Of a DNA stretch of 64,000 nt, positions 1 to 64,000 are shown in pieces (position 1 is the first letter of the stretch; each line of letters opens with the position of its first letter). Under the pieces are notes generated by a model, which was not told the DNA's origin, ran no database searches, and saw only the letters and a program-made list of their open reading frames with translations. This DNA comes from Candidatus Obscuribacteraceae bacterium (GTDB taxonomy: Bacteria; Cyanobacteriota; Vampirovibrionia; Obscuribacterales; Obscuribacteraceae). The stretch lies in assembly GCA_044226015.1 (NCBI GenBank), contig JBGAHS010000001.1, positions 1,184,001-1,248,000 of the forward strand, in the 5' to 3' direction. A program made the translations under genes and the position numbers.

Positions 1-968
1 TTAGTTGCGATCACGATGCCACCACTCGTGTAAGTGGTAAATGCTGTGGTGTTGAGAGGAGTTCCTGTATCAACATCCTTAAGTGTAAAAGTCGTTCCAG
101 CTGGGACTGTATTGACTTTGTAACGCTTGAAATTGACTTCAATCATTCCGCCAACGCTTGCGATAAAAACTTCATCGTCTACGGCTAGCCCATGCGCAGC
201 CGAAGTGGTAAAGACACCAGGATTAGCTTTAGTTATTCCTGAAATGTTCTTTTGTCCGAAAGGATCATTCGTTCGGGCGTAGGTGCTTAAAGACCAGCTG
301 GTATGTCCCGATCTCGTCAGCTTGAAAGGCGCATATTTTTGGTGAGTGATGTAGATAGTATCTGCGCTCTGCGTAAGGTGCAGCTCGTTTAGATATAGCT
401 CTTCATAAGGCGTATCGATATTGTAGATCGTGTTAAATATGCCACCAGAGGTATAGGCATTGAATTGGGATGAATCAATATTTTGAAAGAATGGATTTTG
501 CAATTCAAAAGTGTTCGTAGTCACGTTGGCTACATGAAAGAATTGACCATTCAATTCCTTCATGCCGGCTACGTTCTGAATACATATTTCCTGTCCGTTG
601 GAAAGCCCATGGCTAGCCGAAGTAACAACAGCTGGGTTCGCTTTTGTAATTGCTGTTATGTTCTTTGTTGAAGAGTCCAAAATGGTTCCAAACTCACGAT
701 AGAATCGAATCTTTTTGTCAGTCAGCTCAAGCACATAAGTGTCTTTGTCACTGAACGTAAATGAAATGAGCCTGCCGGTCTGACAGCGACGAGTATTATG
801 GCAATGCTGAAAAGCATTTCTGTATTCAAGCCCGCCCTGTGCAAGAACAACGTAATTTTGGATTCTCTGATTTCCACGTTGATAAATCGGAAGATCAAGA
901 CGCGCATAAAGCTCAGGCGACAGTTCGCCACCTGAAACATTCAAAAGAACGGTGTTTCCTCTTCCCAT
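1..968 (-). CDS. Tail tubular protein B / nozzle (T7 gp12-like), N-terminal part; runs off the window and is absent from the ORF track
   Basis: Manual translation from ATG at 968 is open to base 1: MGRGNTVLLNVSGGELSPELYARLDL...GGLEYR...LTQSADTIYITHQKYAPFKLTR. GGELSP and QSADT..ITH motifs are typical of this family; lies directly downstream of tail tubular A. Confidence 0.8.
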   Translation of the reverse strand, partial: MGRGNTVLLNVSGGELSPELYARLDLPIYQRGNQRIQNYVVLAQGGLEYRNAFQHCHNTRRCQTGRLISFTFSDKDTYVLELTDKKIRFYREFGTILDSSTKNITAITKANPAVVTSASHGLSNGQEICIQNVAGMKELNGQFFHVANVTTNTFELQNPFFQNIDSSQFNAYTSGGIFNTIYNIDTPYEELYLNELHLTQSADTIYITHQKYAPFKLTRSGHTSWSLSTYARTNDPFGQKNISGITKANPGVFTTSAAHGLAVDDEVFIASVGGMIEVNFKRYKVNTVPAGTTFTLKDVDTGTPLNTTAFTTYTSGGIVIAT

Positions 969-976
969 TTTGAACC

Positions 977-1624
977 TCAGTAAAATCCAGCAACATTAGT
1001 CCAATTGGTGTAACCAAATTCGGCTTGATTTCGTGCGTCCTGGACAGCGGATTCCTCATGCTTGCGGAGAGCTTGCTCTTGTCCATCTACACCAACAGCA
1101 TCCTTCAATTCTTCGGTCAAAAGCTCGTTAAGTAATTGAACTTGTTTGTCCTGTCCAGTTATTCCCTTCGCAGCATCGAGCGCCAACCAGAGAGCAAATA
1201 CTTTTAACGCCAGTGGATCCCACATCGAAAGAAGTGTGATATCCGGAGTGTATGCAATCTGCAATGTGTCAGCCCCAGAGTTGTCGATTGCAATTACCTT
1301 TCGGTAATCAGGCTTCCCTTGATTCAACATTCGGAAATCAATGCGGTCTCCGAATCTTGGCTCACCCACTATCAGTAGTCTAAGAAAATCATCTGGCAAA
1401 GCGTAAGCATCCGAATAGCCCCAGGGAGGTGCTGTCGTTTTGTTGATTGCGGCCCAGGTCTCAGCGAAATTCCAAGGATATCGCCTGAGTACTTCACGAC
1501 GGCATTGGTCAAAACTGCCAACGATATTTTTTCCCGCAGGTGTCTCCGGTCGGTCTGGATTCGTGATTGGACGTTCTCCCAGGAAACCCAAAGCTCTATT
1601 GATCAGAGTCGTTTTGTCCATCAA
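977..1624 (-). CDS. Tail tubular protein A / adaptor (T7 gp11-like)
   Basis: INRALGFLGE, YPWNFA and YALPDDFLRL motifs; position after the capsid genes. Confidence 0.8.
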   Translation of the reverse strand: MMDKTTLINRALGFLGERPITNPDRPETPAGKNIVGSFDQCRREVLRRYPWNFAETWAAINKTTAPPWGYSDAYALPDDFLRLLIVGEPRFGDRIDFRMLNQGKPDYRKVIAIDNSGADTLQIAYTPDITLLSMWDPLALKVFALWLALDAAKGITGQDKQVQLLNELLTEELKDAVGVDGQEQALRKHEESAVQDARNQAEFGYTNWTNVAGFY

Positions 1625-1660
1625 CTAACACCCATAGTATTACTGGAACAAGTAGATTAT

Positions 1661-1694
1661 AAAGAACCCCCGCTTTTTTGGCGAGGGTTCTTTT
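1661..1694 (-). terminator. Intrinsic terminator-like hairpin after the capsid/decoration genes
   Basis: AAAGAACCC-CCGC...GCG-A-GGGTTCTTT inverted repeat between the head and tail genes. Confidence 0.6.
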
Positions 1695-1725
1695 GGTGGA
1701 TCAGGAGATTCGCAGTAAATGCAGT

Positions 1726-2253
1726 TTAGACAGCCATCATGTAGGTGGTTCTGGCAACGAGTGTTCCGCTGCCCGTGCTCTTGGTGGTTGCCTTTAACCC
1801 GATTCGATACTTCGCTCTTCGGGAAGTTTCACCGGCCGCCGGAAACGCTTTGTTAACGTGTCCGGCAAGTTCAAGAACTTTTTTGGTCACGTTCGCTACG
1901 CCAACTGCAGTCATAGCCTGACGAATAGGTGAGCCCGTTGGACCGGTCGGAAGACCTGCTACAGATGACATGTCCATCGCTGAGGCGAGCTGATTACCAG
2001 TTCCGATAACGTTACCCTTCTCATCGTACAGTCCTACGTCAAAGCTGGTACCACCTGTGATGGCGGCGCCTTCCAATGTGATTGATTCAAGCACTGCCTG
2101 ATCTGGCACTTCTGCAATAAGGTAGATAGAGCCATTGTTGTCGCCCGTTGCGATTGTGATAACACGTGCAACTTCAACCATGCGTGCGCCTGAAAACTCT
2201 ACAGCGGACTGTGGATGTCCGTAAGAATTTGCTGGTTCGTTAATTAAGGCCAT
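1726..2253 (-). CDS. Virion structural protein, probable capsid decoration/cement protein
   Basis: 175 aa, Gly/Ala/Thr-rich and beta-rich, immediately downstream of the capsid gene, AGGAG RBS. Confidence 0.55.
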   Translation of the reverse strand: MALINEPANSYGHPQSAVEFSGARMVEVARVITIATGDNNGSIYLIAEVPDQAVLESITLEGAAITGGTSFDVGLYDEKGNVIGTGNQLASAMDMSSVAGLPTGPTGSPIRQAMTAVGVANVTKKVLELAGHVNKAFPAAGETSRRAKYRIGLKATTKSTGSGTLVARTTYMMAV

Positions 2254-2301
2254 TTGTAAAACTCCTTTTAGTGATTAGAGAAAAGAGAGAACGAGAGCCG
2301 C

Positions 2302-3204
2302 TTATGCAGCGACTCTGATCTTCTGGACTCTAGCGCCTTCGGCTCTGAGTGCACACACAGCCATTTCAGCTACGATTTGTGTTGGAGTATTGAACATATC
2401 AGGACGCTTTTCGATTCTGATTGAAACAATACCTTTTGCGAAAACGATGCCGTTTTCTGCGAGAGCCAAGAGCTGACGCTCTCCAGCTGCTGCTACGAGA
2501 AGAGGGTCTTGGCTGGCTGAAGCGTAAGGAACAAGCTTGGTTCCGTATGCTTGACCCATGGTGCCTTTAACCAGCGGCTTCTCCGTGTTATAGTCAAAGC
2601 TGGTGAGCTGAGTTTCGCCCATGAGATTGTTCATGCGCTTGCCGTCAACTGTCAAAGCTACGTTCACTTCAACGTCAGTGGCAACTGCTGCATCCACGAA
2701 GTTTTGCTTTATGGATCTCAGCGTGGAGAGACCGAACCCACCGGTAGCATCAATCGTTTGTCCGCCATCATTTGCGAATGTAACCGGTGTAGCAGATGCG
2801 CCAGACTTACCGACTCGCACGTCTGCGAATGCAGCTTCGTAGATGATTTTGTCACGTCTGCGCATCAAGGCGTTAACGCAACCTTCAGCCAATTCAGGAT
2901 TAGGATCTCTCTTGAGTTTTTCAAGATCCTTTCCATCAACGCCAACAGCAACTGCGAAGAAGCGAGGCGCCATCCATCTGCGATCCCATGCGGCATCGGT
3001 AAGCTGGATTGGCTTGAATCGTTCTACGATTTCTTGGTCTGCAAGCAAACCGAAGCGGTCATATGCAAAGTCTTCACCATTGAAGTCAACCATTTTGACA
3101 TAAGGGATCAACTTCGAAAATTTTTCTTGGGCGAGCACGTGAACTTGCTTGCCGAATTCAACTACGTACTGAGTATCAAGATTCTCATAAGGAACGGTAG
3201 ACAT
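2302..3204 (-). CDS. Major capsid protein
   Basis: 300 aa between scaffold and tail genes; VHVLAQEKFSKL, ALMRRRDKII, LTSFDYNTEKPLVKG and C-terminal ALRAEGARVQKI match podoviral capsid patterns. Confidence 0.85.
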   Translation of the reverse strand: MSTVPYENLDTQYVVEFGKQVHVLAQEKFSKLIPYVKMVDFNGEDFAYDRFGLLADQEIVERFKPIQLTDAAWDRRWMAPRFFAVAVGVDGKDLEKLKRDPNPELAEGCVNALMRRRDKIIYEAAFADVRVGKSGASATPVTFANDGGQTIDATGGFGLSTLRSIKQNFVDAAVATDVEVNVALTVDGKRMNNLMGETQLTSFDYNTEKPLVKGTMGQAYGTKLVPYASASQDPLLVAAAGERQLLALAENGIVFAKGIVSIRIEKRPDMFNTPTQIVAEMAVCALRAEGARVQKIRVAA

Positions 3205-3372
3205 AGCAAAAGTACCTCGAAAAAACGAGTGTGAATCGTGTTTTTCGAAGCACTCCCCGATATTTTTATTCGGATGCTTCTTGCGGGACTACCGCCATGA
3301 GATCCAGATCCAATTACGGGTTGTCTGATCTGCTATAACGAATAGCAAGCAAAAAATCTTTTGTCAAACGAT

Positions 3373-4278
3373 TTATTTTGAAAAGATTTGCGCGCCCTTT
3401 TCTTTCAACTGTTTCATTTCTTGTTGAGCTTGAAAATATTCAGGGCTTCCAGGTGCAGCTGCTCTCTGCTTGGCGAAGATTCGCGCATACTCATCTCCGT
3501 ACTCTGCGGAAGTCATGTGCTGACTTGCGCGGGGCACGCCTAAGTCTAGGCGATCTTCTCTGATATATTTTTTTGCAAAAGCTTCGTACTGCTCAGCAAG
3601 GATAACTTTCACTGATGGATCGAGACCCTGCAAGACGGCTGCCTGCTCTTTTGAGAGCAAGCTGTTTACGGAACCATTCCAGGTGTCGAGAACCTGGTTG
3701 CTCTTATCTCCAAATTTTTGTTTGAAGCCGTTTTCCAATGCGGACAAAGTTGAATTCACATTCTCAACAGATTTTTGTAGCTCACCCATGTAGTACTTAT
3801 CAAAGGCTTCAGCCATGATCTGAAATCCTTTTGGAGTCAAGCCAGCCTTCATTCCGGCTTCTCGCATTGCTGATAGCAATTGATCGTCTTGCGCAAAATA
3901 TTGCTTTAGATTTTCAGGTACTTCCGGCGCCTTATACTCATATTTGTCCGCGGACTCGGGCACCCCTATCGCCTTGTGGAAGGCTGACCATTCTTCTGGG
4001 GTTGCGTTGTCACCTGGCACTCTAAGACCTTCGGCTTTTCTGCCGACCAGACTCATTTGATTGTCATAAGCCTTGGCGAGTTCACCCCACGGATCAGCAG
4101 TCTTTGCGAAGTTTGAAACCCATTCTTTTTGCGAATAGGCTTCTGGAACGGATTGCAGAAATTTTGTTGCAGCTTCTGATTGCTGTTGCTGTGGAGCTGG
4201 GGGTGTTGGTTTGTCGATATCGACTCCATAACTAAATCCCGCAGTTGTAGCTGTTGGCGCTGCTGTACCTTCAGTCAT
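3373..4278 (-). CDS. Capsid scaffolding protein
   Basis: VPEAY..W, LAKAY, VPGDNATPEEWSAFHKAIGVPESADKY motif; located between portal and capsid. Confidence 0.8.
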   Translation of the reverse strand: MTEGTAAPTATTAGFSYGVDIDKPTPPAPQQQQSEAATKFLQSVPEAYSQKEWVSNFAKTADPWGELAKAYDNQMSLVGRKAEGLRVPGDNATPEEWSAFHKAIGVPESADKYEYKAPEVPENLKQYFAQDDQLLSAMREAGMKAGLTPKGFQIMAEAFDKYYMGELQKSVENVNSTLSALENGFKQKFGDKSNQVLDTWNGSVNSLLSKEQAAVLQGLDPSVKVILAEQYEAFAKKYIREDRLDLGVPRASQHMTSAEYGDEYARIFAKQRAAAPGSPEYFQAQQEMKQLKEKGAQIFSK

Positions 4279-4585
4279 AATCTAATTGAACCTCCTGCTG
4301 TTTTTGCATCATTTCGCGCAAGATTGAATCAGCTTGCAATTGATGCTCCCTAATCTCGTGGTGCTCGATCAAACTCAGTTTGTCGACCGGAATAAAGTTT
4401 CGGATTGTCAACCAAACATCTCTTCTTGCTGCGTCTTCTAAAGACATTGTTGACTTATTCCAGCCTGTCAGTCTGACTAGCCAGCGCAACAGAGTTATAC
4501 CAGCATCACTTTTAGAAACGGCTTCAAGAGTGTATTTCTTCTCCAAGTACTCGTCAGAGAGCGTGTTCTCATGCAACTGATCCAA
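4271..4585 (-). CDS. Small phage protein between portal and scaffold (Bbp19-like position)
   Basis: 104-aa ORF overlapping both neighbours; SDAGITLLRWL...RRDVWLTI. Confidence 0.6.
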   Translation of the reverse strand: MDQLHENTLSDEYLEKKYTLEAVSKSDAGITLLRWLVRLTGWNKSTMSLEDAARRDVWLTIRNFIPVDKLSLIEHHEIREHQLQADSILREMMQKQQEVQLDYD

Positions 4586-6293
4586 AATCTTTTACTCCCT
4601 TTGCTGCGTCTTTGAATGCAGCAGCCCCGGCAGAAGCTGCCTGCAATTGATTGACTTCTTGCGCCTGCTGAGACTGCGCTTGTCTCATTCTCTGAACTTC
4701 CGCAGGTGATTTCATTGTCTTCTGGCTTGCTCCGGACAAACGCTGATAGCCTCTTAGCGTCTCGTCGAAATTCATATTGTCCAAAACGTTCGGCTGTAAT
4801 TGAGCCAGACCGCCAGCGAAGCCTGTCAGTTTTTCTAGTCCCTGCGCTTCTTCAAGCTTCATAAGCCTAGCCGCTGGGCAGATGAAATTGATTCGATACC
4901 CTTTGAGTCCTGAAGAGCGTTTCGATATGAAATCTTGAGAAATATATTTTGGCTGCAGTCCTAGCATTTGCATTTGCATGTCTTGCTTGCTGCCACGAAT
5001 CACACCAAACATTCCCATTTGAAGCATGATGTTGAATGAACGATCCAGAAATGGACTAATCAATTCAAGCAGGATCCTAATCAATGGTGGCGCCGCCATG
5101 TACATTCTCAGCTCATTGCGAATATTGGCTTCGCCAAGTGTTTGCCTCGATCTGTTGTTCAAGTCACTCAACAGGTCGAGCATGAAGTATTGCATAACGT
5201 TGTCTCTGAGATCTGAGATACGTTGCTGCGCCCAGGACGGATTTGCCACCGTTATGATTGGCTCTATTGGCGCTCTACCATTTTGCAATCTTCCTGCATT
5301 GTGGACCGCAATCTGTGCGCCTGGATACCATGGGATTTTCCCTGCACCGAGAACATCTTCTGAAGAGACCATCTTTGGTGGATTGAGTCCCATCTCACCA
5401 GCCTTTTCAAAAATTTCTACAAGCTTATTTAGAGCGCGAATATCCGGCAATGCATCCATCGCGGGTGAGCGTCCTTGGATTTCTCCCTGGTTTTTCCAGA
5501 ATCGAAAAACGATGATCGGCATTTCGTCATAGCCAGATTCTTGCAAGAGCTGCTTTTGATCGATCTCGATGTGAATACTTGCAAATGCTGAATCTAAGTT
5601 GCCCAGCTTGAGTGGGTTTCGCTCTCTTCGTGGTTCGATTGCATGAAGTACTTTGACCTTCTCTTCGAACTTGCCACAATCATAAAGTTTTCGGGTTCGT
5701 TCACTGCAATTCTCATACCCGTAACGTTGAACGAGTTTGCCGACCGTGAAGAGCTTCTCCAAATAGACTGTGTCAATTTCGCCCTCATCATTTTCAGCAA
5801 AGCTCATTGTTTTTGCATCGACAGCCTTAGCTCTCACAGGCAAGCTGTAATCGCCTGTTTCGATACATGCCAGTGCCCCGGTGCCGAAGACAACTGCATC
5901 ATTAACCGCTTCAAGAATTGAAGGCATGACACTGGCTCGAGGTAGCGCTAAATTTGTTGGCATGACGTCATTGACGTTGAGCATCATTTCCCATGCATCG
6001 CTAAAGACTTCTTCGTCTTGGCTGATCTGCGGCATGAATTCAAATGACTCGAAAGGATTTGGCCAGATTTGTCCGAGGATAGATGATGCGGTCATGTGAG
6101 CTGCATGGATAGCCGTACTATCAAAAACCTGATTGAACAAAAACGGTCCGTCAGTTTGTTCCGACGTAAAGTATTGCTTGCGCAACAGAACATACTGAGC
6201 CAGCGCTTGATATAGCGGATACCAATGCTGCTTAGCCCGCTTCAAGGTTTCATGTCTGTCCAGTATGTTCTGTACGCGCTTTTCCATTAGCAT
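4569..6293 (-). CDS. Portal (head-tail connector) protein
   Basis: 574 aa; FDSTAIHA, VVFGTG, HAIEPR, ESGYDEMP, GRSPAMDALPDIRALN motifs of T7/BPP-1-like portals. Confidence 0.92.
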   Translation of the reverse strand: MLMEKRVQNILDRHETLKRAKQHWYPLYQALAQYVLLRKQYFTSEQTDGPFLFNQVFDSTAIHAAHMTASSILGQIWPNPFESFEFMPQISQDEEVFSDAWEMMLNVNDVMPTNLALPRASVMPSILEAVNDAVVFGTGALACIETGDYSLPVRAKAVDAKTMSFAENDEGEIDTVYLEKLFTVGKLVQRYGYENCSERTRKLYDCGKFEEKVKVLHAIEPRRERNPLKLGNLDSAFASIHIEIDQKQLLQESGYDEMPIIVFRFWKNQGEIQGRSPAMDALPDIRALNKLVEIFEKAGEMGLNPPKMVSSEDVLGAGKIPWYPGAQIAVHNAGRLQNGRAPIEPIITVANPSWAQQRISDLRDNVMQYFMLDLLSDLNNRSRQTLGEANIRNELRMYMAAPPLIRILLELISPFLDRSFNIMLQMGMFGVIRGSKQDMQMQMLGLQPKYISQDFISKRSSGLKGYRINFICPAARLMKLEEAQGLEKLTGFAGGLAQLQPNVLDNMNFDETLRGYQRLSGASQKTMKSPAEVQRMRQAQSQQAQEVNQLQAASAGAAAFKDAAKGVKDFGSVA

Positions 6294-6578
6294 TTACCCC
6301 GACAACTTTGTGCCGCTGAGAATTGGATTACCCAACAGACCATTAGCAGAAGTAAGCAGCGTGCCAAGCTTCACTGGGCGCCCGATTTGCTTTTTTATAC
6401 CAGCGTCAATTTGTTGCTGCTGCTGCTGAACGTTTGCAGCTGCCGATTGATTCTGTTGTGCAAGCTGAGCGCTGTATGCTGCTTGCTCAGACGCAAGTGC
6501 TTGCTGTTGCTGCAAGCGTTGCTGCATAAGCTGCATTTCAAACATACTGCTTGAAGGAGCGGGTGGCTTCTTGCTCAT
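6294..6578 (-). CDS. Small Gln-rich phage protein preceding the portal (T7 gp7.3-like position)
   Basis: 94 aa, MSKKPPAP...TLLTS..GLLG; abuts the portal gene. Confidence 0.55.
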   Translation of the reverse strand: MSKKPPAPSSSMFEMQLMQQRLQQQQALASEQAAYSAQLAQQNQSAAANVQQQQQQIDAGIKKQIGRPVKLGTLLTSANGLLGNPILSGTKLSG

Positions 6579-7141
6579 TGAAGAGCCTCCATTCTTGCTG
6601 CGGCGCCAGCACCACGTGGTCGAGGACCAGCAGCTACTGCCACCGGCTCTGGAGCACCTACGATAGTGATAACGTCATCGATCGCCATAATTTCTGCGCT
6701 AATCTTGAGCTGGCTACCCTTTTGCTGCTCAAGCTTGTTTTGCAGGTGTTGTTGACCTTTGGGATCGATTTCGTACAGGATGACTTCATTACGAAGCTCA
6801 TTCGGAGTGTAAAGAAGCGGATTGATAGGCATTCGCCTCTGACCGATATATTTCAAAAGATTGTCATGAGATAAGGCTTTTGGATTTTCGATAGCACTGC
6901 CGTCTAGCTCTCTTGCTTCGACCAGGTCATAGAAATACGTGTCGATCATGTCTGGATAGAGCTTTCTAAGCAGCTCTTTGTAATAAGTGGCGAAGAGTCC
7001 ATTCAGTCCTGGAGCGTCCAAACATTCGCGCTTCATCTTCACTTTCACGTGAAAAGGCTTGGTTATATTCTGATCGCGGATGCCGTCTGGATGCGGTGCG
7101 CGATAGGTGCCTTTGAATTCCGCGAGAATATAATCACTCAT
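6575..7141 (-). CDS. Hypothetical phage protein
   Basis: 188-aa ORF with GGAGG RBS, in the operon between terminase and portal. Confidence 0.7.
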   Translation of the reverse strand: MSDYILAEFKGTYRAPHPDGIRDQNITKPFHVKVKMKRECLDAPGLNGLFATYYKELLRKLYPDMIDTYFYDLVEARELDGSAIENPKALSHDNLLKYIGQRRMPINPLLYTPNELRNEVILYEIDPKGQQHLQNKLEQQKGSQLKISAEIMAIDDVITIVGAPEPVAVAAGPRPRGAGAAARMEALQ

Positions 7142-7222
7142 TACATGAACCTCCTAACAACCCTAATACGATCATGGCTAGTATTTTTACTACAGCCTAT
7201 AACAAGAGCTATCGCCTTGCAA

Positions 7223-8851
7223 CTAATTCCCGTAGGAGTAGAATTTAGAGTTCGGATCCCACTGTTGTTGCTGGGTTCCAGCCAGTTCTTGAAAAATATT
7301 CTCAGTCACAAGCATGCTCTCTCCACTCTGCTGGGTTGTATAACTCGCAGGTAGGATTAGCCTCTTGCTTTGAACTGGATGAGCAAACGTCAAAATCGAA
7401 GCGTCAAAAATGTCTGGTGATTTTCCGAGCTCCGCTTTGATCTCTTCCTTGCTCACCAACTTGAACTTGCCACCATCGGCTGCATATTCAAGATCGGGCA
7501 CCATTCTGATATCACGGAGAAACTCTTCTTTGTCTGGAACCCGCGCGACACCACCCATGGAGCTGGGTCCTTCTTCAATCCAGTCTTGGAAGTTCCCAGC
7601 CATTTCTGCACGCTTGTTGAAGTAAAGCATAGGATTATTTGGCTTTCCACCAAAGTGGACGCCAGTAATGTTGAAGAATCCTAGTGTGCGGATCAGGTGA
7701 TAAGTGCCATGACCATAACCCATGTCGATAAAGACATGGTCGACACCGAGCTTATGCACTCGGTCAAGAACAATGTTTGCAAGAGTAACGTCGTCCATTT
7801 TGTTAAAGACTTCGTAGTCTGTGATCACGTACCCTTGCCGGTAGACTAGCGCCGTTCTATCACCTTTGCCTGCCGGGTCTACGCCAAGAATCAAAGGGAG
7901 TGCCGGATTAGGAACGCTCTGGCTGTTGATTGCATTGAGCAAGACAACGGAATCGATTAGCTTTCCTTCTGCGCTACTAAAGGCTTCTTCGAAGGTAAGA
8001 GGGTACTCTCTCTGAAAAGCCGTGAGATTGCCGCGCATTTGATCATGGAGCTTGACGTGTCTCCAGTAGATTTGTTGCATGTCCAGCCCGTGTTCTTTCA
8101 TGAGCTGGACTTCTTCCGAATCAGGCACCCACTTTGGTGGAGGGGGAAGCCTGTATTCAGGCATCTCATTAAAACCGAAGAACGCTGTAAACCAGGAAGA
8201 CTTGGAATTCTTGTAGCCCTTCTTCGCTATCTCGTGGAAATAATTACCTTCACCGCCACTGGTGCTCTCCCCTATCATGATCGCACCTTCTTCAGCAGAA
8301 GCATGAGCTTGCATAGCGCCCTCTTGAACGTCCATGACATGGCGGTTCCTGAAACGACCCAACTCAGACAAATGCAAAATCAAACAAGGGAATCCGCGCC
8401 CGCTGTCTGTTCCAGCAGTGCCAACAGATATTTCAGAGTCATTCTTCCAAGAGATTTTGTAATCGTTGTTCTGGGTTGTTTCCATCTTCATTTCAGATGG
8501 CATCTTCTCTTGAAACCGTTTCAGGTTTTCGAAGACTTCAGTGGAGACTTTTGCCCTGTGGGTGAGAATGAGCGTCTTAAGACCCTCGATGTTATAACTC
8601 ATGTGAAACTCTGCCGAGTTAAACAAAGTCGTTGACATAATCTGACGTGGCTTCACCACAACGATATTGGCTCTCTTCCTCACTTCTAAGAGCTTTTGCA
8701 TGAGAAACAAAAGCCGAAGCTGAATGAGCGTAAAGCAGAGAGTCTTAAGCCCTGCGCCTTTAACGGTTATCTTGTAATGCTGATTCGCCACATGTGGCAG
8801 CGTCTTCAATGAATTCAGCATCAACTGTAATGTACTTGCCGAGCCGCTCAT
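7223..8851 (-). CDS. terL: Terminase large subunit (start may be the later ATG at 8821)
   Basis: KPRQIMSTT (Walker A variant), LHLSE (Walker B), ESTSGG, nuclease motifs LGVDPAGKGDRT and SPDIFDA. Confidence 0.92.
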   Translation of the reverse strand: MSGSASTLQLMLNSLKTLPHVANQHYKITVKGAGLKTLCFTLIQLRLLFLMQKLLEVRKRANIVVVKPRQIMSTTLFNSAEFHMSYNIEGLKTLILTHRAKVSTEVFENLKRFQEKMPSEMKMETTQNNDYKISWKNDSEISVGTAGTDSGRGFPCLILHLSELGRFRNRHVMDVQEGAMQAHASAEEGAIMIGESTSGGEGNYFHEIAKKGYKNSKSSWFTAFFGFNEMPEYRLPPPPKWVPDSEEVQLMKEHGLDMQQIYWRHVKLHDQMRGNLTAFQREYPLTFEEAFSSAEGKLIDSVVLLNAINSQSVPNPALPLILGVDPAGKGDRTALVYRQGYVITDYEVFNKMDDVTLANIVLDRVHKLGVDHVFIDMGYGHGTYHLIRTLGFFNITGVHFGGKPNNPMLYFNKRAEMAGNFQDWIEEGPSSMGGVARVPDKEEFLRDIRMVPDLEYAADGGKFKLVSKEEIKAELGKSPDIFDASILTFAHPVQSKRLILPASYTTQQSGESMLVTENIFQELAGTQQQQWDPNSKFYSYGN

Positions 8852-9227
8852 CTTCTATCTTCCTTGCTTCTTCAATTCGCAAATCAACATCTGTCTTTCT
8901 CTCTAGCAAGACTTCTTGAACGTCTTTGAGTGTATAAGAAATTTGTTCTGTCTTGACCTGGACGGTCGGCTTACCCCAGCCTCGATCAAGAATCTGCTTT
9001 GCGGCCTCCAGCCTGGTTGAAGGATCGACAAGTGGATTCTCCATGATTTTCATCATCACGTCGAAGGCTTCCTGCGTTTTCTCTTGGGCCAGCTTTTTGA
9101 TTGAGTACGGGTTTTTTGGAACCGGCTCCACTTTTGCAGGCAATGCGGGAGCAGACTCGATGAGTGCGTCAACCTGCTCCACGAGTTCGGGATTGAAAGC
9201 CGCAAAAATATCCAGCTCATCAGCCAT
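8760..9227 (-). CDS. Putative terminase small subunit
   Basis: RLEAAKQILDRGWGKP motif; directly upstream of terL. Confidence 0.7.
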   Translation of the reverse strand: MADELDIFAAFNPELVEQVDALIESAPALPAKVEPVPKNPYSIKKLAQEKTQEAFDVMMKIMENPLVDPSTRLEAAKQILDRGWGKPTVQVKTEQISYTLKDVQEVLLERKTDVDLRIEEARKIEDERLGKYITVDAEFIEDAATCGESALQDNR

Positions 9228-9504
9228 AGACTTCTACACCATCTTTCGGTTTCGGTGGTGCTATTGGACGGAGAGCCAGCACTGTCTTGAGTGCAGTAAG
9301 AAGATTCAGGACTCCAGCTTCTGGGATAGCGATCCCCTTTCGACCAGGCTTCCAAATGTTTTCTTTCTTGCAGAAAAACCAGTACCGTATGTGGAGGTAA
9401 GCTTCGCCTCTGAATTCTTCCCAATAGCAATAGAGCCTGCCAACTGATGATTCTGTCAGCAAAACTTTGTCGTCCATTACTAACCCCCATAGTACGAGTC
9501 GCAA
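9220..9504 (-). CDS. PC4/YdbC-family single-stranded DNA-binding protein
   Basis: EFRGEAYLHIRYWF...WKPGRKGIAI matches the PC4 signature. Confidence 0.8.
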   Translation of the reverse strand: MRLVLWGLVMDDKVLLTESSVGRLYCYWEEFRGEAYLHIRYWFFCKKENIWKPGRKGIAIPEAGVLNLLTALKTVLALRPIAPPKPKDGVEVYG

Positions 9505-9548
9505 TTATAAAATTGCATGGAGGCTTATTTGTTGTCAAACGAATCTTG

Positions 9549-9965
9549 CTAAGAGTTTGCCGGCGGGAATCCACAGTCCACAGGAGCGCCTAAGTGCTTA
9601 AACAAATCATCGCTCCTGCTCGAAAACGCTGACGCTCGTTCGTGCAGAATGGGAACACCAAGAATGGTAGAAGTTCCGTCAACAACGCTTGGAGTAATTA
9701 CATACTCATCTGTGTCTTTCTTCTCAACTAACAGCTTTTTGAAATCTTCGGGATGGATCAAAATAGCAACGTCTATTTGTCCTTGAGTAGCATTGCGAGA
9801 TACAGCAACATGCTTCACTCTTCCTTGCGGAATTATTCCTTGAGGAATTGAGTAAAAGAGGCTCTGAATCTTATCAAATATTCTCATTGAGCTGCACGCG
9901 GGTATCGGTTGCACAGGGCTGTCTGTCGAAGCACTAAGCATAGTATCACTGAAAACAAAAATCAA
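9549..9965 (-). CDS. Hypothetical phage protein (true start probably the internal ATG of MRIFDK)
   Basis: ORF track 138 aa, same strand as the late operon. Confidence 0.45.
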   Translation of the reverse strand: MIFVFSDTMLSASTDSPVQPIPACSSMRIFDKIQSLFYSIPQGIIPQGRVKHVAVSRNATQGQIDVAILIHPEDFKKLLVEKKDTDEYVITPSVVDGTSTILGVPILHERASAFSSRSDDLFKHLGAPVDCGFPPANS

Positions 9966-10460
9966 ATTTTCCTATGGCGGCGGACACATGGTATTCATCA
10001 CGCGCGAAGCCACCCGCCTGGGGATCGCCATAGGGGGTCGGCTGGAAATTCAGACCCCACCTGGCAATGACGAGCTTGGGAAAGCCCAGTGGTTCTAAGC
10101 CCCCTCTGCCCTAAGACCTGTCTTTTAGAAACACCGTGTTATAGCACAGTGTTAGCGCTAACCTGATTACAACCGGTTCAAGCCTTGGTACTACACAGGC
10201 TTCTTTAATTAAAAGGCTGATGAATTGGCTAACCAGAGAGATATGGTTAGGAAGTGGCACGTTGGATAGGGCGTTGCAGCTGTTTTGACCTAAACCAAAG
10301 TAGTCGAATTTAAATGAGTGAAGATCCTCAAGCATTAACACTCTGTCCTATCAATGTGTATAGAGATGTAGCTCTAAGAAAAAAAAAAAAAAAAAGAGTT
10401 TATATGGTTAGTTGCTCTCTATAGAGCTATGACAAGGCTTTCGACTGACACACTGCTAGA

Positions 10461-10588
10461 TGGACTGTTGTGGACTGTTGGACGGTTCGTTTCTCTATAG
10501 GGGAACAGTCCTGGATTCTTATGAACAGTCCACTTACCTATGGACGGTTGCTTCTCTTGTCTCGCAATGCTTTGCTGTTAACCGTCCA
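10461..10588. repeat. Cluster of seven GGAC(T/G)GTT iteron-like repeats in both orientations
   Basis: Forward copies at about 10462, 10472, 10480, 10542; reverse copies (AAC[AC]GTCC) at about 10504, 10524, 10580; next to an A17 run (10379-10395). Confidence 0.7.
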
Positions 10589-10703
10589 ATTATTCTTTAG
10601 TGTTTATAGGGCTGATTCGATTCGTTTACACAGTGCAAGAGAAGTGTAACGGAGTGACACAGTGATAAGAGCGCGGTGTTAATGCAATGCGTTCTGGGTT
10701 CAC

Positions 10704-10736
10704 TTGACACAGTGTATATCCACCGTGTTAAATACT
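10704..10736 (+). promoter_or_regulatory. Putative sigma70 promoter of the serine recombinase, overlapped by CAC[AC]GTG boxes
   Basis: Perfect TTGACA at 10704-10709; the -10 region is AT-rich but imperfect. Confidence 0.45.
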
Positions 10737-10776
10737 CTTATTGTTAACACATTGAACCAGCAGCGTGTGAGGAAGT

Positions 10777-11463
10777 ATGAAAGCTAAGCATGACAAATTG
10801 ATCGCTTTGACCAGGGCGTCGAGAACGACACAAGCAGAATCACCCGCGACTCAAATCAAAAAGATTGAGGAATTTTGTGAAAAGCAGAATTGCCAGATAG
10901 TTGGCAAGATGAATGCATTCGAATCTCGCAAGAAAGCTAATAGAGATACCGTGAAGGTTGCACTTGAAGAAATAAGAGCCGGCAAGGCTAATGGAATCAT
11001 TTGCACTCGCCTTGACCGCCTTGCAGGTAACCTGCTGGAGCTGCTGAAGATTGGTCAACAACTGGACGAGCACAGAGCAGTTTTTGTATGCACTGACCAA
11101 AACATAGATACTCGCACTCCTGAAGGTAAACTCTTCTTTCACATGCTTGGAGCCATTGCCGAGTTTGAACACGGATTGATTACCGCGCGCATAAAAGACG
11201 GCAAGGCTCATGCAAAGGCTGAGGGTAAATTTGCTGGTGGCTCAGTTCCGTTTGGCTACGATGTTGTGAAGACTGCTCCAAAAGAAGTTGGAAGGCTGGT
11301 TGAAAAGCCTGAAGAGCAAAGGATTATCAGGCAGATAATCAAATGGAGAGATACCGACAATTGCTCTTACCAGGCTATTGCTGATTTCCTGACTGAACAA
11401 ACGGGTAAAACCTGGCATAGGAATCAAGTGGTTAGAATCTATGAACGAGCCTCAGAGAAATAG
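10777..11463 (+). CDS. Serine recombinase (resolvase/invertase family) with a short C-terminal DNA-binding region
   Basis: TRAS (catalytic Ser), RLDRL, IDTRTPEGKLFFHMLGAIAEFE, GGSVPFGY; GAGG RBS. Confidence 0.92.
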   Translation: MKAKHDKLIALTRASRTTQAESPATQIKKIEEFCEKQNCQIVGKMNAFESRKKANRDTVKVALEEIRAGKANGIICTRLDRLAGNLLELLKIGQQLDEHRAVFVCTDQNIDTRTPEGKLFFHMLGAIAEFEHGLITARIKDGKAHAKAEGKFAGGSVPFGYDVVKTAPKEVGRLVEKPEEQRIIRQIIKWRDTDNCSYQAIADFLTEQTGKTWHRNQVVRIYERASEK

Positions 11464-11465
11464 CT

Positions 11466-11807
11466 CTATTCCTGCTTCTTTCTTCGCTTCTTTTTCTCTT
11501 TCTCTTGCGGTTTCTCGATGAAAGGGTCCTGCTTCTCGATATTCAGTCGATCCATGATAGGTCCGAGAAGCCGCCCCCTTAAAATGCATTCGCACCAGGA
11601 GCAGACCCAGTATTTAGTATCCTCTTCGTTTGGTGATGTATATTGTCCGCATGACGAGTTGCCACAGGTCTGCTTTGTGCAATAGATGCAGATTCGAAAG
11701 CGTCCGCTTTTGATCTCGCCAAGGCACCTCTGACAAATTCTGGAATAGTTTCTTCTCTTAGCCATGACGGCGTTATACCCAGAAAGACCAAAAGAGACCG
11801 CACTCAT
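11466..11807 (-). CDS. Hypothetical Cys-rich (zinc-finger-like) protein with a basic tail
   Basis: CQRC, CIYC, CGNSSC, CSWC motifs; likely start at MAKRR. Confidence 0.55.
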   Translation of the reverse strand: MSAVSFGLSGYNAVMAKRRNYSRICQRCLGEIKSGRFRICIYCTKQTCGNSSCGQYTSPNEEDTKYWVCSWCECILRGRLLGPIMDRLNIEKQDPFIEKPQEKEKKKRRKKQE

Positions 11808-11846
11808 TGAAAACGGTCTCTTTATCAGTCGGAATGATGGCTATTT

Positions 11847-12737
11847 CTAAGCGTTTCTACGCTGATGTCGGTACGAGAACAAAGCGTCCATTGCTTTTGT
11901 CATAGCGCTGATAATAGGCTGCCTATCAGCACGAGCATAGATTAGAGTTGAACGCGGGTCTCTGTGATTGAGCGTCTTTTGAATAATTGCTAGAGATGCG
12001 CCCGTTCTAAGCATCCAGCTTCCTAGCGTTCGCCTGAGATCGTGAATGCGCAAATCGTTCAGTCCAGCACGGGCAACAATGTCATACCAAGTTTTTCGAG
12101 GGTTCTGCATGTGACCCTGACCTCGAGCCCCAGGAAAAACGTACACCGCTGTATCTTTGAACGCAGAACGATTTCTCAGCAGGGTTATAGCTTCCGGAAG
12201 CAATGGCACAATGTACGGATCTCCATTTTTCGAATCCTGGGTTATCCAGATGCCTTGCTCAAGGTCAATCTCGCTCCACTTCATAGCTTTGACCGTGCCA
12301 GACCTGGCTGCTGTGTAGACGCAGATATAGAGAAAGTCTCTAACGGTTCTACTCTCGCACGAATCAATTGCAGCGAACAGCGGCTCAACTTCATCTGGAA
12401 GCAGAAAGCGATCTCTGCTCCGCAGGCGAAACTTTTTTATTCTCTGAGCCGGATTACTACCGGCATACAAATCCCAGTCCAACATGCGGTTGTAGACGCT
12501 ACTAATAACTTCGATTGCTCTATTTGCTGCTGTCCTTCCAGCGGAGTTTCCGATCTCAGTGTGAAGAACTTGCAATTCGTAACGACTGATTGTGTGTAAT
12601 TTGCGTTTTTCGAGATTCTTCAAGTAGCGATTTCTCAGTCCGATTACTTCGTGAAAACTCTTCAAATGCTCTTTCGCATATTTTGCATAAAGGTCGAAGG
12701 CTTCACCGAATGTTGTTAGTTTGGTTACTTTTTGCAT
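11847..12737 (-). CDS. int: Tyrosine recombinase / phage integrase
   Basis: Catalytic R (TAARSG), K (SKNG), HDLRR, LNH, IYAR; GGGAG RBS; adjacent to the tRNA fragment. Confidence 0.93.
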   Translation of the reverse strand: MQKVTKLTTFGEAFDLYAKYAKEHLKSFHEVIGLRNRYLKNLEKRKLHTISRYELQVLHTEIGNSAGRTAANRAIEVISSVYNRMLDWDLYAGSNPAQRIKKFRLRSRDRFLLPDEVEPLFAAIDSCESRTVRDFLYICVYTAARSGTVKAMKWSEIDLEQGIWITQDSKNGDPYIVPLLPEAITLLRNRSAFKDTAVYVFPGARGQGHMQNPRKTWYDIVARAGLNDLRIHDLRRTLGSWMLRTGASLAIIQKTLNHRDPRSTLIYARADRQPIISAMTKAMDALFSYRHQRRNA

Positions 12738-12884
12738 GAAATCACTCCCAGGGATACCACTTGAAATGGTGATGGTCGAATCTGAAATTTTTCTGGCGAG
12801 GCTCCCGCATTGAGCTACGTGGTATTTCCCTCACAAAATCGTGTAGCCCGAAAGTGTGTGGTAGCGCTAGTTTTCGGACGGGTT

Positions 12885-12910
12885 GACAGGTTCAAATCCT
12901 GTCGTCCCGA
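12885..12910 (+). other. tRNA-Pro 3' fragment (T-arm and acceptor strand), probable prophage att site
   Basis: ACAGG-TTCAAAT-CCTGT T-arm followed by CGTCCCG-A, as in tRNA-Pro; no matching 5' acceptor strand upstream. Confidence 0.75.
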
Positions 12911-13127
12911 TTCTATAAATTGAACGTTCCGACACTGTTGTGCTTCGCGACGTATTTAATAGCATCGGTCCTTGCGTGACTCGTTTTCTCGGACCTGAAT
13001 TAGTTGTCGGCGGCGTGTTTGTTTCGCAAAATGTATTATTCGCGCAGTGTTCGTCCTGGCGCGACGCTTTCTTTGTTGCGTAGTTTTTGAGACTAGTTCG
13101 TTCAGTGCTGAATCAACTTTAGGCTGG

Positions 13128-13823
13128 TCACAAAGGCTGCTTTGTCGGCTGCAGCTCGGCTGCAAGGTCCATTCCTAATTTATTGAGAGGTTCGAGCAGG
13201 TCTTCTGGCAAAGAAGCGCGCAGAGTGAGTAGCGCACCATTCGGATGTTTCACATCAAGCTGAATCGCATGGAGAGCCATGCGCTCTAAGCCATACTCGT
13301 CTTTGAAGAATCTATTGATTTCGCCTTTTCCATAGCGAACGTCGCCGATGATGGGGTGGCTGATGTGTTTTAGATGCCGGCGGATCTGATGCAGTCTCCC
13401 TGTAACGGGTTCGGCAAGTACAAGTGACCATCGGTCTTTGTGAGCGAGCACGCTGAATTTTGTAACGGCAGGAACCCTTTTGCTTTTCTTGCTTTTCTCT
13501 TTTGGAACTGGATGGTCAACGAGTTGGTCTTCTCTCATCGGACCCCGAACCAACGCTATGTATTTTTTCTGAAAGCGCTGTGCTTCTATTTCCTCTTGAA
13601 TGAAGCGAGCCGTCTCTGCGTTTTTTGCGAATAGAAGAACCCCGCTCGTGCCTCGGTCAAGACGATGTATTGCGTGCACCTGAGCGTGTGTTATCTGGTC
13701 GCGCACAATGTCCGAAACAGTTTCGGAATCAAGACCCCACCCGCGGTGCACAATCATTCCTGCTGGTTTTGAAACAGCAATAAGGTAGTCGTCTTCATAT
13801 ATTACTTCGATAAGGTCTGGCAT
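13128..13823 (-). CDS. RluA/TruC-family pseudouridine synthase
   Basis: KPAGMIVH, HRLDRGTSGVLLFA, TGRLHQIRRH, PIIGDVRYG, LHA motifs (ORF track start 13895; MPDLIE is the more likely start). Confidence 0.92.
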   Translation of the reverse strand: MPDLIEVIYEDDYLIAVSKPAGMIVHRGWGLDSETVSDIVRDQITHAQVHAIHRLDRGTSGVLLFAKNAETARFIQEEIEAQRFQKKYIALVRGPMREDQLVDHPVPKEKSKKSKRVPAVTKFSVLAHKDRWSLVLAEPVTGRLHQIRRHLKHISHPIIGDVRYGKGEINRFFKDEYGLERMALHAIQLDVKHPNGALLTLRASLPEDLLEPLNKLGMDLAAELQPTKQPL

Positions 13824-13980
13824 TGCAGCTCGGTTAGCTTTGTGATTGAAATCGCCTATTACGTAGAATTGGTCGAAATCAACGGGGGCAACCATACACT
13901 CTTGAAACTGTACGTGATTCAGATCTCGCGTTTGTTTGGAGTTCTATTATCAGAGTATCACTACGGTTGAGGATAAACCA

Positions 13981-14343
13981 ATGAAGAAATCACTCTTAGC
14001 ACTTGCACTCGTTCTTCCTTTTATTTCAATTCCACAAGCTCAATCTGCTGAACTTTCGGAATATATGCAAGACACGCTAATGTTGCCGGTTCGTGGGGCT
14101 GCCATTGTGTCTGCATTGGGCGTAACAATGCCAAAACGAGCTATTCGAGGCGCGCTAACTGCAGCCAAAGATATGGCTCCTGAGTCTGGTCCAGACACTG
14201 TCGTTTTCGAATATGCTGCTGTTCCGTTGGGATTTGCTGCAGGTGCTCTGGCAGGTTCTGTTGCTGTCGATGACACCGGCAGTACTATCAACAAGGCTTG
14301 GGATAAGCCATTCTCAAATGAATCTTTCAACATCGATCAATAA
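13981..14343 (+). CDS. Secreted/membrane hypothetical protein
   Basis: Signal peptide MKKSLLALALVLPFISIPQAQS; GAGGA RBS. Confidence 0.7.
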   Translation: MKKSLLALALVLPFISIPQAQSAELSEYMQDTLMLPVRGAAIVSALGVTMPKRAIRGALTAAKDMAPESGPDTVVFEYAAVPLGFAAGALAGSVAVDDTGSTINKAWDKPFSNESFNIDQ

Positions 14344-14430
14344 TTTTAGATAGTGAGAGTCTGTCCTGAAGTCAACGATTCCTGGGGAGATACCGGATAA
14401 TTCAACTCTGAAATGATATGGACTATCTAG

Positions 14431-14458
14431 AGGGAGGCACCAATTGCGGTGCCTCCCT
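14431..14458. terminator. Hairpin between convergent genes
   Basis: AGGGAGGCACC-AATTGC-GGTGCCTCCCT, 11-bp stem. Confidence 0.65.
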
Positions 14459-14462
14459 TCTC

Positions 14463-14924
14463 TTAGCTGAAATTCAGTGCTGATGGGGGGATGCTTGCGA
14501 CAACTCCATTCTTTATTTCAAATTCTGCAAGTGATTGGCTGTTTGAGCCTATGCCAGGAACTTGATTGAACATATGCAAAAGCATCAAGGGTACAAGAAC
14601 TTTTGCTTTGACGATGTTCAGTTGTTGCTCGAAGGAGCGATTAGACCGGTCGTCTAGCTTTGGGGCAAAAAATTTTGCGCTTGCGGCTGTATTCCCCGAA
14701 AATCCTGTGGATTCAGGAGATTTGAGGTGAGTTGGCTCGAATTGGTTTTGAAGCTTTGAATTCAGGAGGTTTTTATGGCTAAAGCCCTGTCCCTCTGCCA
14801 TTGTTGGACCTACGGCGCTCTTGCTATCGTTAGTCTGAACAAGGTTTTTCGGCGCTTCTGCCAAACAAACGTTTGCTGATTCTTGAGCAGGACATTTCTT
14901 GCAATTGAATGCTGAAGGTAACAT
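14463..14924 (-). CDS. Hypothetical protein
   Basis: 153-aa ORF with GAGG RBS and a clear upstream promoter; no recognisable motif. Confidence 0.5.
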   Translation of the reverse strand: MLPSAFNCKKCPAQESANVCLAEAPKNLVQTNDSKSAVGPTMAEGQGFSHKNLLNSKLQNQFEPTHLKSPESTGFSGNTAASAKFFAPKLDDRSNRSFEQQLNIVKAKVLVPLMLLHMFNQVPGIGSNSQSLAEFEIKNGVVASIPPSALNFS

Positions 14925-14958
14925 TTGCTTCGCCTCGGTTGAAGGTGTCGATAGGTTT

Positions 14959-14987
14959 ATAGTAGACCGGTCGGTCTAGTTCGTCAA
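14959..14987 (-). promoter_or_regulatory. Sigma70 promoter with a TetR-family (NemR-like) operator in the spacer
   Basis: Minus strand TTGACG-17 nt-TACTAT; palindrome TAGACC-GGTC-GGTCTA at 14963-14978. Confidence 0.7.
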
Positions 14988-15082
14988 GCCCTGATTTGCT
15001 TAAATCGATAACATCTTCATTGGAGTGGCAGTTTAGGTATGACTAAAGCTCGCTGCTAATGCAGTCCAAGCAGGCTACTGGT

Positions 15083-17284
15083 TTAAGTAGGCATGTATGG
15101 TTTATCCAAGGCTGGCATATGATGCGGCTCAAGCTGAGATTGTTCTACACGCAAAGAAGGTGAATTCACTTCCTTATATGGGGATTTTTGTGTGAATAGC
15201 AGTTGAAAGTCGCTTAATTTGAGACATGCCCGCAAGCCATGAGCTGCTTCTGCTGTTGAAAATCTGGTCATTTTGTCTTTCGCATCAATGGCACTCATTA
15301 TATTGAGGCTTCCATCCCACGCCAGAACCTGATGATCAATGAAGGCTGCTTTCTGGTGGCACTCGGAAAGGACGTATATTTGTGCTCCAAGCTCTCTTAA
15401 CTTATGCAGGCTGCTCCAAACAGAGCTTTCGTCAATGCTTCCATGTTCGCAAGGTGGGCGAGTATAGATCGTCACTTTGACTCCACGATTGATCAATCTT
15501 GCAAGTCTCTGAAGCATTGTCGCCGAGCGCCATTTCCCGACGAATCCCGTTACGATTTCAAGGCTTTCCCTGCATCTTTCGAGATCTTGATAGAAAACAG
15601 GCCAAAATGATTGTGCATCATAAAATTGTGTTTCAGCTGCACTTCTTTCCAGTTTTGCAGGAGCTTCCAACATAGAAACGATGCTATTTCTATCAGCCTC
15701 CTGGTCAGAGCAGATTTGCAACCAGTCAAAAATATTTCCGCCAAGCCATTTCGTCACTATCGCCTTCTCGGACTTTGGCGTGCTTTGCAGTGGCTTGTAT
15801 TCACCTATTAATGTAACCGCCTTCTTTGCCATGCTTGCTGCCCAGTAAAGCGTGGCTGGTGTGGACTGGCTCGGCTCATCGACTATGAGTACGTCTGCGT
15901 TGAAGAAGTCTCTGCCGTAGCTTGTAGTTTTCATAATTGTGGTGGCAATTAATTTTGCGTCGTTAATTAGCGCAGCCGTATTTAGTGCTGGTGTTTTATC
16001 AAGTACACTTTTGCTCTTTTTTGAGTCTAAAATGTCTTGCTCTAGGGCTTTTTCGAGCAGCTCGATGTTTGTCTCTTCTGTTCGGAACTGTCTAAGTTGC
16101 TTTTCTATTTTCTCCGTCAGCTCCATCAATTGAGAATAGAGCTTTTGTTGTTCAGCAGCTAGTGTGATGCACAGTTTGTCAATGTCAACGGCTTTATTGA
16201 CGAGCATATTCATCCGCTCGAAACAGTCCCTACCGCTTGCAATTAACCGTGCTGTCTCTGCGGTTTTATCGAAGTTTTGACTGATAGCTAAGTATGCTTT
16301 CTCTAGCTCTTTGTGTTCTTGTTCAATTGTTTTTCTTTGAGAAAGTAAGCTGCCTAGTTCGATCGAACATTTTTCCGACTTCTCTCTCAGGAGATTGCGC
16401 TCTTGAATCTGAATCTGAAGTTGTTTGAGTTCTGCTTTTATTTGGACGCAAAAATCAAGCCTCTTATCGATGGCAAGCGCATTCTCTGCGCGTTCGCTCT
16501 GATCTTTACTTAGAAGTTCTTTCACAGAAAGCAGCGGAAAACGCTCGGCTAGCTCTGACGATTTGAGTTCGCCCAGTCGCAGTATTTGCCGGTTTTTGTA
16601 GTAAGTGTTTTCTAGATGCTCTGCCACCGCAGAAACTGCAGAATCTACACCGGCATTCGTTTGGCTGACCAGCAAGACTTTTCGACCAGCATTCATGTGT
16701 GCTTCAACAATGCTTGCAAGCAAGCGGGTTCTGTCTTCACCTGCTGGTCCCCAGATCACCGAAAGAGAGTGGGTAAGTGTGTGTTGAATAGCCTTGTTCT
16801 GGCGCGCGGTCAGTGCATTGTCGGTGCTGAGTGATTGCGCCAAGTCTGTGACTGTAATTCTGCTTGCTCTGGAATCCAGCATTGCTTCCGCTAATTCAAA
16901 CTTGTGCACTTCGCGAAAGTTATCTAGAAGTTTTTGTTTGAGGAACTCTAATGGAAGATTGGTCGCAGATGTTAGTACCGCATATGGTATCGTTTTGCCT
17001 AGATTGACTTCCGTCCTGACTTTGACTTGCTGATTGTCACGATAGATTAGTTCTGCCTTGTAAGCGCCGTTCTCGGTTTTTATTGATAGAAATCTTTCAG
17101 AGATTTCCACATTTTGGTCTAGCAATTGAAATGAGTACGTGAATTTCGTCAGATTATTAGCTAGCTCACCATTGAATAGTTTGCTAATTTCAACTGATTC
17201 ACTTTGAAAGGCTTGAATCTCTTCCTCGATAGCCTGAACTATCTCAAGGATTCTTGCCTGAGTCCGACTCATATTCAATTTCAC
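15083..17284 (-). CDS. Degenerate Upf1/DNA2-like SF1 helicase with a coiled-coil insert, fused to a PLD-like (HKD) domain
   Basis: WGPAGEDRT (degenerate Walker A), LLVSQTNAGVD, LIVDEPSQ; C-terminal HQKAAFID...WDGSLN. Confidence 0.75.
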   Translation of the reverse strand: MKLNMSRTQARILEIVQAIEEEIQAFQSESVEISKLFNGELANNLTKFTYSFQLLDQNVEISERFLSIKTENGAYKAELIYRDNQQVKVRTEVNLGKTIPYAVLTSATNLPLEFLKQKLLDNFREVHKFELAEAMLDSRASRITVTDLAQSLSTDNALTARQNKAIQHTLTHSLSVIWGPAGEDRTRLLASIVEAHMNAGRKVLLVSQTNAGVDSAVSAVAEHLENTYYKNRQILRLGELKSSELAERFPLLSVKELLSKDQSERAENALAIDKRLDFCVQIKAELKQLQIQIQERNLLREKSEKCSIELGSLLSQRKTIEQEHKELEKAYLAISQNFDKTAETARLIASGRDCFERMNMLVNKAVDIDKLCITLAAEQQKLYSQLMELTEKIEKQLRQFRTEETNIELLEKALEQDILDSKKSKSVLDKTPALNTAALINDAKLIATTIMKTTSYGRDFFNADVLIVDEPSQSTPATLYWAASMAKKAVTLIGEYKPLQSTPKSEKAIVTKWLGGNIFDWLQICSDQEADRNSIVSMLEAPAKLERSAAETQFYDAQSFWPVFYQDLERCRESLEIVTGFVGKWRSATMLQRLARLINRGVKVTIYTRPPCEHGSIDESSVWSSLHKLRELGAQIYVLSECHQKAAFIDHQVLAWDGSLNIMSAIDAKDKMTRFSTAEAAHGLRACLKLSDFQLLFTQKSPYKEVNSPSLRVEQSQLEPHHMPALDKPYMPT

Positions 17285-17471
17285 CTTAAACCACAGTTGG
17301 GATGTTAAAGATTAATTTGAAAAAGAGGCAGTCGGTTTCCCGCAAAGGCGGGCTTTAACACCAGGCTATGCGACTGGCTGCGCTAGCGCGAACGTCAATT
17401 TTCTTTTTCAATTCAGAGGCGCGTGTATCTTGTTATTTGTTGTGGAATAGGGTTCTTGGTTACTCATAGGG

Positions 17472-19034
17472 TTGTGCAGCAGACCATTGAAGGATGAAGC
17501 CGTGACTACTGAAAGTTTGTGGAAACTTGAAATCAAGCATGACAGCAAGGGACGAATTGAAACAATTCGACGTCCTGATGGACGGAGCGTTAATTGCGAA
17601 TACGATAGCCAGGGTCTTCTGGTGCGATTCAAGTTTCCTGTCGATGGCGATTGGAGCAGAAATGCTGATGCCTGGCTTAGACATGATAAAAACGGCAATG
17701 TTATAGATCAACTTCGCGGCGAAATCACAGTTAGTTCGAACGGCGACCTTTCGATAGTGGATGTTGAAGCTGGTGAAACTGAGGTATGTCACGCTGATGG
17801 TTCTTTGACCACTCGGTATTCAAACGGCTCAAGTCTCACGCGCAGCCGAGATGGACTTGTTCTCGGCATTACGCATCCGAACGGGCGCTCAGACACTATG
17901 GAATACGATGAGCATCGCAATTTACGTCGAGTCATCTTGCCTGACCGTGGTGAATGGTTGAAGACTGACAAAGGGTGGTTGCGCCGAGATGCAAATGGAT
18001 TGCCCGTAGAAGTCGTAGATGGTGAAATATCTGTACGCGACAACGGTGACATTGTTCTCTATGACTTCAAAACTGGAGAAACCGATACAACTCACTTAAA
18101 CGGCTCAATAAGTATTGGGAATGCGGACGGCTCGCAAATGACCGTCGATTTTAAAGGCAGAGTTCTGGCTGTTACACGACCAGATGGAAAATGGGCTGTC
18201 TGCGAATACGATGATACTGGAAGGCTCATGAAGGTTCGTCTGGATATTGGTGATTGGCACAGGGTTGATCTCGCCTGGGAACGCCTGGATGAGCAAGGAA
18301 ATGTTGTAGATAGATTAGACGGCGATATGACTGTCACCGCAGATGGTGATGTTGTCCTTCGGGACAGAGCTGGTTTTGCGGAGATCAGCCATCTCGACGG
18401 CTCACTCACTCTAGCTAATCCCGATGGGTCCAGGCTGACCAAGTCTGCTGATGGAAAGGTAATTGCGATTACTCATCCTAACGGCGGTTGTGACTCGATT
18501 GAATATGACTCTGCGGGGCAAGTGCAGAGGATTGTTTTGCCTGATGACGGAGCATGGATCCGCTCATCCGAAGGCTGGCAACGTGTTGATGACGAAGGCA
18601 ATCTCATCGAGGAAATAAGAGGCGAGATTCTGGTTTCAGATGAGGGTGACCTTGTATTGGTTGATCATGCAAGTGGTGAAACCGACATCACACACCTCGA
18701 CGGAACGGTCACCGTCATTAATTCTGATAATTCACAGATAACGATAAATGCACGTGGTCAGGTAATTGCTCTTACGCAAGTTGATGGCAACTCCATAAGA
18801 GTTGAGTACGCGTCCGATCACAGCGCGTGCAAAATTATTTTTCCAGGAGGCGACAGCTGGAGCCGCGTAGCTGAAGGCTGGGCGCGATTGGATGAAGAAG
18901 GGCACACCATTGATATGCTCTACGGAAAAATCATTGTGGATGAAAATGCATCAATTATCCTCGTCGATGAACAAGCTCAAGAGATGGAAATCAGCTATCT
19001 CGATGGCAGCCACGAAGTCAAACCACTTGCTTAA
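17472..19034 (+). CDS. Repeat protein with five ~100-aa YD-like repeat units
   Basis: Recurrent G.V..IT.P[DN]G....EYD..G...W...W.R.D..G...G.I.V...GD units. Confidence 0.8.
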   Translation: MCSRPLKDEAVTTESLWKLEIKHDSKGRIETIRRPDGRSVNCEYDSQGLLVRFKFPVDGDWSRNADAWLRHDKNGNVIDQLRGEITVSSNGDLSIVDVEAGETEVCHADGSLTTRYSNGSSLTRSRDGLVLGITHPNGRSDTMEYDEHRNLRRVILPDRGEWLKTDKGWLRRDANGLPVEVVDGEISVRDNGDIVLYDFKTGETDTTHLNGSISIGNADGSQMTVDFKGRVLAVTRPDGKWAVCEYDDTGRLMKVRLDIGDWHRVDLAWERLDEQGNVVDRLDGDMTVTADGDVVLRDRAGFAEISHLDGSLTLANPDGSRLTKSADGKVIAITHPNGGCDSIEYDSAGQVQRIVLPDDGAWIRSSEGWQRVDDEGNLIEEIRGEILVSDEGDLVLVDHASGETDITHLDGTVTVINSDNSQITINARGQVIALTQVDGNSIRVEYASDHSACKIIFPGGDSWSRVAEGWARLDEEGHTIDMLYGKIIVDENASIILVDEQAQEMEISYLDGSHEVKPLA

Positions 19035-19132
19035 AGCTTCTTGACTCTAAGGACTCTCAAGGTTAGTGAGTTAGAGGCTGACGACTGCAGGGGATGCAGT
19101 CGTCAGCAATGTACTTGGGACGGGGAAAAGCT

Positions 19133-19498
19133 TTAATAGTAGCGGACCTTACCAGGACCTGGTGGATTGTATGTCCAGCCCCGTCCATTTCCGCCAACGG
19201 GTCCTGCCGGATTGTAGTGCCAGTATTTTCCGTGACCAGCACCTCCTTGCGGTCCTGGAGGATTAGCACCATAGCCGTAATAGTTGTGATAGTTTTGGTA
19301 GACCGTTTTTCCGGGACCAGGTGGATTGTAGACCCATCCTCTCCCCGCGCCGCCTTTAGCTCCAGCAGGGTTGAAATGCCAGTATTTACCATGTCCTGGA
19401 CCGCCAGCGCGACCGGGAGGGTTGTATGACCACGCTTCTTGCATCGACGTGAGTCCCAGACCCATCACTAATGCCAATGCCATAATGTTTAATTTCAT
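19133..19498 (-). CDS. Small secreted Gly/Pro/aromatic repeat protein
   Basis: Signal peptide, six NP[PA]G repeats, GGAG RBS. Confidence 0.75.
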   Translation of the reverse strand: MKLNIMALALVMGLGLTSMQEAWSYNPPGRAGGPGHGKYWHFNPAGAKGGAGRGWVYNPPGPGKTVYQNYHNYYGYGANPPGPQGGAGHGKYWHYNPAGPVGGNGRGWTYNPPGPGKVRYY

Positions 19499-19637
19499 AT
19501 TTTTATCTCCGTGTAAGTTTGCCTTACACCTCTATAAACGTAAAAACCTTGCAAAGGGTTCAATTTTTTTCCAAAAAATTTTTCCAGAAAACAAAAATGT
19601 TATCCTTTGCAATAAATGTCATCGGAAATCCATAAAA

Positions 19638-20159
19638 ATGAACACTAAAAACGCCAGATCGTTCTTTGCTGCACTTACGGTTACAGTTTCAACACTTTGT
19701 TCTGCTAGCGCTTTTGCGGCACCTTCAATCCAAACTGATAGCAAAACTAGTTCAACTGAAGCTGTTCCAGGCAGCGAGAAAACAAAAAGCGAGAAGACTA
19801 GCGTTGCGGGCAAATCCGAACTTGCCAAAAATAATCAGGCACTTGTAGAGGGCGATTGGGTTTCCGAATGGGGACCTGTTTTATTCAAGAAGGATGCCGC
19901 CGGAGTTTACTCGGGACAGTGGAACGAAGGAAAAGACGGTAAAGACAAAATTGGCAAAATTGAGCATGGCAAGCTGGACGAGAAGACATCTGCGTTCGAG
20001 TTTGATTTTCGCGAGACATGGACAGGTCTTGCGGGTCACGCCAAGCTAAAATTGTCTGCTGACAAGAAGAAGCTGAGTGGTGACTGGACTAGAGAAAAGA
20101 AAAAGGGAAGCACGGAAAAGGACAAAGGCACCTGGTCCATGACGCGTCCTGCTAAATAA
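19638..20159 (+). CDS. Secreted hypothetical protein (beta-barrel-like, GxW repeats)
   Basis: Signal peptide ending ASAFA; GDWVSEWG, YSGQW, LSGDW, GTWSM. Confidence 0.7.
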   Translation: MNTKNARSFFAALTVTVSTLCSASAFAAPSIQTDSKTSSTEAVPGSEKTKSEKTSVAGKSELAKNNQALVEGDWVSEWGPVLFKKDAAGVYSGQWNEGKDGKDKIGKIEHGKLDEKTSAFEFDFRETWTGLAGHAKLKLSADKKKLSGDWTREKKKGSTEKDKGTWSMTRPAK

Positions 20160-20164
20160 GTGAA

Positions 20165-20722
20165 GTGAACACAATCTATTCAAAAGAAGAGCTTATAGAA
20201 GCGATCAAAAATGGCTCGCGGTTTAGTTTTACCTTCTTCTGGGGACATCGTAGCACCGCTGATAGTGGCGTTGGACCCAGCTGCATGAGTCAGTGGTTTT
20301 CAGCTAGTTTCAAAATTGATGACACCACTTACGCCACTGCCGAGCATTATATGATGGCTGAGAAAGCAAAACTGTTCAAAGACGAGAAACTCCGCTCTTT
20401 AATTTTGGAGGCAGCTTCGCCAAACGAAGCAAAAGGGCTCGGCCGAAAAATCAAAAACTTCGACGAGGAAGTCTGGTGCGCTAACCGATTTGAAATTGTT
20501 GTGAAGGGCAGTATAGAAAAATTCTCGCAAAACCCTCGCCTCGGCAATTACCTGAAATCTACGGCGCCTACAATTTTGGTGGAAGCGAGCCCCGTTGACG
20601 CGATTTGGGGAATTGGTCTGCATCGCGACGACCCCTCAGCTGGCGACCCTGCGTCGTGGAACGGGCTTAACCTATTAGGTTTTGCCCTCATGAAAGCTAG
20701 AGATACCTTACTCAGCAAATAA
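20165..20722 (+). CDS. NADAR/YbiA-family N-glycosidase
   Basis: FFWGH, SQWF, TAEHYMMAEKA, LVEASPVDAIWGIG, GLNLLGFALM. Confidence 0.93.
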   Translation: MNTIYSKEELIEAIKNGSRFSFTFFWGHRSTADSGVGPSCMSQWFSASFKIDDTTYATAEHYMMAEKAKLFKDEKLRSLILEAASPNEAKGLGRKIKNFDEEVWCANRFEIVVKGSIEKFSQNPRLGNYLKSTAPTILVEASPVDAIWGIGLHRDDPSAGDPASWNGLNLLGFALMKARDTLLSK

Positions 20723-20757
20723 GGTATACTCCTGCATATGGCAATGGGAGAGTCAAA

Positions 20758-21501
20758 GTGTTTCCGCTTTCTGATGATAACAGCGACCGGCAGACAACGC
20801 CCTGGGTCAATTACATTGTTATAGCTTTAAACGTTATTGTGTTTGTGTTTTTTCAGGCTCTTGGTCAAAACGAGGCGTTCAACAACGCCTTCTCGTGCAT
20901 TCCAAGAGAAATCGCGACTGGTCATGATATCGTAGGACCGATGCGTATAAGTGATGCCTCAGGACAGAGCACAACGTTGATGCATTACCTGACCCCAGGC
21001 TCGGTTTATGTAACTCTGGTTACGTCCATGTTCATGCATGGCGGACTTGCCCACATCGGTGGCAACATGTTGTATCTGTGGATTTTTGGCGATAACCTGG
21101 AAGATCTCATGGGACACTTCAAGTATTTTGTTTTCTACTTGCTCTGCGGAATCGCTGCAAGCATGTCTCACGTTATTTGCACTGAGCTAATGAACCTAAA
21201 TGACGTTATACCATCTCTCGGCGCTTCTGGTGCCATCTCCGGCGTACTAGGTGGGTACATCTTGTTGTTTCCAAATCGGCGCGTCACCGTGATTTTTTTG
21301 AGACAAGTAATGCACGTTCCAGCATATGCATGTCTGGGATTATGGATACTAATGCAGCTCGCTGATAGCATGGGATGGCTGGGCGGACAGGCTGACACCT
21401 CTGGCGTTGCTTATGCTGCTCACATCGGTGGTTTTGTTGCCGGAATTTCACTGGTGAAACTCTTTGCCAAGCCCATTCAGACTCGTTCTAGCTACTACTA
21501 A
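20758..21501 (+). CDS. Rhomboid intramembrane serine protease
   Basis: SMFMHGGLAHIGGNMLYLWIFGDN, GASGA, AHIGGF. Confidence 0.95.
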   Translation: MFPLSDDNSDRQTTPWVNYIVIALNVIVFVFFQALGQNEAFNNAFSCIPREIATGHDIVGPMRISDASGQSTTLMHYLTPGSVYVTLVTSMFMHGGLAHIGGNMLYLWIFGDNLEDLMGHFKYFVFYLLCGIAASMSHVICTELMNLNDVIPSLGASGAISGVLGGYILLFPNRRVTVIFLRQVMHVPAYACLGLWILMQLADSMGWLGGQADTSGVAYAAHIGGFVAGISLVKLFAKPIQTRSSYY

Positions 21502-21582
21502 GGAGTCGATTCGCTTGTTGTTTTTTTACAAAGGGAAATCGCTCTGCTTGTCCTGCTTATAATTCATGCAGGGAGAACAGCG

Positions 21583-22842
21583 TTGAGAATCATCATTACA
21601 GCGATAGGCAGCTCGGGCGACATAAATCCGATGGTGACCATTGCCAGTAAGCTGCAGGGGATGGGACACGAAGTCGTTTTCATCGCAAGCCCTGTTTTCC
21701 ATGAAAAAGTGTCGCGGCATGGCATTATATTTGAGCCGCTTGGAACTGAAGAAGACTACTACACTGCTGTTTCGGACCCCGATGCCTGGAAGCTGGAAAA
21801 TGCCTTTGGCGCAGTTTGGAAATATGTGATTAAAGCTGCTGAATTGAATTTCGATGCGATAAAGAAACACATAAGGGAAAATCAGACATTGCTAATTGGT
21901 ACCAGTCTGGCAATTGGTGCAAGATTCGTACAAGAAAGGATGGGACTGCCACTAGCGACGGTGCACCTTTCGCCATCACTTATGTTGTCAGCTTATGACA
22001 CACCTAAGTCTGATACCAATCCGATTCCTGAGTGGGCACCTACTTTTGTCAAATCACTTTTTTTCGGCTTTTGCGAAAAGACCTTTCTCGATCCAATCTG
22101 TATGCCGCCTCTGAATGCCGTTCGTGCTCGATTGAGTTTGCCGCCGGTAAACAATGTAATGACCCGGTGGATTCACTCTCCCGAACTCGTTCTCTGTGCT
22201 TTTCCTGAATGGTTTGCAGCTGTTCAACCAGACTGGCCGCCGAATTGTTACAACACCAATTTCCCGCTTTTTAAGACCGAGTTCGATCCCCCCCTTCTTC
22301 CCGAGATTGAGCAATTTCTCGACGCAGGTGAAGCACCGATTGCCGTCACGGCCGGTACGGCGATGGCGTTCGCTCGACCGTTCCTGGAACGGGGGCTCGA
22401 GATGTCTAAACTTTTGAACCGCCGTTGTTTGCTGGTTTGTAATTTCAAGGAACAGTTGCCGCCCGATTTGCCCGATTGGGCTTTGCATGTGAGTTATGCC
22501 AATTTTCAGGCATTGTTTAAGCGCGTATCCATGGCTGTTCATCACGGTGGCATCGGAACCAGTGCGATGGCCATTTATTGTGGAACGCCTCAGATGATTT
22601 CTCCTTTCGCCCATGACCAGTCTGACAATGCTATGCGCTTGCAGAAAATTGGGCTGGCCCGGGCGGTTTCGTTAAAAGATGGCGCCAAGACCTGGGCTAA
22701 AGCCGGAGAGGGTCTTATGAGTGAAAAGGTGAAACAGGACTGCCTTAGCTTTCAGCGGAAGTTAGAGTCGCAGCCATCTGGGACGGATACTATGATTGAA
22801 CTGATACAGAAGAAATTGATTAAACCGCAAATGTCCCGTTGA
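21583..22842 (+). CDS. GT1 glycosyltransferase (RhlB/sterol glycosyltransferase-like)
   Basis: GSSGDINP, HHGGIGT, PFAHDQ.DNA. Confidence 0.9.
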   Translation: MRIIITAIGSSGDINPMVTIASKLQGMGHEVVFIASPVFHEKVSRHGIIFEPLGTEEDYYTAVSDPDAWKLENAFGAVWKYVIKAAELNFDAIKKHIRENQTLLIGTSLAIGARFVQERMGLPLATVHLSPSLMLSAYDTPKSDTNPIPEWAPTFVKSLFFGFCEKTFLDPICMPPLNAVRARLSLPPVNNVMTRWIHSPELVLCAFPEWFAAVQPDWPPNCYNTNFPLFKTEFDPPLLPEIEQFLDAGEAPIAVTAGTAMAFARPFLERGLEMSKLLNRRCLLVCNFKEQLPPDLPDWALHVSYANFQALFKRVSMAVHHGGIGTSAMAIYCGTPQMISPFAHDQSDNAMRLQKIGLARAVSLKDGAKTWAKAGEGLMSEKVKQDCLSFQRKLESQPSGTDTMIELIQKKLIKPQMSR

Positions 22843-22961
22843 GACGGCATTTCTGCTATCTTCGCCAGCGAGCCATGCTTCTAATTTTGGATCGGTTTCC
22901 TTTGTCACAAATCGCATGTTTGATGCCTTTGCGTGGAACAAAGTAAAGCGGAGGATAGAAT

Positions 22962-25175
22962 TTGACTGCTGACGCCGACCTATACGAAGTTGATGAGCTT
23001 CCAGAATTAAAAATTCTAGAGCCAGACAGCATTGTTGCTGAGCGCTACCGCATTATCGAGGTGCTCGGAAAGGGTGGCATGGGCGTGGTCTACAAAGCTG
23101 AGCATATCCATATGAACCGCTTTGAGGCGCTCAAGATGATGCTGCAAGCCAGCTCTGCTGCGGCTGCAGCTCAAGATTTGCGTCGATTTCAGCGGGAGGC
23201 AAAGGCCGCGAGCCTTTTGAACCATCCTAACATCGTCGCCATTCACGACTTCGGCATTTTTGAAGGCAGTGCCTACCTGTGCATGGATTATCTTGAGGGT
23301 CAGTCGCTGGATTTTGTTCTTGCGAAAAAGCCTCTGACGCTTGAGCAGTTTCGACATATTTTTGCTCAGGCTTGCGATGCCTTGCAACATGCTCATGAGA
23401 AGGGGATTGTGCATCGTGATTTGAAACCTAGCAATATCATGATCACAGAGCGTCGCAACGACCCAAATTATGTGATGATTCTCGATTTTGGGCTGGTTAA
23501 GCTAATTCAAGGCAGTGGTGACCATAAGTTGACCGCAACTAATATGGTGATTGGTAGCCCGCTGTACATGAGCCCTGAACAGTGTCGCGCCGTGGCATTG
23601 GATCACCGGTCTGATATCTATTCGCTAGGTTGTGTGATGTATGAGAGCCTAACTGGCACACCGCCATTCCTTGCTGACACAGTTTTTGATGTGATGAACG
23701 CACACATCAGCAAAGAAACGGTGCCAATGAAAGACCGTCGGCAGGGTCTATATGTGCCGACTGCGCTTGAAAAAGTAATTTCTAAAGCCATGGCAAAAGA
23801 TCCCGCTGCCCGCTACCAATCAATGAGCGATTTGGCAAAAGCTATCGAAGATTCGTTCAGTGGTGCTCCTGAATTGGCTGTCAGTGCTTCCACCCTAACT
23901 AAAGCATCCAACACTCAAGCTGCTGCAAAAAAATCAAGCCGTCGTCGGCGTGATCGTAATTTAGTGCTGGCAGGGTGGAGCATTATTGCAGGGCTCTTGC
24001 TAGTCATTGCGGGTGTGTTGTTTTTCAACTCAATTAACTCACATTCTCCAGACCGCGTTGCGTCCAAAATTCAATCAGAAACAAATGGCACAGTCAGACC
24101 TGGTCAGCTGGGAACCAAACCGATTGAACCTCTGAGCTTCAGCAATTCCATCCCGTCTGGCACGGCATCACCAGCCAACCCATCTGCAAATGGTTCTTCA
24201 TCAATTGGCAAGTTGCCACCACCACCGGTGTCTTTGAATTCGCCCACAGGAAAAACGGAGGGGCATATTCCGGTAGCGATTCCTCCTGTAAATCCTAAGT
24301 CTGCCCCGTCTGCTGATAATGAACAGTCCAGGGCACAGTCTGCCGCTCTTCCTCCCGCCCAGGCTACCTTTAGTTCGCGCCCTGCAAACTCTTCAGATGC
24401 GGACTCTGAGCAGTTGTTGCGTAGTGCTGACTCCTTATATCAAAGAAGTGAATGGAGTCCTGCCCGCAATAAGTATCTGACGTTTTTGAATCTCAGTCCG
24501 AGTCCTAAAAACGATGACCAGACCAGAGTGTATGCGAAGTTAACCGTTATTGCATCTAACCTGGGCGAATCAACTCAAGATTATTTGTCTCGCTTCAAAT
24601 ATTTGTTCAACTTCAACCAGCGTCCAATGGAAGACGACCCAGGCACGCTCTATAAATTGGCTAAAATAGCTGGTCGCGAAGACCTCAGCTTTCTGGAGAA
24701 GATTTTGCGCACAACAGTAAGTGGCTATGAAAGAATTCATAGAAGTCCAGATAGAAATACAATTATGTTAAAGATGGAATTGAGTAAGGTTTGTCTGGAA
24801 GAAGGCAAACAGAGTGATGCTGACTCTTTGCTCGCTGAAGCCGCTCGTGATGCTGCGTTTGTGGCACCGGAACTTGTTGAAGATGCGAAGCGCCATCTGG
24901 CTCAGATTCGAAGTAGGTTGAACAATAATCCAGAGTTCTCTCCATTGCCTGCTGGCGAGGGTGGTGGCTATGGAGGTGGTTACAACGGCCCGCCTAATGG
25001 TTTTCCTCCTGGTGAAAATCCTGGTGGCTTCCTGGGCCCCCCTGGTTTGAGGCGTGGACCTATGCGTGGCGGCGGTCCCTTCGGTGCTGAACCGGGTGGC
25101 GGTGGACCCATCGGTGGTGGACCAATGGGCGGCGGTCCCTTCGGTGGCGGACCCAATGGCGGCGGCTCTCGCTGA
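22962..25175 (+). CDS. Membrane Ser/Thr protein kinase with Pro-rich, TPR-like and Gly/Pro-rich C-terminal regions
   Basis: LGKGGMGVVY, HRDLKPSN, DFG, YMSPEQ, SDIYSLG; one transmembrane helix. Confidence 0.95.
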   Translation: MTADADLYEVDELPELKILEPDSIVAERYRIIEVLGKGGMGVVYKAEHIHMNRFEALKMMLQASSAAAAAQDLRRFQREAKAASLLNHPNIVAIHDFGIFEGSAYLCMDYLEGQSLDFVLAKKPLTLEQFRHIFAQACDALQHAHEKGIVHRDLKPSNIMITERRNDPNYVMILDFGLVKLIQGSGDHKLTATNMVIGSPLYMSPEQCRAVALDHRSDIYSLGCVMYESLTGTPPFLADTVFDVMNAHISKETVPMKDRRQGLYVPTALEKVISKAMAKDPAARYQSMSDLAKAIEDSFSGAPELAVSASTLTKASNTQAAAKKSSRRRRDRNLVLAGWSIIAGLLLVIAGVLFFNSINSHSPDRVASKIQSETNGTVRPGQLGTKPIEPLSFSNSIPSGTASPANPSANGSSSIGKLPPPPVSLNSPTGKTEGHIPVAIPPVNPKSAPSADNEQSRAQSAALPPAQATFSSRPANSSDADSEQLLRSADSLYQRSEWSPARNKYLTFLNLSPSPKNDDQTRVYAKLTVIASNLGESTQDYLSRFKYLFNFNQRPMEDDPGTLYKLAKIAGREDLSFLEKILRTTVSGYERIHRSPDRNTIMLKMELSKVCLEEGKQSDADSLLAEAARDAAFVAPELVEDAKRHLAQIRSRLNNNPEFSPLPAGEGGGYGGGYNGPPNGFPPGENPGGFLGPPGLRRGPMRGGGPFGAEPGGGGPIGGGPMGGGPFGGGPNGGGSR

Positions 25176-25214
25176 TGATAGAATTTCAATCGGCGAGTGG
25201 AAAGCGGAAGGTGT

Positions 25215-26987
25215 ATGAAAACGCAAGAGACGATTAGTCTCAACATCGGAGCCACAATTCTCGCTGGCTTGCTCAGTTCGCTTTGTATCCTGTTCATGAG
25301 CCCTGGAGCGCCTCTTTTACTATTGGCAAGTCCCTTCGCATTTTCAGTTTTGGCTGCCTTCTTTCAATATCGATTTGTAATGAAACCCTGGCACAAAACC
25401 CTTGGCGACTTGCTAAGCAAGGCGCTCAATTTGCAAGAGTCGGCTTCTGCTAATCCAGGAACGCCACCACCTTCGGTGGCTGCGATTGAGTCCAAGTCTA
25501 AGGTGGGAATTACAAGCTCGCAAAATCAACTTGGGCTATTACGGGAGTCCATCGAGATTGCAACCGAGCGGTTCAAAGAAAATAGACTTCGAGAGAATGC
25601 TCTTATTCAGCACGCTGTCGATGTGATTTGTGTGATTGATTTGAATGCGAAGTTGCTTTCGGTAAATCCTGCTTCAACCTCTGTGTGGGGCTACCGACCG
25701 GAAGAACTCATCGGAAAGCAAATTACGGATTTCTTGGTAAGCGATGATGTGAAGAACACCATGAAAGCTCTTTTAGGAGCAGAAAAAAGCATCGACAAAC
25801 TTTATTTCGAAAATCGTTTTCGCAAAAAGACTGGTGAAGTAGTCGACTTGCTGTGGTCTGCTCATTTGTCGGCTACTGATCGCGGGCTATTTTGTATTGC
25901 TCATGATATTACAGAGCGCAAGCGTGCTGAACAAATGTTGAGAGAGAGTGAACAGCGTGTTAGAGGCATTCTTGAAAGTTTGCCAGCTGGTGTTGCTGTA
26001 ATCGTAGACAACGGCAAAATTGAATTTATGAATCAAACAGCGCTCGATTTAAGTGGCTATGCAACTGCAGACTCCGCGAAAATCAATGCCAAGGATTTGA
26101 TCAGTCTTCCAAGTGGTGAGTTATTTAGCCCTGAAAAAAGTTTGCAGAGCCCGGAGGCAAGCTTCGACTGCATTGTCACAAAAGTGACTGGCGAACGATT
26201 TCCTGCAGAAGCCTCTGTTCGTCAACTTTCCTGGGGAAAAGGTAAAGCTTGTTTGTTGATATTTTTAGATGCCACTTTAAAGCACGAGGTTGAGCAAGCG
26301 AAACGAGAATTTGTCGCCATGGTTAGCCATGATCTTAGGACGCCATTGACTGCGATATCACTTATCTTCTCTTATCTGCTAGATGGGCTTGCAGGAGAAC
26401 TCACGGAAGATGGCGTTGATTTCGCTAAGAGAGGACAAAATTCTTGCGAGCGTTTGATGAATCTGGTGCAGGACCTTCTCGATTTAGAAAAAATGCGCGC
26501 AGGGAAATTTGTTATGGATCGAGTCGAAACTTCCATAAAAGAAGTTGTCGACGCTTCGTTTGAAACTGTAAAGCCCTATGCGGATGCCCAGGGGATAGCT
26601 CTTTCGCAGAACGTTCCTGATCTGAAGTGCCTTTGTGATGGTGGACGAATAATTCAAGTGCTTGTGAATCTACTGAGTAACGCTGTGAAATTTTCGACAT
26701 CTGGCGGAACCGTTCACCTCGGTGTAAAAGAAGACGCTGAACGAATTGTTGTGCAGGTGAGCAACCGTGGTAGGACAATTTCAGCGGAGAAGTTGAACAG
26801 TATATTTGAGAAGTTTGAGCAAGCTGATGCACGCGGCGCTGTTGAGCGAAAGGGTACTGGTCTAGGTCTTACCATATCTAAAACGATCATCGAGCAGCAC
26901 AATGGAAAAATATGGGTCGAGAGTTCTGACGATCTTGGCACGACCTTTTCGTTTACGCTGCCGCCATTCGAAGGCGACGAGAGCTGA
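25215..26987 (+). CDS. PAS-domain sensor histidine kinase
   Basis: Two PAS domains, SHDLRTPL, NLLSNAVKF, GTGLGL. Confidence 0.95.
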   Translation: MKTQETISLNIGATILAGLLSSLCILFMSPGAPLLLLASPFAFSVLAAFFQYRFVMKPWHKTLGDLLSKALNLQESASANPGTPPPSVAAIESKSKVGITSSQNQLGLLRESIEIATERFKENRLRENALIQHAVDVICVIDLNAKLLSVNPASTSVWGYRPEELIGKQITDFLVSDDVKNTMKALLGAEKSIDKLYFENRFRKKTGEVVDLLWSAHLSATDRGLFCIAHDITERKRAEQMLRESEQRVRGILESLPAGVAVIVDNGKIEFMNQTALDLSGYATADSAKINAKDLISLPSGELFSPEKSLQSPEASFDCIVTKVTGERFPAEASVRQLSWGKGKACLLIFLDATLKHEVEQAKREFVAMVSHDLRTPLTAISLIFSYLLDGLAGELTEDGVDFAKRGQNSCERLMNLVQDLLDLEKMRAGKFVMDRVETSIKEVVDASFETVKPYADAQGIALSQNVPDLKCLCDGGRIIQVLVNLLSNAVKFSTSGGTVHLGVKEDAERIVVQVSNRGRTISAEKLNSIFEKFEQADARGAVERKGTGLGLTISKTIIEQHNGKIWVESSDDLGTTFSFTLPPFEGDES

Positions 26988-26996
26988 AAAGTTAGT

Positions 26997-27207
26997 ATCA
27001 CTAGAATCCTGCTGGCTCGGAGATCACTAGTAGGCTTCGGAGGTCACCAGTATCCTGCTGGCTCGGTGATCACCAGTAGGCTTCGGAGGTCACCAGTATC
27101 CTGCTGGCTCGGTGATCACTAGTAGGCTTCGGAGGTCACCAGTATCCTGTTGGCTCGGTGATCACTAGTAGGCTTCGGAGGTCACCAGTATCCTGTTGGC
27201 TTCGGAG
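26997..27207. repeat. 46-bp tandem repeat, about 4.5 copies
   Basis: Unit ATCCTGCTGGCTCGGTGATCACTAGTAGGCTTCGGAGGTCACCAGT starting at 27006, 27052, 27098, 27144 and 27190 (partial). Confidence 0.95.
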
Positions 27208-27273
27208 ATGGCTTCTATCATGCTAGCTTCAAAGATAGCTGTTATCCTCGCTGGAAGAATGGGGAACGAAGCC

Positions 27274-28965
27274 CTATTTACTCACTGGAACAGCAAAGCT
27301 AAATTCAGCATTCTTGGCGTCGGTTGAGTGAAGTGTCTCTCTTCTATTTTTCAATACACTAATTTCGACTCTGCTTGCTTTGTTTAGGTCGGTACTGATA
27401 AGAACTTCTTCGCTCCAGTGAGTATTCGCTTTTACCCGCTGGTTAAGACCATCTTGCTTGTATGTTATTGAACCGAGTGGCTCGTTGCTCTGGCTAAATA
27501 CAACAGCCTTTACCGAGAAGTTTACTGGTTCAGATTTTGTAGATTCCCAAACAGTTGTGAGCTGAAGTTTGTCACCTACCTTGCGAGCCTCTGCTGCATT
27601 GCAAATTAGGTAGGGAGCCAGCCCAATATTCTTTACTGTTGCATTCGCGCTCAATTTCTCTGCCTCAGTAATGGATATTTTGTGAATGCCAGGCAATGTG
27701 AAATAAATCAACGATATGAAAGCTATAAGCTCTGCTCCCATTATCAGAGCAAATTTCTTTGAATATGGTTTCTTCGGTTTGCTGCTCGCTTTTCTGCCAA
27801 TCTTCAATAGCAAACTTCGAAGTGGTTTCTCGAAGAGTTCAAACATAATATGCGATGCCATTAGCAGCGCAATTACGAAAACGGTGCATGCTGCAACTGA
27901 GTCTTGCTGCGGAAAGTTGATCGCAAGATAGGTAAGGAATACGCCATGCAGCATGTAAATTGGGAAGCTAAGGTCTCCTAATAGAACTGCTGCTGGATGA
28001 TTCAATATGCGAGAGAAGATGCCACGATCCATCGCAAATACCGTTACGAGAAAGGCAAACCCTAGAAGAGATGGTCCGCTGTTTTGCAGCCAGTATGCAC
28101 CCGCTGGACCCAACCACGGTTCCAGCAAATAGCGGAGTGGATTTGAAAACATATAGATCAAGCAGACAAGGCTCAGAGCTGTAGCTTCCAGGGCGCTTGC
28201 TAACGGAACGGACAAGTTCAGCTTACAAAATCTGTCGCGCCAGAGCCTTGCGGTGAGCATACCCACACAGAAATCGAAGACGCGAGAGAATGGATGAATA
28301 TACGTGATGCCTTGATTTGATAATTCTGTAGCGGAGAACTCTGGTAGATGTGCACAATTTCCGTAGGTGACCAGCGCCGCGACAATGCAGCCTGTAACTA
28401 GTAGTGGAAGATACCAGCGTTTTTTCAGACCTAAGAGGAGTACTGGGAAAACTATGTAGAAAAAGAACTCGCAAGAAATGCTCCAGGAGGACGCATTGTA
28501 AGAGAAGAATTCACGCCATGAAGGAACCCACGCTTGAACAAGGAAAAAATTCTCCAGGAATCTTGGCCAGTCGCCAGCCCTGACTTTGAATACTTCAGGA
28601 ATTAGACCAACTAAAAGCAATAGGCTTAAAACATGTGCTGGCCATATGCGAGCGACTCTTGCCTGAAAGAAAGTTTTCAGTTCTTCCCGTTGGTATTTGA
28701 GGTCATAGTAAACGTGAGTGAGGATGAATCCAGACAGTACAAAGAAGAATGTAACTGCTTGCCCAAATGTACTTGCTTCGCTTACGCCACGCCAACACGT
28801 GAAAGACTCTCTGCCGTGTGCCAGAATAACTACGATAGCCGCTAGGAAACGAAGCGAGGTAAGTGGTTTGATATCTGGTCTTATCGCCGACGCAGCTTTT
28901 GTTGGCGCCACCGTGGGTGGTGTCAGCGCGTTCTGATTCTCTAGGGTGACTGCAGTGTCTGACAT
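27274..28965 (-). CDS. Acyltransferase family 3 (OafA-like) with a C-terminal extracytoplasmic domain
   Basis: LTSLRFLAA..V..H, FFVLSGF, RVARIWP, WSISCEFFFY, SFPIYMLH, FEKP. Confidence 0.92.
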   Translation of the reverse strand: MSDTAVTLENQNALTPPTVAPTKAASAIRPDIKPLTSLRFLAAIVVILAHGRESFTCWRGVSEASTFGQAVTFFFVLSGFILTHVYYDLKYQREELKTFFQARVARIWPAHVLSLLLLVGLIPEVFKVRAGDWPRFLENFFLVQAWVPSWREFFSYNASSWSISCEFFFYIVFPVLLLGLKKRWYLPLLVTGCIVAALVTYGNCAHLPEFSATELSNQGITYIHPFSRVFDFCVGMLTARLWRDRFCKLNLSVPLASALEATALSLVCLIYMFSNPLRYLLEPWLGPAGAYWLQNSGPSLLGFAFLVTVFAMDRGIFSRILNHPAAVLLGDLSFPIYMLHGVFLTYLAINFPQQDSVAACTVFVIALLMASHIMFELFEKPLRSLLLKIGRKASSKPKKPYSKKFALIMGAELIAFISLIYFTLPGIHKISITEAEKLSANATVKNIGLAPYLICNAAEARKVGDKLQLTTVWESTKSEPVNFSVKAVVFSQSNEPLGSITYKQDGLNQRVKANTHWSEEVLISTDLNKASRVEISVLKNRRETLHSTDAKNAEFSFAVPVSK

Positions 28966-29517
28966 TTGTCCTTAAACTTGATCTGCGATGGCTCTCTCAA
29001 AGAGGTTTCGAGGCTGTCATTATATAGGTTGGCTGGCATGTAAGTATGAGGTAGCTTTCAATTGACATGTGTCTAATGCTGGGACCAGCCTGAATTCAGC
29101 CCTCTCTAAGCAAAGCTGGATACAGAAAAAATACCAAAATGCAAAACTTTCCATAGAGCCACTGTTTGTAAAAGCTTCTTCCTCAGTCTGCACGGTGCGT
29201 TTCGGCTGCCGGTCCTCACTGAGTTTCCGCGGACAGCATTCGAATGAATCTTAGTATTGGCTAAGAATGCCCGTTTCTGTGAAATTTTTAGTCTCTCTCG
29301 AAATCTATATCTAGTGGGCTGTTGCAAGTGAGAGTAAATGTCAAGAAAGCCTATCGGCAGATATTTTAGTGGACCATTGTTAATAGCCCTGTATCATTTT
29401 GTATATGAATAGTTGGGCTGCTGACTCATTGACAGCAGCAAAAATCATCAGCAAGAACGATGTTTTTTCGAAGGAAACGAACTACTGTTCATAAGTAATG
29501 GGTTATCTGGAGGATTT

Positions 29518-29622
29518 ATGGATCTCATAAGCGGCTTAGCCGTTGTTATCGTTGCTACATTCGTCGGCACCTGGGTCAACGACCATGTGTACAAGGGCGA
29601 TTACATTTCAGACGAGTCCTGA
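29518..29622 (+). CDS. Small (34 aa) single-pass membrane protein, below the ORF-track cutoff
   Basis: GGAGG RBS at 29509-29513; MDLISGLAVVIVATFVGTWVNDHVYKGDYISDES. Confidence 0.5.
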   Translation: MDLISGLAVVIVATFVGTWVNDHVYKGDYISDES

Positions 29623-29721
29623 GTTCCATAAGAATCCAACATTAGTTTAGTCAGAGTACAGTTGTACGTTCTGCGAGTCTTTACCTTATAATTCATTTGT
29701 TGATTTGAGGAGCGTCTCGCC

Positions 29722-30801
29722 ATGGCTGAGTCGAATGTTCACGCCGTTACAAGCAGCGTAAGACCCATCTTTCTAGATGGCGAAAAGCTGTTTTTGCTTG
29801 ATCAGCGCAAAATACCTGAATGCGTAGAGTATTTTGAAGCCAGTGCGCTCGATGATATGTATTTCGCTATTAAAGACATGGTCGTCCGTGGCGCCCCTGC
29901 AATTGGAGTTGCAGCAGCTTTGTGTTTAGCCCTGGAAGGCAAAAAGCTGAGCGAACGATCTTCTGACTTCGCTGCTTTCGTTAGCGACTTATCTCGTATA
30001 AAGGACAAGCTGCAAGCGGCTCGCCCGACCGCTGTAAACTTGAGATGGGCTACTGAATTTGTGTTTGAACTGGCAGAAAACAACTCTCAGATGCCACTGG
30101 CTGAGTTGGGCTCATTCTTGGTTGAATCTGCGCATGCGCTAATTGAGAAGGACATCTTGATCAATAAGGCTATAGGCGAGTATGGCGCACGACTGTTAAA
30201 GCCGGAGAGTGCGGTCTTGACTCACTGCAATGCTGGGGCTCTGGCAACCTGCGGTTGGGGCACCGCACTTGGTGTCATACGTTCAGCTGTGGGCAATGGC
30301 AAGAATATAAAAGTTTTTGTTGATGAGACGCGCCCGCGCCAGCAAGGTGCGCGGCTCACAGTTTGGGAATTGTTACGAGATGGCATAACCCCAACATTGA
30401 TAACGGACAACATGGCTGGGTATGTTATGTCCAAAGGAAAGATTGATGCAGTCATTGTTGGCGCTGATAGAATAGCCGCCAATGGAGACGCTGCAAATAA
30501 AATTGGTACCTATTCGGTTGCTGTTTTAGCTCAGGCTCACGGCATTCCGTTCTATGTTGCGGCGCCAATTTCGACAATTGATGCTCAAACTGAGTCGGGT
30601 GAACAGATTCCTATTGAAGAGCGTGACTCGGATGAGGTTCTTTGTATTCAGGGGCAGCCGGTTGCAGCAAATGGTGCCGATGTGTTTAATCCTGCCTTCG
30701 ATGTTACCCCAGCCAGGTTGATTAGTGGGATAATTACCGAAAGGGGAGTTTTGTACGCTCCTTTTGAACAGTCAATTCGTCGTGCACTTCAGGACTCATA
30801 A
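29722..30801 (+). CDS. mtnA: S-methyl-5-thioribose-1-phosphate isomerase
   Basis: MVVRGAPAIG, RPTAVNL, LTHCNAGALAT, DETRP, GADRIAANGDAANKIGTY, NPAFDVTP. Confidence 0.97.
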   Translation: MAESNVHAVTSSVRPIFLDGEKLFLLDQRKIPECVEYFEASALDDMYFAIKDMVVRGAPAIGVAAALCLALEGKKLSERSSDFAAFVSDLSRIKDKLQAARPTAVNLRWATEFVFELAENNSQMPLAELGSFLVESAHALIEKDILINKAIGEYGARLLKPESAVLTHCNAGALATCGWGTALGVIRSAVGNGKNIKVFVDETRPRQQGARLTVWELLRDGITPTLITDNMAGYVMSKGKIDAVIVGADRIAANGDAANKIGTYSVAVLAQAHGIPFYVAAPISTIDAQTESGEQIPIEERDSDEVLCIQGQPVAANGADVFNPAFDVTPARLISGIITERGVLYAPFEQSIRRALQDS

Positions 30802-30813
30802 TCAGGGGGAAGT

Positions 30814-31263
30814 ATGTCCGAACTTCAAGATAACGCTGCTCACTCCGCAGTGGATGACTGGCTTCACGCCTATATTGAGGAGATTACTGGTCACGCTGTG
30901 ACCGAGAAATCATATGCTGGCAACATTCATAGAGATGCAATGGAAGCAGTCAATTCCAATGAATTGCATGAAGTGTTGATTGCACGGTTTGACGAGTTGG
31001 ATTTGGCTCCCAAAGATGGCATTGTGTCTTACCACGAAGTGAAGAAAGCCCTTGCTAACCCGCTTTTACACTGGACTCAAAAAGATATTCAGATGATCAA
31101 GCTCTTGCAAAAGTACTATTTGATTTTGACAGAGTTGGTAGATGATGACGCTAACGAGCAAGACCGGGGAATTTCGCGGCAAGACGTTGAAGCACTAGCA
31201 AACAGCCTCTCAGAAGAATGTGAAATGCTGAAAAATCAGATGCAGTCTGAATTCTCATCATAG
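30814..31263 (+). CDS. Hypothetical acidic protein with EF-hand-like loops
   Basis: FDELDLAPKDGIVSYHEV and DRGISRQD; GGGG RBS; co-oriented with mtnA. Confidence 0.65.
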   Translation: MSELQDNAAHSAVDDWLHAYIEEITGHAVTEKSYAGNIHRDAMEAVNSNELHEVLIARFDELDLAPKDGIVSYHEVKKALANPLLHWTQKDIQMIKLLQKYYLILTELVDDDANEQDRGISRQDVEALANSLSEECEMLKNQMQSEFSS

Positions 31264-31427
31264 CAGCTTCGGACTCTCTAGTTGCTCAAATGAGGGTCGT
31301 TCGAATCGTCATTTTGTTTTGGCGTAAGAAAAAAAACGAGGACTGCAGCGCTACCCGTCGAGTTTTTGATTTTTGTGCAGAATTGTTTCTCCGCTAGCTC
31401 TATCTTGAAGAGCTAGCTTCAATTGAG

Positions 31428-33494
31428 TTAGCAGCAGCGAAGAGGAGACTCACCAGTTTCTTCGCCGGGACCTGCGTTTGTTGAACTTGGATCCGCCTTT
31501 ATGAACCAGGTTTTGATGGCGGAAAACAGAATGACCAGCACTAGTACGATGAACAGCCCGCCAATTGCTGCGTCGAGATTGTCATTGAAAATTAGTGTGT
31601 GCAGTTTCGCTAGTTCGGTCTCTGGCAGCGACTTGTCGGCTAGTTTCGCTGTGAGCGATTTTGCATGAGCCAGGAAGCCCAGCTTAGGTGAGTTTGAGAA
31701 TATCTTGAGGTAGCCACCGTATATAGTGACAGTTAGCAGCCAGCAGAGTGGAATGAGCGTTACGAATGAGTATTTCGCTTTTCCCATCTTAATAATGACG
31801 GTGGTGCCAATGCAGAGGGCTATTACCGCTAGCAATTGATTTGAAATACCGAAGAGTGGCCACAAGCTATTGATGCCACCTAGAGGATCCACAATTCCCT
31901 GATAAAGAAAATAGCCCCAGCCGGCCACAACAAGTGCAGAGCTGAGAATGATGGATGGGTACCAGCTTGATTGACCCAATGGCTTCCAGAGAATTCCAAG
32001 AAAGTCTTGCAAAAGAAATCGCCCAACGCGAGTGCCTGCGTCGAGGCATGTAAGAATAAACAGCGCTTCAAACATTATGGCGAAGTGATACCAGAATGCT
32101 AGCTGCTCTGTTCCGCCCAGGGCTTTTGCAAAAATGCCTGCCATGCCGACCGCCAGGGTTGGTCCACCACCCGTTCTTCCCCAGAGTGATTGCTCTCCGA
32201 CCTCTGTTGCTAGCGCCTGCATATTCTCCACAGAAACTGGATAGCCCCATGAGCTTATCATTGCAGATGCCGCTGCGGGGTCTGTGCCGACCACACCTTC
32301 AGGGCTGTTGATAGCAAAATATTGTCCGGGCAAAAGTGAAGATGCTGCGATGAGCGCCATTATTCCTACTGCTGCTTCGCAGAGCATTGAACCATAGCCA
32401 ATCAATCTGGCATCAGATTCCTTGTTCAGCATCTTCGGGGTGGTGCCAGAGGATACAAGGGCATGGAAGCCAGAAACAGCTCCACAAGCTATGGTGATGA
32501 AACAAAACGGGAAGACTTGTCCTGCAAAAAGCGGACCCTCTCCATTTGTGAAGATGGTCAGTGGTGGCATTTGCAGATCTGGATGCACGACGAAGATGCC
32601 GATTCCGAGCAGTCCGATGGTACCAATCTTGATGTATGCCGACAGATAATCGCGCGGCAACAGCAGCACCCACACGGGCAGAACTGAAGCCAGAAAACCA
32701 TAAGCCATTATTGACCAGGCAAGTGTTTCGGCGCTGTAGGTGAAATACTTTGCGAGATCTGGACTTTCGCCTATCCACTTGCCTCCGATGACCGCTGCAA
32801 GAGTCAGAACCACTCCGAGAATGGATCCCTCTGTGATTTTTCCTGGACGAATTGTTCGAGTGTAATAGCCGACCAGCACCGCTATTGGTATCGTCATAAT
32901 CAGGGTGAATGCACCCCAGGGGCTAGATTTGAGAGCCTTTACGACGACCAGAGCTAGTACAGACATGAGAATAAGCATGATGAGCAAGATTGCAGTCAAT
33001 GACACAATTCCTGCTATCGGACCGATTTCTTCCCTGGCCATTTGACCCAGCGATTTGCCATTTTTTCGCATTGACGCGCACAAAATAACAAAGTCCTGGA
33101 CAGCTCCAGCAAGAACCACTCCGATGATAATCCAGAGTGTTCCCGGCAGAAAGCCGAATTGAGCTGCAAGAATTGGCCCGACAAGAGGACCGGCGCCGGC
33201 GATGGCTGCAAAGTGATGCCCGAATGCAACCACTTTGTTTGTTGGAACATAGTCCTTTCCGTCGTTAATTTTGTGTGCTGGCGTAGGGTTCTCATCATTG
33301 AGGACGAATATTTTTTCAGCAATGAATTTGGAATAAAAGCGGTAGCCAGCCACGAATGTGCAAACGGCTGCCGTTAACAGCCATATGGCATTCACTGGTT
33401 CATTGCCGTGAAATGCAATAAATGCAAGAAGTCCAGCTCCGGCTAAAGACACCAGAATCCATACGAGAGTAGAGAGCGCTTTTGGCACTGACAA
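31428..33494 (-). CDS. cstA: Carbon starvation protein A family transporter (CstA/BtsT)
   Basis: [69 protein letters not shown]. Confidence 0.96.
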
Positions 33495-33538
33495 GCTCCT
33501 GACTAACCCGGCGTAAAGTATAGGTCTAAATTTGAACG

Positions 33539-33636
33539 ATCACAAGCTTGTCACACGCCTCCCCCAAATCGATCACAGTAGAGTCACATTTGAGCAACAA
33601 CTGTCCATATTTGTAGCTTCTTCACGAAATAATCAC
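33539..33636. promoter_or_regulatory. Three NTCAC-N6-NTCAC direct-repeat boxes (OmpR/PhoB-family-type sites)
   Basis: 33539-33554, 33572-33587 and 33621-33636; 11-bp periodicity; in the divergent cstA/efflux intergenic region. Confidence 0.5.
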
Positions 33637-33712
33637 AGTCCTATATTATGATTTAGATTGATGGCTTCCAAAAAAGTAATCGATTTCGCTAGCTTCCACT
33701 TCAGTCGATTTT

Positions 33713-35056
33713 ATGTGCCGGAAACAAATCATCCTAAATTCTTTGCCGCAAGTGATTGCGCTAGTATTATGCTTGCCGATTTTACATAGTTGCGCAGGTG
33801 TGAATGCCGTTGGCACTAATACCGGAGCCGAGAGCGTATCTGAAATTCCCGCTCCTAAAGAACCTGTCAAATTGAGCAGCGGACCAGTTGAGCTAAGTCC
33901 AGAGGCTGAAAAGGTAGCGGGCTTGAAGGTCGAGCCTGTCGGAAAAAACTGCGTTGACGAGACAGTGAAAACTACTGGTGAAGTGCTTGCCGATGCGAAT
34001 CTGGTGACCCACATTGTCTCTCCGGTAACTGGAAGAGTTACTGAAGTTATGGCTAACCTTGGGCAGCATATGGTGCAAGGCAAGCCTGTTTTGATGATTC
34101 GCAGCCCCGAAATTGAAGATGCTGAAGGGCAGCTCTTGCAACAAGATGCTGAAATCAAGGCAGAACTCAAGAAAGATTTACTACAGATAGATTCTGATAT
34201 TGCCACTACCCAAGCTGAGTTGGCGCTTTCTGAAAAGGTTTTTGCAAGAATGCAAAATCTAGTCAATGAGAAGATTGCATCTAAAGCTGATTGGGAACGT
34301 GCACAAACGCAGCGAGATAAAGACCTCATAGCACTCGATTCTCTTCAAAAAAGGAGAGAATCGACAATCTCTCTTTCCCAGGACAAAATAAAGCTGGTTA
34401 CCGAGCCCATAAAACAGCGGCTTACGCTCATGGGTGTGCCTGATGCAGAATTGGTGCGTGTGCTTCAGACTCGAAAAATTGCGGCTGAGGTGCCTGTCCT
34501 GTCACCTGAAACTGGCATTGTCTGCGAGAGAACCGTTAATGTTGGAGAGCTGGTTGATACTCAAAAGAATTTGCTTACCATCGGTGACTTCCACAAAGTC
34601 TGGCTGAAAGCCGATGTTTTTGAAAAAGATCTTGCCAAGCTAAAGGAAGGTCAGCACATCGATCTTGAAGTAGATAGCTTTCCGGGCGAAGTGTTTCATG
34701 GAAAGCTCGACTATTTGTCTGATTCTGTCAATCCTGAAACTCGCACTTTGACGGTTCGTGCGGAAGTGCAAAACCCTGGCGACAGGCTTAAGCCGAAAAT
34801 GTTTGCTCGCATGACAATTCAAGTTGGGCACAAATGCGTTCTTACCGTTCCTCTCAATGCTATTCAAGATGCTGGTAGTTACAAGGTTGTCTATGTTTCT
34901 CTTGGTGGCGGCAAGTATGAAGAACGAAAAGTTGAGATTGGAAAAACCTGCAAAGACAACATTGAAGTTTTGCAGGGATTGAAGGAAGGCGAAAACGTTG
35001 CTGTGGCTGGTACCTTCCAGCTGCGTTCGCAAGCAATAAGTCAGAATGGTGACTGA
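33713..35056 (+). CDS. RND efflux periplasmic adaptor (CzcB/CusB-like)
   Basis: HIVSPVTGRV, VWLKADVFEKD, TRTLTVRAEVQNPGDRLKPKMFA. Confidence 0.92.
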   Translation: MCRKQIILNSLPQVIALVLCLPILHSCAGVNAVGTNTGAESVSEIPAPKEPVKLSSGPVELSPEAEKVAGLKVEPVGKNCVDETVKTTGEVLADANLVTHIVSPVTGRVTEVMANLGQHMVQGKPVLMIRSPEIEDAEGQLLQQDAEIKAELKKDLLQIDSDIATTQAELALSEKVFARMQNLVNEKIASKADWERAQTQRDKDLIALDSLQKRRESTISLSQDKIKLVTEPIKQRLTLMGVPDAELVRVLQTRKIAAEVPVLSPETGIVCERTVNVGELVDTQKNLLTIGDFHKVWLKADVFEKDLAKLKEGQHIDLEVDSFPGEVFHGKLDYLSDSVNPETRTLTVRAEVQNPGDRLKPKMFARMTIQVGHKCVLTVPLNAIQDAGSYKVVYVSLGGGKYEERKVEIGKTCKDNIEVLQGLKEGENVAVAGTFQLRSQAISQNGD

Positions 35057-35088
35057 TATAAATTTCCAGATGGTACCGTCAACGGTGA

Positions 35089-38000
35089 TTGGTTTGCGAA
35101 AGGGTTCTTGTGGATAAGTTTATTGACTTTATCTTAGAAAAACGTGCGCTCATAGTTTTGCTAGCGCTCGCTTTGCTAGGAGCGGGCGTGCAAGCTTATC
35201 TTAGCCTGCCTCTTGAGGCGTATCCGGACGTCGCAAATATGCAAGTTCGCGTGATAACGCAAGTAAACGGCAAAGCCGCCGAGGAAATGGAGCGCATGGT
35301 CACCATTCCTCTTGAAAAAGAACTAAATGGAATTCCACGCTCTGAAACACCTCGCTCAATTTCCATTTTTGGTTTGTCAGTAATCACTGTCGTTTTTGAG
35401 GACGGTGTCGATCCCTATGTTGCAAGGCAACAGGTGCTAGAGAAAATCTCGAATGCCAGTTTGCCTGACGGTGTTCATCCTGGCCTCGACCCTAATGCTA
35501 GCCCTGTAGGAGAGATTTTCCGATATACGGTAGAGTCCAAAAAGTGGAACGCTATTGATCGCAAAGAGTGGCAAGACTGGTATCTTGATCGAAAAATGAA
35601 GTCCGTTCCAGGTGTTGTAGATGTCACCGGATTTGGTGGTCCTGTAAAAACCTATCAGGTCGAGCTAGACCCTGACCATATGAAGGCGCTAGGCGTCACC
35701 CAGGCTCAAATCAGTGAAGCTATCGTTAGTGCCAACGGGTCTACTGGCGGAAGTTACATCATTCGCAACAACCAGGACTTCATGGTTCGTGGTATGGGGC
35801 TTCTCACTAGCGTTGATGATATCAACAACATCGTTGTTGAAACCTCGAAGGATGGCGTTCCCATTCTCTTGAAGCAAGTCGCTCAAATTAATATCGCACC
35901 TGCTGTTCGTAAAGGTCAGGTGGGCATGAACGATGACGACGACGTAGTCGAAGGCATCGTGCTTATGCGAAGAGGCGAAAATCCCTCCACCGCAGTAAAT
36001 GGTTTAATGGAGGTTTGGAACGACATTTCTTCTGGGCTTCCACCTGGAATGAAGCTGGTTCCGCTCTATGATCGAACGGCTCTGGCTCGTCGCACAATGG
36101 TCACGATAGGTCACAACGTTGCAGAAGGCATATTTCTTGTAGTTGTGATTTTGATGCTTTTCTTGTTTCAAATCAGGTCAGCATTTATTTGCGCGATAGT
36201 CATTCCGCTTGCACTTTCTGTGGCATTCATTTTGCTCAATGTGGCTGGAGTGCCAGCTAATTTACTTTCTCTCGGCGCAATCGACTTTGGCATAATTGTA
36301 GATGGCGCTATCGTGATGATTGAAAATACATTGCGCCACCTCGGGCATCTGCACGGAGACAAGACCCCGAAGAACCTCGTAGTTTCCATTGTAGGAAAGG
36401 CATCCAAGGAAGTCGCCAAGCCTATTCTTTTCTCAAAGGGAATTATCATTCTTACATTCCTGCCCATTTTGAGTTTCCAGGGAGTGGAAGGAAAGCTGTT
36501 TCGTCCACTTGCTGTAACCATGAGCTTCACGCTTGTCGGGGCTGCTTTGTGTGCTTTGACTATAGTTCCTGTTATATGTGCAATCGTATTTTCAATGAAG
36601 GTTCCGAAAGAGAATATTTCGCCTATCAATAAATTCTGCACCGCAGTTTATGGACCAATATTGAAGTTTGCGATGAATAACAAAGCCATTGTGGCTTTTG
36701 TTGCAATTGCATCAGTGGTTGGGTCGTTATTGTTGACGCCTATGCTTGGTGGTGAGTTTATTCCAGAACTGGAAGAAGGCAACATCTGGTTGCGCGTTAC
36801 AACTCTCCCCACTAGCGTGTCTCTCGATCACCAGGTCGAAATTTCGCGCGAAATTCGGCGAGTATTGCGCAGCTATCCTATTGTGACGAATGTTGTATCG
36901 CAGATTGGTTCATCAGACGATGGAACAGACCCAAACAACTACAGTTCGATTGAGTTTTTCGTCGATCTAAAGCCGCAAGAAGAGTGGCCCAAGAGTGTTG
37001 AAAGCAAGCAAGCCGTCATCAAGAAAATGAATGCTGAGCTGCAACAGAAGTTGCCTGGCTTGCAGTTCAATTTCTCGCAATACATCAAAGACAACATGGA
37101 TGAAACCATATCTGGTGTTAAGGGCGAATTTGCTATCAAGATTTACGGTAAAGATCTAAGGATATTAAGTGAACTTGGAAATAAAGCTGTGAAGCTTGTT
37201 CAGCAGGTTCCAGGCATGGTTGATGTGTCGTGTGACCAGTTGCTTGGGCAGCCCCAGCTAGTAATTCAAATTGACAGAGAGCGTGCTTCTCGATATGGCG
37301 TCAATACAAGAGACATTCTTGATGTCGTTGAAACCTCGGTAGGTGGAAAGACTGCGACTCAACTGATTGAGGGCGAACGCTTATTTGATGTGATTTTGCG
37401 CTATAAGGCTAGTTCTCGTGCTGACACCCTTGAGTTGAGCAATATTCAGCTGCCAACTCCATCGGGTGCAAAAATTCCTCTGGCTCAAGTAGCGACTATA
37501 ACTGAAGAGCATGGAGCTTCGGCAATTTTGCGTGACAAAAACTCTCGTAGAATTGCGATTAAAGCCAATATTCGCGGACGCGATTTGATGTCTGCTGTAA
37601 ATGAAGCTCGTGCGAGCGTGACAAGAAATGTTCATTTGCCCCAGGGATACAGCATCATTTGGGGTGGGCAATCCGAGCGAGCAAAGCATGCTATGCAAAG
37701 ATTGCTGGTGGTTTTACCTCTAACAATGGTGCTTATCTTCTTCCTCTTATATGCCGCAACCGGCGTCGCTCGAATAGCTGGACTTGTTATGTTGGCGGTG
37801 CCGTTATCACTTCCAGGCGCGATATTAGGGTTGCTGCTTACGCAAACGCACTTCAGTATTTCAGCTGGTGTTGGTTTCATTGCGCTGTCCGGAGTGTCGG
37901 TTCAAAACGGCGTAATTTTAGTGTCACTGGTTTCGCAATTGCAAAAACAAGGACTTTCCGTTCGCGACGCTGTAATGAAGAGCGCAATGGTGCGAATGCA

Positions 38001-38259
38001 TCCAGCCGTCATGACCACTTGCGTTGCGATGGCAGGATTGATTCCTGCGGCGCTTTCTACTGGAATTGGTTCGCAATCTCAGCGTCCCTTCGCTATTGTA
38101 ATCGTGTTTGGTTTGATACCAGCCATGGCATTGGCGTTGTTCGTGCTGCCACCAATGTATGAGTTTATCGAATCTAAGTTCGGCAAGAAGAAAGTAGAAG
38201 ACGATTCTGAAATGGACTCTAGCGAGCCGCCAGAGTCCCATGAATTGAGCCCTGTTTAG
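35089..38259 (+). CDS. CzcA/CusA-family RND permease
   Basis: LPLEAYPDV, ANLLSLGAIDFGIIVDGAIVMIEN, EGKLFRPLA, GEFIPELEEG, GFIALSGVSVQNG. Confidence 0.95.
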   Translation: MVCERVLVDKFIDFILEKRALIVLLALALLGAGVQAYLSLPLEAYPDVANMQVRVITQVNGKAAEEMERMVTIPLEKELNGIPRSETPRSISIFGLSVITVVFEDGVDPYVARQQVLEKISNASLPDGVHPGLDPNASPVGEIFRYTVESKKWNAIDRKEWQDWYLDRKMKSVPGVVDVTGFGGPVKTYQVELDPDHMKALGVTQAQISEAIVSANGSTGGSYIIRNNQDFMVRGMGLLTSVDDINNIVVETSKDGVPILLKQVAQINIAPAVRKGQVGMNDDDDVVEGIVLMRRGENPSTAVNGLMEVWNDISSGLPPGMKLVPLYDRTALARRTMVTIGHNVAEGIFLVVVILMLFLFQIRSAFICAIVIPLALSVAFILLNVAGVPANLLSLGAIDFGIIVDGAIVMIENTLRHLGHLHGDKTPKNLVVSIVGKASKEVAKPILFSKGIIILTFLPILSFQGVEGKLFRPLAVTMSFTLVGAALCALTIVPVICAIVFSMKVPKENISPINKFCTAVYGPILKFAMNNKAIVAFVAIASVVGSLLLTPMLGGEFIPELEEGNIWLRVTTLPTSVSLDHQVEISREIRRVLRSYPIVTNVVSQIGSSDDGTDPNNYSSIEFFVDLKPQEEWPKSVESKQAVIKKMNAELQQKLPGLQFNFSQYIKDNMDETISGVKGEFAIKIYGKDLRILSELGNKAVKLVQQVPGMVDVSCDQLLGQPQLVIQIDRERASRYGVNTRDILDVVETSVGGKTATQLIEGERLFDVILRYKASSRADTLELSNIQLPTPSGAKIPLAQVATITEEHGASAILRDKNSRRIAIKANIRGRDLMSAVNEARASVTRNVHLPQGYSIIWGGQSERAKHAMQRLLVVLPLTMVLIFFLLYAATGVARIAGLVMLAVPLSLPGAILGLLLTQTHFSISAGVGFIALSGVSVQNGVILVSLVSQLQKQGLSVRDAVMKSAMVRMHPAVMTTCVAMAGLIPAALSTGIGSQSQRPFAIVIVFGLIPAMALALFVLPPMYEFIESKFGKKKVEDDSEMDSSEPPESHELSPV

Positions 38260-38455
38260 CGAAAACCTGGCTTTGCGAATTGGTGGCTGCTCAGTCACTT
38301 CTGCCGATGAATCTTGGTTGATCAGGGCAGCAAGTACAATATATCGCTCGCACCTCGGACCAAATTAGCTCAGACCAGACTAGCTCAGACCAAATTATCT
38401 CGGATAGCGAAGTCCATCGATTTTGAGCAATTCCAAACTCTATTGTCTCTGTTGA

Positions 38456-39181
38456 TTACTTTAGAAGCAATGGTAAGACTTTTTCTGCCGGACCGATTAC
38501 TTCGCGGTCAAACGATTTATTTGGTGTTGAAAGCTTTTCTATGTTGACTAAGACAGTGTATGCGCCTGCATACTTTGCCCACTCAACAAATCGGGCTGCC
38601 GGGTCTACTTTGCCGGAGGTGCCGATTGCGATGAAAAGGTCGCAGTCTCGCAACGCTTTCTTTGTTTTCCATTCTGCATCAAGCGGTAGCATTTCGCCGA
38701 AAAGCACTATGTCCGGACGAAGTGGTGCCGAACATAACTCGCAGATTGCTACTTGACCAGAGTAAGCATTTTCGTCTTCGAACATAGCTTTGCTGCATTT
38801 CTCGTTTGAGCATTTTGTGCGAAAGAGCGAGCCGTGAAGTTCAACAACATCAGTGCTGCCTGCTCTTTGGTGCAGGTTATCTACATTCTGTGTAATAAGG
38901 ACGAATTGCTGATGTGGTTCAATGTGTTTCTCCCATTGTGCCAGAGAAATATGTGCTTCATTTGGTGCTGCTTCCAGTGTTTTGTTTTTTAATTTTCCCC
39001 AAAAGTCCCAAAATTCCTGGGCTGCGCTGCTAATTCTGTCTGGTCCTGAGAGCTTTAAAACTTCGGGGTCGTTCCAGATTGCATTGTCTCCACTTCTGAA
39101 GGTTGGCAAGCCTGAGCCGGCTGAGACTCCAGCGCCAGTCAAAACCACAATCTTCTTATATTGTTTCAACGAGATGGACAT
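38456..39181 (-). CDS. cobB: NAD-dependent protein deacylase (sirtuin)
   Basis: LTGAGVSAGSGLPTFR, ITQNVDNLHQRAGS, ELHGS, zinc-binding Cys, LRPDIVLFGE, IGTSG. Confidence 0.93.
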   Translation of the reverse strand: MSISLKQYKKIVVLTGAGVSAGSGLPTFRSGDNAIWNDPEVLKLSGPDRISSAAQEFWDFWGKLKNKTLEAAPNEAHISLAQWEKHIEPHQQFVLITQNVDNLHQRAGSTDVVELHGSLFRTKCSNEKCSKAMFEDENAYSGQVAICELCSAPLRPDIVLFGEMLPLDAEWKTKKALRDCDLFIAIGTSGKVDPAARFVEWAKYAGAYTVLVNIEKLSTPNKSFDREVIGPAEKVLPLLLK

Positions 39182-39246
39182 GCTGACTCTTATCACGCGA
39201 GTAATAGATTTATCAAACCCAACCGCTGGTTCAATCAAACAGCAGG

Positions 39247-40554
39247 CTAATGTGGCGGAGTGCTGAAGCTTTGGTTCAATGCGCTCAATTGCTGAAAGTA
39301 TTTGCTCTTCTTTGCTTGCCCATAAAGCATATTCCAAAACTGTTCTTTGCTGATTTCTTTTTGCGATGATGGCAATTTTTCATTTGCGCCCGAAGTTACG
39401 ATCAAGAGTTTTGTTTTGCCTGGATAGAGCTTCTCTAAAATTCTCTTTGCTGTGTCTGCATTGCCCTGATACACAAGCTTTATTAGGTCTCTCCATACAA
39501 AAGGAATCATGACTCGGTAATTCGTCGCCTTTTGATACTTAGAAATTTCGACTTCAGCTTGTAAAACATACAGATTGAAGTTTTCCGCGCTGGTTGGTTT
39601 GTATCTCGTGAATTTTGCGCTCGGCTTGTAGGTCTTAGAATCAAGGACAATTTCCGGGTAAATGGAATCGGCGTCGGAAGAATCAAGCCACATTGCAAAG
39701 GCATCGTCTTTGATGAGTAGCTCGAATCGCTTGTCTTTATCTATGTCTGTAAATTCTGGTTCGATTACTTTTTGGTCGAAAGTGCATTTCAAAACATCAG
39801 TGCCATCAAGCTTGAAAATCTGTAGCCGTTCCGCTGGATGGCCGCCCGCTTCCGAAATCTCTTGTATTACTAGCTCGGGTTTTCCGTCGTAATCTAAGTC
39901 TCTGGCAACAGGAATTTCATTCGTCGTTATATTTCCTAGTGGATCCACAAATGCGTAGTGTGGCTCGCATAACCCCTGCCATCTTGGTAGCTCTTTCTTT
40001 AGTAAAAGCTTTCGCTTGCGAAATAGCTTTATGTTCACAGGACAATCATCGCAATTTTCGAACCAAGCTCGGTAATCAGCTAGCGTGCCCTCTTTCTGCA
40101 ATATCTTGTGCTCAATCGGCTCTCCTAATGGAGATACGCTGTATGTTTGTTCTTCTAGAGATTTACACTTGAAGTATGGTGGTGTTTTATACTCCATTGA
40201 ATTTCTGGAAGCAGTGACTTGAATACGTAGTCCATTTGGAAATTCTCTTGGAGGTGCTTGGAATGGTCTCAGTTTGCTGATTCTATCCGTAAAGTATTTG
40301 TTAACAGCAGCGAAGTTCGACTCGGTAATGAAACTCCATTTCGCAATCCGTCCGTGTTTGTCAATTTCGAAAAGTAACACAACATTGATAGGGTAGGCTG
40401 CCAATTCCTTTTCGTCCATGATGTGGCTTACTTGCTTTTCCACTAAGCTGACGTATTGCACTTGCTTTGTCTGCGAATCGGCCTGGCAGTTGGCTGGAAG
40501 AAAATAAAGGACACAAAGGGAAATTAGCCCGCTGCTTATAAGAATGTCCTTCAC
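39247..40554 (-). CDS. Secreted protein with a TonB-C-terminal-like domain and DxDxDG calcium-blade-like motifs
   Basis: Signal peptide after the GTG at 40554; FEIDKHG...PFQAPP; DLDYDGKPELVI, DIDKDKRFELLI. Confidence 0.65.
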   Translation of the reverse strand: MKDILISSGLISLCVLYFLPANCQADSQTKQVQYVSLVEKQVSHIMDEKELAAYPINVVLLFEIDKHGRIAKWSFITESNFAAVNKYFTDRISKLRPFQAPPREFPNGLRIQVTASRNSMEYKTPPYFKCKSLEEQTYSVSPLGEPIEHKILQKEGTLADYRAWFENCDDCPVNIKLFRKRKLLLKKELPRWQGLCEPHYAFVDPLGNITTNEIPVARDLDYDGKPELVIQEISEAGGHPAERLQIFKLDGTDVLKCTFDQKVIEPEFTDIDKDKRFELLIKDDAFAMWLDSSDADSIYPEIVLDSKTYKPSAKFTRYKPTSAENFNLYVLQAEVEISKYQKATNYRVMIPFVWRDLIKLVYQGNADTAKRILEKLYPGKTKLLIVTSGANEKLPSSQKEISKEQFWNMLYGQAKKSKYFQQLSALNQSFSTPPH

Positions 40555-40760
40555 GTTCCACCCTCTGTCGATTTCTGCCTGCAAGAGTAAACCACGTTGT
40601 GTCAAAAAATAGGCGAGAAGTCTTTTCAAAAGAACTGTACCGTAGTTTAAAAGTGTCGGTCTCGGCGCTATCCATTCAGTTAGAGCCACTTAATCAGGCT
40701 TCTGCAGGAATAAGTGTGAAGCTGAAAGTTATTGCTGAGTAAGGTATTACTCAATTTAAT

Positions 40761-40814
40761 CAATCCCCCCTGGGGGGTTGTGTATAATCTTCGATGAAAC
40801 CCCCTGGGGGGGAT
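40761..40814 (+). promoter_or_regulatory. Promoter with two C-tract/G-tract palindromes (CsoR/RcnR/InrS-type operators)
   Basis: CAAT-C6-T-G6-TTG (40761-40780), TATAAT (40783-40788), C5-T-G7 (40800-40812). Confidence 0.75.
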
Positions 40815-40846
40815 CTGGAAATCAATACCTTATAAGGAGTAATCAA

Positions 40847-40993
40847 ATGAAGAAGGTAGTTCTTTTCGCTATTGCAGCAATCACATTGTCAGTTGGCGCG
40901 TTCAGCGCAAAAGCATATGCAGATAAAACAAACGCAAATTCCTGCTGTGTTCAAAACGCTGCCTGCTGTCCAGCTAGCGCTTGCTGCAAGTAA
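40847..40993 (+). CDS. Secreted Cys-rich micro-peptide, copy 1 (48 aa)
   Basis: AAGGAG RBS; MKKVVLFAIAAITLSVGAFSAKAYA-DKTNANSCCVQNAACCPASACCK. Confidence 0.88.
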   Translation: MKKVVLFAIAAITLSVGAFSAKAYADKTNANSCCVQNAACCPASACCK

Positions 40994-41027
40994 TCAATCA
41001 AACCAAATAACTCAAAGGAGAAAATAA

Positions 41028-41174
41028 ATGAAAAAAGTAATTCTATTTGCACTCGCTGCAGTAACACTTTCAGTTGGCGCTTTCGGCGCTAAAGCATATG
41101 CAGATAAAGCTAATGCAAATTCATGCTGCGTAAAGAACGCTGCCTGCTGCCCAGCTAGCGCTTGCTGCAAATAA
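41028..41174 (+). CDS. Secreted Cys-rich micro-peptide, copy 2 (48 aa), not in the ORF track
   Basis: AAGGAG RBS; MKKVILFALAAVTLSVGAFGAKAYA-DKANANSCCVKNAACCPASACCK. Confidence 0.88.
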   Translation: MKKVILFALAAVTLSVGAFGAKAYADKANANSCCVKNAACCPASACCK

Positions 41175-41193
41175 GAGAACCGGACTTAGAGAA

Positions 41194-41646
41194 ATGATTT
41201 CCACTAGCACTATCTGGAATAAATTGATTCGTATCTTCTGCAGTCTAACACTGCTCTGGTTTGCCGTGCCGAAGCATGATTGCTTTTGCAGCAACCTTAC
41301 AGAGACCCGTGTTGAAGCGCATGAAAGCATGCCATGCTGCAAGAAAGAAGAAGCGGAGTCAACGCCAGATTGTTGCAAGAAACATGTCGTTTCTGCCCAG
41401 AATGAAAAGTCTGGAACAGAACTGAGTTCTGACTCCTGCAGTTGTGCTCCCGAAAGAGCCCTGCCAGGTGACACCAGAAAAACCAATACCAGTGCCCAGC
41501 TCGATCTTTCAAGTGATGTTGATATTGCGTTCATGCAATTGCAGGAACCAATGATGTCAACCGTATCTTTGCGAGATGCTGAGTTGCAAAACGATGTATT
41601 GAAGCCTAGAAAATTATTCCTGCTCAAGTGTGCATTGCTGAATTAA
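41194..41646 (+). CDS. Cys-rich putative metal-binding membrane-anchored protein
   Basis: N-terminal hydrophobic segment, HDCFC, PCCKK, DCCKKH, SCSC, C-terminal LFLLKCALLN. Confidence 0.7.
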   Translation: MISTSTIWNKLIRIFCSLTLLWFAVPKHDCFCSNLTETRVEAHESMPCCKKEEAESTPDCCKKHVVSAQNEKSGTELSSDSCSCAPERALPGDTRKTNTSAQLDLSSDVDIAFMQLQEPMMSTVSLRDAELQNDVLKPRKLFLLKCALLN

Positions 41647-41678
41647 ACAGATGCTAAAAAAGCAATATTGAATTCATC

Positions 41679-41708
41679 AATGCCGGCGCGAGTCGGCATT
41701 TCCTTTTT
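41679..41708 (+). terminator. Intrinsic terminator of the Cys-peptide operon
   Basis: AATGCCGGC-GCGA-GTCGGCATT stem followed by TCCTTTTT. Confidence 0.65.
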
Positions 41709-41721
41709 ATACCCGTATTTT

Positions 41722-43074
41722 TTATGTCTGGTTGTTGTTCGCAAGAGGCTGCGATTGCACCGCTTCGCCTTCCTGGAGATCGTCAGAGGGGCTAACAACA
41801 ACTGTTTCGCCGCCGCTTAATCCAACTCTGATTTCTACCTCATCACCGTAATCGCGGCCCATTGTTATTGGTTGATAATGAGCCTTGCCATCTTTCACTG
41901 TGACAACATACAAACCATCCGTGCGTGTAACTATTGTGGTGCCCGGAACGCGAATCCAAGGTTCTGAACGTAAGGTGCCGAGCTTAATTTCGGCATACAT
42001 GCCAGGCAGAAGTGTGTGGTCTTTGTTTTCGATTTTTATTTCTGTTTGTCTGGTTCTTGTATTTGGGTCGAGCGCTCCACTAACGTTTGTCACCTTGCCT
42101 TCGAATTTTCGCTCTGGATATTCTGGCACCAGAATGTCCGCTGTCATGCCGTTGTGCAGATATCTTGCAACTCGCTGTGGAACACTGACGTAAATTCTCA
42201 GTGAGTCGATTTTTGCCATTTGATAAAGCTCGAGATTGCTTGACTGGCTACCTTTTGTAATGAGAGCTCCCGGGTCTACTTTACGCAGAGTGATGATTCC
42301 GTCGAAGGGAGCTAGAACTCTCTGGAAACCTTTTTCTGCAATGTACTTATCAACATCTGCCTGCTTTGCAAGAATGTTTGCTTTCGCTTCTTTGACCTCG
42401 GCCTTTGAAGCTTCTACTTGAGCGACAGCTGCTTTGTAATTAGCCTTTTGTTCATCTAATTCTGCTGTCGTGGTGTCAAGCGAGCGAACCTTTTCGTCGC
42501 GTGATTGCTGACTGACCGACCCTCTTTCGCACATGTCTTGCCAGCGTTTTGCTGTGATGGTGGCATACGCGACGTTGGCTTTTGACTTAGTTACAGCGGC
42601 TTCAGCCGTGTATTGTTTTGCAACCGATTCCTTTAGGTTTGCTTCCGACGTTTCGTAGGCAGCCTTCGCTTTTAGCAGGTCGGCTTGTGCCTGTTTGAGA
42701 TCCTCATCCACCGTTGGCGTATCTATAAGCGCGATGAGTTCGCCTTTCTTGACCTGATCTCCTATGTCTACAACTCGTTCGGTGAGGTAGCCGTCGACTC
42801 TAGCGTAGATTGTCGTATACTGTATTGCGCCTATGTTTCCCGGCAGTGTAATTGCTTCAGTATGGTTTGCTGGCGCCGCAGTCACCGTATGGACGATAGG
42901 AACTGCGTCCACAGTTTCAGCATGAGCCTTTTTCAGCTCACCCTCACGTTCGATTTTGGGAATCAGCCCCAGAGCAAACAAGGCTCCCAGTCCTATCACC
43001 AGAATAACGAGAAAAATTACCACTCCTGCGGAACTCTTCTTTTCTGGTCTGCTGTTGTATTGGTCCTCTGGCAT
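41722..43074 (-). CDS. RND efflux periplasmic adaptor (MFP)
   Basis: IYARVDGYL...VDIGDQVKKG, APFDGIIT, LLPGMYA. Confidence 0.93.
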   Translation of the reverse strand: MPEDQYNSRPEKKSSAGVVIFLVILVIGLGALFALGLIPKIEREGELKKAHAETVDAVPIVHTVTAAPANHTEAITLPGNIGAIQYTTIYARVDGYLTERVVDIGDQVKKGELIALIDTPTVDEDLKQAQADLLKAKAAYETSEANLKESVAKQYTAEAAVTKSKANVAYATITAKRWQDMCERGSVSQQSRDEKVRSLDTTTAELDEQKANYKAAVAQVEASKAEVKEAKANILAKQADVDKYIAEKGFQRVLAPFDGIITLRKVDPGALITKGSQSSNLELYQMAKIDSLRIYVSVPQRVARYLHNGMTADILVPEYPERKFEGKVTNVSGALDPNTRTRQTEIKIENKDHTLLPGMYAEIKLGTLRSEPWIRVPGTTIVTRTDGLYVVTVKDGKAHYQPITMGRDYGDEVEIRVGLSGGETVVVSPSDDLQEGEAVQSQPLANNNQT

Positions 43075-43122
43075 ATTGCCCTCTTCTTCAATCGTGGTGT
43101 GGAACTTGACTCGCTTCTAAAA

Positions 43123-46100
43123 TCATTCGCTTGGATGTGCCACCTCTGCTGTTGGCGCAGGTTTGTTGTGTTGCCTTCTCATCAGGCTGAAAATTAGAGG
43201 AACAAAAAATAGTGTCGAGAAGGTTGCGACCATCAACCCGCCGATGACAGCGCGCCCGATTGGTGCGTTCTGAGAGCCGCCCTGACCGCCCCCGATAGCC
43301 ATTGGAATCATTCCTATTATCATTGCCGTTGCGGTCATCATAACCGGGCGGAAGCGCTGATAACCGGCGTTCAGTGCAGCGTTGAATCCGTCGTAACCCT
43401 CAGCGCGCTGTTCGTTTGCAAACGTGACCATAAGAATACTGTTAGCAGAAGCAACCCCAATGGTCATGATTGTGCCCATCAGAGCTGGAATGCTGAAGGT
43501 CGTTTGCGTGACGTACAAGCTCCACAAAATGCCAGAGAAGGCGCCAGGAATAGCCATCAAAATTATGAGCGGGTCGGTCCATGATTGGAAATTCACAACG
43601 AGTAGGAGGTAAACGAGCACCATTGCAAAGATTAGTCCAAAGAGCAAAGCCTCGAAAGCTGTAACCATGCTCTTCACCTGACCGCCCATTTCCAGAAAGC
43701 TTCCGCGTGGAAGATTCGGGCGAAACTCTTGCATAACTTTCTTTATATCGCGAGCGACACCGCCGAGGTCACGGTCCTGGCAAGCGGCGTACACATCATA
43801 GACTGGTTGCGCATTTAAGTGATTCACTACCTGCGGTGTTGCCTTGCGCTCAGGAACTGCCACGTTGGTGAGCATTTCAGGCTGGAATTTTTCAGATTGC
43901 TTTGCCATAGCATCCGCCTGGTTGCCCGCCTGTGGCGTGACCGCCATGGTTCGCAGAACATCCAGAGAGTTATTCACGTACTGAGGCGTGTACGCGGCCA
44001 TGTTGTAGTTTACGCCATTCTTGGTATTGAGCCAGAAATTTGGTGCAACCTGGAAGCTATTGCTCAAGGTTACAAGCGCAGAATTTGAGATATCCTTTTG
44101 CGTCAGCCCAAGTTGATTTGCTCTGGTCCGGTCAACATTGTAGACGTACTGCGGTGCGTTTACAATTTGATGAACGCAGACATCGACGGCGCCAGGAATT
44201 TTTGCCACTCTTCGTTTGAGTTCTTGAGCAACCTTGTAGTTCTTCTCTGGGTCAAGCCCCGTGAGTCTTATGTCGATTGGTGCTGGCAATCCTGCGTTGA
44301 GAATTTGCGTGACGATATCCGCAGGTTGGAAATAATAGGTAACTTCTGGAAAGTCGTGTGTCAGCATTTTGCGAACTTGTTTTTGATACCAGACCGTATC
44401 GTGCTTCCTTTCTTCGGTTAGTGAAACCAGTATTTCGCCATCGGCTTCGCTTACTGTCTGACAATCAGAGAAGGCATAGTTAATGCCGCTTACAGGCATA
44501 CCGATGTTATCGGTGACCATGATGATTTCTTCTGCAGGAATGATTTTTCTAATTGCAGCTTCAATGCGCTTATAAATACGTTCGGTTTCTTCGACTCTCG
44601 TTCCTGGTCGAGCGTTGACGTGAAGCCTTAGCTGCCCCGCATCAATTGCTGGGAAGAAGTCCTCCCCGATGTGAGGTAGCAAAAAGAAGGAAATTGCGTA
44701 GAAGCCAAGGAAAAGTCCAAGCCCGATGGCGGGTCTGTGTAGCATCCACTCCAGCCCGTGCCGATAGATTTCGCGTGCGTGCTCAAACCTATCATCTATG
44801 AATTTGTGAATGGCTCCAAAAAAGGATATTTTCTTTGGACCCGGTTCATGCTTTTGCTCATGCTCATGGGCAAGCAAGGCTTTCGACATCAGCGGTACAA
44901 CGGTTCTCGACAGTCCATAAGATGCGAGCATCGCGAACACGACAGCCATTCCTAACGGCACGAAAAGTGAGCGCGAAGGCTCTGTCAAAAACACGACTGG
45001 CACAAACACAATACAAATTGACAAGGTGGACACCATCGCAGGTAGTGCCACTTGTTCTGCCCCGTCAAGAATCGCTTTGACGATGTCTTTACCCATATCC
45101 ATATTGCGGTGAACGTTTTCAATTTCAACTGTCGCGTCATCAACGAGCATGCCTACTGCCAGAGCAAGCCCGCCCAGAGTCATAGAATTGATAGTCTGAC
45201 CGCAAATATGCATACCTATAATTGAACAGAGCATTGCTAGCGGAATTGATGTCGCAACAATGAGTGTGCTGCGCCAACTGCCGAGCAGCGCTAACATCAT
45301 CAACGCCGTCAAGCCCGCTGCTGTAACCGCTTCTCTTATTACGTCAGCAACGCACTCTTTTACAAAAACGGACTGGTCTGTCATCAGGGAAATCTGGCAT
45401 TCTTTAGGAACTATCGCCTGAATTCGTGGAAGGGCTTCTTTGATTCGATTTACAACTGCCAATGTCGAAGCATCCCCGTTTTTGAGAATGCTGAATAAAA
45501 CCGCTCTGCGCCCATCTTTATTGACGATATTCAGCTGCGGCTGGTAGCCATCATGAGCGTTAGCCACATCTCTGACAAAAACAACAGCACCCTTGTATGA
45601 CTTGATGGGAATTTGGTTCAGCTGCTCGATGGCATTCGGAATATTGTTCAAGGTCATTATGTACTCATACGTTCCCATCTTTGCTGTTCCGCTGGGAGCG
45701 ATGATGCTCTGGTTGTTGATTGCTTGAACTACATCATTGGCAGACAATCCTGTGGCAACTAATGCTGCTGGATTCAAATCGATCATGACCTGCCTGTATT
45801 TACCGCCCGAGGGGAAGGGGATTGTTGCCCCTTGGATTGTTGCCAACTGCAGTCGTACGAAGTTCTGTGCGATGTCGAATAGCTGTGCTTCGGAGAGTGT
45901 TTTGCTTCCAATCTGTAATTGCAAGACTGGCACATCTGTTGCGCTTGAAACTGTGACGAATGGTGGTGTTATGGACGGTGGCAGGTAGTTGATGACCGCG
46001 TTGCCGACAGATGTCACCATTGCGACGGCTTCACCAATATCGGTGCCTTTGTGCAAGTAAATCTTGATGACCGACATTCCGCTGAGAGACATCGACTCCA

Positions 46101-46341
46101 TGCGCTCAATGCCGTTTACCGTTGAAGTGAGCCATGTTTCTGTAACTGTTGTTACCAGGTTTTCCACGTAATACGGCGACATGCCTGTATAGGTCCAGAT
46201 GCAGCTTACGATAGGTACATCGATTGTCGGAAAGATGTCCACCGCCATTTGCGCCAGCGATAGAACGCCGAAGATTGCAATGGACAACGCCATAACAATG
46301 AAGGTATGCGGTCTAGTCAGGGCAAGCTCAACAATCCACAT
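43123..46341 (-). CDS. RND permease subunit (AcrB/MdtB-like), paralog 2
   Basis: INSMTLGGLALAVGMLVDDATVEIEN, RFRPVMMTA. Confidence 0.95.
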   Translation of the reverse strand: MWIVELALTRPHTFIVMALSIAIFGVLSLAQMAVDIFPTIDVPIVSCIWTYTGMSPYYVENLVTTVTETWLTSTVNGIERMESMSLSGMSVIKIYLHKGTDIGEAVAMVTSVGNAVINYLPPSITPPFVTVSSATDVPVLQLQIGSKTLSEAQLFDIAQNFVRLQLATIQGATIPFPSGGKYRQVMIDLNPAALVATGLSANDVVQAINNQSIIAPSGTAKMGTYEYIMTLNNIPNAIEQLNQIPIKSYKGAVVFVRDVANAHDGYQPQLNIVNKDGRRAVLFSILKNGDASTLAVVNRIKEALPRIQAIVPKECQISLMTDQSVFVKECVADVIREAVTAAGLTALMMLALLGSWRSTLIVATSIPLAMLCSIIGMHICGQTINSMTLGGLALAVGMLVDDATVEIENVHRNMDMGKDIVKAILDGAEQVALPAMVSTLSICIVFVPVVFLTEPSRSLFVPLGMAVVFAMLASYGLSRTVVPLMSKALLAHEHEQKHEPGPKKISFFGAIHKFIDDRFEHAREIYRHGLEWMLHRPAIGLGLFLGFYAISFFLLPHIGEDFFPAIDAGQLRLHVNARPGTRVEETERIYKRIEAAIRKIIPAEEIIMVTDNIGMPVSGINYAFSDCQTVSEADGEILVSLTEERKHDTVWYQKQVRKMLTHDFPEVTYYFQPADIVTQILNAGLPAPIDIRLTGLDPEKNYKVAQELKRRVAKIPGAVDVCVHQIVNAPQYVYNVDRTRANQLGLTQKDISNSALVTLSNSFQVAPNFWLNTKNGVNYNMAAYTPQYVNNSLDVLRTMAVTPQAGNQADAMAKQSEKFQPEMLTNVAVPERKATPQVVNHLNAQPVYDVYAACQDRDLGGVARDIKKVMQEFRPNLPRGSFLEMGGQVKSMVTAFEALLFGLIFAMVLVYLLLVVNFQSWTDPLIILMAIPGAFSGILWSLYVTQTTFSIPALMGTIMTIGVASANSILMVTFANEQRAEGYDGFNAALNAGYQRFRPVMMTATAMIIGMIPMAIGGGQGGSQNAPIGRAVIGGLMVATFSTLFFVPLIFSLMRRQHNKPAPTAEVAHPSE

Positions 46342-46342
46342 G

Positions 46343-49300
46343 CTAGACTCCTCCTTCCGTAATTGTCGTGTTGGCTTTTGTCTTGGTGCCTTTTCTCGTC
46401 AGGCTGAATATGAGAGGCACAAATAAGAGTGTCGAAAAGGTCGCAACGCTTAACCCGCCGATAACTGCGCGACCAATAGGGGCGTTTTGTGAGCCGCCTT
46501 CTCCCGCGCCGATAGCCATCGGAATCATACCGATTATCATTGCAGTGGCGGTCATGATGACTGGGCGAAACCGCTGGTAGCCCGCGTTCAATGCTGCGTT
46601 GAACCCGTCGTAGCCTTCATCGCGCTGCTCGTTTGCGAAAGTTACCATCAAAATGCTGTTTGCCGATGCTACGCCAATAGTCATTATTGCTCCCATTAGA
46701 GCTGGAATGCTGAAGGTCGTTTGTGTGATGAAGAGGCTCCACACAATGCCGCTGAGAGCACCAGGAATCGCCATCAATATGATTAGCGGGTCTGTCCAAG
46801 ATTGGAAATTCACAACCAGAAGTAAATACACCAATAGAACAGCGAAGGCTAAGCCGCCGAGTAGGGCAATAAAAGCCATGTTCATGCTGAAGACTTGACC
46901 TGCCAGGAAAATGAAAGAGCCGCGTACGTTGTTCTTGGTTGCCTCGGCTTTGTGCTTTTCCACTATGGCGCGTATGTCTTTTGAAACGGCTCCTAAATCG
47001 CGGTCCTGACAGTCTGCGTAAATGTCATAGCAGGGCTGTACATTTAAATGATTTATGACGATCGGGGTAGTGCTGCGCACTGGTACAGCTAAGTTTGTCA
47101 GTACGGGGGGCTGTTCGGGAATCTGAGTTTGGGTCGGCTGGGTAGGGTTGATCGGCAGAACTCTCAGGTCATCTATCTTGCTCATTCGGTATGGTGGCAC
47201 GATGGTTGAGAGATTGTAATTGATTCTATTCTTTGTATTTAGCCAGAAGTTTGGTGAGGTCTGAAAGCTTGAACTCAAAGAAGTGAGCAGCGAAGTTGAG
47301 ATGTCCTTCTGGGTGACGCCCATTTGTTGTGCGCGTGTCCTATCAACTTTCCATTCCATGTGGGGTCCGTTGTTTATTTGATGAAGGCAAACATCGCAGG
47401 CACCGACAACCTGCTGAATTTCCTTCTTCATTTTCAATGCAAGATTGTAGTTGTGTTCCCTGTTCATGCCAAAGACTTTAACGTCGATTGGTGCGGGCAT
47501 ACCTGCGTTTAGAATTTGGGTGACGATATCAGCTGGCTGGAAGTAGAATGTCAATTCTGGAAACTCATCTTTCATGAGCTTGCGAACTTTCTTTTGATAC
47601 CACGATGTTCTGTGAGGGCGCTTTTCTGCGAGGCTTACGATAATTTCTCCATCTGATTCGCCCACTGTCTGGCTGTCCGACAGGGAGTAATTGATGGCAC
47701 TTACTGGAAGCCCGATGTTGTCTATGATTGATTCTATTTCTTCCGAGGAGAAGGTCTTACGAATCGCCTGCTCGACTTTTTTGAATTCTCGCTCTGTTTG
47801 CTCCAGTCGTGTTCCGGGTTTCGCATTTACGTGCAGTCTGAGCTGCCCTCCGTCGATTGTAGGGAAGTAGTCTTCACCTATTGTGGGAATCAAACAGAAG
47901 GACAACGCGTAGAAGACCAAAAAGATTGTCACTACAACTGGTGCGTTATGAAGCGCTAGTTCCAAAACAGATTTGTAGCGTTCTCGCAGCATTTCGAAAG
48001 TGCCATCAATAGCAAGGTGGATTTTTCGGAAGAAACCCGGTTCTTTTGTGCTCTGTTCTTCTCCTGCTCCATGATGTTCTTTCGCCAGCAACGCTTTAGA
48101 CATCAAGGGCACCACAGTGCGCGATAGCCCATATGAAGCCATCATGGCGATGGTCACTGCCATGCCCAGCGGCACAAAGAGTGAGCGTGAGGGCTCTGTC
48201 AAGAAAACCAGCGGAACAAATACGATACAAATCGACATCGTCGAAACCAGTGCGGGCACTGCGACTTGTTGTGCTCCGTCGAGGATAGCTGTAGTGATGT
48301 CTTTGCCCATAGCCATGTTTCGATGGACGTTTTCAATTTCCACTGTGGCATCGTCTACCAACATGCCGACCGCCAACGCAAGCCCACCCAGTGTCATCGA
48401 ATTGATTGTTTGTCCAAAAACGTTCAGACCTATGATTGCTGAAAGAATAGCCAGTGGAATTGATGTTGCAACAATCAATGTGCTGCGCCAGCTTCCCAGA
48501 AGAGCCAAGATCATGAGAGCCGTCAGCCCTGCCGCTGTTATCGCTTCTCGAACTACTTCGGACACGCATTCACGCACGAATGTCGATTGGTCTGTCAAAA
48601 TTTCAATGCGACAATCTTTCGGCACCAATTCGCGCAGGCGAGGCAGCATTCCTTTTAGCTGATTCACAACAGTTAGCGTCGAAGCTTTGCCACTCTTCAA
48701 AATGTTGAACATTACAGAGCGCTTGCCGTTTATGTTTACGATGTTTAGCTGAGGCTGATTACCGTCATGTACATTGGCTACATCTTTCAAAAAGACTACC
48801 GACCCTTTGTACGATTTTACCGGTATTTGGTTGAGCTTTTCGATTGAGTCTGGAATGTCGTTCAGGGTGACAATGTACTCGAATGATCCCATCTTCTGTG
48901 TGCCACTGGGATGCAAGACATTTTGTGAATTGATTACGTTGACGATAGCTGCTGGCGAAAGTCCTGTCGCATAGAGCGCTTGTGGGTTGAGGTCAACCAT
49001 GACCTGCCGATATTTTCCACCATAGGGAAATGGAATTCTGGCACCCTGCACCGTTGACAGTTGTCCCCTGATGAGATTATTCGCAATGTCAAACAAGACC
49101 GACTCGCTCAGAGAGTCGCTTTGAATTCCAAGCTGCAAAACAGGCACATCTGTTGCGCTCGATGCTGTCACAAATGGTGCGTTCAAACCACGGGGCAGCT
49201 GACGCAAGATTGCAGTGCCTACTGCTTCTACCATGGCGACGTTTTCGCCGATGTTTACTCCCTTATTTAAGTAGACCTTGATTACAGAGATTCCTGCAAG

Positions 49301-49555
49301 GTTTACAGACTCCATTCTTTGAATGCCGTTAACTGTAGAGGTCAGAGCTCGCTCATCAACAGTGGTAATCAGGTTTTCCATGAAGTATGGAGCCATTCCG
49401 ATATAAGTCCAGGCGCAGCTTACAATTGGAATATCGATTACTGGAAAAATGTCTACAGCCATTTTTGAAATGGAAATGACGCCGAACAGCAGAATGGTGA
49501 TCGCCATTGAAATAAATGTATAAGGCTTTGTGAGCGCTATTTGAACGATCCACAT
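46343..49555 (-). CDS. RND permease subunit (AcrB/MdtB-like), paralog 1
   Basis: Same motifs as the neighbour; tandem paralog. Confidence 0.95.
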   Translation of the reverse strand: MWIVQIALTKPYTFISMAITILLFGVISISKMAVDIFPVIDIPIVSCAWTYIGMAPYFMENLITTVDERALTSTVNGIQRMESVNLAGISVIKVYLNKGVNIGENVAMVEAVGTAILRQLPRGLNAPFVTASSATDVPVLQLGIQSDSLSESVLFDIANNLIRGQLSTVQGARIPFPYGGKYRQVMVDLNPQALYATGLSPAAIVNVINSQNVLHPSGTQKMGSFEYIVTLNDIPDSIEKLNQIPVKSYKGSVVFLKDVANVHDGNQPQLNIVNINGKRSVMFNILKSGKASTLTVVNQLKGMLPRLRELVPKDCRIEILTDQSTFVRECVSEVVREAITAAGLTALMILALLGSWRSTLIVATSIPLAILSAIIGLNVFGQTINSMTLGGLALAVGMLVDDATVEIENVHRNMAMGKDITTAILDGAQQVAVPALVSTMSICIVFVPLVFLTEPSRSLFVPLGMAVTIAMMASYGLSRTVVPLMSKALLAKEHHGAGEEQSTKEPGFFRKIHLAIDGTFEMLRERYKSVLELALHNAPVVVTIFLVFYALSFCLIPTIGEDYFPTIDGGQLRLHVNAKPGTRLEQTEREFKKVEQAIRKTFSSEEIESIIDNIGLPVSAINYSLSDSQTVGESDGEIIVSLAEKRPHRTSWYQKKVRKLMKDEFPELTFYFQPADIVTQILNAGMPAPIDVKVFGMNREHNYNLALKMKKEIQQVVGACDVCLHQINNGPHMEWKVDRTRAQQMGVTQKDISTSLLTSLSSSFQTSPNFWLNTKNRINYNLSTIVPPYRMSKIDDLRVLPINPTQPTQTQIPEQPPVLTNLAVPVRSTTPIVINHLNVQPCYDIYADCQDRDLGAVSKDIRAIVEKHKAEATKNNVRGSFIFLAGQVFSMNMAFIALLGGLAFAVLLVYLLLVVNFQSWTDPLIILMAIPGALSGIVWSLFITQTTFSIPALMGAIMTIGVASANSILMVTFANEQRDEGYDGFNAALNAGYQRFRPVIMTATAMIIGMIPMAIGAGEGGSQNAPIGRAVIGGLSVATFSTLLFVPLIFSLTRKGTKTKANTTITEGGV

Positions 49556-49565
49556 TCGCGCATCC

Positions 49566-51362
49566 TCATTGTCTTAACGGCGACGTGGCTATCAATGTTG
49601 GAACCGAAATTTTTCCAACGGCTCTCAATAGTTCTGCTTCTGCGGTGTTGAACTGAATAATTGCGTCGGCTTTATCAACAAGCGCGGAGGTGTAATCTCT
49701 TTGAGCGTTGACGACGTCTAGGTTTGTGCCCACGCCATTTTCAAGACGGTCTTTTGCTACGCGCAATTGTTCTTTTGATGATTCCACTGTGGAAGTTGTC
49801 TCGATGATCAAATTCTCTGCAGTGATTATGTTCAAATATGCATCATGAACTTGCTTGTAGACGCGATTTAGCTCTTTGAGAAACTCAAGTTGTCTCTTTC
49901 TTGCTTCAGCCCTGGCTGCGTTGATTTGCCCGATAGTCGTGAGACCCGCCCCGCCAATTTGCCATTGCATGTCTACGCCTATAACGTAGAGAGCGCGTCC
50001 AGATTTATGTCTTTCTCCCGAGCTAGAGCCGGTACCCGCCGGCAACCCTGAGGCACCAGAGACACCTCCTACTGAGGCACCACCTGAAGTGGCGAACGGC
50101 ACTTGCGACGCATTGCTGCCCGATGAGATGCGGGCAGATGTGCCAACTATGCTACCCAGCGCTTGAATTTGTGGCAGTAGCGGTGCTTTTGCTACTTTAA
50201 TCGATTCAATTGCAGCCAGGCGTAGCTCTTCATATCGCTTTAGTTCGGGTCGATTGTCGACAGCCATTTGAAGCAAATCTTTTATGCCCAGATTGCCATC
50301 AACCAGTCGAATCTTCTTTATTTGCGGATTGCCGAGCGTGAAGTCGGTCATGCCGTTTTCATTGATGATTTCAGCAAGTTTCACTGCTGATTCTCTGCGT
50401 GCGACCTGCTGTTTTATAAGAGCTTGTCTGTCTCGACTGAGCTGCGTTTTTGCTTGCAGTACTTCAAGCATAGTGTTCACACCATTAGCGTACAGGTCTT
50501 TATTTATGAGCAAAAGTGCTTCTGATGTTTCAACTGTTTTGATTTTGATCTGCAGCTTAACTTCGTTGAGTGCCAGTTCGTAGTACCTTTTGGCGGTTTC
50601 ATACAACTCATCATTTGTCGCGAGTTTTACGCCATGCTGTGCTGCTTTATAGTTATGCTTGTTTTCCAAATAGGTGTGGATGACGCTACCACCGCGATAG
50701 AGATTTTGCGCAAAACTACTATTTGTGTTGAGATAGTAATTTTGAATGGGAATGTTTGCGCCTGCGGGGCTGATGTAATTTCCCGTGATGCCCTGATAGG
50801 TGACTTCATTTGAAAGGGTTGGCAAAAATCCGCCGATCGAACTGAAAAGCAACCACTTCTTCTGGTCTGCTTCAGTTGTTGCCAGTTTGATTGTCAGGTT
50901 TTGCCCGTAAGTCTGATTGAGAACGTCGGCTAGTGAAATTGCGCGCGACCCGGTTGACTCAATTGAGTAGGGGTTCAGCTTTTCGTTCAAAGTAATTAAC
51001 GCAGTCAATAGAGGCGGCTTGACAATAACTTGTTCAGGGTCAATGAACATCGAGCCCATGCTCTTGATTGAATCTTCTACGATGGTGTCAAGCTTCTCTG
51101 AGGCCGCCCGAGCTGCTGGAGTTTCTTTTGAGTCGATTGGAGACGGAGTTGGCATGCCCTGAGTGTTGGGCGGCAACGGACCCTTTAGAACGTTTGGAGT
51201 GGGCAGCGAGCCTCTGCCGCTGTTATCAAGAATCTGGTCTGGTGGCACTATGCGCTCACCATCCGCAAGGGCGGGGGCTGCGAAGAGCCCGCTAGACAAG
51301 AGAAAAGCGGCAATTAAAGGCGTAAACTTGATACTATCGGACAGCATGCGGGATTCCTGCAA
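49566..51362 (-). CDS. TolC-family outer membrane efflux protein
   Basis: Two OEP repeats; NRPEL, GVGTNLDVVNAQ; first gene of the RND operon. Confidence 0.9.
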   Translation of the reverse strand: MQESRMLSDSIKFTPLIAAFLLSSGLFAAPALADGERIVPPDQILDNSGRGSLPTPNVLKGPLPPNTQGMPTPSPIDSKETPAARAASEKLDTIVEDSIKSMGSMFIDPEQVIVKPPLLTALITLNEKLNPYSIESTGSRAISLADVLNQTYGQNLTIKLATTEADQKKWLLFSSIGGFLPTLSNEVTYQGITGNYISPAGANIPIQNYYLNTNSSFAQNLYRGGSVIHTYLENKHNYKAAQHGVKLATNDELYETAKRYYELALNEVKLQIKIKTVETSEALLLINKDLYANGVNTMLEVLQAKTQLSRDRQALIKQQVARRESAVKLAEIINENGMTDFTLGNPQIKKIRLVDGNLGIKDLLQMAVDNRPELKRYEELRLAAIESIKVAKAPLLPQIQALGSIVGTSARISSGSNASQVPFATSGGASVGGVSGASGLPAGTGSSSGERHKSGRALYVIGVDMQWQIGGAGLTTIGQINAARAEARKRQLEFLKELNRVYKQVHDAYLNIITAENLIIETTSTVESSKEQLRVAKDRLENGVGTNLDVVNAQRDYTSALVDKADAIIQFNTAEAELLRAVGKISVPTLIATSPLRQ

Positions 51363-51496
51363 TCTTCAGAGCACATTGTCCCATAGAAGCTAGATACTAT
51401 AAATCTGGAAACCCTGATTATTACATAGCCATTCAAAGTTCGACTTTCTTAATGGTGGTATTATATAGTTTGAATCTACCTTTTTCTTAAACTCAG

Positions 51497-51973
51497 ATGC
51501 GCCAAATTCTAGCCATTTTCCTTGTTGCGATTGCCTTTCTGCTGTTCGGTCTCGGAATTGGCGTCGCCTTTGGATCTCAGATGAAGTCAGCCTTCTTTGC
51601 AAAAGTTCCGTGGGCGGTTGGAATGGAGAAGGACAAGAATGCTGCATTTGAACTTTATGACTACCCGACAATAAAGTGGCGGGCAAAACCGCTCGATGCC
51701 AACGGCGCGATAGTTCAATTGTGGACTCGTTATGAAAACGACGGCGGCAAAGATGCAAATGGCAAAATGAATTACAAATTGACTGTGTTCAAGGCGCCGG
51801 ACAAAACAAATTGTGAAATTCAGTTGCTAGACGATATGGGTTTCAAATTAGCTCAGTTCGATGCGAGTGACTTTCATCAGTTGCCTGGAGCTGCAGATAT
51901 CACAGAATCACGAGATAGCTTTCAGGTAAGCGAAGACATTTACAGAAAAGTGCGCGACTACTCCATCAAATAA
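51497..51973 (+). CDS. Membrane-anchored hypothetical protein
   Basis: N-terminal transmembrane segment; abuts the next ORF. Confidence 0.7.
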   Translation: MRQILAIFLVAIAFLLFGLGIGVAFGSQMKSAFFAKVPWAVGMEKDKNAAFELYDYPTIKWRAKPLDANGAIVQLWTRYENDGGKDANGKMNYKLTVFKAPDKTNCEIQLLDDMGFKLAQFDASDFHQLPGAADITESRDSFQVSEDIYRKVRDYSIK

Positions 51974-53560
51974 ATGATGTTGAATTCTGCACCATCGAAA
52001 TATTTGTTTGTGCTAGTGCTCGTGATGCTTTCTGGGCAGTCTCTGGCGCTAGCTAAAAAGCCGCCTGTGCGTAGAATGCTCAAATTGATGCCGATGGACA
52101 ACATGGTCGATCATAGCTATGACATTGGTCCATTTAAAGGCTCGGTTGAGACCAAGCAGTTTTTGACTGGAACCACCCTTAACGATAGGCTCAAGTCTCA
52201 AGCCGGCATTTTGGATGGAACGACTCAGGGGGCTGAGCTGAAGGCTAAAGTGTCGGACAACGGTCTGATGCTGAAAGGTCGCGTTGCTGATGCTAACCCA
52301 TATTCAGTTATAGATACGAAGGAACATGAGATTCAAGCTACATTCTTTGTTGATTATCACAAATTGGAAGCTAAAATCGCCCCTGATATTTCTCGTGTAA
52401 TGGATGCTGCTATCGCAGCGGCGAGAAGGCGAGTCGCATTCGAAGTCGCGAAATCTGAAGCTGAAATGAATCGCGAATTGAAGGCGCGGCAACCCATTAA
52501 AGATATGCCGAAGCTCAATAATATTGGACAGGCCGATCCCGAACAAAGTAAGGCACTTCAGCTTAAGCTGGCACAAGCAAAGAAAGGTGATTTGCCTGGT
52601 TCGCAAAATTCAATGAGGCAATTTGAGTTTGCCCTGGCGCAGTCTAAGAATTCGCATGCACAGATTCCCGAAGAGCAGCAGAAGCAAATTGCCGCTGCTG
52701 ATGCTGCCGAGAAAGCTAAGAACGCATGGCCGAAGTTTCCGAAAATGCCAGGCATTCCTGACCTGGGTGCTTTGCCTAAATTTCCCGGATTTCCTCAAGT
52801 CTCAGGTAGTCCAAAGATGCCCGCTGCTGATAAATCGGAACCACCCGTGGTGCCACAAATTGCGCAAGCGAACAGGTTGAAATTTCCTTCGATTCCGACC
52901 AGTAATAGCCCGAAAATTCCAAGTACTTCAATTGCCTTGACCTCAAAAACGCCAGCTGTGGCGAGTCCTGATTTGGGTGATGCTGTGCGGAAAATGAACG
53001 AGGAAATTGCGCGAGCAAAACTTGGATTGCCTCCTGAAACAAGCGTTGATGCACAGCTATCTCATGCGAAGGATAATGCTCAAGCGGTCGTTAAGAAAGC
53101 ACAGCCAGCGATGGATACTGTATTGACCTATCTTCGACATGTTGATGCGCCGAAGACTCTCTCCGCTAATTCAGCTCCTGAACCAAAAGAGGATGAGGCA
53201 ACGGTTCTGCAGTGGGATAAGTGGCATGCTAATTTTGCTTCTCTGGCGAAGGGTCCTATATTGAAAAACGTTAGTCATTTGGAAAATCCCAAGGGTGACG
53301 ATACTGTCGAGATTACTGTGAAGGCTGACAAAACCCTCAGCGTGAGAGTGGTGAAAGCCAGTTCCACCGAGTTTGACAAGGCAATCTTGCAGGCGTATGA
53401 GTCGCTAAATGGCAGTGCTTCACTCCAGTTTCCGCCTGGCTCAAGGCGCAGCAGTATTAGTTTTCAAATCGACAACAAGCACTCTGGCGATGGTATTCCT
53501 TCTGCTGTTAAAAGCGAAACTACAACAGGCGATAGCGAGATTGTGCGCCACCGCAGGTAG
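51974..53560 (+). CDS. Secreted Pro-rich protein with a TonB-C-terminal-like end
   Basis: Signal peptide; FDKAILQAYESL...LQFPPGS at the C-terminus. Confidence 0.65.
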   Translation: MMLNSAPSKYLFVLVLVMLSGQSLALAKKPPVRRMLKLMPMDNMVDHSYDIGPFKGSVETKQFLTGTTLNDRLKSQAGILDGTTQGAELKAKVSDNGLMLKGRVADANPYSVIDTKEHEIQATFFVDYHKLEAKIAPDISRVMDAAIAAARRRVAFEVAKSEAEMNRELKARQPIKDMPKLNNIGQADPEQSKALQLKLAQAKKGDLPGSQNSMRQFEFALAQSKNSHAQIPEEQQKQIAAADAAEKAKNAWPKFPKMPGIPDLGALPKFPGFPQVSGSPKMPAADKSEPPVVPQIAQANRLKFPSIPTSNSPKIPSTSIALTSKTPAVASPDLGDAVRKMNEEIARAKLGLPPETSVDAQLSHAKDNAQAVVKKAQPAMDTVLTYLRHVDAPKTLSANSAPEPKEDEATVLQWDKWHANFASLAKGPILKNVSHLENPKGDDTVEITVKADKTLSVRVVKASSTEFDKAILQAYESLNGSASLQFPPGSRRSSISFQIDNKHSGDGIPSAVKSETTTGDSEIVRHRR

Positions 53561-53695
53561 AGTCGGGTTGCCTGGTTTCGTGACGTAAAGTCCTGTAGGC
53601 AGTTCATGGGGCTACAAGATGATTATTAACTTGGCAAATTGGTAACCTGCTGCTTAACAAGTATTCAAAGACATTCACAGCTGGAATCAAACCCA

Positions 53696-54442
53696 TTAAG
53701 GGTGCCGCTTTGATGGAAAAGTGAAGATGCTTCCATTTTCGTTGACTCCATAAAAGATTGCCAAAACATCATCAAGATTGCACGGGTGTTTTTCTCCATC
53801 CTCTAAGTATTCAAAGTTCCAGCTGGAATCAAGAAACTGCCTACGCAAATACGACTTCATCAAGGAGAAAGCACCTGTCAATGCTCTAAATGAATCTATG
53901 GAATCCCAAACGAGAAGCTTGCCATTTTCTAATTGCGCTGCGCAAGTCCAACGATTTCTAACTTTCCTGGGTTTATGAACAGTCATTGCCAATTCAATTT
54001 TTGACTCATTTCCGACGGCAGTGATGATCACGCTGTCAGTGATCCGCTTTCCAAGCTTGGTGGAATCTCGCGCTATTCCTGTAAAGTCGTGCTCAAACAA
54101 TGCTTCGAGCGCAGTTTCTAGATTGACTTGTTGCCTTTTTCCTGAAAGTCGAAATCGATCGCCCGGTGCAAAATTCTCAAGCATCTTTTTACGGATTGCT
54201 CCAAACGAGTAGGCTATAGATTGAAACTCCGAAGTGCCAATTCCATGAGCTCTCAGTACTGTTTGATTATTCGAATCTTTCAATACCACGAAAGTCCAGC
54301 AAGCTTCTGGTCTGAATTTGTCCAGTCCCCATGTAGGTGCATGCACAATCAAATAATAGAAGCCCGAGCGAAAACACTGGGATTTTAGAATCTCCAGTTC
54401 GCTAAATCCAATCAGTTCCAAATTGTCAGATCGTTTTTTCAT
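53696..54442 (-). CDS. Putative immunity protein of RHS cassette 1 (two similar P..W.C/DS..AL domains, DUF6968-like)
   Basis: TAATG overlap with the toxin stop; HKP...WTC...DSFRALTGAF. Confidence 0.65.
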   Translation of the reverse strand: MKKRSDNLELIGFSELEILKSQCFRSGFYYLIVHAPTWGLDKFRPEACWTFVVLKDSNNQTVLRAHGIGTSEFQSIAYSFGAIRKKMLENFAPGDRFRLSGKRQQVNLETALEALFEHDFTGIARDSTKLGKRITDSVIITAVGNESKIELAMTVHKPRKVRNRWTCAAQLENGKLLVWDSIDSFRALTGAFSLMKSYLRRQFLDSSWNFEYLEDGEKHPCNLDDVLAIFYGVNENGSIFTFPSKRHP

Positions 54443-55491
54443 TAGTCATCATCAAGTCCTTGATTCTGTCGGCTAATTGCATCGGCTTCGTCCTGTATAG
54501 CCTTTTCGAAATCTGAAGCCTTCCATCTGGCGCGTCCTCGACTTCGAATGATTCGCTTGTAGACGTTTCTATTATCCTTGTCTAACATTCCTTCTGCTGA
54601 CTCACCAAGCGTGCTTGGTTTCACCCTGCCTTTTCTTTTTTTGGCCGCCGAAAAAGGATCCTCTGGCTTTTTTAATCTTGGACGCGGATCTCGTCGAAAG
54701 TCTTCGAAGATCTTTTCCCACCATGGTGTACCTGGCTCTCCACCTTCGTCATCGGGGGCACCACCACCACCACCACCGGGGTCATCACCATCACCACCGT
54801 CCCCATTATCATTGCTGCCACCGGGATTACTTTGATAGCACCTACCAGGAATTAAAGGTTTCGAATTGCCAGCCCCTTGTCCAAATGGTACTAGGTTTCT
54901 TCCAAGAAATGAACCACGGTGTCCTCCGGGTACCGGAACTGCCGTAATAGCTAGGGTTCCATCAGGATCTACCGCCAGAATCGGATTGTTTTCAACATAG
55001 TCGAAAAGATTGATTCCGCCGATTTCACCGAGTGGATCTCGGTTGATGAATCTGCCTTGGTTGGCCGAATATGCTCGTGAGGTAGTTAAGCTGAGTTGAC
55101 TTCTTTCGTGCAGGTAATAGCTTCCGTATCGAAACGTCGCTTCCTGTGCACCAGCCAGTTTAGTCACTAGCCCGTACGGATCATATCGGTACTGGGCCTC
55201 GATGGTCGTTGTACCACCGTTAGTCTTGGTCATCTCTGTCACAGAGCCTTCGTGATTCTGCGTATAAAAATAGCTGGCACTTGGAGATGAAAGTAAAATT
55301 TGGCCCAACCAGAAGTATTGTTGGGATGAATTACTTGAAAGATCTCTTTCCTCACATCTAGCCGTTCCACACCACAAATGTTGCTTCGTCGAAGTGACAC
55401 TGCCAGCAGTGCGCTCCTCGATTTTAGTTGCGCGCGAAAGTGCATCATACGAAAATTGGGTGATGTTTCCGGTGGGATAAGTCTTGATTTC
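54442..55491 (-). CDS. Start-less RHS core/C-terminal toxin cassette 1
   Basis: EIKTYPTGNITQFSYD..., YDPYG, GRFINRDP, NPILAVDPDG, then a variable tip; in-frame stop just upstream of the repeat. Confidence 0.85.
   Translation of the reverse strand, partial: EIKTYPTGNITQFSYDALSRATKIEERTAGSVTSTKQHLWCGTARCEERDLSSNSSQQYFWLGQILLSSPSASYFYTQNHEGSVTEMTKTNGGTTTIEAQYRYDPYGLVTKLAGAQEATFRYGSYYLHERSQLSLTTSRAYSANQGRFINRDPLGEIGGINLFDYVENNPILAVDPDGTLAITAVPVPGGHRGSFLGRNLVPFGQGAGNSKPLIPGRCYQSNPGGSNDNGDGGDGDDPGGGGGGAPDDEGGEPGTPWWEKIFEDFRRDPRPRLKKPEDPFSAAKKRKGRVKPSTLGESAEGMLDKDNRNVYKRIIRSRGRARWKASDFEKAIQDEADAISRQNQGLDDD
55372..55473. repeat. 102-bp RHS cassette repeat, copy 1
   Basis: 3 mismatches to copy 4 (manual count). 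Confidence 0.95.
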
Positions 55492-55714
55492 GGTGAAGTC
55501 GAATGATTAAGCCAAAGTCTCTGGGTGAGAAGTCCGTCGTGCTTTTAATTCTCCCAGTGGAAGAGGTTCGAGGTTTCCGCATCCTCACGGTATTAAAAGT
55601 CAGCTGAAATCAAGGCAAAGCATTGCTCAAATTTTTGAAATGCATAACAGCGTCCGCATCAACTATAATTTAAGTCACAGTTAGTTATGACTTACAAAAG
55701 GCCATTTTTTAGCC

Positions 55715-56317
55715 GTGGATCGATTTAAGGATTATTCGCAATTGAAAACATACTCGGACAAAGGGATCACCGAGTACGTTTCGGGGAATGGAGAGTTATT
55801 GCTTCTGGCAAGCTTTTCGACAACTTTTGAACGTGGCAAGTTGATTATCTTTGATTACAAAACCGAAACCAGAACGCCGACAGTAGGACGCGACGGAAAA
55901 TTACTTTTTAAGGGATTTAGCCCCTTCTTTCAATGCCGAATGGAATTCGATTTCAAGAATTGCCATCTGACCTACACTCCTTCGAGTCCTTCATTGAAGG
56001 AGCTAAGAAAAGGCGGTCAGCTCGTAGATTTGATTAGTGAAATAAGAATTGTCTCGATAATTCCTTCTATGTTATTTGGACTCTATTCTCTGCCATTTGC
56101 AAACTCAGAATCGATCATTGTTCCATCAGAAGTTGAACTCGCAACAGGAACATCAACTAGAAAAATCCGCTACAACAACAGTGGCTACATTGAGGAAATC
56201 ATCAGAGACTCCGTACAGGAAGACCGCTCTGTTTTCCTTTCTGGATTGCAGCTAACTAAATCTACTTCCTCTTACCGCACTAAAATTCTGGTGGCAGAAC
56301 ATCGCCGGGAGGAGTAA
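55715..56317 (+). CDS. Hypothetical protein convergent on cassette 2, putative immunity; paralog of 61952-62632
   Basis: YSDKG...FSTTFE...IIPSMLF. Confidence 0.6.
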   Translation: MDRFKDYSQLKTYSDKGITEYVSGNGELLLLASFSTTFERGKLIIFDYKTETRTPTVGRDGKLLFKGFSPFFQCRMEFDFKNCHLTYTPSSPSLKELRKGGQLVDLISEIRIVSIIPSMLFGLYSLPFANSESIIVPSEVELATGTSTRKIRYNNSGYIEEIIRDSVQEDRSVFLSGLQLTKSTSSYRTKILVAEHRREE

Positions 56318-57257
56318 CTCCCAGAATGCATAGCAGAATGTCCAATGAAAGTCTTGCTTCGTTCAATTGCAATCGATACTTTAAGGTGAAGTCGTCATTA
56401 CGGGCAGCTCGCAGGATCTCCCTCATATGTCTCCTTTGATATCTGTCCATGGCTCTTTGAATGCATTTATAAGCATCATCATAATCATCTCCACCTTCGG
56501 GTGGTGGAGTTATTTTGTCTCCGTCGTCATTACCGCCTCCGCCAGGTCCGCCACCACCACCGCAGCCACCTTTTTTGCTACCATTGTCAGGCTCATCGTT
56601 TTTTCCAGGTTTTGGCTCAGGACTATCGAGCATATCCGCTTCACCAAACCTAGTTTTGTTTCGCCCTCTGTATGCGCCGTCTGTAGCTAGTCTTCCGACG
56701 TTCATTCCTATCCCACCGCGCAATATCTGACCTGTAGGATCCGTCGCTAAAATTGGTGAGCAACCAACATAAGCATATAGATTCAAACCGCCATTTTCTT
56801 GGATCGGATCTCTGTTGATAAATCGTGCAGAATCGGCGCTGTAAGCCCGATAGACAGGCAGATTTAGACCACTGCTGGGATGGAAATAATAGCCCGCATA
56901 TTGGAAATCAGAATTTTGGGTACCCAGCAGTTTTGTGGAGCGACCAAACGGACTGTAGATATACTGGGCTTCTATAGTCGTAACCGGGCCCGCGACAGTC
57001 TTGGTAATTTCCCTTACAGAGTTCAAATGGTCCTTAGTGTAAAACAAGTCAGTAGCCATGCCGGTCGAAAAATTTCTTTGAGCGAGCGACAGAAATTGCT
57101 TGCCATTACTCAAACTACCAATGCCATCTCTCTCCTCACACCTGGACAAGCCACACCATACATGTTGCTTCGTCGAAGTGACACTGCCAGCAGTGCGCTC
57201 CTCGATTTTCGTGGCGCGCGAAAGTGCATCATACGAAAATTGGGTGATGTTCCAGGT
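56280..57257 (-). CDS. Start-less RHS core/C-terminal toxin cassette 2
   Basis: DHLNSVRE, YSPFG, RFINRDP, PILATDPTG; TAA immediately upstream of the repeat. Confidence 0.85.
   Translation of the reverse strand, partial: TWNITQFSYDALSRATKIEERTAGSVTSTKQHVWCGLSRCEERDGIGSLSNGKQFLSLAQRNFSTGMATDLFYTKDHLNSVREITKTVAGPVTTIEAQYIYSPFGRSTKLLGTQNSDFQYAGYYFHPSSGLNLPVYRAYSADSARFINRDPIQENGGLNLYAYVGCSPILATDPTGQILRGGIGMNVGRLATDGAYRGRNKTRFGEADMLDSPEPKPGKNDEPDNGSKKGGCGGGGGPGGGGNDDGDKITPPPEGGDDYDDAYKCIQRAMDRYQRRHMREILRAARNDDFTLKYRLQLNEARLSLDILLCILGVTPPGDVLPPEF
57156..57257. repeat. 102-bp RHS cassette repeat, copy 2
   Basis: 5 mismatches to copy 4. Confidence 0.95.
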
Positions 57258-57415
57258 TTAATCTGATTGGATTTCAGAAGCTTGGAAACATAGCCGCTCT
57301 GTGTCAGAAGTTCCTTAAGATGACTACTCCGGTGAGAAAAGTAGGTAGCCAGCAAAGACAGAAAAATATAAGAGCATGATTGTTGCCGCGTAAGTTCGGA
57401 GGGCGTGTTTTAATC

Positions 57416-57826
57416 CTAAAAATAGACGTCAAAATACAACAGCCCAATTTCAAAGGAAGCAAGCTTCTTCATGGCTTGTGGTGCAAGATTGATAACACCA
57501 TGGTAGGATTCTGCTGACAAAAAAATAGAGATGTCAACTCTGTATCCATTTGACCTGAGCATTCGAATGAGGCTTCTCTTACCTTCAATCTTTTCCAGCA
57601 ACCACAGCAGGTGGAAATTTATATCTTTAGAAATTAAATGCGATGTTCCGAAATACCAGGCACCGAATTCATGACATACAGCAAGCTTAGTGAAGGATGA
57701 ATTCAGATCGCCTTTTCTGAAAGACCTTTGTGGAACCAATTCCAGAAGCTGTGAAATATAGCTAGGGTCGAGATCTGGATGAGCGATCCTCAAATCTAAA
57801 TACAACTCAGATGCTTCGCCAGTCAT
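57416..57826 (-). CDS. DUF4279-like putative immunity protein (second of a tandem pair)
   Basis: LRI.HPDLDP..IS.LL.L.P...G.W...HL.WLL pattern; ATGA overlap with the upstream paralog. Confidence 0.75.
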   Translation of the reverse strand: MTGEASELYLDLRIAHPDLDPSYISQLLELVPQRSFRKGDLNSSFTKLAVCHEFGAWYFGTSHLISKDINFHLLWLLEKIEGKRSLIRMLRSNGYRVDISIFLSAESYHGVINLAPQAMKKLASFEIGLLYFDVYF

Positions 57827-58299
57827 AGTGGAGCCACCCCAGAGCTCGCCCACATATCAAAGATAATGGATGAGTCATACCTCGCTAAATCTTTTAGGCT
57901 ACGATCACTAATAGTCCAGCTCATGTTCGTAGATGCGGACACAGAGTAAACGATAAACTCAGTCCTGACGCCGAGTGCAATAATTTCTTTCCACCTTCCT
58001 TGGCATGGAGCTAACTTATCCAAGAGCCATTGTAAGTGGGCTTCAAGCCTTGTAGACTGCACAAATTCATGACTGGATAAAATCCAGCCGTTCTCTAAAA
58101 CTGGAGATTCTTCTTTCTCCAAAGTAATTCTCAAATCGTTTGATAACCATGACCGACTCGGAGTAATCCCCAAAATTTCGGTTATCTGCGCAGGGTCAAA
58201 ATCTTCTCCTACAATTCTAAGACAAACGTGGATACAGGATGGTTTTTCTGAATTTGTATTTTTTGAACTAATTGGTTTGGCTCCTGTCTTCCGAGTTAT
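57823..58299 (-). CDS. DUF4279-like putative immunity protein of cassette 3 (start probably non-canonical ATA/ATT)
   Basis: In-frame extension upstream of 58173 gives CLRIVGEDFDPAQITEILGITPS; HLQWLLDKL. Confidence 0.7.
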   Translation of the reverse strand: MTRKTGAKPISSKNTNSEKPSCIHVCLRIVGEDFDPAQITEILGITPSRSWLSNDLRITLEKEESPVLENGWILSSHEFVQSTRLEAHLQWLLDKLAPCQGRWKEIIALGVRTEFIVYSVSASTNMSWTISDRSLKDLARYDSSIIFDMWASSGVAPL

Positions 58300-59243
58300 T
58301 CTATCGGTTTTCCGTTAATGCTTGTGATATTACCTTCGCTATCATATTCAATATTATCAGCTCCGCCAAGGTCTAATCCTGCATCATCTTTTACAGTATG
58401 CGTGCGTCCTCGATCTCCCTTCTTCTCCGTTTTCTCACCTTTCGTTTTTCCTTGCTCTTGCCTCGATTTCCATCGTTCCCTTTCTCGTTCCCTGTCCCTT
58501 TTTGATTTACCTCGACTAGGGCACTCGTTGTCTTTCCCTTTTGGCCCCATTGCATTCGATAGATTCTGGAGCGCGTTCTGTATACCTGGTGCTGCGATTC
58601 TACCGACCTGCTCACCGATCGCCGCGGCTGCCACTGCTGCCCCTGCGTAAGCAATTCCTGCTAAATACGGAACCGCTGGGGCTAAGGCTACAAGAAATGT
58701 TCCATTCGGGTCTTTATAGTTTATTGGATTATCTGCAACATATGAGTAAAGATTCGCGCCCCCGTTTTCCTCAAGCATGTCTCTAGTGATGAACCGTCCT
58801 AGGCTTGAATAATAAGCCCGCGTAACAGTTAGGTTTAGTCCACTTCTACTATGTATGTAGTAACTAGCATACTGAAACTCTGATTCCAAGGAGCCGGCGA
58901 GTTTTGTTGGACGTCCATACGGATCAAAATCATATTGCGCTTCAATTGTGGTGGTGCCAGAAACTGTTTTTGTCATTTCTCGCGTTGAACCAATGTGATC
59001 TTGAGTGTAGAAATAGTTAGTAGGTGTGCTGCTGGTGAAATTGCTCTGACCAAATTCGAAAAATTGCTTGCCATTACTCAAGCTGCCCGACGCATTTCTT
59101 TCCTCGCACCTTTGCGTCCCGCACCAAATATGTTGCTTCGTCGAAGTGACACTGCCAGCAGTGCGCTCTTCGATTTTTGTGGCGCGCGAAAGTGCATCAT
59201 ACGAAAATTGGGTGATGTTCCCGGTGTCGGTAGCTATGATTTC
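58296..59243 (-). CDS. RHS core/C-terminal toxin cassette 3
   Basis: DHIGSTRE, FDPYG, GRFITRD, NPINYKDPNG, hydrophobic linker and a basic tip. Confidence 0.85.
   Translation of the reverse strand, partial: EIIATDTGNITQFSYDALSRATKIEERTAGSVTSTKQHIWCGTQRCEERNASGSLSNGKQFFEFGQSNFTSSTPTNYFYTQDHIGSTREMTKTVSGTTTIEAQYDFDPYGRPTKLAGSLESEFQYASYYIHSRSGLNLTVTRAYYSSLGRFITRDMLEENGGANLYSYVADNPINYKDPNGTFLVALAPAVPYLAGIAYAGAAVAAAAIGEQVGRIAAPGIQNALQNLSNAMGPKGKDNECPSRGKSKRDRERERERWKSRQEQGKTKGEKTEKKGDRGRTHTVKDDAGLDLGGADNIEYDSEGNITSINGKPIE
59124..59225. repeat. 102-bp RHS cassette repeat, copy 3
   Basis: 6 mismatches to copy 4. Confidence 0.95.
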
Positions 59244-59337
59244 GATGAATCTGCCTTGGTTTGCTGAATATGCGATGAGTCGTCCCGATACTTCACCCGA
59301 GCACGCTTTGGCGTTAACAATCTTCTGAAGCATGCAT

Positions 59338-59589
59338 TCACATTTTGAACCAATCTCCCGATTGTCCGAATTTTCGCTTGTGCATTTCTGGTAAATCTGG
59401 AGTGATGAGAGGCATTCCATCTGTTAGATCAATTCGTAGAATCAATATTTTGTCGCCAGCAACCAAACTGCCTACAGAATGAGACCATATCAACTTACCC
59501 TTCACGCCGCTGCTTTCAATGACTGCAATGTAGCATTCATCGTCCGTAGACTCTCCTACGATACAGAGTTGACAATCGGAGTATTCCAA
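59338..59589 (-). CDS. Small hypothetical protein, possible orphan immunity
   Basis: 83 aa; GAGG upstream; starts 3 nt after the 59593 ORF. Confidence 0.4.
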   Translation of the reverse strand: MEYSDCQLCIVGESTDDECYIAVIESSGVKGKLIWSHSVGSLVAGDKILILRIDLTDGMPLITPDLPEMHKRKFGQSGDWFKM

Positions 59590-59592
59590 AGT

Positions 59593-59850
59593 TTATTCCT
59601 CAGGCAATGGCAATCGAGTACAACTGTCGGGGCAGCCAGCTAGACATCTATTTAAAGCTTGAATTGCCGCTTTAGTAAGTCTAATTTTTTCTTCTTCAGA
59701 AGCATTTGGCGGGATCTGCGCGATACGCCAATAATACCAAGCATGGCTACTCTGGCCAAAAAGATCAGCGCATAACCCTTCCACAGATCCATGTGGCAGT
59801 GCTTTGAAGTCTCTAGAAGCTGTTTGATAAGAGACTCTGCCGTTATCAAA
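59593..59850 (-). pseudogene. Possible toxin-tip remnant lacking the RHS core
   Basis: Cys-containing tip ...ALNRCLAGCPDSC... in the cassette orientation, with no core or repeat. Confidence 0.3.
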
Positions 59851-60165
59851 TCATCGTTTTGTATGCAAATAGGTATTGCTTGTTTTAGCAGTCCAAATTT
59901 TCACCGCAAGCAGGAAGTTTGGAACTCAAGACAGATTGTCCGACAAGCAAAGCTGCTTCTTCGCTCTAACCTTGCTTGTTTCGTAGTAGTCAATGAGAGA
60001 TTTCGACAACTCGAAAGAAAAGTCATTAGTGCACCTTTTTTGCTCTTTCTCACTTCCCGTAACAAGAAAGTATGAACTCGATGTTGCTACTCGGCTTACC
60101 GATTTGTTCTCAAGTTTCGCTACTGGTATGATGGACACACCGATTGCCAACAATACGGAGCCGCC

Positions 60166-60837
60166 GTGCAGCAGTTGCCACCTGAAGATTTTTTGTATAT
60201 TGAGAAATCCTGTTACGAACACAAGTTCGATTCAGGAACCAAAAATGGCATTTTTTGGATGACTTCAAATAGATTGCGCATTGATACACTGCTTGAGATT
60301 GTCCTTCCACCGAAGCAATTTTGGTTTGTAAGCATCGGAACACGGACTGGTGAATACACAATCTCGAAGGACTTATCTAGTTGGCCGAAAGATTTGATGT
60401 GTGGCAAATTCTTCGTTGTAGAGAGTGAAAACGTTCAACCAGGCGGGAGCTTTGAGTTCCCTCCTTTAGTTAAAATGAATTGCATTGCTGGCCATCCTTG
60501 CCTGGAAGATAGTGATTCATGGACATTGTTTGCAGAACTTAAAGCAACATTTTACATATGCGCTTCTTTTGTAGGAGTCGCCACGATATCTCACGCTCGT
60601 GCACATATTGATCAGGTGCTTCAAAGCGAGCAGTTTTGCTCCTTAGAATTTGAAGAACAGTCGAGACTTAGACAGGTCAAGAAAAAATTTTGGTTAGCAA
60701 CCGGACCTGAAACTGGACCAGAAACATGCATAGAGCCAGGCTGCAAGAGGCTCAGGTCTCGAATCGCCGTTCGATGCATCAGGCACCAATGGCAGTGGGG
60801 AGAGCAATTTTCATCGACCGGATTCAAGCATCTTTGA
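60166..60837 (+). CDS. Hypothetical protein convergent on cassette 4 (C-terminal C..C...C..H)
   Basis: 223 aa; stop lies 8 nt from the cassette 4 stop. Confidence 0.55.
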   Translation: MQQLPPEDFLYIEKSCYEHKFDSGTKNGIFWMTSNRLRIDTLLEIVLPPKQFWFVSIGTRTGEYTISKDLSSWPKDLMCGKFFVVESENVQPGGSFEFPPLVKMNCIAGHPCLEDSDSWTLFAELKATFYICASFVGVATISHARAHIDQVLQSEQFCSLEFEEQSRLRQVKKKFWLATGPETGPETCIEPGCKRLRSRIAVRCIRHQWQWGEQFSSTGFKHL

Positions 60838-60845
60838 ATAGTCGC

Positions 60846-61844
60846 CTACATTGCCTGTTTGAGTGGAGGAGTAGCTGGACAACCACCATCGTCGCCGTTG
60901 CCAGGACCTGGACAGCGTCGGGCGCATTCCTGCCCAGCTTGCGAAGCAAAGTTATAGGGTACACCATAATTCAACAACAGTTGAGCAGCAGCAGCACAGG
61001 CTGCCTTACAACGCTGTCCTCCATTAGGTCCGCGGAAATGAGACCAAGGCTGGCCGGGCCAGATTACGAATGGGTCTCTGTACTGGTCTGGGTGTTCCCA
61101 TTCTCTCCATTCTGGAAGTGGTGCAAGGTTTGGATCAAACAGTTCCTTAATGTTTTTGTTTAACTCCGGTCCATGATCTTGCAACCATTTCATAGCCGCG
61201 GCGGCTGAAGCAGCAGCACCAGCTGCAGCGGCCGCACCACCTACAGTAAGTGAACCTGCTTCTGTAGCAATGATCGGAATCGCCAGTACAGCAAGGATTT
61301 CGCCACTAGGGTCTGTAAATTTTGTGGGCATGTTGTTTACATAGGCATAAACATTGAGTCCTCCGTTTTCAGCAAGTGGATCTCTGTTCAAAAATCTCCC
61401 AAAGCTTGAAGAGTACTCTCTGTATACTGGCGCACTCAATCCAGCACGTGTTTGGAAAAAATATCCAGCATAAAGAAAGTCCGAGTCAGTGCCACCTGCA
61501 AGCTTGCTTCGACCTCCAAATGGATCGTAGCCATACTGAGACTCAATTGTCGTTGTTCCTGCAACATATTTTGACATTTCTCTCACTGAGCCTAAGTGGT
61601 CCGCAGAGTAGACGTAACTTGTGGCTGCACCTCCAGAGTAATTTACTTGACCGAGTCCTAAAAACACCTTGCCGTCATTCAAGCTACCCGAGGCGTTGCG
61701 CTCCTCGCATCTACTTAAGTGTGACCACAAATGTTGCTTCGTCGAAGTGACACTGCCAGCAGTGCGCTCCTCAATTTTCGTGGCGCGCGAAAGTGCATCA
61801 TACGAAAATTGGGTGATGTTTCCGGTGGGATTTGATTGGATTTC
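60846..61844 (-). CDS. RHS core/C-terminal toxin cassette 4
   Basis: DHLGSVRE, YDPFG, GRFLNRDP, PTKFTDPSG, Ala-rich linker and a Cys-rich tip. Confidence 0.85.
   Translation of the reverse strand, partial: EIQSNPTGNITQFSYDALSRATKIEERTAGSVTSTKQHLWSHLSRCEERNASGSLNDGKVFLGLGQVNYSGGAATSYVYSADHLGSVREMSKYVAGTTTIESQYGYDPFGGRSKLAGGTDSDFLYAGYFFQTRAGLSAPVYREYSSSFGRFLNRDPLAENGGLNVYAYVNNMPTKFTDPSGEILAVLAIPIIATEAGSLTVGGAAAAAGAAASAAAAMKWLQDHGPELNKNIKELFDPNLAPLPEWREWEHPDQYRDPFVIWPGQPWSHFRGPNGGQRCKAACAAAAQLLLNYGVPYNFASQAGQECARRCPGPGNGDDGGCPATPPLKQAM
61725..61826. repeat. 102-bp RHS cassette repeat, copy 4
   Basis: Reference copy CCACAAATGTTGCTTCGTCGAAG...GATGTTTCCGGT. Confidence 0.95.
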
Positions 61845-61951
61845 AGCGGGTTTGGGAAGATTCTGTTGGCGGAAGTCGTTGCAACAGTCACTTCAAGTGC
61901 TAACACGCTGATTCCGGTCAAATGGCATTGTGATAAACTGGTGTTATTATC

Positions 61952-62632
61952 TTGGTGTATCCAATGACCCCAGCCAGATTGATAGAGGCTTATAGAAATT
62001 GCTCCATCTACTCTGATAGAGGAATCTCTTTTGGTTGGGTTGGTCATAGCTTGCTCAAGACTGAATTCTCGACGCACTATGAATCACCATCTCAGTTTAC
62101 TCTAGATTGTCGACAAACCATCGATCAAACATCAACTATCCTGGGCGAATGTCACATGGAGCTTACGCCGGGTGGATTTGCTCTTCACGAATCAGAAGGT
62201 GGAAATTCCTTACCAGTGATGAGTTTAATGTCTATTGATTTAGCGATTCACCACACTTTAGTGATATCGAATGGGGTGTCTCTCTTGGTGCCTGGCTTGC
62301 TGTTTAACAGAGTGAGTGGTGACTCTCTCAACATGAGATTCTTTGAAGACTGGGCTGAGAACGATGATGGATCAATTGAGGTCCATGGAAGAAAAGGTTA
62401 TATGAGAATTTGGCTTAACGGATCGCTAATTGAAAGAGCTATTATTTTGTTAAAAAGTCGGGATAAGAAACATTCAATCGAAATCGCGAGGAACGCAGGA
62501 TTTGATGGCGATTTTACTCTACCCGCGCAAACTTTTAGCATCATCAAAGAGTTGGGAGGCCGATTAGTTGGCGATCTTAGCCAGCTGACAGCTTGTTATT
62601 TGTTAGATTACAAAGAACATAGATTTATTTAG
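61952..62632 (+). CDS. Hypothetical protein convergent on cassette 5, putative immunity; paralog of 55715-56317
   Basis: YSDRG...FSTHYE...LVPGLLF. Confidence 0.6.
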   Translation: MVYPMTPARLIEAYRNCSIYSDRGISFGWVGHSLLKTEFSTHYESPSQFTLDCRQTIDQTSTILGECHMELTPGGFALHESEGGNSLPVMSLMSIDLAIHHTLVISNGVSLLVPGLLFNRVSGDSLNMRFFEDWAENDDGSIEVHGRKGYMRIWLNGSLIERAIILLKSRDKKHSIEIARNAGFDGDFTLPAQTFSIIKELGGRLVGDLSQLTACYLLDYKEHRFI

Positions 62633-62637
62633 TCACC

Positions 62638-63648
62638 TTATTCACCAAATATGTCTTTGATATTTGGATATGGATCTTTGCCTTCTTTGCACAGTTCAAT
62701 ATCCTCAATTAGGCGTGCAAAGTTTCTGGCTCTTCTTGCAGCATCATCGAGGTAATTCATAAAGTCTTGCCCTTCTATATCGCTTTCTTCCAAATGAGTT
62801 CGCAACCTTGAATTTCTGATTACCGCAGCTGTGATAGCTTTTAAGATGCAGTTATCAACCGGATCGGCGTCTGGTGAATTTTTGCCACCACCGCCGCCAC
62901 CATCACCGCCGCCACCATCACCGCCGCCACCACCGCCGTCATCGCAATCACCTTTGTCGTCGTCCTTGTCTTTGTCCTCGTCGTCCCCACTGTTATTATG
63001 CCTGCCTGGATGAGGATTTGTTGGTGCGGGAGGTTCTTGTGGTTTGGGCCTAGGAACTGGCATGGGACGAGGAATCATTAGCGGTGGTACCCGCATGGCT
63101 ATTGTGCCCATCCCGCTGGAGTCTTTAGATGAAACTGGGTTATTGTCTACGTATCCATAAAGGTTTACCCCGCCGTTTTCGCCAATCGAATCTCGATTGA
63201 TGAACTTAGCTCCGTTCGCATTGTAAAATCGTGTGACCGTTGCGTACAAAGACGATCTTGAATTCAGGTAATATCCGGCGTATTGAAAATCCGAGTCTCC
63301 GGAGCCTTGGATTTTTGTTTTGACTCCGTACGGATCATAGCTATACTGCGCAATCACGCCACCGGTGGCGTCAATCATTTCTCTGATACTTCCGGGTGAA
63401 GCATCCAAAGTGTAGAAGTAATTACTTCCAACTCCGCTCACGAAGTTCCTTTGTCCCAGAGCCAAGAATAGCTTTCCGGTGCTTAAGGACCCTGTTGCGT
63501 CTCTCTCCTCTACTCTTTCAGACCGACACCACAAATGTTGCTTCGCAGACGTGACACTGCCAGCGGTGCGCTCCTCGATTTTCGTGGCGCGCGAAAGTGC
63601 ATCATACGAAAATTGGGTGATGTTTCCGGATTTTTGAACGGTAGCTTC
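62638..63648 (-). CDS. RHS core/C-terminal toxin cassette 5
   Basis: GSIRE, YDPYG, KFINRDS, NPVSSKDSSG, Pro/Gly linker and a helical tip. Confidence 0.85.
   Translation of the reverse strand, partial: EATVQKSGNITQFSYDALSRATKIEERTAGSVTSAKQHLWCRSERVEERDATGSLSTGKLFLALGQRNFVSGVGSNYFYTLDASPGSIREMIDATGGVIAQYSYDPYGVKTKIQGSGDSDFQYAGYYLNSRSSLYATVTRFYNANGAKFINRDSIGENGGVNLYGYVDNNPVSSKDSSGMGTIAMRVPPLMIPRPMPVPRPKPQEPPAPTNPHPGRHNNSGDDEDKDKDDDKGDCDDGGGGGGDGGGGDGGGGGGKNSPDADPVDNCILKAITAAVIRNSRLRTHLEESDIEGQDFMNYLDDAARRARNFARLIEDIELCKEGKDPYPNIKDIFGE
63529..63630. repeat. 102-bp RHS cassette repeat, copy 5
   Basis: 6 mismatches to copy 4. Confidence 0.95.
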
Positions 63649-64000
63649 GTCTTTGGAAAATATGAGTCGTGCGCCTTGAAAATTTGGATTGCCACCATTT
63701 AAGGTGCCCATGGTCAAGACAGAATCTATTCACCACACTCAGCGTTTTTGCCTGTCCAGAGAGTACAGCCCCACTCTCACTGCGGCAGTTGCTATTCTTT
63801 TGGTTATCTTTTTTTTTTTGACGAACAAAACCGGTTCAAAATTTATTCTTTTGTTTTCGCTCCCTAGCAATCGCGGTCTGCTTAGCGACCTGAGATGGGA
63901 CTCTGTATTTTTTTACCTGAATCGATTTCGAATATCATCCCAATCGCAATCTGACTTCCATCCACCTAAAGCTAGTTCCGGATGAGCTATAAATAAGTCG

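Follow-up and report, generated by a model that had tools for sequence, protein, structure and literature searches.

We propose that the window, the whole stretch of 64,000 nucleotides analysed here, carries silent cassettes of Rhs core and tip that are joined to a long rhs gene by a dedicated tyrosine integrase, with crossover in an 18-bp core, and we regard this as the probable explanation of the array. Since the tips start at one base, and relatives of this genome have an integrase beside their tips, this enzyme is likely to place new tips on a full-length rhs gene, at a fixed site and not via the general recombination assumed so far.

Re-alignment confirmed the five minus-strand repeat copies of the preliminary description (Table 1) and its identity range of 94-97%, as copies 1 to 5 match copy 4 at 97.1, 95.1, 94.1, 100 and 94.1% over 102 bp. 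The longest invariant run across the five copies is 38 bp, as claimed, and the encoded peptide is [sequence].KQH.W, as given there. The stops noted ahead of the repeat in cassettes 1 and 2 are in frame, 12 and 1 codons upstream; cassettes 3, 4 and 5 also meet an in-frame stop upstream within 67, 23 and 34 codons, so that no Rhs body is fused to any of them. Identity does extend to synonymous sites, as had been stated: at four-fold synonymous sites, the five copies agree in 133/156 comparisons (85%) within the block vs 76/257 (30%) beyond codon 40, and because such identity is high inside the block only, neither protein constraint nor chance explains the repeat. The block was also said to be sharply bounded, which holds to the base for its 5′ edge but not for its 3′ edge, where synonymous identity over 21 cores falls as a gradient (0.90, 0.72, 0.54 and 0.31 per ten codons). 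This combination of edges suggests that the likely crossover site is the 18-bp core rather than the 102 bp, the remainder of the block probably being homogenised sequence carried along from the crossover.

Table 1 Repeat copies, cassettes and neighbouring features in the window.
Feature	Position	Strand	Remark
Repeat copy 1	55372..55473	-	18-bp invariant core 55445-55462
Repeat copy 2	57156..57257	-	18-bp invariant core 57229-57246
Repeat copy 3	59124..59225	-	18-bp invariant core 59197-59214
Repeat copy 4	61725..61826	-	18-bp invariant core 61798-61815
Repeat copy 5	63529..63630	-	18-bp invariant core 63602-63619
Likely immunity gene of cassette 1	53696..54442	-	44% identical to gene behind C2 rhs; putative role, from position
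Cassette 1, Rhs core and tip	54442..55470	-	TIGR03696
926-bp left flank of site 1, contains ORF 55715-56317 (+)	55463..56388		Sequence comparison with sister locus
Cassette 2, Rhs core and tip	56280..57254	-	TIGR03696
Pair of DUF4279 ORFs immediately following cassette 3 (candidate immunity genes)	57416..58314	-	PF14106; putative role
Cassette 3, Rhs core and tip	58296..59222	-	TIGR03696
ORF convergent with cassette 4	60166..60837	+	No Pfam family
Cassette 4, Rhs core and tip	60846..61823	-	TIGR03696
ORF convergent with cassette 5	61952..62632	+	No Pfam family
Cassette 5, Rhs core and tip	62638..63627	-	TIGR03696

Every unit begins with an Rhs core, and TIGR03696 was found in all five window cassettes, the tips of which are mostly unrelated to one another. 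A domain search matched no toxin family to any of these five tips, and an atlas search with tip 1 gave no usable match; domain matches in the locus comprise one Ntox37 tip and one Imm53 gene, with predicted toxin and immunity roles. Cassette 1 is 52% identical over 324 columns to the full-length Rhs protein of contig C2, the tip family is common to both, and its pair of tip and neighbour gene recurs at that full-length gene. The cassette 5 core has two further copies in the window's locus (93-95% identical, one on the other strand), which differ in their flanks and far ends.

Genome-wide, 24 intact repeat copies are confined to two rhs loci 1.15 Mb apart, both with the same geometry: a long rhs gene carrying the repeat (92/102 and 93/102 bases matching copy 4), flanked on each side by outward-pointing cassettes. 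PF05593, TIGR01643 and TIGR03696 all matched on both long genes. The long rhs gene expected right of the window does lie there, about 24 kb away and with the repeat, but on the opposite strand and without the first 336 residues of its paralogue. An exact 13-mer is common to the 24 sites, positions +1 to +18 are invariant at 96-100%, and a 15-base pattern occurs 29 times in the genome, always at rhs cores, and at most three times in each of 103 family genomes. One left arm type is present at all 3 body-type junctions, although their tips differ, another in 19 cassettes and a third form in 2, which places the exchange point at or after base -1; three divergent cassettes among the 24 sites retain only ~18-20 bp of the block and so limit it to a position before about +20. 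The left flanks are mosaic: stretches of 433 bp (100% identity), 926 bp (97%) and 178 bp (82%) are common up to the site, beyond which the cores differ; the second of these is the flank of site 1, matched at the sister locus. Twenty-one cassettes begin at a single position, and one extra remnant retains 173 bp of body.

The recombinase that had been anticipated nearby lies instead at the sister locus, where a tyrosine integrase (C11:89525-90643) ends ~50 bp from a site and stands between five minus-strand and two plus-strand sites; the window's locus also has sites in opposed orientation but no integrase of this clade. The protein matches PF00589 at 3e-21, with R, K, H-x-x-R, H and Y all retained at the invariant positions. 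The arm-binding domain PF13356 is present in three of four relatives tested and absent from this genome's integrase and its sister, and the folded structure of a relative's integrase is closest to Tn1549 Int, followed by Xer-type and lambda Int. The clade comprises 58 rows of the integrase tree (99 SH-aLRT; 100/100 on a 41-row subset) and, of its 52 scorable rows (24 genomes), 48 have rhs no more than 3.5 kb away vs 1 of 25 outside it, counts that leave out 10 contig-edge rows and are not independent since the genomes are related. With rows picked by score rank only, linkage is 33/36 in the clade vs 1/20 outside, and none of 30 homologues from other phyla has an rhs core nearby. Of 46 rhs-linked integrases, 15 are followed by the site motif at a distance of up to 600 bp, vs 0 of 38 other integrases. 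Counting against the integrase model are the other 31 of the 46, with no family site within 600 bp downstream, four clade members without rhs nearby, and the 28 bp that separate this genome's site from the family site. This genome's integrase is on a long branch, and an AU test does not reject its position outside the clade (p 0.345). A promoter scan around the integrase gave chance-level results, and a metagenome scan with it returned one relevant match, on a 2.5-kb contig. Taken together, the repeat in two long rhs genes, the integrase at one site and its rhs-linked clade support the dedicated recombination site suggested by the preliminary description, although its function probably resides in the 18-bp core at the 5′ edge and not in the whole 102 bp.

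Ordinary C-terminal displacement, the published model as set out in the available parts of three papers (PMC2935791, PMC3967940, PMC10539506), would instead derive the array from RecA recombination in the conserved block, with the 5′ edge stemming from one founder orphan and the integrases travelling as passengers of rhs-carrying islands. Homologous exchange does occur here, as shown by the identity gradient and by cassettes that share exact matches up to 94 bp long; cassette 1 resembles a foreign core grafted behind the block, and many orphan cores of relatives retain the longer, variable homology that homologous recombination predicts. We nevertheless consider this model unlikely, since by the same parts of its sources it predicts variable core lengths, whereas in relatives from 8 genera (13 genomes) rhs sequence sets in at -20/-21 in 27 of 31 truncated cassettes, often just behind an integrase, which lies 130-490 bp upstream. 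Also contrary to RecA displacement are the joints sharing only 18-20 bp, a left-flank motif conserved although synonymous sites are saturated, and units with a site at both ends. Such units, bounded by direct repeats of the site with an integrase next to one, were found in relatives at L031/L032, L051, L052, L057 and L061; contig L061 is exactly one unit with a site at either end, and the L057 unit is flanked by a 20-bp repeat whose right copy continues into non-rhs DNA. None of the 18 short contigs checked had the exact terminal overlap of a circle, and same-genus genomes yielded only a few truncated cassettes, located at contig ends.

Site-specific integration may also have built arrays that have since fallen silent, the window's locus now being a fossil or immunity store from which no tip reaches an expressed gene. 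With no clade integrase and a 5′-truncated long rhs gene, the locus may be a reservoir or fossil; it further contains inserted remnants of IS66, RIT and a reverse transcriptase, two frameshifted cassettes and one degenerate site. Four sequencing runs, kept as contigs and compared with the sister locus only, gave no rearranged junction or circle: all joints are at single-copy depth, and the traced joints and loose ends match paralogous cassettes, a tracing that does not include a further 149 pieces and 7 loose ends. Because contigs of this kind are interrupted within the repeat and lose rare forms, the comparison says nothing for or against switching; in a second study's run, the repeat was present with little else of the sister locus. 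Against a fossil, the 433-bp flank is an exact duplicate reaching up to the site, the 926-bp flank is common with the intact sister locus, and most cores are still open reading through the tip, which together make this reading improbable.

Under the preferred explanation, swapping by a dedicated integrase, the typical unit in relatives would be a small integrative element consisting of site, core, tip, neighbour gene and integrase. Its integration into the site within rhs would install a new tip and displace the old one downstream, behind the integrase. This genome would hold a reduced system in which one integrase without an arm-binding domain, its site moved by 28 bp, would catalyse exchange for many enzyme-less cassettes on either side of the long gene, acting in trans on the window's locus. 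Crossover between opposed sites could invert the gene body onto another tip with nothing lost, and the system may be active at present. A broader reading, which we offer only tentatively, is that minimal integrative elements of the Obscuribacteraceae carry only a replacement Rhs tip and immunity gene, and that here a single resident integrase, its arm-binding domain lost, operates a toxin shufflon that is active on two dozen tips.

Conservation of the block solely by protein constraint or recent tandem duplication is very improbable: the block lies within coding sequence, but the synonymous contrast between its inside and outside contradicts constraint, as does the unlinked C2 rhs, which matches copy 4 at 61/102 bases only and so lacks the equal conservation the preliminary description had asked about, and mostly unrelated tips speak against duplication. 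The repeat could also be taken for the single-stranded attC hairpin of an integron, which would fit one recombinase serving many enzyme-less cassettes. This is the least credible reading, since the predicted folding of either strand is no better than that of shuffled sequences (z -0.73 to 0.92), covariation is near zero and the IntI model TIGR02249 scores 20.5 bits on the integrase against a cut-off of 265; a hairpin role of the repeat was accordingly rejected. As other candidates for the acting enzyme, the RIT trio in the window's locus was unmatched at 1e-30 in 80 relatives' loci and a nearby Xer-like gene had one match only, an exclusion that is weak because these loci had been chosen for their rhs or for the other integrase.

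By what route Rhs tips are cut out, travel and become installed elsewhere has been an open question since Jackson 2009 (PMC2935791), which, in the available part of the paper, proposed circles, asked about their origin and knew of no integrase with Rhs. With a candidate enzyme clade and a site resolved to the base, the locus makes tip movement testable by plasmid reporter. It suggests, too, how self-mobile elements could turn into a domesticated shuffler, and would be a source of new recombinase-site pairs that tolerate coding sequence. We found no Rhs recombination site defined together with its enzyme in the main texts of the open literature.

Rhs C-terminal displacement, described by Jackson 2009 and Koskiniemi 2014 (PMC3967940; both in their available parts) and Poole 2011 (PMC3150448), likewise involves a long rhs gene, orphan core-tip modules, adjacent immunity genes and old tips displaced downstream; unlike it, the present system has a fixed boundary, a linked integrase clade and inverted cassettes also upstream of the gene. 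In the bee-gut Snodgrassella and Gilliamella, integrase genes near rhs loci were suggested to aid the capture of Rhs sequences (Steele 2017, PMC5727410), a likeness by description, since the available part of that paper defines no site, boundary or unit and only proposes the role. Gene-targeting genomic islands such as those with dusA-associated integrases (PMC4482086) are similar in that the integrases of one clade share a conserved target within a protein-coding gene, whereas here the incoming piece supplies a different C-terminal domain, not an equivalent gene end, and the unit measures only ~3.5-4 kb. Bacteroidales rAID (PMC12247911) and integrons share a tyrosine recombinase with a co-oriented array of conflict-gene cassettes, but rAID consists of orphan immunity genes with intergenic motifs, in contrast to the intragenic site and toxin tips seen here, and integrons have the attC hairpin and IntI that are lacking in this system. 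In the R64 shufflon (Rci, sfx, pilV; 10.1101/2024.10.25.620183), a tyrosine recombinase adjoins several intragenic sites with conserved core and right arm and a variable left arm, 3′ ends are swapped, and opposed sites allow inversion, comparable to the opposed sites and adjacent recombinase of the sister locus; the sites described here likewise combine a conserved core and right arm with a left arm that varies. No Rci annotation occurred among the 15 matches listed of 72 plasmid matches, and the enzyme here is a phage-type integrase. Unlike in that system, spare tips flank the gene on either side, and relatives have direct tandem units, each with its own enzyme.

The preliminary description had placed a 102-bp block, 94-97% identical to its fourth copy, at the head of five Rhs cassettes, and its coordinates, identities and 38-bp invariant run were all recovered. 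An Rhs core (TIGR03696) lies behind each window repeat, after which the tips are mostly unrelated to one another, and none of the five cassettes is joined to an Rhs body (the long part of the gene before the site). Synonymous identity between window copies is 133/156 inside the block vs 76/257 past it, and homogenisation of the block at the DNA level is therefore real. Across the 8.2 Mb source assembly, an exact 13-mer tags 24 repeat copies (sites), all in two loci of contig C11, named A and B; the window (C11:1184001-1248000) forms the left end of B. One extra match, on C12, falls inside an rhs-like ORF with no further flank in common with the sites.

Features of loci A and B and of related stretches (L, fetched loci or contigs; G000, source genome)
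Feature	Location	Strand or orientation	Remarks
Repeats of cassettes 1-5	window 55372, 57156, 59124, 61725, 63529	minus	
Gly/Asp-rich linkers	window 54740-54820, 56521-56568, 62867-62952		present in several tips
ORFs behind 3/5 cassettes	window 55715-56317, 60166-60837, 61952-62632	convergent, opposite strand	no co-oriented immunity gene there
Resolvase and tyrosine integrase genes	window 10777-12737	convergent	41 kb left of array; integrase only 26% identical to clade enzyme
Locus A	C11 80-102 kb		five minus-strand cassettes, integrase, two accessory genes, rhs frame, one more cassette
Locus A long rhs		plus	2322-codon frame
Locus A tyrosine integrase			ends ~50 bp ahead of closest site
Locus B, minus-strand part		minus	13 intact sites (one heads body remnant), one degenerate cassette
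Locus B long rhs		plus	2069-codon frame
Locus B cassettes		plus	three
Locus B insertions	L003:3556-10985; L004:15888-17477		reverse-transcriptase fragment, three-recombinase RIT-like element, IS66
N-terminus of intact long gene	L002:1102-1500		resembles signal peptide (judged by eye)
Integrase subclade	G000:C4:24001-28094; L037, L089, L094, L098	head-to-head	with longer rhs fragments

The proposed sharp boundary of the block holds for its 5' edge, positions +1 to +18 being 96-100% invariant across the 24 copies, but not for its 3' side, where synonymous identity per ten codons fades gradually (0.90, 0.72, 0.54, 0.31) over 21 cores, three frameshifted or duplicate cores being omitted. One type of left arm is common to all three body-type junctions and another to 19 cassettes, and three cassettes depart from the consensus ~18-20 bp in; together with the invariance, this places the exchange point between -1 and ~+18. 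Neither strand of the site forms a notable hairpin. Some sites have a left flank in common yet continue into different cores, the common stretches measuring 433 bp (100% identity), 926 bp (97%) and 178 bp (82%), and a single core is present three times with differing flanks, both strands being represented. Since the tip and neighbour gene of cassette 1 both resemble the pair at a solo rhs on contig C2, their sequences suggest capture of a foreign tip behind the local block. Beyond the Gly/Asp-rich linker, the core of cassette 5 and its two other copies part ways, which suggests a second swap point deeper in the tip. Only one tip across both loci belongs to a named toxin family.

An rhs gene of full length and a recombinase had been proposed as features to seek near the array. 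Locus B does contain a long repeat-bearing frame, 79% identical to that of locus A, but residues 1-336 are absent; it has no clade integrase (a member of the rhs-linked group described below), the tyrosine integrase being found at locus A, and locus B is possibly inactive. The intact long gene (L002) has, upstream, a peptidase C39 domain as well as a LamG gene, and a PAAR domain was not detected. The solo rhs on C2 (2886 codons) has a 17-base run in common with the repeat and a short tyrosine recombinase gene behind it; this 70-kb contig (L010) is possibly circular, its ends overlapping by 140 bp. A second family of Rhs cassettes is interrupted within its cores by four contig ends on C5, C3 and C13 (L006, L007, L008, L009); its arrays face away from the gaps and its body is absent from the assembly. 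In six of its cassettes the start is a 10-base core identical to that of the window's site.

Integrase homologues occur in 65/104 family genomes, including the source. We retrieved 80 stretches, 20 picked partly for nearby rhs and 60 by integrase score (top and lower ranks). A tree of 89 integrases contains a 58-row clade, defined only after the first tree had been viewed, with 100/100 support on a 41-row subset. With ten contig-edge rows excluded, rhs lies within 3.5 kb in 48/52 scorable clade rows vs 1/25 non-clade rows (33/36 vs 1/20 for rank-chosen rows alone), counts that represent non-independent samples of related genomes. For four members of the clade no rhs lies close by, the family site is missing directly downstream of 31/46 rhs-linked integrases, and no rhs core was found near 30 homologues from other phyla (six records duplicating family loci excluded). 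Clade membership of the source-genome enzyme is not forced, as its placement outside was not rejected (AU test, p 0.345). This enzyme and its sister lack the arm-binding domain detected in 3/4 relatives tested; the modelled structure of a relative's enzyme best matches Tn1549 Int, and also lambda Int. The head-to-head subclade suggests targeting of a different position in the rhs gene.

The usual order in relatives runs from the body through tip and neighbour gene to integrase, site and, last, an older tip. Truncated cassettes start at a single rhs position in 27/31 cases (13 genomes, 8 genera), 28 bp upstream of the source-genome core; of the remaining four, two that belong to the source genus start near the shifted position. 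One relative's contig is precisely one unit bounded by sites, and in another the unit's terminal site is followed by non-rhs DNA. Many relatives' integrases are followed by a short palindrome ~30 bp upstream of the site (L051, L052, L055, L065 and others), a possible accessory binding site. Three relatives' loci (L047, L048, L056) carry tip pairs tail-to-tail between opposed cores, a shufflon-segment layout.

The feature is real, and Rhs tip displacement here is most likely driven by a dedicated site-specific integrase. The layout in relatives is exactly what would result if a circle that bears the site, a core, a tip, the neighbour gene and an integrase were integrated at the site within rhs. 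In the source genome, one arm-less enzyme acting on opposed sites could invert the gene body onto another tip, direct sites would permit excision between them, and homologous exchange beside the crossover would account for the identity gradient. We infer all of these steps; the joints traced in contig-level read data for locus A included no new junction.

Jackson 2009 (PMC2935791), Koskiniemi 2014 (PMC3967940) and a study of Serratia Rhs (PMC10539506) invoke homologous recombination for orphan rhs modules, which Poole 2011 (PMC3150448) also describes; Zhang 2012 reports XerC/D genes adjoining polyimmunity loci and Steele 2017 (PMC5727410) Rhs-associated integrases in bee-gut bacteria, with their role left open there. 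Among openly accessible main texts, we found no published Rhs recombination site defined together with its enzyme. The system is not an integron. In its working it would resemble an integrative element or, through the proposed inversion of the body onto another tip via opposed sites, a shufflon, a likeness that implies no membership of either class.
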